Assembly: GCA_002269645.1 (NCBI GenBank)
Contig: NIVC01000698.1
Coordinates: 1-64,000 of the forward strand
From: Macrostomum lignano
Lineage: Eukaryota
DNA length: 64,000 nucleotides
Direction of reading: 5' to 3'
Each line of letters begins with the position of its first letter. The first letter of the stretch is position 1. Below, in pieces: positions 1 to 64,000 of this stretch. The notes beneath the pieces were generated by a model. That model saw nothing but the letters and a program-made list of their open reading frames with translations. It did no database searches and had not been told where the DNA came from. The translations under genes were made by a program, and so were the position numbers.

Positions 1-533
1 ATTCTGATTCCACTGCAGATTCCAGTTATTATTGGGTACCCATTTAAAGGTGCTTTATTCCAATCTAAAAGTTATTTATTAAAGGTTATTCTAACTATAA
101 CTTTGATTATAGGCTTAAATAAAAATTATAAGCCTAATTGTCAATAATATAGTATTGGCTATTGATTATTTAAAAGCTAGGCCTATCCAAAACTAGATAG
201 TTTGGTAAATAAGATATACATTTAGAGGTTGAAATAAGAGGAATTGATAAAAGAAAAAGCTTCCATTTTTATACTTTACCTTCCTCTCAGCCTTCCTTTT
301 ATTTCTTCAAAGCAATTAGAAATAGGTTTGCCTTGTGGCTATATTAGTCTATAGCCATCTTGGTCTATTACCTAGGCATTACATATAAATTATAATATTA
401 ATATAGATAGGCCTAAATATAGTCCAGCCACTTTACTTTGATATAGCTAAGTATCTTAGCCCTATCTAGGCTTTTATATTACTAGACTATTAATAAGTGT
501 ATATATAAGCATATATATTATGAATACATGTCT

Positions 534-1318
534 GGCTCATTCCATATAAGATAGACATATTTGGAAAATAGAAAAAAGTCAATATTTTTGCTTGCCATTG
601 CCTTATAAGCCTATTTTTTACCAAATGTTTTTTATGTGCAATATATACAATCTAAAAATAAATGAATGGTAAAATGGTGGATTAGTATGTTATCAATTGC
701 CAAAAAGTCATTTTTGTAAAAATTTGGACATTTTTCGAAGCAAAAGACATCATTAAGATTTTGTACCTTTTAAAAACAGATAGAAAGCTTTTAAAGGTTG
801 AAACAAACTATAGATAAAAGTATAGTACTTGCATCATCAGATAAAAGCATTGGTAACCAAATAATCTATTATATTTTTAATGTATTAGTACCTCAAAGTT
901 ACTAAATTGACAGAAAAAAATATGTTACAACCATAATGTTACGACCATAAGGCTGCCTTTTCTTTTGTATCTTTGTTGCCTTTTGAGTTTATATATTCTA
1001 ATAAAAGAGTATGATTTCTAAAGATGTTCTTAGTCAAATTTTAAAAAGGTATTGCAAAATATCAAAAATGAAAAATGTTATAAGACTTTTACCTTTTAGT
1101 TTCTATATGTCAAAAATCCTGTCATTACGACCATAAGTGTCATTTAAGGTTTAATAGCATCTATACTAATGATGATGTCTATATAAAACTCTATAAATAT
1201 ATTCTAGAGAAAATAATCTTTCATTTAAAATATTGGTTTAGTATATTCTATTATTAGATTTCATTTTATAAGTAAAAATAGCCTATCATGTTACGACTGT
1301 GCTTATATGGAATGAGCC
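534..1318. mobile_element. Non-autonomous TIR element (MITE-like), 785 bp, superfamily unassigned
   Basis: Perfect 17-bp inverted termini GGCTCATTCCATATAAG (534-550) and CTTATATGGAATGAGCC (1302-1318). Flanks GTCT and ATCT may be a 4-bp TSD with one mismatch. AT-rich interior, no ORF in the track, recurring TTACGAC motif. Confidence 0.7.
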
Positions 1319-1775
1319 ATCTATGCAATATGCAATATTTAAACATTTGTCTACAATATGCTCAGGGGCGTAGCCAAGAATTTCTCATGGGGGGATGCAA
1401 GGATATAAATGAGTAAAGCTGCTGCTACTTGTACAGCTTGCTGGCCCAATGACAGTTCACAAGAAAAGTGCCGTAAATCAAATATGTAGGTGATAGGTAG
1501 CTATGAACAGCCAGTCAAGTTTCTAATTCGATGAAAATCGCACAATTTAGTGAAAAAAATAGAAAAAATTCTTTCTGAATGCTTGAGTAAATGAAAATCG
1601 TTTTTTACTTGCTGCACTAGCATGCACTATGCTTTCCAATGTATCAATTTAGCTTTTCAACAATATTTTGCTTTCTAATCAATGTAGCACCAATATATTT
1701 TAGAGCTGTAGAGCAATATGTTAAATAAAAACAACAAACTGGCAGTCTGACACAGTAAAGAGTTCACAATTACAA

Positions 1776-2281
1776 TTACAACAGCCGCAGGCGAGTTTCA
1801 AAACGCCGTGAGTATTCCTCAATCACACACTTGTATGGCAGTTGAATGTCTTTGTGCACTGACAGCATTGCAAGTCCGTTCAGCCGGCTCTCGCCCGTGG
1901 TTGACCTGGTATGGGTCTTCAAAAGACAACGCATACTAAATGATCTTTCAGCTGTGCAAGTTGTCACTGGGATAGTGAGAAAGATCGTCAGTAGGTCATG
2001 GATGTTTGGCCAAAGACCCTTATTGCAGCGCTTGATTGTGTCGGAGATGGTCATGGTACTTCGCTCAGCTGATGGCAGGCTCTTACAGAATGCTTGCCAG
2101 CGTTCAAATTCAGCTAAGCATATTGCGACTGGCTCCAGAAAGAAGCTGTACTCGTTGAATGCCTCCGTTGCAGCCAGAGTGGCATCTGCATTGACGCAGT
2201 TGGCGGGTAAAAGCTTGGTCATTTTCATGGCAATCTTGGCTGATCTTGAAAAGCGCTCACTGAGCTTGGAAATGACGAGAT
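1776..2281 (-). pseudogene. Outer hAT transposase, C-terminal dimerisation region
   Basis: DLVISKLSERFS...WPNIHDLLTIFLTIPVTTCTAERSFS...LKTHTRST...RLNGLAMLSVH is the hAT C-terminal dimerisation signature. It joins in frame to 8808 when the nested element is removed. Confidence 0.92.
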
Positions 2282-3020
2282 CCAGTGCACATACATGCGC
2301 AACCTCCAAAATTTGGTCGGCCGTGCGACTTAGTTTTAACAAAAATGCGACGTAGTTTTCGGCCAAAAATGCGACTTACATGAAAAAACCTGAAAGCAAA
2401 ATTAACGCAACTTTGGGTAAACGGCAGGAGTAACTATGACTGTCTTTATTAAGGCAAAATGCTTCGTCAGCTACTTAATACTACTTTGGTATTTATTTGG
2501 GTGGGCATTTTTGCAACTTACCTTGGTTGGCCGCCAAATCAGTCGTCCATATCGGCCAACTATTGTGCATGTATGGTTTTGACTCTTGTCATTCCTAATC
2601 GTATTTGTACCCCATGTGGCACTAGAACAGTACACTTGACACGGAGTGTTTTAGGCATGATTGTACAGTGTAAGGTTGCAAAAGTGGGGAGTGGCAGAGA
2701 TACATATGTATATATAGCTGTATGGCACAGGATGGCACAAGCTAAGGCTAAGTCAATGCATGCAGCGATAAAAGCAGTCTGTAAAGCCAAATAGTGAAAG
2801 TTAACCTTAACTTATAGCACCTTGGCAGCCTATGCTGTCTGCCTGCATCTGATACGAGCATATAACTAAACTACCAAGGCAATTGGTTGTATTTACACTT
2901 ACTTTCTGTACATGAATTGGTAAAGGTAAGGGCTTTTAAATGTTTTATTTATATAGTAATACTCATAAATCAATTTTATTTTATCACCAAAATCATATAC
3001 TCGACTTAATCTTTCACAGA

Positions 3021-4652
3021 ATGATGTACAGCCTTAGTTGTCTTTGCCTACTGATTCTAAGTGGCATCCTAGCTATCAATGGTATTCTAGCTGAGAGTGA
3101 GTGCTCAATTGTTATAAATGAGTTAAATACTGATGAGCCTAATATTGGATCTCAAGAATTTTCAGAGTTCATTGAGCTGAAGAAAGTTTGTTCCACAACT
3201 GCAATGCTATTAGGATCAGTGCCAGTGAGACTCCGTGATTTTCTTCTGATTGGAGTTCAAGAATATAGCGGCGATTTTAGACGACCTGTGGTTTCATTTT
3301 CTGCTGACTTCTATCGGTCCTCGGGCTTCAAAACGGACAGCAGTTTCTTTGTTATTGCATCAAAAGAGAAGCAGGAAGCAGCAGATATGTTTTTTACCGA
3401 TACATCTATTGGGTATCAGGGAAAAACTAGACATGGGCTGCCAAGTTCCGCTCCTAGTGGATCATCGCAGTCATCCATCATTGATTTTTTCAAGTCTGCT
3501 AGTAAGACAATTCCAACAGAACCAAATGCATTAAAGAATGGGAATGGTAAAAGTGCTATGGCCATTATTCTCTTGTATCAACGAGACTTTTCTAGATCAG
3601 AATCGGACAGTTCAAGTTCCACAACTGCCAGTAGCATTGGAAAACTGCGACTAGCTAAAATGCATGCAACACAAAGAAGACCTGTTTATGAAGATAAAAT
3701 TATCATTGATAACTCATTAGCTGAAATTATTAGGAACAATGTGCATGACATGATCATCTATGCACGAAGTACACAAAATAACAGGTGCACATTTTTTGAG
3801 TCCATTTATCGTAGGCTAAGAGACAAGCCCAACTACATCTTAAAGCCAGCAAGAGAATGGGATGAACTTGGTCATGAGGACTATTCAATAAACCGGTGCC
3901 CTGAATCCAGCAGTGAGTTACGAAAGCCTTTGCTTTTTACAAGGTGGAAACTTGGACAGTTGACTCCAGGTAGAGAAAATGACTGCTCAGGTGCTCATTG
4001 GATTTTAGAGGACAATATTGAAGCCATCATAAATACACCTTCAAGAGAAGCAGGTACATTGGCAGACTCAGCATTAGCATCTGCTTCATCAGCAACAGAA
4101 AGAATCGAAATGCGACTAGCTCCTGCTCCAGCTCCATGTTCTGAAAGCTCACACCGTAGTGAATTGGCCAGGTCCTATGAATTTTCAGAGCAAATAGCAG
4201 CTAATCGAGATCATGCTGTTCAAACTGCTGCTGCAGAAACTTCTAATTTTTGCTCTGCTGCAAATGTACAGGAAAGAAGAGAGTTGTTGGAGAATGACCA
4301 GCAAACAAGCAAACTACAAGTGGAAATTATTAGGCAAGTAAATATTCAAAGACAATCAACGAAACGATCACTTTGCCAAAGTCCTATTGTTGATTTAGAT
4401 TTGAGCGACTCAAGGGGTTCAGGTGATGTTGAAATAGTACAAGTAAATACTGCAGAAGCAGGGCCATCGCAAAGAAAAATACCATGCATAAGCACATCTG
4501 CAGACGCATGTCTAGCCACTTCAGTATCAAAGCCCTCGTCTTCCTCTATGATGGGCGAAAATATTGAAGTTTTCCCTAAAAAGGACTGGGAGGATACATC
4601 TGGTTTTCGAGAGGAGTGGTTACATTCTTTGGAGATGCACCAGTCACAGTAA
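3021..4652 (+). CDS. Cargo ORF: predicted signal peptide plus lamin-tail-like extracellular domain and a low-complexity linker; 543 aa unspliced, or exon 1 of a transposase fusion
   Basis: Hydrophobic N-terminus MMYSLSCLCLLILSGILAINGILA, then IVINELNTDEP..EFIELK, NALKNG...AIILLY and DYSINRCP...TPGRENDC. These motifs resemble bacterial-type lamin-tail-domain proteins (recalled, not searched). ATG 3021 follows a GT-AG intron at 2926-3019. Confidence 0.75.
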   Translation: MMYSLSCLCLLILSGILAINGILAESECSIVINELNTDEPNIGSQEFSEFIELKKVCSTTAMLLGSVPVRLRDFLLIGVQEYSGDFRRPVVSFSADFYRSSGFKTDSSFFVIASKEKQEAADMFFTDTSIGYQGKTRHGLPSSAPSGSSQSSIIDFFKSASKTIPTEPNALKNGNGKSAMAIILLYQRDFSRSESDSSSSTTASSIGKLRLAKMHATQRRPVYEDKIIIDNSLAEIIRNNVHDMIIYARSTQNNRCTFFESIYRRLRDKPNYILKPAREWDELGHEDYSINRCPESSSELRKPLLFTRWKLGQLTPGRENDCSGAHWILEDNIEAIINTPSREAGTLADSALASASSATERIEMRLAPAPAPCSESSHRSELARSYEFSEQIAANRDHAVQTAAAETSNFCSAANVQERRELLENDQQTSKLQVEIIRQVNIQRQSTKRSLCQSPIVDLDLSDSRGSGDVEIVQVNTAEAGPSQRKIPCISTSADACLATSVSKPSSSSMMGENIEVFPKKDWEDTSGFREEWLHSLEMHQSQ

Positions 4653-4779
4653 GTAAATGGAAACTGACGAACTGTAAATTAATGTATAGTGTACTGTGTA
4701 TTGCACTTATTAGCATATTGCTTTTAGATACTCACAAATAGTCCAAATCCCAAAATATTCTCTAATTTGACCATTGCAG

Positions 4780-7163
4780 ATCATTTTCAAGAAAATTTGT
4801 GTCACAAGAAATGAAGACATGGTTTCAATATGTTCAAAACACCGAAGATCTATCAAGATCTGGAATACAATGTCGGATCTGCAGAAAATTTTTGAGTGCA
4901 CATAAGAAAAAGGAGACAAATCTAGAGAGCCAACGTAAGTTAACTTTTGCAACAGAACAAGGCTACATTCCCAAAGGTCATGCAAAAGATAGCGTACGAA
5001 GAAAACTACAGGAACATTCATCAAATACACTTCACAGTGACGCCATAAAGTGGATGAAGGAAAAACATACTTCAGTTCTTGCAAAGCAACTCAAACAGAT
5101 GAATGAGGCCGCTAGACTAGCTAAAACTAAACGAGATGAAATAACAGCCCGAGTTTTGACAACAGTTTATGCCGAAGTCAAATCTAATATTCCATTCAGT
5201 GCTCATCCAAATATAATTGATTTACAAGTAAAAAATGGGTTGGATATGGGGAGCCATCATAAGCATCGCAAAAGTGCCGCAGCAATGGTGGAATCAATCA
5301 GTAATACAATGCATCGGACATTTGTGAATTACATTAAAAGTGCTGACAATCTTCCGATTTCTATTGTACTAGATACAACGTCTGATATTCATTCAAACAG
5401 CTACGTCATGATATACTTCAGAGTTCTTGAAAACAGCCAACCTTTGATGTTTTTTTATCGGTTTAAACGTCTGACTGAAGTAGAGACTGGACGAAGCATT
5501 TATGAACTTCTCATCCGTTTATTTTCGGATGACAAGCTAGAAGATGAAATCAAACGAAGGCTATGGGGGGTGACAACTGATGGTGCATCCGTAATGACAG
5601 GAAGTCGAGTGGGATTAATAAGTCAACTGAGGCCTTGGGCTAGCAAACAATTTTTTCAGCACCATTGTGCAGCGCATAAGTTAGAACTTTCAATCTATCA
5701 TGCCTTTGAAATCTTCCCATTTATGCAACATCTCGATAAGAATATAAATTCTCTACACAAATTTTATATGAGCCACGCTGTTAAACGTAAGGCATCTTTG
5801 GCACAAACTTCGGAAGCACTCAACTTGGTTTTCTATGAATTAAAAAGAATATATCGCATCAGGTGGGTTGCATCGGAAGTGTCTGCTCTTGATGTGATTC
5901 GAAAGTCGTATTACTTGCTTCTGACAAATTTAGAAAATATCAAATCACCTTCCTCAGGCTTTGATGACGAAAGTAAAGCAACTGCCTCTGGATTATTGAA
6001 AACATTGCAAAATGTCCGGTATTATTCATTACATCTATTTCTCATGGACATTCTAAAATTACTGGAATTTGAGTCCTTGCAGTTTCAAAGAGCCAAGGGT
6101 ACATTTATTGGCTTGCAAGAACGCCACACTAACCTTATACATTCACTAGAAACCTTAAAAACGAACAATGGTCCTCGCATTGTGGACTTTTTGGCTTCCT
6201 GCAAGTGTCGTCGAGTTTTGGGAACTGCAGATGGATATCCGCAGCTGGAATACCATTCAGGATGTCACACAAGAGACCTATCTTATTCTAACTTTGCTTG
6301 TCCTTCCGGCCCTGGAAGCAGCGATCCAACAGAGAGGTTTGAGTTGAAGCAACCAGGTTCTGCTGCAGACATCTCTAAGAAATAGATTATTTGATGCTAG
6401 TGGACGTGGCAGTGTTGTTGACATGGGAGCTTATCCAGCACTGGATGAGATTCGCAGTCGAATCATTGATAGCATAATTGATCAGCTGCGTAATTATTTT
6501 CCTGAGGATGACTACTCAATATTTAATGTGCTCAACCCAGTGTTATTGCCTAATGCTGAAACATTACATACTGTCTTTACATACAGTTCGAGAATCATAC
6601 CTCTTGCTAGACGGTTTGGAATGGAAGATGACAGCTCTGAATCTGAAACAGAGGACCATCTTTCTGATTCAGACTGTAGAGATGCAGATGCTTCAGAACG
6701 CGCTACAGAAAGGACAATCTCTGGTCAGTTCGGTCTACTCCTAAAAAGTTTGATCACTTCGCATAGTGTTGACTTCTGTGCCTACAAAGGCAAAGGTCCG
6801 GTGAAATTTTGGAGTCACTTTCTAGAGACAAGAACTGTTGAATGGCTGCCCAGAATAAAGAATCTAATTATGGTTGTGTTAACTTTGCCAATATCATCAG
6901 CTGAGGCTGAAAGAGGGTTTTCTATCTATAAGCACATTGCCTATGACAGGAGAACACGCTTGGCACCAAAAACATTGGAGCATCTACTACGGATTCGAAT
7001 AAATGGGCCTCCGCTGATGAAATTTAAGCCGGATATTTATGTCAATGATTGGCTGAAAAAACACTGGCGTTCTGATGCTCCTGGAGGTCAACGGCAAAAA
7101 GAATCCAACGTAGACGAGGAAAATAAAGATTCTGATTCTGATTTGCTAAGTGGACTATTTTGA
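4780..7163 (+). CDS. Inner hAT transposase (ZNF862/C17orf113-like) with a frameshift near 6348-6385
   Basis: TTF-like zinc finger (TWFQYV...IQCRICRKF), DUF4371-type core (ISIVLDTTSD, TTDGASVMTG, HCAAHKLELS, RWVASE) and C-terminal PISSAEAERGFS...RRTRL...LRIRINGP. ORFs 4799-6385 and 6423-7163 are in different frames that overlap at 6348-6385. Confidence 0.9.
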
Positions 7164-7512
7164 AAGTTTTTTATCAGTTTTAATCTGCTACAATTTTAAT
7201 CAATTATTACAATGGTACATGCATAATAATTAAGACTACAGTTCTTCTAAGTTCATATATAAGACCGTTAGAATCTTGCAGTTTTAATTTGCTAATTAAA
7301 TATTATTAAAAGTATGATTTGCAATTGTAATAGGGCTGAAAAATTACTGCTTATAAGTTATTCTATCCCTATTTCTATTCCTTAGCCATTTCTGGCTTCG
7401 TAATTCTTAATTTTTCAAATTGATGCGTTAATGCACACGTAGCCTACACCCTAGTAAGTGATACATTAAATTCATCCTAAACTAATCCTATCCTAATAAT
7501 CCTAAAGATGCT

Positions 7513-8612
7513 CTGCGACTTAACTCAGTCCTGCTGCGACTTGCCTCGGCCCTGCTGCGACTTACTCGGTCCTGCTGCGACTTAGCTCGCCCTCGGTGCG
7601 ACTTAGCTCTCGCTCGGTGCGACTTAGCTCGCCCTCGGTGCGACTTAGCTCGGTCCTGCTGCGACTTAGTGCGACTTAGCTCTCGCTCGGTGCGACTTAG
7701 TTCGCCCTCGGTGCGACTTAGCTCGGTCCTGCTGCGACATAGCTCGCCCTCAGTGCGACTTAGCTCTCGCTCGGTGCGACTTATTTTGCCCTCGGTGCGA
7801 CTTAGCTCGGTCCTGCTGCAACTTAGCTCGCCCTCGGTGCGACTTAGCTCGGTCCTGCTGCGACTTAGCTCGCCCTCAGTGCGACTTAGCTCTCGCTCGG
7901 TGCGACTTAGTTCGCCCTCGGTGTGACTTAGCTCGGTCCTGCTGCAACTTAGCTCGCCCTCGGTGCGACTTAGCTTGGTCCTGCTGCGACTTAGTGCGAC
8001 TTAGCTCTCGCTCGGTGCGACTTAGTTCGCCCTCGGTGCGACTTAGCTCGGTCCTGCTGCAACTTAGCTCGCCCTCGGTGCGACTTAGCTTGGTCCTGCT
8101 GCGACTTAGTGCGACTTAGCTCTCGCTCGGTGCGACTTAGTTCGCCCTCGGTGCGACTTAGCTCGGTCCTGCTGCGACTTAGTGCGACTTAGCTCTCGCT
8201 CGGTGCGACTTAGTTCGCCCTCGGTGCGACTTAGCTCGGTCCTGCTGCAACTTAGCTCGCCCTCGGTGCGACTTAGCTTGGTCCTGCTGCGACTTAGTGC
8301 GACTTAGCTCTCGCTCGGTGCGACTTAGTTCGCCCTCGGTGCGACTTAGCTCGGTCCTGCTGCGACTTAGCTCGCCCTCGGTGCGACTTAGCTCGGTCCT
8401 GCTGCGACTTAGTGCGACTTAGCTCTCGCTCGGTGCGACTTATTTTGCCCTCGGTGCGACTTAGCTCGCCCTTAGTGCGACTTAGCTCTCGCTCGGTGCG
8501 ACTTAGTTCGCCCTCGATGCGACTTAGCTCGGTCCTGCTGCGACTTAGCTTGCCCTCGGTGCGACTTAGCTCGCCCTCGGTGCGACTTACCTTGTCTTCA
8601 GTGCTGCAACTT
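7513..8612 (+). repeat. Subterminal tandem array of the TGCGACTTAG motif inside the inner hAT
   Basis: About 1.1 kb of short variable units built on GCGACTTAGCTCG; the same core occurs at 2325-2380 near the left TIR. Confidence 0.9.
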
Positions 8613-8807
8613 ACAGCACTTACAACTCTTTTTGTGTTTTTCTCTTTCTCTTTGCTCCCTTTTTCTCGTTTTTTCCTTTTCCTTTCCCCTTTTTCGTCTT
8701 TTGTTTTTTCGTTTTTTTTGGCGGTTAATCAATTTTGCGACTTACTTGGTTGGCCGCCAAATCGGTCGGCCGGATCGGCCGACTCGGCCGACTGTTGCGC
8801 ATGTATG

Positions 8808-9072
8808 CCAGTGCAGGATACCAGACATTCACTTTAAAGTTCTCAAAAGCACTACCACTATGTGCATTGCTGCAATGCTGGCTGCGCTGCAAAAAAAGTG
8901 CTCTGTACTTATTCAGAATTGGCTGATCGTCATTGTGTTGCTTATGAAGTCTGTCGGCAGTTTCAAACAGCTCTTTGAATTTTGCATCCGAACTGTCACT
9001 TCGCCAAGTCCTTAGAAGTTGGAGAACTCGATCAGCCTCCTCGCTAGCAACGATGAGGTCCATGGCCTTCCC
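8808..9072 (-). pseudogene. Outer hAT transposase, exon 2 segment upstream of the insertion
   Basis: GKAMDLIVAS...FKVNVWYPAL. Preceded by acceptor TTTTCATCGTAG and cut by the inner element's TSD. Confidence 0.88.
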
Positions 9073-9422
9073 CTACGATGAAAAAAGTTGAAAATGAGAT
9101 TAGCCAAATGCACATACAAAAAATCATAAATATTAATATGACATGAACTTGACATCGTGCAGGCATATCATAATGCGTAACATTTTGCAATTTGCATGGT
9201 TCTATCTATCTAACAGACCGACAATCCAACACCCACCCTTCAGTGAAGGCAAAGTTAATTATAAAAACTAATTTTCTATTCCCTTACTTAACTAATTAAA
9301 CTTAAAGCAACTTTAATATACAAAAAGTAGCTTCAGAACTAACAAAGAATCAAAGAGCAATCAGTTAATTCCAAAAGAGCAATTAAAAATCAAATTTCCA
9401 TAAATCTGATAGAAGCACTTGC

Positions 9423-11177
9423 CTGAAATATGACTGAAAGACCACGCCTTGAACCAAGCAGTGCTTGAAGGACATGAATGCCAACAATAGTCACTGCATT
9501 GACGATGTTGTTGTACACAGACAGGTCCGCAGAATAAAAGTACTCTGCAGCCACATCAAAGACCGCCAGAAAGTCAGAGACGCAATCTATACTGTCCACA
9601 AACCGTGTTAGGCAGAATGGCTTCAATCGCATCTTGAGGCACTCTGTCTATGTGGCATCACTCTGCTTAGCCGCGACAAGTTCAGCAAACTTTTTTGTCC
9701 TGACTGCTGAATGCGAGAAGTGCTTAGATGCAGCATCAAGTGTGGCATACACACTCTTCAGTTCCCGAATGCCTCGCTTGCTGTCTACTGTTGCCCTGGT
9801 GCAAAGATTAAGACAGTGACTGTAGCAGTGGATGTAGATAGCATTAGGGCATGTTCTTCGAATTCGACCTTGAACACCACCTTCAGCACTCATAACCAAA
9901 GCACCGTCGTAGCCTTGCGCAACAAGAAGTGACTTGTCCAGTTGCAAGAGCTCCAGCTTTGCATCAATGGCATCAACAATTGCAGGAGCATCTTGTTCCT
10001 TTAGTTCTACAAAGCCAACAAAGCGCTCTTGAACATCTCCATCGTTGTTGACATAGCAAATCGTGATTGAGAGTTGCTCAGAATGTGCAATATCACTTGT
10101 TCCATCAACAATAATGGCATAGAATGATTTAATTGGCTGAACAACTGTGCAAGTCATTACAGTGTTAATGCAGTCTATTAGCCTATTTTGTATGGCAGGT
10201 GAAAGGCCAGTGGAATTGAGAGGTCTACTCTCCAAGAGACTTGCTAGTTTTTTATCTTTGACAGCATCTCTTTGAAGAAGAGCTCGCAAATTTCCTTGTG
10301 TGTAATCGACACGTTCACGTCCGTCGGGAACCTTTAATCTTCCTGCATCTTCACGATGGCCACGCAGACCCTGGTTTGTGCGCCCAAGGTATTCGATTGC
10401 CTGGATGACAGCCTCAAATATATACTGGTTATCCAGTAGGGCTACACTAGTTGATGTCTTCATTTGCGCTGACACATCAGCAGCATTTGTGGCTGCTTGC
10501 AATTCTACCTGGCGGAATGTATCACATGCCTGCTGGTGGTAGTGACAATTACAATGCTTAGTGTAAATCTCCATAATCTTCTTGAAGTTGGTAGCTAGTA
10601 TTGTTACAAGCTGACCAAGCTCTTGTTTGTTTCTCTCACCAATGCTAGTTGAGGGTGCAAAAAGTACACAAGGTAGACAGAAGACTCCCTGCTGCTTTGG
10701 TGAAAAGTAGAAACAGCTATTCACTCCAGTGAGATGATAATGGTGTAGCCTATACTTCTGCCTCATTCCCTCAGTGAAAGGAAGCTTGTAGCTCTCAGAA
10801 ATGTTCAGTACTTCTTTCATGAAAAAGCAACAATGTTCAGCAGATAGCTTGCCTTGCATTTGAAGCTGCATAGCATCGTAGATATCTGGAACAGCAATCT
10901 CAGTGGAAGGTGGTGGCGGCTTAGGTGGAGAGACAGAATTTACACTCACAGGCAACACTTCCAAAGCAGGAGCAGCAACAGGGACAGAGTCCGGGCCTAT
11001 GTACTCTGCATTTCCATCTCCATGTAAACCAGAGATAGCACAAACAGTAGCAGTAGTCGTTATTTCTATAGTTGACCTTGTAGTAGATACAGGTACAGAT
11101 GAGTTCTGACTGTGTAGCAATTGTTGCGAGAAAAAAAATCGATCTATCTTTGATTGTTTTGTTGGAGGTGGAGCCAT
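9423..11177 (-). pseudogene. Outer hAT transposase, exon 1 (TTF zinc finger plus DUF4371 core) with an in-frame TAG at 9648-9650
   Basis: FCLPCVLF, GHRE, SPAIQNRLI, FYAIIVDGTSDIAHSEQLSI, QGYDGA, IHCYSHCLNL. After the stop the same frame continues TECLKMRLKPFCLTRF and ends at a CAG/GCAAGT donor. Confidence 0.92.
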
Positions 11178-13509
11178 ACTACGAGCATATACTATAGTCA
11201 GTGCCTCCAGAATACTATGGTAGTTAAGCTAAAGTATATTTCACTTGGTGGGGGGTTGGGCCTTGGGCCTTGGGGTTGGGACTCGGGAGGGTGAAGAACT
11301 GAAGATGTACATATAAGGGTCATATATAGGATGTACAATCACAATGTACATATATGAGCGTACAACCAACTACCTTGCCCTTACCCCTCAGTCCCACACT
11401 CTGACTCTCTTCCTCTCTCCTGAGCCTCACACTCTTTTCCAAGACTAAGCCAGAGGCAAAGGCAAAACTAGGAAGGAATTTTTATTGTGCTACTCGTATC
11501 TTTCAAATTCATGTTATATTATTAGACAGTTTTTGGATTAGAATTCTGTTCAGCTATAAGAATCAAATGTAGTATATATCGACAAAATTAATAACACTAA
11601 CAGTACAGTAATCACATCAGTATCAGTATTGAATACAAACCTTAGAGATTTAGTAATTTCTTACACCCACCAACTAGGCCCACGGGGGGGGATATATCCC
11701 CATATCCCCCCTTGCCTACGCCACTGAATATGCTTAGTTAATAGTATTAGAAATCAGACAAATTTGGAATACTTAGATTTGGAATCAAATTAACCAAATC
11801 TTTAGTTTAAATCAAAATTGGAAAATTGACAATCCAAATACTAAATAATTGCTTTGATATCAGAACAAATATTTGGAAGTTGAAAGTAAAATAGTAGTAT
11901 TGTGGCTTTGAAATGATTTAATGAAATAAAGAATTGGGGATAGTTATGCTCTAAGAAAGGCAGAAAGAATAGAGATATAACAATTAAGTATATTTATATT
12001 AAGATTTAAAAAAGCTTTAGAAGTAAAAAACTTGAAAGTTTGAGTTTAAAGAGTTAAAAACGCTAGGGATTATAGGCATATGGTTTATAAATAAAAGGAG
12101 GAAATTAAGCAAGGATAGGACAACACATGGATATGATATATCTTGAGGAAAGGCAGGGGTGCTTGAGCAGTTGCAAGCTAGTTGTGCTTAGATTCAAGGC
12201 TTTAAGACAAGTGAAGCATTAGGAATTAAGTTTATATAACATAGATTCAAGGGCATTGATTCTTACAAACTTGGAAGGGTGGGGTTAGCATTGGTCTAGG
12301 CACATTTTATTAAACAATAAGTAAAGAGGATAGCCTATTGGTCAAAGGCTACTAAAGGGATATTGTTCACTAAAATATTTGTATTTAATATTATTTGGTA
12401 TTCAAATCAGAATATAATTTCAAATAGCTTGTTTAAGACTTGTTTAAGGCTATAAATAGTATTATTATATCATTTTTAATATTATATAATATTATATAAC
12501 ATTTGAACTATATAACAGTTATATAACATAACATTTAGGCTTATATATCTTTGTTAATATCTATAGATCTATGCTCATATATGCACAATACCTAGCTGAC
12601 CTAGCCAATCTAGTCAGCTGGCAAGAGGCCTAGCTAAGGTAAATTGCAAAAATATCTATCCCATAAATAATAACATATTACAAATTAGTTGATAATGTAT
12701 TTAGCCTTAAAAATACTTTTATAATTATTTCTACCATTTACCAAAAATTATGTTAATGTTTGCTTTGGGTTCTTTCATAGGTAAATTGCATTTCTGGTAA
12801 AAAATTAAGTCACATAGCTATTGTTAATCAAGGGGTTTGCACATGTATGTCTATGCTTAAATAGTAGCTTAAGGCAAACACTTGAATGTTTTAAGAAATA
12901 GAGGAGATACAATACCTAAGCATAGTCTAAGTTATTGAATACTCCTATTGCAGCCAAGGTCTAAACCATTTAGTTTCTAAACTAGGTTTAAACCATATTA
13001 GCCTTAGAATTTAAATACCAAAGGTATTATTAAGGCCCAAGCATTGATAAATGGCTATTTCTAATGAGAAAAATTGTTAGGAAAGGGCAATAGTGTTTTA
13101 TAGCCAAAGAAGGCCTATTCTTTATTATAAAAATATATAAATAATGATAGACAATGGCTTTGGCTATCTTCTTACCTAGAATAAACTAATCAAGATATTT
13201 GTTATATTAGTTTGGTTAGCTATAGTTCATGGCCTCATTGCCATTAATGTAATAATATGCTTATTCCTAAACAAAGTAGTAGCTATAAATGCTAGTCTCC
13301 TCTAGGTATTCTTCCTAGCAATGATTGACTATATTTAAGGTCTAATACAATGGGCTAGTGTTTAACTAAATATGAACTTTTATTAATCAATATTATTAAT
13401 CAAGAAGCCTTGCATAAGATTGATTGAGATTGAAGGCTATAAGATTGATTGCACTGTTGAAGACCATTAGCTCAGCCTACGTAGAGCTAATGTAATAAAT
13501 AGCTTGCTA

Positions 13510-13882
13510 CGAGGGATGTCCCTAAAGTTCCCAGAATGTTTGCTCTAGCTCCTTAGTACCTTGCCCAATTTTTATGTTTTGTGTCAAACTTCCAATAAGT
13601 TTTCAACAAAAAACTTGTCATTTAAATTTCCTTTTTATCTAGTTTCAGTTAGGAGTTACACTAGGAAATGTAAAGGAAGGTCAATATTAGTGTTACATAA
13701 CCTCAAATGTCTGTGGTGTCCTTTTTCCATTATCAATTTTTTTGCAAAAGTTAACTTTGAGCTTATCAGAAAGATGTGGAAACATCTATGGATAAAACCA
13801 TAAAATTGTTTTTTTAAACAAAAAATGGTCATGGTACTTAGGAGCTGGATCAAACATTCTGGGAACTTTGGGATACCCCTTG
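13510..13882. mobile_element. Tc1/mariner-type MITE, 373 bp
   Basis: TA TSD at 13508-13509 and 13883-13884. About 50-bp imperfect TIRs: CGAGGGATGTCCCTAAAGTTCCCAGAATGTTTG versus CAAGGGGTATCCCAAAGTTCCCAGAATGTTTG. TA/CGAGGG is a typical mariner terminus. Confidence 0.85.
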
Positions 13883-14148
13883 TAGATTAGTGACCATTTG
13901 TGACTATTGAAGAGGAAGTAAAGTATGTAATATACTTTTTAAATAAACTATGTGTAGCTTCTAACCTCTAGGCCTTGACATCCTAGCAATTCCCCAATGA
14001 ATGTACATAATGCTTCTTTCATTTTTGAAATGATGCTTTTATGTTTGTCATGACACTTTTTTATGTTTTCCTTCTCAAACATGGCATGGCTCTTAGTGTA
14101 TATTGGTGATACTACTTCACTTTTAATTAAACTTTCCACAGCAATTTA

Positions 14149-17100
14149 ATGGGTGCCGACGTTAGTTTAGGCATCCAACATTGGTCTCTGCAGTCCGCCT
14201 GCTGCTTGCTAATCCCAATACTAGCTGTTCTGCTAGCGCTGCCACCAACCAATGCTCAGACTGTTGACTCGGCCAGCCTGGCCCAACCAATTGTGTTTGG
14301 CCTGACTGTCCGACCGCTGGCCGGATCCAACAAGCCGGGTTGGCAGGGGGCGAACCAGGAGATTCTGGTTGGCAAGATCTACGAATTCCAGCTATTCGGC
14401 CGAGACCTGTTCAACTTGTCGCTGCTTGGCTTCACGGAGCGCGAGCTCAATGGCTCCCTGGCCGACTGTCAAGACAGCAAGATGGCAATAAAATTTCCTA
14501 TTGTTGCAAAGGATGGCAATATTGCTGTGAGCACGGTCTCCGTGCCAGTCAGCTCGTCAGTTACCTCCCACCTGTATCTGTGCGCCAAGGCTAGACGGGG
14601 CGATAGTACCGAAGCCTGGGTGTACTACGGGCCTGAGCTGAGGGTGTACGTAACCCGGCCTATCATACCGCTCTGGGTCTCTATTCTGTTCATCATTGGC
14701 CTGTTTCTGCTGTCTGGTGAGGCTTTGCTGCCTCTGAATTTGCGTTAAATTTCAATTTTTTTAACGTTTACAGCTGCAGAATGTGCTTAGCCATCTTGTT
14801 AGCGTGAATCCATTGAGTAGTGCTGTAATGAGCTGGAATTGAGATCAGCAGCATCAGCTGGAAGTTCACTGTATCTTCCATTGAGATGATCTGTGATCTC
14901 ACTACATATTCCCTTGAGATGAGCTGAAATCTCACTGCATCTTCCATTGAGATGAGCTGAAATTTCACTGCATCTTCCATTGAGATGATCTGGGATCTCA
15001 CTACATATTCCCTTGAGATGAGCTGAAATCTCACTGCATCTTCCATTGAGATGAGCTGAAATTTCACTGCATCTTCCATTGAGATGATCTGTGATCTCAC
15101 TACATATTCCCTTGAGATGAGCTGAAATCTCACTGCATCTTCCATTGAGATGAGCTGGGATCTCACTACATATTCCCTTGAGATGAGCTGAAATCTCACT
15201 GCATCTTCCATTGAGATGAGCTGAAATTTCACTGCATCTTCCATTGAGATGATCTGTGATCTCACTACATATTCCCTTGAGATGAGCTGAAATCTCACTG
15301 CATCTTCCATTGAGATGAGCTGGGATCTCACTACATCTTCCCTTGAGATGAGCTGAAATCTCACTGCATCTTCCATTGAGATGAGCTGAAATTTCACTGC
15401 ATCTTCCATTGAGATGATCTGGGATCTCACTACATATTCCCTTGAGATGAGCTGAAATCTCACTGCATCTTCCATTGAGATGAGCTGGGATCTCACTACA
15501 TCTTCCCTTGAGATGAGCTGAAATCTCACTGCATCTTCCATTGAGATGAGCTGAAATTTCACTGCATCTTCCATTGAGATGATCTGGGATCTCACTACAT
15601 CTTCCCTTGAGATGAGCTGAAATCTCACTGCATCTTCCATTGAGATGATCTGGGATCTCACTACATCTTCCATTAAGATGAGCTGGAATCTCACTGCATT
15701 TCCCATCGATATGAGCTGGAATGCGTTAGAGTCCAATTATCATTCATTGGGTGTAAACTGGGAAACTCACATATTAATGCATATGCTCATATCATACCCA
15801 TATAGTGTCATTTTGAGCCTGCTTAAGTGTCAGAAAAGAATTTTAAAGTTTTAGTTGTTCACTCAACCATTTCTAAGTCAAGCGCTGTCAGTTCTGTCCT
15901 GAGACTCCAAATGAGAGTTTGGGAAATCGTCGGGATAGGAAATGCTCTTGAGACTGTCTTGAGTTGCGTTTCCTGTCTGTCATGATTCTGAAATATAGCT
16001 TCAGTATTGACAAATCCTAATTCAAATTGGCACCTGTCAGTTCTGCTGGATAGATGCATTCACCCTGTGAGAGAATTTTGTGTTGAATCAGGTTCTTGTT
16101 ATGCATATCTTCCAGCCTAAAATGTCTTACTCCTGTCTTCACCTTTCTCAAGTCTAACATGCTGACACAATCCGTCTCTGATCTGGTCCCTGACTCGCAC
16201 TGATCTGGTCCCTGACTCACTGATCTGTTCCCTGACTCACTGATCTGGTCCCTGACTCACTGATCTGGTCCCTGACTCACTGATCTGGTCCCTGACTCAC
16301 TGATCTGGTCCCTGACTCACTGATCTGGTCCCTGACTCACTGATCTGGTCCCTGACTCACTGATCCGGTCCCTGACTTACCATAGGCCTGTTCTCTGGCC
16401 TGAACCTGGGCCTGATGGCGCTGGACATTGCCGAGCTAAAGATCATCTGCCGGGCCGGGACGGCCTCAGAGAAGTCCTACGCAAAGCGGATCATACCGGT
16501 GCGAAAGAAGGGCAACTGGCTACTCTGCAGCCTGTTGCTGGGCAATGTTATGGTTAATACCACCCTGTCTCTGCTGCTGGACGCATTAATCGGTGACGGC
16601 ATCTATGCTGTGATCTCGGCCACTATTGGCATTGTCATCTTTGGCGAGATTATACCTCAGGCATTGTGCTCGAGGCACGGCCTGGCTGTGGGGGCCAGCA
16701 CTATGCCTATTACAATGTTCTTCATGGCGCTCACCTCTCCGCTTAGCTATCCGCTCAGCTTTGTGCTGGACAAAGTGCTGGGCGAAGAGTTTCGTCAGGT
16801 GTGTTATGGTCAATATTAACTGTTTACTAGAGTCTATTTCCATATTCGCAATGTGTTTCAGTAGGAAATATCCCATTGGGATCACAGGTGTCTCGGTATA
16901 AAATATTCCCATTGGTATCACAGGTGTCTCGGTATAAAATATTCCCATTGGTATCACAGGTGTCTCGGTATAAAATATTCCCATTTGGATCACAGGTGCT
17001 TTAATAGAAAATATCTCATTGGGATCACAGGTGCTACAATAGAAAATATCCCAATGAAGACCACAGGTGCTATAATAGAAAATATCTCATTGGGATCACA

Positions 17101-20100
17101 GGTGTCTCGGTATAAAATATTCCCATTTGGATCACAGGTGCTTTAATAGAAAATATCCCATTGGGATCGCAGGTGCTATAATAGAAAATATCCCATTGGG
17201 ATCACGGGTGCTTTTATAGAAAATATCCCATTGGGATCACAGGTGCTATAATAGAAAATTTCCCATTGGGATCACGGGTGCTTTTATAGAAAATATCCCA
17301 TTGGGATCACAGGTGCTATAATAGAAAATATCCCATTGGGATCACGGGTGCTTTTATAGAAAATATCCCATTGGGATCGCAGGTGCTATAATAGAAAATA
17401 TCCCATTGGGATCACGGGTGCTTTTATAGAAATATCCCATTGAGATCACAGGTGCTATAATAGAAAATATCTCATTGGGATCACAGGTGCTTTAATAGAA
17501 AATATCTCATTGGGATCACAGGTGCTTTAATAGAAAATATCCCATTGGGATCACAGGTGTTTCAGAAAATATCCTATTGGGATCACAGGTGTTTTGGCTA
17601 AAAATATCCCACACTGACCCGAACAATCTGCCCATCTCCCCAGGTGTTCGACCGAAACAAGCTCAAAGAGTTCATAGCCGCGCAAGGCCTGGAGCGCACC
17701 GAGGCCAATATAATCCTGGGCGCGCTATCGCTTCAAAATAAAACTATTGGCGAAGTTATGCGCGGCCTCAGCGACGTGTACATGCTGCCGGCTGAGACCC
17801 TCATCGACTCCTTCACTATCGACCAGATCCGCGAGACCGGCTACACCCGGATCCCCATCTATGAGAAGGAGCGCCACAACATTATTAACATTTTGAATTT
17901 CAAAGATCTCACTATTGTTAACCGGGACACGCCAATGCGGGCTGATCTGATCTGCGAGTATTTCAACCGACAGCTGCAGATTGTGTACGATACAGACACG
18001 CTGGACAATGCGCTGAAGCTGTTCCTTAGCAACAGGATTCACCTGGCTATTGTGAAGCATCACGTTGGCGAAGAGGAAGGCAACGAGAAGGATCCTTACG
18101 AGGTCACGGTCGGCCTGGTGACGCTTGAGGACATTCTTGAAGAGATTATTCAGCAGGAGATTGAGGACGAGACTGATATTCCCGGTACTCAATACCTTTC
18201 TGGCTCCTACTCATCTACCTTTCCCTTCTCTTTTCCCCATCTGCTCTTTTCCTCCCACTCTTCCACTCTTACCCTCATCTCCCCTCTCTTCCCGGTCCTC
18301 TTCTCCCAGGTCCTCTTCTCCCCGGTCCTCTTCTCCCCGATCCTCTTCTCCCCGATCCTCTTCTCCCCCGGTCCTCTTCTCTCCGGTCCTCTTCTCCGCG
18401 GTCCTCTTCTCCCCGGTCCTCTTCTCCCCCGGTCCTCTTCTCCCCGATCCTCTCCGCGGTCCTCTTCTCCTCTTCTCTACCCGATCCTCTCCGCGGTCCT
18501 CTTCTCCCCGGTCCTCTTCTCCCCGATCCTCTTCTCCCCATCCTCTTCTCCCCATCCTCTTCTCCCCGGTCCTCTTCTCCCCGATCCTCTTCTCCCCATC
18601 CTCTTCTCCCCGATCCTCTTCTCCCCGGTCCTTTTCTCCCCGATCCTCTTCTCCCCGGTCCTCTTCTCCCCGATCCTCTTCTCCCCATCCTCTTCTCCCC
18701 GGTCCTCTTCTCCCCGATCCTCTTCTCCGCTGTGCTCTCCTCCCCTGTGCTCTCCTCCCCTATCTTTCCCAGTCCTCTTCCCCCCCCCCGTCTTCTCTCC
18801 TTTTCGCTCTCCTACCACCTGCGCTTATTTTCCTCCCTCCGTGTCTCCATCCCCTCTGCCATCTCCTTTCTGCCTAAATTCCCGCAATTCTCGCATTCAA
18901 AATTTCAGAGAATCCCACCGCAATCACTCGACAAAATGCGCGAGCTTTGAAGGGCCTGTGGAAGGAGCTGGCCTTTGGCGGCACCTCCGGCATGCAAATC
19001 CCAGTTCAGCTGAGAATGGCCGCCACCCAGAGCCTCGCTATGCGTGAGTAGAAAGTCTTTCTACATAGATATGGAAGCAGTTAGAGTTATTAAATCGTAT
19101 TGCTTTGCCCATCTGCAGTGCATAGCGACCTGTTTGGCCGCAACGTAATTATGGAACCGGTGTTGGAGAAAATGTTCGAAGAGAAAATCCTTGTGCGTCA
19201 CATGTTCATGTGAGTTGGCTTTGTTCATGCAAGTCAAAGCAAGTTTTTCTTTCTTTTCTATTTACGGTATTAGAGATAGCGTGGAAATAGAAAGAGATTA
19301 AGGACCAAGAAGGAGATTAATGACCAAGAGAAATTAATGGACAATGAAGAGATTATAATCAAGAGAGAGTATGAACAAGAGAGATTATGATCAAGAGATT
19401 TTTAACAAGAGATTATAAACATGTGAGACTATGAAAATGAGAGATTATGAAAATGAGAGATTATGAAAATGAGAGATTATGAACATGGGAGATTATGAAC
19501 AAGAGATTATGATTACAAGATTGCTTCTATTCATGACATGTTATGGCCAAGAGATTATGAGCAAGTATAGCGGAGAAAGATATTAACAGCAAAGGTCAAG
19601 TGACACCTTAGTCGCCAGCTCATTTGAGCAGGTAAATGCGCAAGCCACAATGCAGTATTTTCTATATAAATATATTTTTCAGCTACGGCGACGAGGAGAG
19701 CAACACGATATTCCGGCGCAACCAGCCGTGCGACTTTGGCATCTTCCTGCTGGAGGGCCGCGCCGTACTCGGCATCGGAGTCGAGGACCTGGAATTCGAG
19801 GCCAGCGCTTTCACTTTTCTTGGCGCCAAAGCGCTTACTGGTTCGTTTAATGAATTCTCAATTCCTATTAAGGCATTTAACCAGCTAGAGCAATTCACTG
19901 GTTCATTGATCCTTGCATTCAGAAATTTCCACAGATTCTTATTATCCAGACGAGAATTACCCAAGCTTCTTAATATCAATCCTAGAATTCTCCTCTGGGG
20001 GATAGTCTGTGAATTCCTCCAGAATCATACCCCTCACATAGTTCACAAGGGTTTTAGTACCCGTAAAAGAATTCCCCAAGAATCTTAATACCCATCCAAT

Positions 20101-23100
20101 AATTCCCCTAGAATTTTAATGCCCATCCAATAATTCCCCTAGAATCTTAATGCCCATCCAATAATTCCCTCAGAATCTTAATGCCCATCCAATAATTCCC
20201 CTAGAATCCTAATACCCATCCAATAATTCCCCTAGAATTTTAATGCCCATCCATAATTCCCCTAGAATCCTAATGCCCATCCAATAATTCCCCTACAATC
20301 TTAATGCCCATCCATAATTCCCCTAGAATCCTAATGCCCATCCATAATTCCCCTAGAATCCTAATGCCCATCCAATAATTCCCCTAGAATCTTAATGCCC
20401 ATCCAATAATTCCCTCAGAATCTTAATACCCATCCAATAATTCCCCTAGAATCCTAATGCCCATCTAATAATTCCCCTAGAATTTTAATGCCCATCCAAT
20501 AATTCCCCTAGAATTTTAATGCCCATCCAATAATTCCCCAAGAATCCTAATGCCCATCCAATAATTCCCATACAATCTTAACACCCATCCAATAATTCCC
20601 CTAGAATCTTAATGCCCATCCAATAATTCCCCTAGAATCTTAATGCCCATCCAATAATTCTCCCAGAATCTTAATGCCCATCCATAATTCCCCTAGAATC
20701 CTAATACCGATCCAATAATTCTCTCAGAATCTTAATGCCCATCCATAATTCCCCTAGAATCCTAATACCGATCCAATAATTCTCCCAGAATCTTAATGCA
20801 CATCCAATAATTCTCCCAGAATCTTAATGCACATCCAATAATTCTCCCAGAATCTTAATGCCCATCCAATAATTCCCCTAGAATCTTAATGCCCATCCAA
20901 TAATTCCCCTAGAATCTTAATGCCCATCCAATAATTCCCCTAGAATCTTAATGCCCATCCAATAATTCCCCTAGAATCTTAATGCCCATTCAATAATCTC
21001 CTAGAACCTGAAACTCATGCCTCCACAAAATCTTTATATTTTTTTAAAATTTCCCAAGTCTTGCAAGCTTTAGGGGAACCTACGATTACAATTCCCACAG
21101 AATATCCCTTTTTGCACTCGAGAGCCCCCACTAATCCCAAAACAATTCCCCTAGGAGATTTACAGTATTTCTCCACAGGCAAAAATGCTGCTCTGCTCTC
21201 CAATTTCCCTCTGTTTTCCTTTCAATCCCATTCTCCCTTCCTCTTTCACCTGCGCCCTACATTAACAATAGCCGAATAGCTTGCTTGATTGCAGCGAGAG
21301 AATGTTCATCTTCAAGGCGAGGAGAAGAAGAGCAGAGTGAATGCAATCTGAGTGTTCTCATGTGCGCATGTTTGGGCGTGGCTGATTTGCGCCTCGGTGC
21401 TGTACCTGAGTTCGCGCTGGATTCGAAAGGATTAATAGATGGGGTGGGTGGCCTGCAGGGGATACAGAAGCCTACCCCTTGCTTTGCCGCGCGTGTGAGG
21501 TGGGATTCGATTCTTTAATCCCCGACCGAGTTCCCTACTAATCGGTGTTGGATTTCACTCCAATTACCACCCGGTTGGGTCTAAATGCGATTTTCTATCA
21601 AAGGCAGAGAAAAATTGACGCAGTGTCTCTTGTCCAGTTGAAACCTGTGTCCACGCATGCATGGGACGCTTCAATTTGGGTATTAGCATCTAGTATAGAA
21701 AGCCTTTTATTCAATACTGTACAGAGTTTATGTCATCTTTTTCTCTGTGCATTTCACATTCTCAGCATTGCAGCTTAGTCAGTGTCCGTGGTACCCATCC
21801 GAGAATTCCCCTAATGGTACTAGTACCCATCCGAGAATTCCCCTACGGTACTAATACCCATCCGAGAATTCCCCTAATGGTACTAGTACCCATCCGAGAA
21901 TTCCCCTACGGTACTAATACCCATCCGAGAATTCCCCTAATGGTACTAGTACCCATCCGAGAATTCCCCTAATGGTACTAGTACCCATCCGAGAATTCCC
22001 CTACGGTACTAATACCCATCCGAGAATTCCCCTAATGGTACTAGTACCCATCCGAGAATTCCCCTAATGGTACTAGTACCCATCCGAGAATTCCCCTAGG
22101 ATTACTAATACCCATCCGAGAATTCCCCTACGGTACTAATACCCGTCCGAGAATTCCCCTAGGTACTAATACCCATCCGAGAATTCCCCTACGGTACTAA
22201 TACCCGTCCGAGAATTCCCCTAGGTACTAATACCCATCCGAGAATTCCCCTAGGTACTAATACCCATCCGATAATTTCCGTATTGTATTGAATTGACACT
22301 CATCCGAGAATTCCCCTTATGGTACTAATACCCATCCGAGAATTCCCCTAGGTACTAATACCCATCCGAGAATTCCCCTAGGTACTAATACCCATCCGAT
22401 AATTTCCGTATTGTATTGAATTGACACTCATCCGAGAATTCCCCTTATGGTACTAATACCCATCCGAGAATTCCCCTATTAGGCTACTAACCCATCTGAC
22501 AATTCCCCTAGGTACTAATACCCATCTGACAATTCCCCTTGGGTACTAATACCCATCCGAGAATTCCCCTAGGGTAGTAATACTAATTCAAAAGTCAGTT
22601 AACACCCAATTTTTAAGAAAAATTACCAAGTACTTTAAAAGTCCACAACGGTACAACGCCCCCCCCGGCATTGCAGCCGTGCTTGAACTGCACAGGCGCA
22701 GTCCCGACCGCGTCACGGATCCAACCGAGCTGCGCCGCCTCGTCCAATTCGTGCCCGACTACACCTGCAAGGCCAAGCAGAACCTGCAGTACCTGAAACT
22801 GTCGCAGGCCCAGTACGCCACCCTGCTGCGCATCTCCGACTCGCTGCGCGACATGTGCGCCACTGCAGCCGCCGCCGCCGCCGCGTCCGCCGGTGCACCT
22901 AGCGACCTCCTCGGACCCGGCGAGCTGGACGAACGCTTGAACGCCCTGTTCGCCGCGCACTTCCCGCGCCAGCGCGGCCAGCCAGCCGGCGTCAGGCGGC
23001 CGCACTCGCATCATTCGCTCAGCGGCGGCGCCGCCGCTAATCGCCTGCTGTCGACGGCCAGCCTGGACAGCGGCGGCGCTGGCGTCGCTCAGCCGACAAC

Positions 23101-23224
23101 TCCGACTAGCGTCGGTCCGGCTGGCGATGAAGCAGCTGGTGGCACCGCCGCCTCGGCCGCGGCCGCTCCGGCTGTCCAGGTCTCAAGCCCGTTGCTAAGT
23201 GTCAACGGTGAAGTCGAGACTTGA
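14149..23224 (+). CDS. CNNM: CNNM/ACDP (cyclin M, Drosophila uex-like) metal transporter, 7 exons, about 817 aa
   Basis: Exons 14149-14716, 16386-16798, 17644-18184, 18909-19043, 19119-19209, 19683-19840, 22677-23224; all introns GT-AG and phases consistent. Signal peptide, [15 protein letters not shown] (DUF21/CNNM TM domain), CBS pair ([30 protein letters not shown]) and CNBH domain ([20 protein letters not shown]). Confidence 0.93.
14850..15720. repeat. 33-bp minisatellite, CNNM intron 1
   Basis: Unit TTGAGATGAGCTGAAATCTCACTGCATCTTCCA; explains the spurious [14 protein letters not shown]. Confidence 0.95.
16180..16380. repeat. 20-bp minisatellite ending at the CNNM exon 2 acceptor
   Basis: Unit ACTGATCTGGTCCCTGACTC, about 10 copies, running into CTTACCATAG. 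Confidence 0.95.
16865..17610. repeat. 35-36-bp minisatellite, CNNM intron 2
   Basis: Unit AAAATATCCCATTGGGATCACAGGTGCTATAATAG. Confidence 0.93.
18280..18780. repeat. 15-bp polypyrimidine minisatellite, CNNM intron 3
   Basis: Unit TCCTCTTCTCCCCG(G/A). Confidence 0.9.
20085..21000. repeat. 31-bp minisatellite, CNNM intron 6
   Basis: Unit CCCATCCAATAATTCCCCTAGAATCTTAATG. Confidence 0.95.
21790..22580. repeat. 30-31-bp minisatellite, CNNM intron 6
   Basis: Unit CCCATCCGAGAATTCCCCTAGGTACTAATA, related to the 20085-21000 unit. Confidence 0.95.
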
Positions 23225-23299
23225 AACAAATTTTATTTGAAAAATAATAGAAATGTACACTTTGAACAGTTCAGTAGCTTGGGGTTTTGGCGACCGGTT

Positions 23300-23760
23300 G
23301 AACTTCTGACACATTTCAGTGTCATATTGATTGACACCCCTGACACATTTCAGTATCAGATTGATTGACACCCTTGACACATTTCAGTGTCATATTGATT
23401 GACACCCCTGACACATTTCAGTATCAGATTGATTGACACCCCTGACACATTTCAGTGTCAGATTGATTGACACCCCTGACACATTTCAGTGTCAGATTGA
23501 TTGACACCCCTGACACATTTCAGTGTCAGATTGATTGACACCCCTGACACATTTCAGTATCAGATTGATTGACACCCTTGACACATTTCAGTGTCATATT
23601 GATTGACACCCCTGACACATTTCAGTATCAGATTGATTGACACCCCTGACACATTTCAGTGTCAGATTGATTGACACCCCTGACACATTTCAGTGTCAGA
23701 TTGATTGACACCCCTGACACATTTCAGTGTCAGATTGATTGACACCCCTGACACATTTTA
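23300..23760. repeat. 34-bp minisatellite just 3' of the CNNM stop
   Basis: Unit GACACATTTCAGTGTCAGATTGATTGACACCCCT. Confidence 0.93.
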
Positions 23761-26700
23761 GCCCTTACAAATTATAATATCGATTTTTATTCAGAGTTTT
23801 CCGGTCTGCCTTCCATTAACGAGGGATAAAAAATTAAAAAAGCGAAGTTTTAACTGACAAGCCATGATTACACATTAATGTCATTTTTCCATCGCAATCA
23901 CTTTAAGACTAAGTATAGCTCACATGGCTAAATATGTGTGCACACATTGATTCAGTTTGCGTCTCATTCCATCGATTATTCGCATAAAATCAGCAAACAG
24001 CTGAAAAAGGCCTGGCCTGCATCTGCACGATACCGATTATTTTCATTCTGCACTGCAAAAATTTGTACTCAGCAACTCGCTCATCTTTAGCCAGAACAAT
24101 ATCGTGTCCTCAACAGAGTCTTCACTTTTTTCAGGGTTTTTTATTATGCATAAATTAGTGTGCGAATCTTCTCTGTTGTATGTGTATTGTTTATTGCGCA
24201 TTTTCGACGCTTTTTGGGTCTTATTTTTTGCTAGCTTAGTCTATGCCATGTTTACTATAGCTAATCTCTCTGCTTTTTTTGGTCGCACTTGCTGCATCAT
24301 TCACTTTCCAGCTGCTTTGGCTTCTGTTTTTCTATGATAAATTGCCGTGAATGAAAATGCGCAGGAAGTCGAGTACTGAAGTTTCTTTAGAATTGAACTG
24401 AAAATCGAACAATGTGCAATAGTGCGTTCTTCGAAGTATTATATAAGTTGTAATACTACTACGCTCATTTAAATTGTCTTTGCACAATTTGCGATCCAGC
24501 GTTAGCCTACTTGAAGTAGGCCTACTTACTTATAACGCCTGGAATTTGATTTTAATCAAACATTCTTTTGTCCTGGCCCGTGTACAGTTGTGCATTTGCA
24601 CTACTCGCTGTCTCAATAATACTGCCTATGTGGCCTAGGCTTATGTGTGCACAAGTTGTTACTTAGCTGGCTTGTTAATTTGTTTTTTTCATTGCGCGTT
24701 CTCGCTTCTGTTGCCTTGATTTCAGCCTTAACAGTCACGGCTTATGGGTGGAACAGTCTGTTCCTATAGTTTAGATTATACATTTATCATTAAGTAAGTA
24801 TTCTTATTCTTACTCTCGATTAGTTCGCCAGTTTGCAGTGTACGGTACTGCCTTTGTTCTTTAGCTCCCAACAAGTTGGTATTGTTTTGCCTATTCTTGC
24901 ATCGGGCGCTTTAGTTCTAGAAGTTATTGTTAAACGTTCTATTTTAATAATCTTATATATTGCAGTACATATAGCCCTATTATTTTCTTTAATCGTTTTT
25001 GTGCTTGTTGATAGAGCATGCGAGTTTTGGATCTCTACAATAAACATAAATTCAGAAAATATCGGCAGTTAAAAAAAGCTATTATTTGTCAAATTAATTG
25101 AATGCTTGCTTCTATACTCAACCGTTGCTTTTGATTTGCCTCAATGATGAAGTTAAGGGCTTGTTTAATCACCCTATCAGTGTCGATAGGTAACGACAAC
25201 CAGTTTCACGTGCAATGTACAGGTAAGTACATGTATGTACGCTCATATACTGAGCAAGCAGATGATCCAACCGAGTACCGAGTATTGAAGTAGAAGTTGA
25301 GTCGTCAGTTTTTCTGTAGATTTTTGTGGACTAAAAAATTTGAACCTGCAGGTATATATGCAGTTACATGTATTAGTACTGCCTTGTTGACTACTTAGCG
25401 TTTTACATGTATGTGAATTGATTCTACCGATACACTTTCTGTCACAGATACTAGAATAAAAGTACTAATTATTATTTAACTGAACTAATGCTACTGGTAC
25501 ACATCGCTGGCTCTGTCGATCACTTCGTTGCTTTTAATTGAAACACGAGAGCTCTTCTCCCTTCCAATTCTGGCCAATTTTAGAACACGGGATATTACTC
25601 GCGCAGTCGCGCTTAATACATGGATTTTTTTAAATAAGTTTCAAGTTTCAAAGTTTTGCTTTAAGTCTGCTTTAACAGTTTTTCAAAAAGTTGTACAAAT
25701 ATTAACAGATAGAATAAAAAGTGGCTAGCGCATAAAAGGAGTTTAATAGCCCTGTATTAGCAGATTACTTACTGAAGAGTAAATGCTTCGATTTTGCAGC
25801 GTGAAACGATTTTATTTCTTCGTTTTCTTAGAAACTGAGCAACTGAATTTAGGCTTAAGCAGTTTGTTGATTTCGGCAGTTTTGGGCTTGGCAAAGACAA
25901 GTGCAATTTTTCAAAGTGATTTCTCACATTTTCAAACCAATTGAATTGAAATACTATTATCCGGTTTGTTAATTCATAATTATTTCGCTAAAAATTGATT
26001 CCAAATATTTAATGCATCAATCTCATCAATCTCAAATGATATATCAATCTCATACATAGCAATTTGTAGCAAGCAAGAATCTGTACTGTAGGCCTATCTT
26101 TGTTATTTGTAGCTTGTAGTGTAGGGCTAACTATACTGTATAGTATTAATAGCACATATTCAGTTGTTAATTAATTGCCTGACCATTTGGCATTGGCCCT
26201 AGTCCTCCTTAAAAATGGTTGAGTTGGAAATTTGGCCTTGGCCTATGGCCCCTTGGGTAAATTAGTTATTATTCAAATTTAACATGAAAAATAGACTACT
26301 CTAACAATAACATGGTAAGACTGGGAAGACATAAAGTCTTACAACTTAAGCTTTTCTTATTTTTTACCTTCAAATATAACTAGTAGGCCACCTAGGCCTA
26401 TTAGGGGCTTAGGCGGCCTAGGCCTAGGTAGGCGTAGGCCTATTAAAAAGCATTTAGTTTTTAACTTTTTTACAAAATGTATTCAATCCAAAGACTACAG
26501 AAATATATTGGCCTATTTCAACAAATACAATTTTTTATATTTATAAAATGACACTTAAATTTGTTAACTTATAGGCCTTATTTAAGTCTATAATTCTAGC
26601 CTACCTTTGGCCTTGCTTAAGAAGGGTGCTATTGTGCTAAGGGCACTGGGTGTTAATCTTTATCTAATAGACCTAGCTTTTTATTTACGGAGTACTTATA

Positions 26701-26790
26701 GGCATGGCGGCTGTGTCTATAATATTTGAGCTTATAGGCATAGCAATAATCATTGATATAAAATGCATGTTCTGTAGGGCTTTCTCACAA

Positions 26791-26880
26791 GCAATTGGTG
26801 GCTTAGTGGATATAGGCCTATCAATTTCCTTGTGATTGCGTGCAGCAAGGGTTCAAATCCCAATTGGTCAGAGATTTTTT
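26791..26880 (+). other. Degenerate tRNA-like (Pol III) sequence inside a repeat relic
   Basis: A-box-like TGGCTTAGTGG, B-box-like GGTTCAAATCC and a downstream T run; no convincing cloverleaf. Confidence 0.45.
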
Positions 26881-28499
26881 TTGAAATTTTTTAGTAAACA
26901 GAAATTTTTCTACCTTGAATTTTTTCAGGTTTTTAATTTAAAAAATTTAAATTTATTTTTAATAAGAATAAACTTAATCTTAAAGTGTGGCTGATATGTA
27001 TCAAAAAAATATTTCTTTTTCATATAATTGTACTTGTAGCCAAACTTCCAGATTTTGTGTTACTCTTAAAAATTTAATTTAATTTAATTTTAAAAAAAAT
27101 TCAAATTAAAAACTCCTGAATGACTTCAATTGATTGATATTTTTCATCCAATTGATGATTATATACATAGCAGCCATGCCTATATTAAGCTCCAATATTA
27201 GAGACACAGCCACCCACCGTGCCTCTGTGTGAACCCATTCAATATTAATGACACGGCTGCCGTGCAAGTTTTATTGACACGGCGACCATGTCTCTAATAG
27301 TGACTAGGTCTATACTTATAGACACGGCCGCCGTGTCTCTAAGTTTCTGCATTATAGACATAGTTGCCATGTCTATAAGTATGGACCTAGTCACTATTAG
27401 AGACATGTCCCAGGGCTCTTATTTATTCTTTTGCTAGCCTTACTAGCTGCCACCAAGCTGTTACAGGGGTTATTCCTTCTTGTTAATATTGCTGGTTATT
27501 ATCTGCCTTTTACTAGTAGCGTATATACTTCTATTGGTAGTGTATGTACTCTTATTGGTAGCGTCTGTACTTTTTACTGTACTTTCTGGTCTGAGCAGTC
27601 TTTTAGGCACTGTCTATCCTATTCCTATACTCTTCTAAAGGTATTATTCTCAGTCCTGGGCGTTCCCGGGATCAGGGGGTCACAGCGCACTTCGCTGGGT
27701 ATTCTGCCCTGAGGCAGGTTTCTCAGACTCTAAGCCTAGATTTCTCTACCCTGTGGTAGGATTTCTGCCTTTCTAAAGGCGGGTTACTAGACTTCTAAGT
27801 CTAGGATTTCTCATTCTCTGAGAACGGACTAAGTTTCTCCCAATTTGGGGATCCTAATGCTGCTAAATAACTAAGTCAATAAGTATTAATCAAGCTTCAA
27901 TTTTAGGATACTAGAACAGTTTTAAGCTTTGAAGCCATGCAACGAGGCGAGTTGCTCTCCTTCAGTTTCAGCTTGTGTATTTATACTCCTCTCTTAGTTC
28001 ATTTTAAACAAATAACATTTCATAATATTCATAATATTTACAATACTACGCATTAAAACAAAAATAGTCGAATTTCAAATGTACTACTTTCTAAGAAACA
28101 AGCAATCGCTAAGATAAGGCCTACCTCAGACACAACCGCCGTGTCTATAAGTTTCTACATTATAGACACGGTTGCCATGTCTCTAAGTGTGGCATTTTAT
28201 TTACTAAGCCAAGAATAGCAAGTCCTATGAGCTATACACAAGGTAGGAAAAAATAAAAACAAAAATGGCATCAACTTTAACATACATGCCTAATACCCAT
28301 CCAACCCATCTAAACCAGATGGGTAAAATGGCTGCTAGCCAAGGTAAGTTGCAAAATAAAAAATGGGAAAAAATTAAGAAAAAAAGAGGAGAGAAAAAGA
28401 AAAAGAAAAGAAAAGAGGGAAAAAAGAATCTGCAAAAAGATTTTTTTATTAAAACACCTTAAAAACACAACAAAACTGCTAAACATCAAAGAAGCGCAA

Positions 28500-29230
28500 T
28501 GTCAAACATAGAAGAGCCAACATATCGAACATAAAAGAGTTACCATATCAAACATAGAAGAGCCACTATGTCGAACATTAAAGAGCCACAATGTCAAACA
28601 TAAAAGACCCACCATGTCAAACATAAAAGAGCCACCATTTCAAACATAAAAGAGCCACCATGTCAAACATTAAAGAACCACCATGTCAAACATTAAAGAA
28701 CCACCATGTCGAACATTAAAGAGCCACCATGTCTAACATTAAAGAGCCACCATGTCGAACATTAAAGAGCCACCATGTCTAACATTAAAGAGCCACCATG
28801 TCTAACAGTAAAAAGCCACCATGTCGCCTGCTATCTGGGGGTGATTGCTATCTAGGAGAGCCTGCTATCTGGGGGTGCTTGCTATCTGGTGGTGCTTGCT
28901 ATCTGGGGGTGCCTGCTATCTGGGGGTGCCTGCTATCTGGGGTGCTTGCTATCTGGGGGTGCTTGCTATCTGGGGGTGCTTGCTATCTGGGGGTGCTTGC
29001 TATCTGGGGGTGCTTGCTATCTGGGGTGCTTGCTATCTGGGGTACTTGCTATCTGGGGGTACCTGCTTTTTGGGGGTGCTTGCTATCTGGGGGTGCTTGC
29101 TATCTGGGGGATGCTTGCTATCTGGGGGGTGCCTGCTATCTGGGGGGTGCTTGCTATCTGGGGGATACTTGCTATCTGGGGGATGCCTGCTATCTGGTGG
29201 GATGCTTGCTATCTGGGGGGATGCTTGCTG
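28500..29230. repeat. Two adjacent minisatellites (23-bp unit, then a TGCTATCTGGGGG-based unit)
   Basis: AACATAAAAGAGCCACCATGTCA array to about 28815, then a TGCTATCTGGGGG array at 28826-29230. Confidence 0.9.
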
Positions 29231-29949
29231 TCTTAGGATGTTTTCTTTTTGCATTGCACTTCATCTGAGCAGTTTTTCTATTGACTATGTAAAGGCTTTG
29301 TTTGGCCATCTTATTGATACTTATAGAGAACAGAGATTCTATCTAGATGTCCCCCATTGGGGGGCAAAGATTGCTAGTAGCATCTAATGATATATTAGAC
29401 TGGCTTAATATAGATTGTGCAGTGTATACTGTATAACTGCATAGCTCATTGCCAAGCTGCAATTTATAATTTTAGTAAATACTACTAAACCATTAGTCTT
29501 AGTATTAGCTTTGCATATGTGCATCTACATGGTATAAGCTAATCTATCTAGACTCTAGAGATAGACCATCTTAACTAGCTGACCTTTTAGCATCTTAATG
29601 AATCTTTTTACACTTTTGTTATATTAGTGTCTTGGGATTCTTTCTAGGATAATGAAAAAATCTGTGCCCAACTCTAATGTCACTTCTAGCTAATCTATTC
29701 TAGGCTAAAACATCATAGTCAGTCTCCGCATTGGTTGCATTTCTGCAGTTGCATCTGAGCTAGCCTTAGTATCCTTAATGGTAGTTCTTGAGTTGGCATC
29801 ATGGTTAGTAGTACCAAGGAAGCTGATGCTATTGTTTTTTGTGGAGTGCGGCTCCATTAGATGGGGACCCAGTCAAGGGCACCCAGGAGCTGCACCACTA
29901 AGGGACCATTGGCCAGGTCATTGAGATGTTGGACTCCAATTAAGAGGCG

Positions 29950-30620
29950 AGTCATTTCTAAAGCAAGACAAGTCAGCAGGTGAAATTGATCAACTTTATC
30001 CTTGCATAGCCTGCAGGTGGCATCATTGGTTGTCCCAATGCACTTTTTGTAGTAGACTGATACTAGGTAATGGCTGTTATGGACCTACAAGACTAAGGCT
30101 TCCTGCCCTCCAATACAGGCTGGTACCCAACAGACTTGCGCAGTAGGTTTTTGGATGTAGTGAGTGCAAGGGGGATGTGCTGTTGAGGCAGGCACGTATC
30201 CCACTTGGCCTCCAGGTTGACCAGCTTATTTCCACTAATGCCTACATGCCCAGGGATCCACTGGATAGTAATGGCTATGACCTAGATAGCACATCAGATG
30301 AGATTCTTAAGTGTTTCTAGGAGGCTGTTAGTATGAGTGTAGTGGTGCAGTCAGCTTGGATGGCTTGGATGGTGGCCTGGTTGTCAGTCAGGATGGCCGC
30401 TTCTGGCAGTTCCTCCATTAAGATATCACCTAGGGCTAGACAAAGGCATCTGCCAGCTGCAGCATGCCCCAAACAAATGATCAGGTCATGGTGGCATTTA
30501 AGAGTTGTATTCTTGCCTCTGGATTATGTGGCACCAATGATTATTTTCTTAAGGCAGGCTACTTTGCTTTGCATATATCTCCAATGGCATTCCATTTGAT
30601 TGCCATTGACTTCAATTGTT
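29950..30620 (-). mobile_element. Decayed non-LTR retrotransposon (LINE) 3' fragment with RNase H and terminal zinc knuckle
   Basis: Minus-strand remnants AAILTDNQATIQAI and TIQWIPGHVGISGNKLVNLEAK (RNase H motifs), then ATCRLCKDKVDQFHLLTC (CCHC-type), broken by stops and frameshifts. Confidence 0.75.
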
Positions 30621-31705
30621 TTACAAGTCTTGGCTCAGTTGTGGCATTGGCTCCTATCAATGTATTTGCTATTAATAATAGCAGTAGACTTCTCAGCCAT
30701 AGTAGCTAATAATATTGATGACAATGGTACTGCAGTTATATATGCCTTTTCCTAAAATTTACTAATTAATATTGGTTCTTTTATCATCTAGATTCTAGCC
30801 TATTTTGTCTATCACTGGGTCCATTCATATTGACTATTATTATATTTGTCTGTTTGATAAAAATTTGATAAGTCCTACATTCACATGATTTAAGCTATGT
30901 ATATAATCCTGTTATTAACCTTTATTATCCTATAAATTAGACATTTTGTCTTGGTCAAAATGACTTAATGGGTACAATTTCTAAATAAAATATTTCCTAT
31001 GCCTATGGAAAAAATGACCTAGATAAAAAGTCTAAAGACAAAATGTTCTATTTCAGTGTACATAGAAAACAACTTGGTATAATTGATCCTTGTATCTATT
31101 ATTATTATTTATTGGCTAGGTAGCAAAGGTTAAGTGTATATAACCTAGTGACCCACTCTTTTTATTATGTATATCCTAGATTAAACTTTTTACCAAAAAA
31201 TATATATATAATTTTATAGAATTAATGTTTATTGTATTTATAAACATTTAAGAAATTAAAATAACAAAACAAGGCTAGAATGTGCTTCTTCATTTTGTCA
31301 ATTGTTATAATCTATAGTTAAGATCATATAGCATACATTTAAAAAATTTAGGTATGCATTGGTATTGGATCTATAGGTGTTGGTATACAGATAAGTTGGT
31401 ATGCATTATGCACTTGTCCTATGTGTGTCATGATATGTTGGCATAAATAAAATTTACTATGTAATACATTGTATATGCTGCCATTGAAGTGAACTTGGGA
31501 TAAAAAACTTGTGTACTTTTTGTGTAGCATATGGCCTTTTGTTCACTTGTTAAAAACAATAGATAATCTGTTTTTGGTTACACTAATTAACCCAGTTCTT
31601 GGCTGGCTAGGTTTACTATTTCATTGCATAGTTATAATAGTTGGAATAAAATAGCTTACCTGAATATTTTTACCTCATGAACCCATTGCCAGCAGAGCTC
31701 CGCCT

Positions 31706-34700
31706 ATGAACAGTGGAGGCAATCCGCGCCTCCCAGCTTCTGGCGGCGCAGGCGGCGGAGCCAACAGCTCCTACCTGCCCTGTCGCTCCGAGTCCGCCTT
31801 CTTAATGGTTGGGCCGAATTTTAAAGTTGGCAAAAAAATTGGTAGCGGAAATTTTGGCGAACTCCGACTGGGCAAGAATCTTTACAATAACGAGCACGTG
31901 GCTGTGAAGCTGGAGCCGCTGAAGTCGCGGGCGCCTCAGCTGCACCTTGAGTACAGGTTCTATAAGGAGCTCGGCTCCCCGAAGGCCTGCCGCAGGTGTT
32001 TTACTTTGGCCCGACTCACAAGTACAATGCGCTGGTGCTGGAGCTGCTGGGACCGTCTCTAGAGGATCTGTTCGATACTTGCAGTAGGCGGTTCACGCTC
32101 AAGACTGTCTGCATGATTGCCATACAGCTGGTGAGGCGCCTGTCCGCTTGTTTAGGAATATGCTGATTGATGATGCACTCTGGTTTTGGGTTTAGAATCT
32201 AAATTGTTTTCACATTTAGAATACGCTGGATTTAGGTTTAGAACCCGCTGGATTTAGGTTCAGAACCAGCTGGATTTAGGTTCAGAACCCGCTGGATTTA
32301 GGATCAGAACCAGTTGAATTTAGGTTCAGAACCAGCTGGATTTAGGTTCAGAACCAGTTGAATTTAGGTTCAGAACCCGCTGGATTTAGGTTCAGAACCT
32401 GCTGGATTTAGGTTCAGAACCAGTTGAATTTAGGTTCAGAACCTGCTGGATTTAGGTTCAGAACCAAATGGATTTACAGATAGGTTTAGAACCAACTGGA
32501 TTTAGGTTCAGAATCAACTGGATTTTGGTTCAGAACCTGCTGGATTTACAGATAGGTTCAGAACCAACTGGATTTAGGTTCAGAATCAACTGGATTTAGG
32601 TTCAGAATCAACTGGATTTAGGTTCAGAATCAACTAGATTTAGGTTCAGAATCAACTGGATTTTGGTTCAGAACCCGCTGGATTTAGGTTCAGAGCCAGT
32701 TGAATTTAGGTTCAAAACCCGCTGGATTTAGGTTCAGAATCAACTGGATTTAGGTTTAGAAATCAACTGGATTTAGGTTCAGAAATCAACTGGATTTAGG
32801 TTCAGAACGAACAGGATCTAGGTTCAGGACCCGCTGGATTTAGGTTCAGGACCCGCTGGATTTAGGTTCAGGACCCGCTGGATTTAGGTTCAGAACCAGC
32901 TGGATTTAGGTTCAGAACCAGTTGAATTTAGTTTCAGAACTCGCTGGATTTAGGTTCAGACAGGGACAACTTAGTTGGAACGGCCATAGAACACTGCTTT
33001 CAAACGAGCCCCCAACTTTTTTCACCATGATTTGCCTTGTTTCGCGTCCCGGTAGTTTTAGTTGTCCCTGTGTTCAGAACTAGCTGGATTTAGGTTCAGA
33101 ACCCGCTGGATTTAGGTTCAGAACCAGTTTAATTTAGGTTCAGAACCCGCTGGATTTAGGTTCAGAACCAGTTTAATTTAGGTTCAGAACCCGCTGGATT
33201 TAGGTTCAGAACCTGCTGAATTTAGGTTCAGAGCCAGTTGAATTTAGGTTCAGAACCCATACCTAATCGAACCCACACGCAGATCAGCCGCATGGAATAC
33301 GTGCACAGTCGCAGCCTAATCTATCGAGATGTAAAGCCGGAAAATTTTCTTATCGGCCGACAGTCCACTCGCAAGCAGCACCTTGTTCACATAATCGACT
33401 TCGGCCTAGCCAAAGAGTACAGAGATCGCGAGACTGGCCGGCATATTCCCTATAGGGAGCATAAAAGCCTGACTGGCACGGCCAGGTATATGAGTATTAA
33501 CACGCATTTAGGCAAAGGTGAGTTGGAGTGCTCGTAATTGTGCATAACATGTGCTTAAGTTATGTATATTGCTCTCAACTTCTGGTCCTAGAGGTTGTGT
33601 ATTCCTCCTAACTTCTGATCCCAAGTTATGTATTCCTCCCTACTTCCGGTTCTAAGTTTGTAAGTATTACTCCCTACTTCCGGTTCTGAGTTTGAGAGTA
33701 TTACCCCCTACTTCTGGTTCTAAGTTTGAGAGTATTACTCCCTACTTCCGGTTTTTTTAATTTGTGAGTATTACTCCCTACTTCCGGTCTCAAGTTATGA
33801 GTATTACTGCCTACTTCCGGTCCCAAGTTTTAAGTTTTCCTCCCCACTTCCGGTCCCAAGTTATGATTATTCCTTCCCGCTTCTGGTCCTAAGTCATGTG
33901 TATTCTTTCCATAGTATATTCTGTTTCCCCCCCACTTCCGGTACCAAGTTATGTGTACATTTATCTGCATCCCTTGTTATCGGATTTTGCGTATATGTAT
34001 GTTATTTACTAATTACTATTATAAAGATTATATAAATTGCTGAATCTGGCCTGCTAGACTAATGAAATGTCTTCTATTTAGATTAGCTAGGCACTTTCTA
34101 GGAAACTTTCTTCTTTCAAAATTTCATTGTAAACAGCTAAGTGAAAATTTCTTTTAACGGTGCAGTGGCGCACAACTTATTTGCTAGCATAAGTGTGCAC
34201 TAGTCTAACAATAATTATATGCGAACTTGCAGTATTCCGTTTAGTGCGTTAGTGCGAATTGTGTGTTGGAAATACGATTTTCACTTGTGGGTTGAAAGAC
34301 ATTCTCAGTGAAGTTTTCAACTATTCTGTTCCAGAACAGTCCCGACGAGACGACTTGGAAGCTCTAGGCCACATGTTTATGTACTTCCTGCGCGGCAGCT
34401 TGCCCTGGCAGGGCCTCAAAGCCGACAACTTGAAGGAGCGCTATCAGAAAATTGGCGACACAAAACGGGCTACACCTGTTGAGGTGCTCTGTGACGGATT
34501 TCCAGGTGCGTAGCTGCATCCATTTTCAGCCCCGCATCTATCCTTCATCGTCATTGTGTTTTCTTCGCTTCCATTTTTTATGTATTACTGATCACTTCCG
34601 GCTCTAAATTGTGCATTCACAACTGCTTCTGGTCCCAAATAGTTTTTAATCCTCCCCACACCCGGTCCCAAACTGTGTTTCTTCCACATTTCCGGTTCCA

Positions 34701-37700
34701 GATTGCACCTATTCCTCCACACTTCCGGTCCCGATAGTGTATATTTCTCCTAATTCCGGTTGCAGTGTGCATATTCCTCCATACTTCTGGTCCCAGATTG
34801 TGTATATTTCTTCTCACTTCCGGTTGCAGTGTGCATATTCCTCCATACTTCTAATCCAGATTTTGTAACTTGCTCCACACTTCCAGTCCCAGATCGTGTA
34901 TATTGCTCCACACTTCTGGTCTTAGATCGTGTGTATTGCTCCGCACTTCCGGTCCCAGATCGTATATATTGCTCCACACTTCTGGTCTTAGATCGTGTGT
35001 ATTGCTCCGCACTTCCGGTCCCAGATTGTGTATATTCCTCCTCACTTCCGGTCCCAGATTGTGTATATTTCTTCTCACTTCCGGTTGCAGTGTGCATATT
35101 CCTCCATACTTCTAATCCAGATTTTGTAACTTGCTCCGCACTTCCGGTCCCAGATCGTGTATATTCCTCCTCACTTCCGGTCCCAAATCGTGTATATTGC
35201 TCCATACTTCTGGTCTTAGGTCGTGTGTATTGCTCCGCACTTCCGGTCCCAGATTGTGTATATTCCTCCTCAATTCCGGTCCCAGATCGTGTATATTTCT
35301 CCTCACTTCCGGTTGCAGTGTGCATATTCCTTCATACTTCCAATCCAGATTTTGTAAATTGCTCTACACTTCCGGTCCCAGATCGTGTATATTCCTCCTC
35401 ACTTCCGGTCCCAGATTGCGTATATTGCTCCACACTTCTGGTCTTAGATCGTGTGTATTGCTCCGCACTTCCGGTCCCAGATCGTGTATATTCCTCCTCA
35501 CTTCCGGTCCCAGATTGCGTATATTGCTCCACACTTCTGGTCTTAGGTCGTGTGTATTGCTCCGCACTTCCGGTCCCAGATTGTGTATATTCCTCCTCAC
35601 TTCCGGTCCAGATTGTGTATATTCCTCACTTCCGGTCCAGATTGTGTATATTCCTCCTCACTTCCGGTCCAGATTGTGTATATTCCTCCTCACTTCCGGT
35701 CCAGATTGTGTATATTCCTCCTCACTTCCGGTCCAGATTGTGTATATTCCTCACTTCCGGTCCAGATTGTGTATATTCCTCAATTCCGGTCCAGATTGTG
35801 TATATTCCTCCTCACTTCCGGTCCAGATTGTGTATATTCCTCACTTCCGGTCCAGATTGTGTATATTCCTCCTCAATTCCGGTCCAGATTGTGTATATTG
35901 CTCCACACTTCTGGTCTTAGGTCGTGTGTATTGCTCCGCACTTCCGGTCCCAGATTGTGTATATTCCTCCTCACTTCCGGTCCAGATTGTGTATATTCCT
36001 CACTTCCGGTCCAGATTGTGTATATTCCTCCTCACTTCCGGTCCAGATTGTGTATATTCCTCACTTCCGGTCCAGATTGTGTATATTCCTCAATTCCGGT
36101 CCCAGATTGCGTATATTGCTCCACACTTCTGGTCTTAGATCGTGTGTATTGCTCCGCACTTCCGGTCCCAGATCGTGTATATTCCTCCTCACTTCCGGTC
36201 CCAGATTGCGTATATTGCTCCACACTTCTGGTCTTAGGTCGTGTGTATTGCTCCGCACTTCCGGTCCCAGATTGTGTATATTCCTCCTCACTTCCGGTCC
36301 AGATTGTGTATATTCCTCACTTCCGGTCCAGATTGTGTATATTCCTCCTCACTTCCGGTCCAGATTGTGTATATTCCTCCTCACTTCCGGTCCAGATTGT
36401 GTATATTCCTCCTCACTTCCGGTCCAGATTGTGTATATTCCTCACTTCCGGTCCAGATTGTGTATATTCCTCAATTCCGGTCCAGATTGTGTATATTCCT
36501 CCTCACTTCCGGTCCAGATTGTGTATATTCCTCACTTCCGGTCCAGATTGTGTATATTCCTCCTCACTTCCGGTCCAGATTGTGTATATTCCTCACTTCC
36601 GGTCCAGATTGTGTATATTCCTCAATTCCGGTCCCAGATTGCGTATATTGCTCCACACTTCTGGTCTTAGATCGTGTGTATTGCTCCGCACTTCCGGTCC
36701 CAGATCGTGTATATTCCTCCTCACTTCCGGTCCCAGATTGCGTATATTGCTCCACACTTCTGGTCTTAGGTCGTGTGTATTGCTCCGCACTTCCGGTCCC
36801 AGATTGTGTATATTCCTCCTCACTTCCGGTCCAGATTGTGTATATTCCTCACTTCCGGTCCAGATTGTGTATATTCCTCCTCACTTCCGGTCCAGATTGT
36901 GTATATTCCTCCTCACTTCCGGTCCAGATTGTGTATATTCCTCCTCACTTCCGGTCCAGATTGTGTATATTCCTCACTTCCGGTCCAGATTGTGTATATT
37001 CCTCAATTCCGGTCCAGATTGTGTATATTCCTCCTCACTTCCGGTCCAGATTGTGTATATTCCTCACTTCCGGTCCAGATTGTGTATATTCCTCCTCAAT
37101 TCCGGTCCAGATTGTGTATATTCCTCCTCACTTCCGGTCCAGATTGTGTATATTCCTCCTCACTTCCGGTCCAGATTGTGTATATTCCTCCTCACTTCCG
37201 GTCCAGATTGTGTATATTCCTCCTCACTTCCGGTCCCCTCGCAGAGGAGCTGGCCATGTACCTGCGCTACGCTAGACAATTGGACTTCTTCGAGACTCCC
37301 GATTATAATTACGCTCGCGGCCTATTCTTAAAACTGATGGAGCAGAGAGGCTGGCAGTGCGATTGGGACTTTGACTGGGTGTCTCGTCAAGATCGAACGG
37401 TGAGTTAATTTCGTCTAGCGCCTTTAGCGCCTTTAGGCTGTAGCGCCTTTGCGTCGTGTGTAGTTCAATTTGGCATTAAGAATAGAAATCAATTTAAATT
37501 AGCGCTAACAGATACAAACAGAAGCGTAGAAAAACAAAATAATCGCATTTAAAAAATGAATTAATTCGCAGGGCACGCCTGTCAGCGTTGCCAACGCAAC
37601 TGGGGAGCGAAACAAGCCGGCCGCCGCGCACCTGCAGCCCAAGGTGAGAGGAGGAGGATTAGCATTATCCGTCCTATTTAATTGTTATCGCTATTTATTA

Positions 37701-40700
37701 GGTAATATCAGCTTCTTGTCTTCTGTTTTAATCCTTCTATTGCCATGTACCATTTATTATTTTAATTTTTTGCACCGAAATTATCAGCCTAATAACTATT
37801 TGCATGTTCAAGTTTTCTACTAACTATACTACTTATCAAAGTTGCTTATAAATGAGTACTATTGTTGTGGTTGTTTTTTCAAATATTTATTGCTTGACAC
37901 TGACGCAGGCCGATCGGGATGCGGGCCAGAATGCCTCTGTTCAGGTAGTTAAATTGATCGTTCAGTCCAAGTGCTTGCTATCGGATTTAAATACGCCTTA
38001 TTAAATTTAAATTGGCGCCAGAAACTGGCGTTCACAGGCCGCACCTGCTTTGTATTTTGTTATTGCTCAGGAATATGCTATCAGTGTTTGCTATCGTGTG
38101 TGCGTGATTTTGCACTTTGCACCTAATTTGCAGATGTTTAGTTAGTGCTAAGTATTACTGATTATATATTAATGCACGCATGTGTACTTCATAGGGCTAC
38201 AGTTTCCAGTAAAGTAGCATAGAGACTGTGCATTTGCATTTGTGTACCTCTTCATGTACCACTTGTGGCTGTTGTTCCTGTTCCCCCGTTGCCATGCCAA
38301 CTATAGGATATTAAAGACTTGTTTAATATCTTGTTTAATATCTATGCATGGAGAAGATGCTCATAGGACTTTCTGCTGTATCCTGACTCCTGACACCCCA
38401 TGGGATCTGTGCTTTATCCTGACTCCTGACACCCCATGGGATCTGTGCTTTATCATGCAGACCCCTGACACCCCATGGGATCTGTGCTATATCCTGACTC
38501 CTGACACCCCATGGGATCTGTGCTTTATCCTGACTCCTGACACCCCATGGGATCTGTGCTTTATCCTGACCCCTGACACCCCAAAGGATCTGTGCTTTAT
38601 CCTGACTCCTGACACCCCATGGGATCTGTGCTTTATCCTGACTCCTGACACCCCATGGGATCTGTGCTTTATCCTGACCCCTGACACCCCATGGGATCTG
38701 TGCTTTATCCTGACCCCTGACACCCCATGGGATCTGTGCTTTATCCTGACCCCTGACACCCCATGGGATTCTGCTGTATCCTGACTCCTGACACCCCATG
38801 GGATCTGTGCTGTATCCTGACTCCTGACACCCCATGGGATCTGTGCTTTATCCTGACCCCTGACACCCCATGGGATCTGTGCTTTATCCTGACCCCTGAC
38901 ACCCCATGAGATTCTGCTGTATTCTCCCTGACTCCTGACACCCCATGGGATCTGTGCTGTATCTTGACCCCTGACACCCCATGGGATTCTGCTGTATCCT
39001 GACTCCTGACACCCCATGGGATCTGTGCTATATCCTGAACCCTGACACCCCATGGGATCTGCGCTTTATCCTGACCCCTGACACCCCATGAGATTCTGCT
39101 GTATTCTCCCTGACTCCTGACACCCCATGGGATCTGTGCTGTATCTTGACCCCTGACACCCCATGGGATTCTGCTGTATCCTGACTCCTGACACCCCATG
39201 GGATCTGTGCTATATCCTGACTTCTGACACCCCATGGGATCTGTGCTATATCCTGACTGCTGACACCCCATGGGATCTGTGCTGTATCCTGACCCCTGAC
39301 ACCCCATGGGATCTGTGCTGTATCCTGACTCCTGACACCCCATGGGATTCTGCTGTATCCTGAATCCTGACACCCCATGACGTTGACACCCTATAAAGTG
39401 TTATTTTATTTTGCGTCACTGTATTTTTTGAAGAACTGCTAATAGTTCGAATGAAAAGTGCAAAGCAAGTCTTCCACTGCGGCCTCTCATTCACCCCTGC
39501 ATCCAACCCCCCTGTCTGCTTGGTAATTTGAATTAGCCGGCAGCCAATCAACGGCAGTTTAGCTATCAGCCGATGCAGCAGAACAGCAACGGTCAGTCAG
39601 CTTATCAACATCAGCAGCAGCAGCAGCAGCACCGGCCGAGACCCAGTGTCAGTCAATTGGTAAAATTTTAATCTGACATTAGTCTGGCAAACAGACAGAA
39701 GTCTACAGGATGTATGCAGCGTGTAATATTATTAACTGTGACCTCTTGGTCTCTGCCCACCCTCTTCTGTCTATTTCTTGCGTGCATCTGCTTTAACAAA
39801 CTTCTGCAACTGCAGCCATGGCTTTGGTCTGTCTAATCTCAGTGTGGTCGCTTTCCGCTCTTGATTAACAAGACAAGACTTAAAGATAGGGGGTCTGTGT
39901 ACGGACATTGTCACACAACCGTCGAGAGGCATTACTGCCCATTCCACCGACTCCCCTGAGCAGGCACACACAGTCACACAGGAGTGTACAGCGGACCTAA
40001 TTTTATTTATCGTTAGTAACAATAATAATAATAATTGATTACACCTGCCCCAATTGGGGCAGATGTGCAACCGACAGCTCAGCCGCAGCTATTGCGCGGC
40101 GCATCTGAAGGCTGCGTACGGCTGTTCAGTCCAAGGACTGGGGGGTCGCCACACACCCTCAATTACCCCAGCTAATGCTGGCACCCATTTTACAGCTGGG
40201 TTAACTGAAGCAATGCAGAGTTAAGTGTCTTGCTCAAGGACACAAATTCTTCCGAGTGGAATTGGGCATCGAACCCCCGACCTTCAAGTCGTGAGTCGGA
40301 CGCTCTGACCACTGGGCTACATCCCTTTATTGTTAGGCATGCACACTTCACTGTGCCTTGGGGGTTGGCCCTCAAGGACGTAACGAGCAGAGCCAAGCCG
40401 TAATTCCAATTTAGCCCCAAATTAATGCGACTGCACTGGGAATCGAGCCTGGGCCGCTGGCACACCAGAGCGCCGCGCCAGACCGCTGGGCTACGGCCCC
40501 CATCTAACATCTTTCTGCTTGCAGTTTGTTTTTTTTAATTAACTTCGGTGCAGAAATACTAATGCGTATCAGCTGGCGGCAAATTGAAAGCGCAAAAAAA
40601 TAATTTCATCTATCTGTTTTGTGTACATCTTCGCACTATATGCTTGTCAGAATCTTGATTAACTCATTTCTGGTGATTGGTGATGGTTCAATCATTTTTT

Positions 40701-41964
40701 TTCCATTAACTTGTCAGTGATTCGTGATTTTGCGCTAGGTTCATTATTATTCATCCGTGTTGGCGTAATCTAACTCTCTATCTAGATACCTGACTCTGTG
40801 TCTGCATGTCTGACTCTCTGTCTGCATATCTGACTCTTTGTCTGCATGTCTGACTCTCTGTCTGCATGTCTGACTCTCTGTCTGCATGTCTGACTCTCTG
40901 TCTGCATGTCTGACTCTTTGTCTGCATTTCTGACTCTGTGTCTGCATGTCTGACTCTTTGTCTGCATATCTGACTCTCTGTCTGCATGTCTGACTCTGTG
41001 TCTGGATATCTGACTCTATCTGCATGTCTGACCCTCTTTGTCTGGATATCTGACTCTGTGTCTGCATATCTGACTCTTTGTCTGCATATCTGACTCTCTG
41101 TCTGCATGTCTGACTCTCTGTCTGCATGTCTGACTCTTTGTCTGCATATCTGACTCTTTGTCTGCATATTTGACTCTTTGTCTGCATGTCTGACTCTTTG
41201 TCTGCATTTCTGACTCTGTGTCTGCATGTCTGACTCTCTGTCTGCATGTCTGACTCTTTGTCTGCATATCTGACTCTTTGTCTGCATGTCTGACTCTCTG
41301 TCTGCATGTCTGACTCTCTGTCTGCATGTCTGACTCTTTGTCTGCATGTCTGACTCTTTGTCTGCATGTCTGACTCTGTGTCTGGATATCTGACTCTATC
41401 TGCATGTCTGACCCTCTTTGTCTGGATATCTGACTGTCTGGATATCTGACTCTTTGTCTGGATATCTGACTCTTTGTCTGGATATCTGACTCTTTGTCTG
41501 GATATCTGACTCTTTGTCTGGATATCTGACTCTTTGTCTAGATATCTGACTCTCTGATTCTTTGTCTGGATACCTGACTGACTCTTTGTCTGCATGTCTG
41601 ACTCTCTTTGTCTGCATGTCTGGCTGTCTAACTCTGAGATGTCTGATTCTCTTTCTGGGTGTCTGACTTTCTGTATCTGTTGTTGGAAAGCTCGAATTTT
41701 TAGCCTAAAAAATTTGTATTGCTTTGGAATTTTTCTATTATCTTTAAGCAGTCCGATCAAAACTCCATCAGTTCAATAATGTAATTTAGCTCGCCTGATT
41801 AATCTCGCCCTGTATAAAACTCGCCATATTTCATATCGCTATTTTGACCCGGCATGTCATCATCATCATCACTGCCCTCAGGTTGCCGCTTCGATGACCT
41901 TCGATCAGCAGCCGTCCGACGGTGGCGCAGGCGGGCCATCAGTGCCCGGCGGCGGCGGTGGCGG

Positions 41965-41995
<31 letters not shown>

Positions 41996-42193
41996 GGCGG
42001 CGGCGGCAGATTCGGCGACATCGACTTTGACGACGATGTATCGGCGTCAGACGCCAAGTGCTGCTTCTTTCGGCGGCGTCGGGGCCGCAATCACAGGAAA
42101 TCCTCAGCCAGAGCCCCCCAGCAGCAGCAGCAGCAGCATCAGATGCGCCAGATGCAATCCCGCAGCAGCAATAACAACTGGATGGCGTCCTAG
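31706..42193 (+). CDS. CSNK1G: Casein kinase 1 gamma (gilgamesh-like), 8 exons, about 509 aa after correcting one frameshift
   Basis: Exons 31706-32130, 33283-33517, 34335-34505, 37245-37399, 37572-37643, 37909-37944, 39537-39659 (less certain), 41882-42193. Motifs [82 protein letters not shown] and the gamma-type C-terminal KCCFFRRRR. One C is missing in the run at 31977-31980. Confidence 0.93.
32205..33260. repeat. 22-bp minisatellite, CK1gamma intron 1
   Basis: Unit GCTGGATTTAGGTTCAGAACC(A/C), interrupted at 32961-33070. Confidence 0.95.
32961..33070. mobile_element. 110-bp hAT-type MITE inserted in a minisatellite
   Basis: 11-bp TIR CAGGGACAACT / AGTTGTCCCTG. Flanks GGTTCAGA and TGTTCAGA form an 8-bp TSD with one mismatch. 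Confidence 0.8.
34730..37236. repeat. About 29-33-bp minisatellite with higher-order structure, CK1gamma intron 3
   Basis: Unit ACTTCCGGT(C)CCAGATTGTGTATATTCCTC(CTC). Related ACTTCCGG units also occur at about 33580-33950 in intron 2. Confidence 0.95.
38370..39378. repeat. 36-bp minisatellite, CK1gamma intron 6
   Basis: Unit TATCCTGACTCCTGACACCCCATGGGATCTGTGCTT. Confidence 0.95.
40017..40325 (-). mobile_element. tRNA-derived SINE with a CORE-like central domain
   Basis: tRNA-like head with A box (TAGCCCAGTGG) and B box (GGTTCGATGCC), body GTGTCCTTGAGCAAGACACTTAAC...CTGTAAAATGGG, 3' hairpin CTGCCCCAATTGGGGCAG and (TTA)n tail. TSD TTTATCGTTAG (40006-40016) / TTTATTGTTAG (40326-40336). Confidence 0.85.
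40785..41640. repeat. 20-bp minisatellite, CK1gamma intron 7
   Basis: Unit TCTGCATGTCTGACTCT(C/T)TG. Confidence 0.95.
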
Positions 42194-42409
42194 TGACCGC
42201 CACTTTGCCCGACGCTCTGCTTTTTGCTAGAAGCATTTCTCCTGATCGCGGGTCTGCGTTCTGCAGGTTAAAAATCGAATACTGAGAAATGATAAACAAA
42301 CTTGGGCAGTTCAGTAGGTGTTCACCCGTCTCACAGGTGTGTCTTGATTATTAAAATATTTTTTCTGATTAATAAAAAACTGGTTGGAATACCTAAATCA
42401 GACTGAAAA

Positions 42410-42640
42410 CCAGGCGCACCTTAATTAGTCCATAACAGAGGTGTTTTATTGCAGGCGCACCTTAATTAGTCCATAGCAGGGGTTTTTTATTGCAGGCGCA
42501 CCTTAATTAGTCCATAGCAGGGGTGTTTTATTGCAGGCGCACCTTAATTAGTCCATAGCAGGGGTGTTTTATTGCAGGCGCACCTTAATTAGTTCATAGC
42601 AGGGGAGTTTTATTGCAGGCGCACCTTAATTAGTCCAAAA
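42410..42640. repeat. 41-bp minisatellite 3' of CK1gamma
   Basis: Unit CAGGCGCACCTTAATTAGTCCATAGCAGGGGTGTTTTATTG, about 5 copies. Confidence 0.9.
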
Positions 42641-43809
42641 ATCACACCTTTTAGTCATCTATAATTAAAGTGTTTATGACTAAAGTAAGTTCTTATCGAC
42701 ACAATTCATAATTCAGACACACCTGGGCACGAAGGCACGTGTGCACACACACCTATTTAAACGAATTTAAATGCAAAACTGATTTCATGTAGCGTCTCTG
42801 TTATTTGGCTTGCAGTTTCTCTGGCTTTTTCTCTTCTGCGAATCTGTTGCGTTCGCTGCTTGCGCTCCTCTGTCACCCCCGCGGCGGCCGCTATTAATCT
42901 CATTTGTATTCGAGCAATCCGACTGGCAATAGCTGTACATAAGCCTGGTTGCTACTGTTAGTAGGCACAGCGAGGGCGACAATCCGCTTCTTTTTCTCTC
43001 TCTCTCCCGCGCGCGTGCAAATGTGTAAGCATTGCATTAGTACTTTGTATTGTACTTGAAAGCTGCTCTTATCGCAGTAAGTATGTTATTAATTGTGCTA
43101 TATTCATTGTTTACTAATAGCTCTGTTCTCCAAAGTACACTGTGTACCGTTTGTCAACCAGCCATGTTCCTGTCAACTCTGGGAGTTTCTTGATTTCAAA
43201 AGCAGATATCAGTTTACGTAAAAGTACAAGTTGCGATTTCGCCGCGAACTTGCTAGATGGCATTGTGGCGGTCAGTTTCACTTCTTGCATATCCGAATTA
43301 TTATTTAATTATTATTTAATCTTCCCGTTTTAAATAAACAATAACTTGATTGTTAAATATTCACTCTCCTTCGCCACTAAACAGCTTATCGTATTACCGC
43401 TACTCTTTCACTGCGTCCTAACTTTGAGCGCCTGGCGCCCCATTCTGCCCGTATTGTACTGCACGCATGCGCATATTTTTAATACTATCAACTTTCTATA
43501 GCACGCTTTTTCCGCTCTTTCTACTCGCAGTAGCGTTGTCGCTTATTAGTCACGATTAAAATAAAACTAATTGCTAAGTTTGCATTCGCTGTTGCCAATA
43601 ATGCTTTTTTATTTTTTTTTATTCTAATTGTGTTATTTATCTGAATATGTTGCTTTCTGTTTGTACTGTAGACAACTGACGTCTTGGAGGATTTCTTAGT
43701 AAAAATATCAGAACTTCCTAATTGATTTCTATTGACATTAGCTTTAATCTATGTACAATTCTTTTTTAAAGTCTAACATTTTTCAAAAGTACATTTGATT
43801 CTAATTGAA

Positions 43810-44440
43810 TTCAATGAATCCGATATGTATCGACAATAGCTTTAATTCAAATTCAATTTAATGAATCCGATATGTATCGATAACAGCTTTAATTCAAATT
43901 CAATTTAATGAATCCGATATGTATCGATAACAGCTTTAATTCAAATTCAATTTAATGAATCCGATATGTATCGATAACAGCTTTAATTCAAATTCAATTT
44001 AATGAATCCGATATGTATCGATAACAGCTTTAATTCAAATTCAATTTAATGAATCCGATATGTATCGATAATAGCTTTAATTCAGATTCAATTTAATGAA
44101 TCCGATATGTATCGATAACAGCTTTAATTCAAATTCAATTTAATGAATCCGATATGTATCGATAACAGCTTTAGTTCAAATTCAATTTAATGAATCCGAT
44201 ATGTATCGATAAAATATTTAATTCAAATTCAATTTAATGAATCCGATATGTATCGATAACAGCTTTAATTCAAATTCTATTTAATGAATTCGATATGTAT
44301 CGATAACAGCTTTAATTCAAGTTCAATTTAATGAACCCGATATGTATCGATAATAGGTTTAATTGAAATCAATGAGTCCGATATATATTGATACTAGGTT
44401 TAATTCAAATTCAATTCAATGACCCCGATATGTATCGAAA
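43810..44440. repeat. 47-bp minisatellite, intergenic
   Basis: Unit AATGAATCCGATATGTATCGATAACAGCTTTAATTCAAATTCAATTT. Confidence 0.95.
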
Positions 44441-45914
44441 GTACTACTTTTTTGCAGTTCAATTCTTAGAATCCGTTGTATACAGAAATCAATATCAAAA
44501 TAGATTTCGAATTAATGCTTTAGAATCGATTATTCGCGAATTCTCTCCTTTCCCGTCTGCTTGTATTTGCCAACGAAAAGCACTTTGTGCAAGCCTTGCT
44601 TTGGACGGACATTGCACAGCTGTCAATTGTCAACTAAGCTTATCTATTTTATTTTGAAAGCCCTCAACCTGCTTGATCGAATGCTAGGCTTTGTATCTTC
44701 TTATATATTAATTTTTTTCCTTTTCAATTCAATTTTCTGTTGTCTTGTGCGCTGCTATGAGTACCAGTATGCGGGTATTGATAAGCTGGGCCCTGTGGAT
44801 TCGTTGTATTTAAAACTATTTTAATAGTTAAATCTATAACTACTTAGTATGCCCAACTGCGTTGGCTTTTGTATTAAATGCACCATCTTTGGAAAGTTTT
44901 TTGCTCGTTTCAGACTACTGAAATGCGTGCGTCTTACTACTTATCTGTTCTTACATGTATGTTATGCGTCTTTTGGACACGCTAAAATTGAAATAAATAA
45001 ATTCTGCACTGCAGCGCCCAATGCTCTGCTCTTACTACTGCCTGCCTATTAGTAGTAGGATGGGGTAAATCGCTGCAGCCGCGGTGCAATTTGTGAAGCC
45101 TATTTTTCTCTGTATTTAATGACACCACTGAAATGCGGAAGTTTTAATTATTTGTTGTTTCCCTGATTCACTGTTTACTACTATTAAGTAGTCTGTACAG
45201 TAAGTAGTATCAAAGCGCATAACGATTACCAAAATTAAATGGGCATTAGAGACGTTACAGTATTTGAAGGCCAAATTTCTCTGTGAATTTGTAACAAGAA
45301 AAAGTTTAATGTTAAGTTTTCTTTAAGTTAATCAACTTGGGATCTTGTTTTTAGAAAATTACAAAAAATGACACAAACAAGATGTACAAACGAGTATGTA
45401 TAGACGAGATCGGTGATAAACATGCTTTTCTAGTCTACATGTGCATGCATTGTGCACACTAGTACGCGCAGGTTTAACAGGGGGGGGGGGGCGAGGACCC
45501 CTAAATTGGCTCGGCTGGCCTGCATTGAATGTCCATGGCTTCTGGGTCTTTTAGAGAAATGGGAAAAGGCCAGTTCAATCAAAGAATTTGAGCCCAGAGA
45601 TCGCACTCTCGGATGTGCAAGTTTGAACTCTGTACATGTAAATGTGCACAATACATGTACATACTGTATCACGGACAGCCGAAGCAGATGTACTGAATTC
45701 CTCGTATTTTAATTTCAGTCTTAGGAAATCCTTGCACTGCGCGATAAGTACACTAGGTACATGTACATACTGCTGTACGATGAGCGGATGAGGCGAGCGC
45801 GGTGACTTCATGTACATGATAGTAACTGCAGTACAGCAGTTCCATAGTTCTGGTTAGCATCATTGAAATTTTTCAACGCGATGTACATGTGCTATGCTTA
45901 AGCCTGCCGGCCAA

Positions 45915-62296
<16,382 letters not shown>

Positions 62297-62513
62297 TGCG
62301 AAACCAAGCCTTCAGCATCCGTTTGAAACTTCAATATTGGCGATTGACTTGCGAGGGTCTGGTTTGCGATCAATAATTCTGCAAGCTTTTACAGAGGATT
62401 CCGGATGTCTGCTTTCTCATTGGCTGAAGGCTGGCTGGGATTGGCTGGGCCTGCAGCTGGCACCGGATTAGCTGTCTTTGCTGCTGGGGTCTGCCTGCCT
62501 GCGTATCAGATAT

Positions 62514-62700
<187 letters not shown>

Positions 62701-63405
62701 GATATATCTTAATTTTCAAACAGTTATGCTCTTACTGACTAATTTTCTACTTAAAGTAGGCTTGTCCGAAAACTTTTGATAAAATGATGATCTCGTCAAA
62801 AAATTGAATTTGTTGGTAAGATTACTTCGGAAAATATTTGAAAAGCATCCACAGCTACTTCATAAGAGAACTGTATTTTTTAGCTAAAGCAATTGTCATT
62901 GAGCCAGACAAAAATGAGATGTTTTAATAGATAAGTCAGGTGCAAGACAGGTATAGACAGGTCATTTTTTTCACTAAAGTATTCGCATGAAATATTTCGA
63001 AAAAATCAAAGCTACCGCGGTGAATAAAACGCGAATATACTACAAAATTTGCCAGCTACTGTTAGTAATATTTGTACACACGCTAAAATTTTAAACATAT
63101 CTATATAATCTTCCGCATGCACAGCAGGTAAAGCATCGCGTTATCAATTGAAACATCAAGCAAAAGAGTTGGCGCCATAGTCGATATTTGTCAACTTGTT
63201 TACAAAAATACTTCATTTCGTAGAAATTGACCACCAGAAACTGAAACTTTATCAACCAATATGAGAAATTGTTTTATTCCAATTTCTTGAAATATTATTC
63301 ACTTTATAATTCTTAGAAACCAATTTCATATTTGTTATTTTTTGAGAATTTATCCCACTAAGTAATAAAACAAAAAATGCATTTTTACACGTCAATTCGG
63401 GTTTT

Positions 63406-63825
63406 TTATTGGCCGCAGAGGCGCCTGCGCGAATGCCGACCATCTGGCGAACGGCATCGAGGAGAGGCGCCGCCGCAGTCAATGGGCGCCGCCACCGTCG
63501 TCGGATCGACAACGACGGAATTGGCGGCGGCGCTGAACTTTCGAACCAGCGCCGACTTCTTGGCGCTCTCCGGCATGGCCTGCACAGCGGCGTAGAGCTG
63601 CGCCACCTGCAGCTGCGTGTAGTCGCGCCCGCCCAGCCGGCTGGCGGTCGAGCGGTCAACGAAATTCATGCACACGTCGACTGCTTCGTCGTTATCGTCG
63701 TCGCTATCGGCGTCGGCGTCAAGGACTTCGTCGGCTTCGCGGCTGCAGCTGCGACTGCGGCTGTAGCACCGACTGCGCTCGGTCGAGAGACTGCGCATGG
63801 CGTCGATGACCAGGTGCTCGGGGAC
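63406..63825 (-). CDS. Probable terminal coding exon of an unidentified gene continuing beyond the window
   Basis: Branch point ACTAAC plus acceptor CCAACCAG, then an open GC-rich frame VPEHLVIDAMRSLS...DADADSDDDNDE...RRRLCGQ* followed by AT-rich sequence. Confidence 0.6.
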   Translation of the reverse strand, partial: VPEHLVIDAMRSLSTERSRCYSRSRSCSREADEVLDADADSDDDNDEAVDVCMNFVDRSTASRLGGRDYTQLQVAQLYAAVQAMPESAKKSALVRKFSAAANSVVVDPTTVAAPIDCGGASPRCRSPDGRHSRRRLCGQ

Positions 63826-64000
63826 CTGGTTGGCGGGGTGGTCAGGTTAGTTAGTCTATTCAAGGCGACAGGCACATGCTCACACATGGTGTACAGCGGC
63901 ACCTTGTTTGACTCTTTGACACGAGTCAAAACGAATCATAATGTATTTTTCTAGCTATACTACTTAGTAGGTAGCATCTCAATCTTATCAAATCGAAAAA

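Follow-up and report, generated by a model that had tools for sequence, protein, structure and literature searches.

A hAT transposon of Macrostomum lignano whose transposase bears a signal-like leader and a conserved N-terminal module

Results

A signal-like leader, a folded N-terminal domain and a hAT transposase are joined in one polypeptide that is conserved, selected and widespread among the elements studied here. The window, which is the whole stretch of 64,000 nucleotides of Macrostomum lignano contig NIVC01000698.1 that was analysed, contains at 2290-8807 what we consider, with a probability of roughly 0.8, to be a young copy, near-intact though frameshifted, of a hAT DNA transposon of autonomous type from a clade that appears to be undescribed (Table 1). 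The initial annotation knew of no hAT family with this architecture, and no description of a leader and module on a hAT transposase was found in the searchable literature.

Table 1. Positions of the element's features in the window.
Feature	Position	Strand	Details
TSD, left copy, CCAGTGCA	2282-2289	.	same 8-mer at 8808-8815
Left TIR, CATACATGCGCAAC, 14 bp	2290-2303	+	perfect inverted match to 8794-8807
Left-end unit like the family's ~293-bp MITE	2290-2577	+	89.6% identity to an element of ~293 bp in L034 that has flanking TSDs
Subterminal TGCGAC(T/G)TA motifs of the left-end unit	2324-2378	.	motif positions
Inner degenerate right-end copy	2513-2577	.	degenerate TIR at 2562-2575
Putative leader (5′UTR) intron, GTAAGG...CACAG	2926-3019	+	inferred from boundaries in sequence; AAAG/GTAAG donor conserved
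Start codon and hydrophobic leader resembling a signal peptide, aa 1-25	3021-3095	+	Kyte-Doolittle maximum 2.9; 19 uncharged residues
N-terminal module, aa 26-345	3096-4055	+	AF2 pLDDT 83.9, pTM 0.84
Low-complexity linker, aa 346-522	4056-4586	+	dN/dS 0.41
Weakened basic cluster SQRKIPC	4467-4487	+	relatives read RKR/KKKR at the homologous position
WEDTxxFxxxW...HQS motif, end of exon 1	4587-4648	+	conserved in fused and exon-only homologues
Predicted phase-2 GT-AG intron between N-module and transposase exons	4649-4779	+	donor, acceptor and phase shared with L034/L036/L037
Transposase exon, in frame until deletion	4780-6370	+	invariant columns; AF2 pLDDT 83.4; dN/dS 0.14
Putative BED-type finger residues	W 4820; C 4871, C 4880, H 5015, H 5033	+	invariant C/C/H/H columns
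Catalytic D, D; CxxH; RW	5372, 5579; 5666; 5861	+	invariant columns
Frame-shifting 2-bp (AG) deletion site	6370-6371	+	five other copies read GCAGACAGATC; window reads GCAGACATC
C-terminal transposase part, out of frame in window	6371-7163	+	dN/dS 0.14; stop 7161-7163
hAT dimerisation region, PF05699	6843-6998	+	E 1e-7, 32.1 bits vs cut-off 21.4
SAEAERGFS with third catalytic acid	6897-6923	+	within the C-terminal part
Subterminal tandem array, 21/42-bp units, ~48 TGCGACTTA motifs	7513-8589	+	TRF
Right TIR, 14 bp	8794-8807	-	inverted match to CATACATGCGCAAC at left end
TSD, right copy, CCAGTGCA	8808-8815	.	same 8-mer as left

Similarity among the genomic copies starts at 2290, that is, at the left TIR. 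Five further insertions and one MITE each have an 8-bp TSD of their own, and the five TSDs of the insertions are distinct. A genome-wide count gave 1,422 occurrences of the 44-nt left end, compared with a single one of a control pattern, and at least 20 copies of ORF1 share 99-100% identity. Because the genome holds approximately 1,400 left ends, the family has been mobile; the element moves by cut-and-paste, leaving 8-bp TSDs behind, and a large MITE population is driven by the family as well. The subterminal array differs in length between element copies. All 51 window copies of its TGCGACTTA motif lie inside the element and on the plus strand (0.3 expected), and these repeats are the likely binding sites of the transposase.

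The assignment to the hAT superfamily is supported by the 8-bp TSD, the short TIRs, the DDE core with CxxH and RW, and PF05699, all of which were found. The best 11 Foldseek matches of the AF2 core were all to the Hermes transposase (E 2e-8 to 2e-6; probability 1.00 at E 2e-8), which is also the sole PDB sequence match and is matched at its C-terminus by the profile as well. Numbered along ORF2, the invariant residues are D198, D267, C296/H299 and R361(W). The finger consists of an invariant C-x2-C...H-x5-H with an upstream W, is modelled as a hairpin plus helix, and was not detected as Pfam zf-BED at E<=1. DUF4371 (PF14291) and PF27073 have mostly weak matches in the relatives P0013, P0021, P0066, P0156 and P0157; at E<=1, the window protein has none.

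The putative leader intron, the predicted intron at 4649-4779 and the protein motifs of the initial annotation were all recovered from the sequence at the same positions. The CACAG acceptor of the putative leader intron ends at 3019, one base 5′ of the ATG at 3021, which starts a 543-codon exon. Its AAAG/GTAAG donor is kept both in a subfamily of 72% identity and in a Logan contig that is related, although the sequence in between is rich in indels; ATGs that lie upstream in frame are not conserved. The coding intron has the borders CA/GTAAGT (4648/4649) and TTGCAG/A (4779/4780), and its removal would produce the in-frame join HQSQ-SFSRKFVSQEMKTWF. In the 72% subfamily, the donor and acceptor occupy identical positions in the same phase, while the intron is shorter, at 104 nt, and its identity to that of the window is 58/104 with 27 gap columns. 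This predicted join is beyond chance, because the splice position and phase are kept while the intron sequence diverges. In addition, intronless relatives are colinear over the splice junction with the same spacing. One of these, P0013, occupies a 4.6-kb contig as a single ORF of 1147 aa flanked by 43-nt TIRs (the relative L046 has 43-nt TIRs), and another, P0066, is a single 1133-aa ORF within a 77-kb contig. Nineteen fused proteins can be aligned end to end, and the spliced ORF of L034 is intact at 1313 aa. The join to the transposase proposed earlier thus holds, and we conclude that there is one gene encoding one polypeptide, of about 1337 aa in the family consensus and 1313 aa in the intact sister subfamily. 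The order along the chain would be the leader, the module of about 320 aa, a disordered linker that in most cases holds an RKRR-type basic cluster, the WE(D/T)T..F...W motif, a candidate BED-type C2H2 finger, the Hermes-like DDE core and the hAT C-terminal domain.

The protein of about 1330 aa that had been predicted agrees with the consensus only, since the window copy is frameshifted: it loses its frame after 6370 and reaches a stop at 6385, which leaves 1077 aa. Among the copies compared, the deleted form occurs only in the window copy and in its duplicate on C1051, and the 72% subfamily is open across this region. Every young copy sampled has some disabling indel or stop, and therefore the present-day autonomy of the young family is unproven; some of these indels sit in homopolymers and might reflect errors of the assembly.

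The N-terminal module carries the motifs INELNTDEP..EFIELK, LKNG..AIILLY and SINRCP..TPG..NDC. In the AF2 model, it is predicted to contain a beta-sandwich half (about aa 29-186) and a Cys-bearing alpha/beta half (about aa 200-345). Residues E34, E52, D243, N291, C293, G312, P316, N320 and C322 are invariant in 36 homologues, and only E34, E52 and D243 are strictly so in a set of 60 sequences. The conserved cysteines (28, 57, 256, 293, 322 and others) are single and far apart. We found 171 homologues of the module; the search for the same arrangement in other copies and relatives, which the initial annotation had suggested, recovered module and transposase with order and spacing unchanged in at least 18 fused clusters (formed at 50% identity), the most distant of them at about 25% identity, and also in the intronless single-ORF elements. 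The module is without a match in Pfam, PDB or BFVD, and the BFVD fold search returned no viral fold for it. Its HMM does not match the closest homologues of the transposase, which are 743-846 aa long, and no stand-alone host-gene version was seen. The module is therefore specific to the clade, and no relatives were detected outside these elements.

The dN/dS comparison suggested earlier gave 0.16 for the module, 0.14 for the transposase, 0.41 for the linker and 0.055 for the junction at aa 521-560; against a closer relative, the value for the module was 0.17. The module is thus under constraint equal to that of the transposase. It had been described as a possible mobile secreted cargo or one-off capture, which is contradicted by these values and by conservation over families at about 25% identity, and we consider it a component that is integral to the transposase and under selection, neither a cargo nor a separate gene. 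In 50 of 66 homologues, a basic NLS-like cluster lies in the 60 aa that precede the WE[DT]T motif; this cluster is weakened in the window family (RKI vs RKR).

A resemblance to lamin-tail domains (LTD) had also been proposed. The window protein gives no PF00932 match at E<=1, and the family consensus gives none at E<=10 (Pfam). The profile matches 5 of 60 homologues below threshold (best E 1.1e-3, HMM positions 4-44), one of which has a score of 17 bits, with the cut-off at 34.3. Foldseek with the module returned generic Ig-like matches only (E>=0.01), and a PF00932 profile search of the genome found the lamin exon alone. The module and LTD proteins, some of which are secreted proteins of bacteria and invertebrates, have in common a predicted beta-sandwich, and the order I-x-E-h-N ... 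E-F-I-E-L ... L-x-G-Y resembles the start of the LTD profile. However, no homologue reaches the gathering score, lamin tails are missing from the best Foldseek matches, and the module is threefold longer than an LTD and has a second, Cys-bearing half. LTD homology is therefore not established.

The protein starts with the hydrophobic sequence MMYSLSCLCLLILSGILAINGILAES, and a helix is predicted at residues 2-24. Based on hydropathy heuristics, an equivalent leader is present in 50 of 83 N-terminally complete homologues compared with 15 of 1000 control windows (1.5%). The h-region spans about 10 uncharged residues in the median, in agreement with the roughly 7-15 hydrophobic residues of a cleavable Sec-type signal peptide; it is often preceded by K or R and stops 2-8 residues short of a conserved Cys. 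The n-region of the window protein contains no basic residue, and many homologues begin with MK or MR. The leader sequence diverges between subfamilies and retains its hydrophobic character; a second hydrophobic span was looked for along the protein and is absent. The leader is not obvious in several fused homologues (P0018, P0066, P0090 and P0130), which may represent wrong start calls or true losses. No conserved N-glycosylation sequons were found.

Discussion

A leader and a cysteine-bearing domain on a transposase are hard to reconcile with an enzyme that needs the nucleus. The leader appears to carry all the sequence hallmarks of a cleavable ER signal, and the widely spaced conserved cysteines would fit disulfides; therefore, some fraction of the protein is probably in the secretory pathway. 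That a functional fraction truly enters the ER is a tentative proposal, which we place somewhat below even odds. ER translocation, if efficient, conflicts with the nuclear need of a DDE transposase that has a BED finger and an NLS-like cluster. Given ER entry, the nuclear enzyme might be whatever protein escapes translocation, with subsequent import by means of the basic cluster.

A credible, if somewhat doubtful, alternative is that the module is solely nuclear or cytosolic, acting as an accessory domain for oligomerisation or for binding DNA, chromatin or host factors, and is possibly remotely LTD-like, while the leader is buried, weak or bypassed and is not used as a signal. The finger, the DDE core and the frequent NLS-like cluster lie in one chain, the family is demonstrably mobile, conserved sequons are absent, the leader is missing in some homologues, and the weak LTD-profile matches of the 5 homologues cover the INELN..EFIEL region. 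However, a leader that is variable yet always hydrophobic, exactly N-terminal and placed before a conserved Cys has the pattern of a cleaved signal and not of a structural element, and single, distant cysteines are typical of disulfides rather than zinc sites. Moreover, neither the family consensus nor the fold search retrieved an LTD.

It is improbable that the gene has two products, namely a secreted ORF1 made by intron retention and a transposase initiated at ATG 4811, in the manner of Harbinger with its accessory protein. A stop (TAA) does lie inside the GTAAG donor in both subfamilies, Met-4811 is conserved within them, and many database ORF1-only predictions stop at the WE(T/D)T motif. 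However, this TAA belongs to the consensus donor, and the ORF1-only predictions, all of which finish at the exon boundary by the WE(T/D)T motif, appear to be intron-blind calls; one of them, P0151, reads through the leader intron. The internal ATG, which the initial annotation had offered as a start of the real enzyme, is also poorly suited to this role: Met is replaced by R, N, K, I or F in other families, and the 10 codons from the acceptor to the ATG are conserved without indels and align with the coding sequence of intronless relatives that lack Met-4811. Furthermore, no part of the gene has a lower dN/dS than the junction, and the intronless elements consist of one ORF with no other gene. 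The capture of a host exon (transduplication), carried as a functionless passive passenger of one transposon lineage, is very improbable: capture of host fragments occurs in some hAT and other DNA transposons and the known transposase domains include no relative of the module, but its order and spacing are kept across the fused clusters, its purifying selection equals that of the transposase, it is also present in intronless single-ORF elements, and no stand-alone host gene was seen.

Hermes and other hAT elements have, like the element described here, an 8-bp TSD, short TIRs, an RNase-H-like DDE core that holds a large helical insertion, CxxH, RW, and a C-terminal hAT domain with the third acidic residue; their N-terminal C2H2 BED-type finger has a putative counterpart here. 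However, known hAT transposases begin at or just before the BED finger, whereas here approximately 550 residues (leader, module and linker) precede it. In domesticated hAT-derived genes, too, the hAT core is joined to additional N-terminal domains. Relatives of the window transposase match DUF4371, PF27073 and PF05699, in which they would resemble ZNF862, ZBED5-9 and FAM200; these are described as single-copy host genes with no TIRs and with added domains that are nuclear (KRAB, SCAN), in contrast to the window element, which is multi-copy and mobile, has TIRs and TSDs, and carries a secretory-looking module. Selfish elements that encode a protein with a signal peptide include gypsy/errantiviruses with Env and fusogen-carrying Mavericks. 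However, Env and the fusogens are separate genes of virus-like elements with capsids, whereas here the signal-like leader is on the DDE transposase itself, and the element moves simply by cut-and-paste and has no other gene. A signal peptide and an NLS occur in one protein in PTHrP and in parasite effectors exported to host nuclei. The transposase, with its N-terminal secretion-type leader and internal basic cluster, may be compared with these by analogy and not by homology, its dual routing being putative.

The fused gene and its frameshift

The mobile-element machinery is that of an ordinary hAT transposon, and the unusual part is an N-terminal extension of approximately 550 residues. To our knowledge, the BED finger of hAT transposases lies close to the start of the protein, and the N-terminal additions of cut-and-paste transposases are DNA-binding or chromatin-related. 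Domesticated hAT relatives have added nuclear domains, such as KRAB and SCAN, whereas the N-terminal module added here looks secretory. The initial annotation regarded this architecture as undescribed, and no description was found in the open-access full-text literature (hAT or transposase with signal peptide, LTD, ZNF862, Buster or BED). We consider the finding to be conserved and real, and its secretory reading to be heuristic.

All of the sequence features listed in the initial annotation were found where it had placed them, and the two exons join in frame across the intron, with CA/A encoding Gln followed by SFSRKFVSQEMKTWF. A protein of approximately 1330 aa had been predicted; the family consensus indeed forms a continuous spliced ORF of 1337 codons, whereas the window copy is broken by a private frameshift. 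The transposase frame (ORF2) stops at 6385, and the hAT C-terminal domain resumes in a different frame (ORF3) from 6348. According to the alignment with five other young copies, two bases (AG) after 6370 are missing from the window copy and from its duplicate on contig C1051; because this loss is confined to these two, the family ORF is taken as continuous. A short intron at 6338-6368 bridging ORF2 and ORF3 was rejected because the other copies differ by a 2-bp indel at this location. Each of the remaining young copies sampled carries an indel or stop of its own, and assembly indels may affect their apparent intactness. At the C1051 locus (L031, G000:C1051:36000-45500), the copy is the one in the window: it shares the 2-bp deletion, and its flanks match (2201-8900 aligned). 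This locus is probably not an independent insertion but a haplotig or a recent segmental duplication.

Features of the element, its gene, the N-terminal module and the interrupted older gene (window positions unless residues are indicated)
Feature	Position	Strand or orientation	Details
TSD CCAGTGCA	2282-2289 and 8808-8815	direct	8-bp duplication flanking the element
TIR pair CATACATGCGCAAC	2290-2303 and 8794-8807	inverted	14 bp, perfect match
Exon 1	3021-4648	plus	543 codons
Intron	4649-4779	plus	GTAAGT...TTGCAG
Subterminal array	7513-8589		approximately 48 TGCGACTTA motifs, units of 21/42 bp
N-terminal helix	residues 2-24		AlphaFold model
Beta-sandwich half	residues 29-186		AlphaFold model; seven strands, disordered insert
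Alpha/beta half	residues 200-345		AlphaFold model
ORFs of the older hAT gene	1776-2375, 8725-9072, 9648-11228	minus	PF05699 and DUF4371

Evidence for the fusion

On four lines of evidence, the fusion of the N-terminal ORF to the transposase is real. In three loci of a sister subfamily with approximately 72% DNA identity (L034, L036 and L037), the alignment is gap-free through both exons, and the GTAAG and AG of the coding intron occupy identical positions in the same phase. The intron itself has 104 nt in this subfamily versus 131 in the window family (58/104 identical, 27 gap columns), and sequence conservation restarts precisely at the acceptor. The spliced ORF of the L034 copy is intact (1313 aa). 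Comparison of the two subfamilies gave a dN/dS of 0.16 in the N-module and 0.14 in the transposase, indicating that both are constrained; the linker gave 0.41, and the 40 codons across the junction gave 0.055. When the N-module was compared with that of a closer relative, taken from a Logan assembly, the value was 0.17.

An exhaustive HMMER search with the N-terminal reading frame (ORF1) returned 171 clusters at 50% identity. Approximately 18 of these are proteins of 1000-1250 aa that carry hAT domains as well as the N-module, and their alignment to the spliced protein covers its full length. Two relatives are intronless. P0013 is a single 1147-codon ORF without interruption; its contig of 4,625 bp has 43-nt inverted repeats at both ends and is a complete single-gene transposon. 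P0066 is one 1133-codon ORF in a 77-kb genomic contig (ENA; L045). An obvious hydrophobic leader is absent from P0066, and a 286-codon ORF (L045 5085-5945) lies 55 bp upstream; the start may have been mis-called, there may be an exon further upstream, or this family may have another N-terminus.

The "stand-alone" matches of approximately 350-400 aa all stop at the WE(T/D)T..F motif, and exon 1 of the window ends approximately 13 residues past this motif. Therefore, these proteins are most simply read as probable exon-1 calls from intron-blind gene finders. The P0151 contigs end within the intron and are informative for donor-site conservation only. An internal start at ATG 4811 had been offered as one possible origin of the real enzyme. 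However, this residue is R, N, K, I or F in other families, and the ten codons ahead of it match coding sequence of the intronless elements in the alignment; therefore, the internal start is no conserved route to the enzyme. The fused clade is evidently widespread and successful.

The transposase and the N-terminal module

The transposase is established as a member of the hAT superfamily. Its C-terminal domain matches PF05699, and the fused proteins share two invariant Asp residues, CxxH and RW motifs, and SADAERGFS with the third acidic residue. An invariant C-x2-C...H-x5-H, preceded by a conserved W, is a putative BED-type finger. Hermes was the only match of the fused-protein profile in the PDB, and the best eleven Foldseek matches of the AlphaFold model of window 4781-6367 (pLDDT 83.4) were all Hermes (E 2e-8 to 2e-6). 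DUF4371 and PF27073 matches in relatives suggest a position near ZNF862/ZBED5/FAM200.

The N-module, modelled with 60 homologues, folds confidently (pLDDT 83.9, pTM 0.84). Nine residues are invariant in 36 homologues (E34, E52, D243, N291, C293, G312, P316, N320 and C322), and the conserved cysteines are 28, 57, 256, 293 and 322, plus two in the linker. Neither the window N-terminal protein nor the family consensus had a Pfam match, and ten homologues matched only in their hAT parts; NCBIfam gave only noise against 60 homologues, and no match to the N-module profile was found by sequence search of the PDB. The initial annotation likened this region to a lamin-tail domain, for which there is motif resemblance and a sub-threshold PF00932 match in 5/60 homologues (best E 1.1e-3); one such alignment pairs residues 20-64 with HMM positions 4-44. 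However, Foldseek against the PDB and BFVD returned nothing at E<=1e-3, and the closest folds were generic Ig V domains (E 0.01-0.1) with poor TM-scores. We therefore do not class the module as an LTD. For want of any such fold match, a clear LTD or Ig assignment and a viral envelope or fusogen origin were dropped; the first half of the module may still be a remote LTD relative. The PF00932 scan of the whole genome found the lamin exon only.

The nearest short transposase homologues (743-846 aa) contain no trace of the N-module, which appears to be characteristic of one clade in this hAT group. The module constitutes a new domain family of approximately 170 clusters at 50% identity; its model is confident, and no structural relatives were found.

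The leader and the targeting paradox

We scored a leader where the stretch from the Met to the x-INE-h-N motif included a run of at least 9 uncharged residues whose hydropathy averaged 1.5 or more. Among 83 homologues with both a Met start and this motif, 50 passed, versus 15 of 1000 internal control windows; many of the failures have runs of 7-8 residues or are apparently 5′-truncated. The hydrophobic runs have a median of approximately 10 residues, are often preceded by K/R, and end 2-8 residues ahead of the first conserved Cys; the leader sequence diverges freely while its hydrophobic character is kept. Because of these properties, the pattern heuristically resembles that of cleaved signal peptides rather than a structural helix or a membrane anchor. 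A membrane-tethered topology was rejected because no second hydrophobic span that could act as a stop-transfer occurs between the N-module and the transposase. N-glycosylation sequons are not conserved.

In 50 of 66 homologues, the 60 residues that precede the WE(T/D)T motif include a basic cluster (typically RKRR or RKRK), which most often lies 14-17 residues before the motif. This is where a transposase NLS would be expected. In the window family, the cluster is weakened to RKI. The fused family thus appears to join a leader of the secretion type and cysteines of the disulfide type to an enzyme that is nuclear and has an NLS-like motif. Cut-and-paste transposases are regarded as purely nucleocytoplasmic. 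The paradox might be explained by partial or inefficient translocation with dual targeting, by processing, by a purely nuclear role in which the leader is unused, or by some more unusual mechanism. We favour, tentatively and from sequence (probability approximately 0.4), that a fraction of the protein truly enters the ER, as the signal-peptide-like leader would suggest. An N-module that is wholly nucleocytoplasmic, to which the NLS-like cluster would be suited and the leader pattern would not, is an alternative that is only slightly less probable.

It is very improbable that the transposase acts cell-non-autonomously, in the nuclei of cells other than those that produce it. Under this proposal, which draws on analogy, a hAT transposase secreted by somatic cells would be taken up by germ cells, other individuals or other species; the imported enzyme could mobilise resident copies and at the same time escape germline silencing of its own mRNA, and the unique Cys-bearing N-module would be the export/uptake or receptor-binding part. 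A conserved secretion signal with a basic cluster of the nuclear-import type is characteristic of proteins that one cell produces and that work in the nucleus of a second cell, and in this combination the fused proteins resemble exported parasite effectors.

The sole protein of this clade bears a secretion-type leader and a disulfide-type module constrained as much as the catalytic core. This implies one of two things: either the life cycle of these elements includes an unrecognised step (routing through the ER, processing, dual targeting or delivery between cells), or the module belongs to a new class of nuclear accessory domains that look like secreted proteins. Ordinary assays of localisation and transposition can test both directly. 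The M. lignano genome provides a recently active hAT/MITE system (approximately 1,400 ends).

Copies, mobility and insertion site

In the 764-Mb eukaryotic assembly, other copies align to the element from 2285-2290 through 8807, and five of them and one MITE of approximately 293 bp each have an individual 8-bp TSD. The genome contains 1,422 occurrences of the 44-nt left end, versus one of its reversed control; most of them are a one-mismatch variant, and a large MITE population is suggested. Judged by its ends and copies, the element is of hAT type and has been very active in this genome. L038 (G000:C1009) and L040 (G000:C20) form a non-autonomous sub-lineage: in both, codon 260 is a premature stop (G>T, window 3798), and the hAT C-terminal domain has been lost through a 504-bp deletion (6729-7232). 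Because the two copies have these lesions in common and yet have separate TSDs, they were mobilised in trans.

The left approximately 290 bp (2290-2577) is built like the MITE, with a left end and a degenerate inner right-end copy, and a MITE of the same organisation with a TSD lies near the L034 copy (L034 2116-2416). All 51 TGCGACTTA motifs of the window lie within the element in a single orientation, the majority in the 1.1-kb subterminal array; the array motifs and two left-end copies are thus direct, not inverted, between the ends. The array length varies from copy to copy. At L035 (G000:C616:102500-112000; approximately 54% aa identity), which is a diverged derivative, the N-module ORF is followed directly by the subterminal array, without the transposase part.

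The element is inserted into an older minus-strand hAT transposase gene (1776-2289 and 8808-11228; DUF4371 and PF05699). The older reading YPAL/DLVISKL is interrupted exactly at the TSD; therefore, one hAT is nested in another. On the minus strand at 12836-12849, CATACATGTGCAAA matches the 14-nt TIR with two mismatches and could represent the terminus of a further family fragment or of a MITE. On the plus strand, 17602-23224 contains CNNM-like metal-transporter exons (CBS domain and CNNM2-type C-terminal CNBH domain) of what looks like an ordinary host gene.
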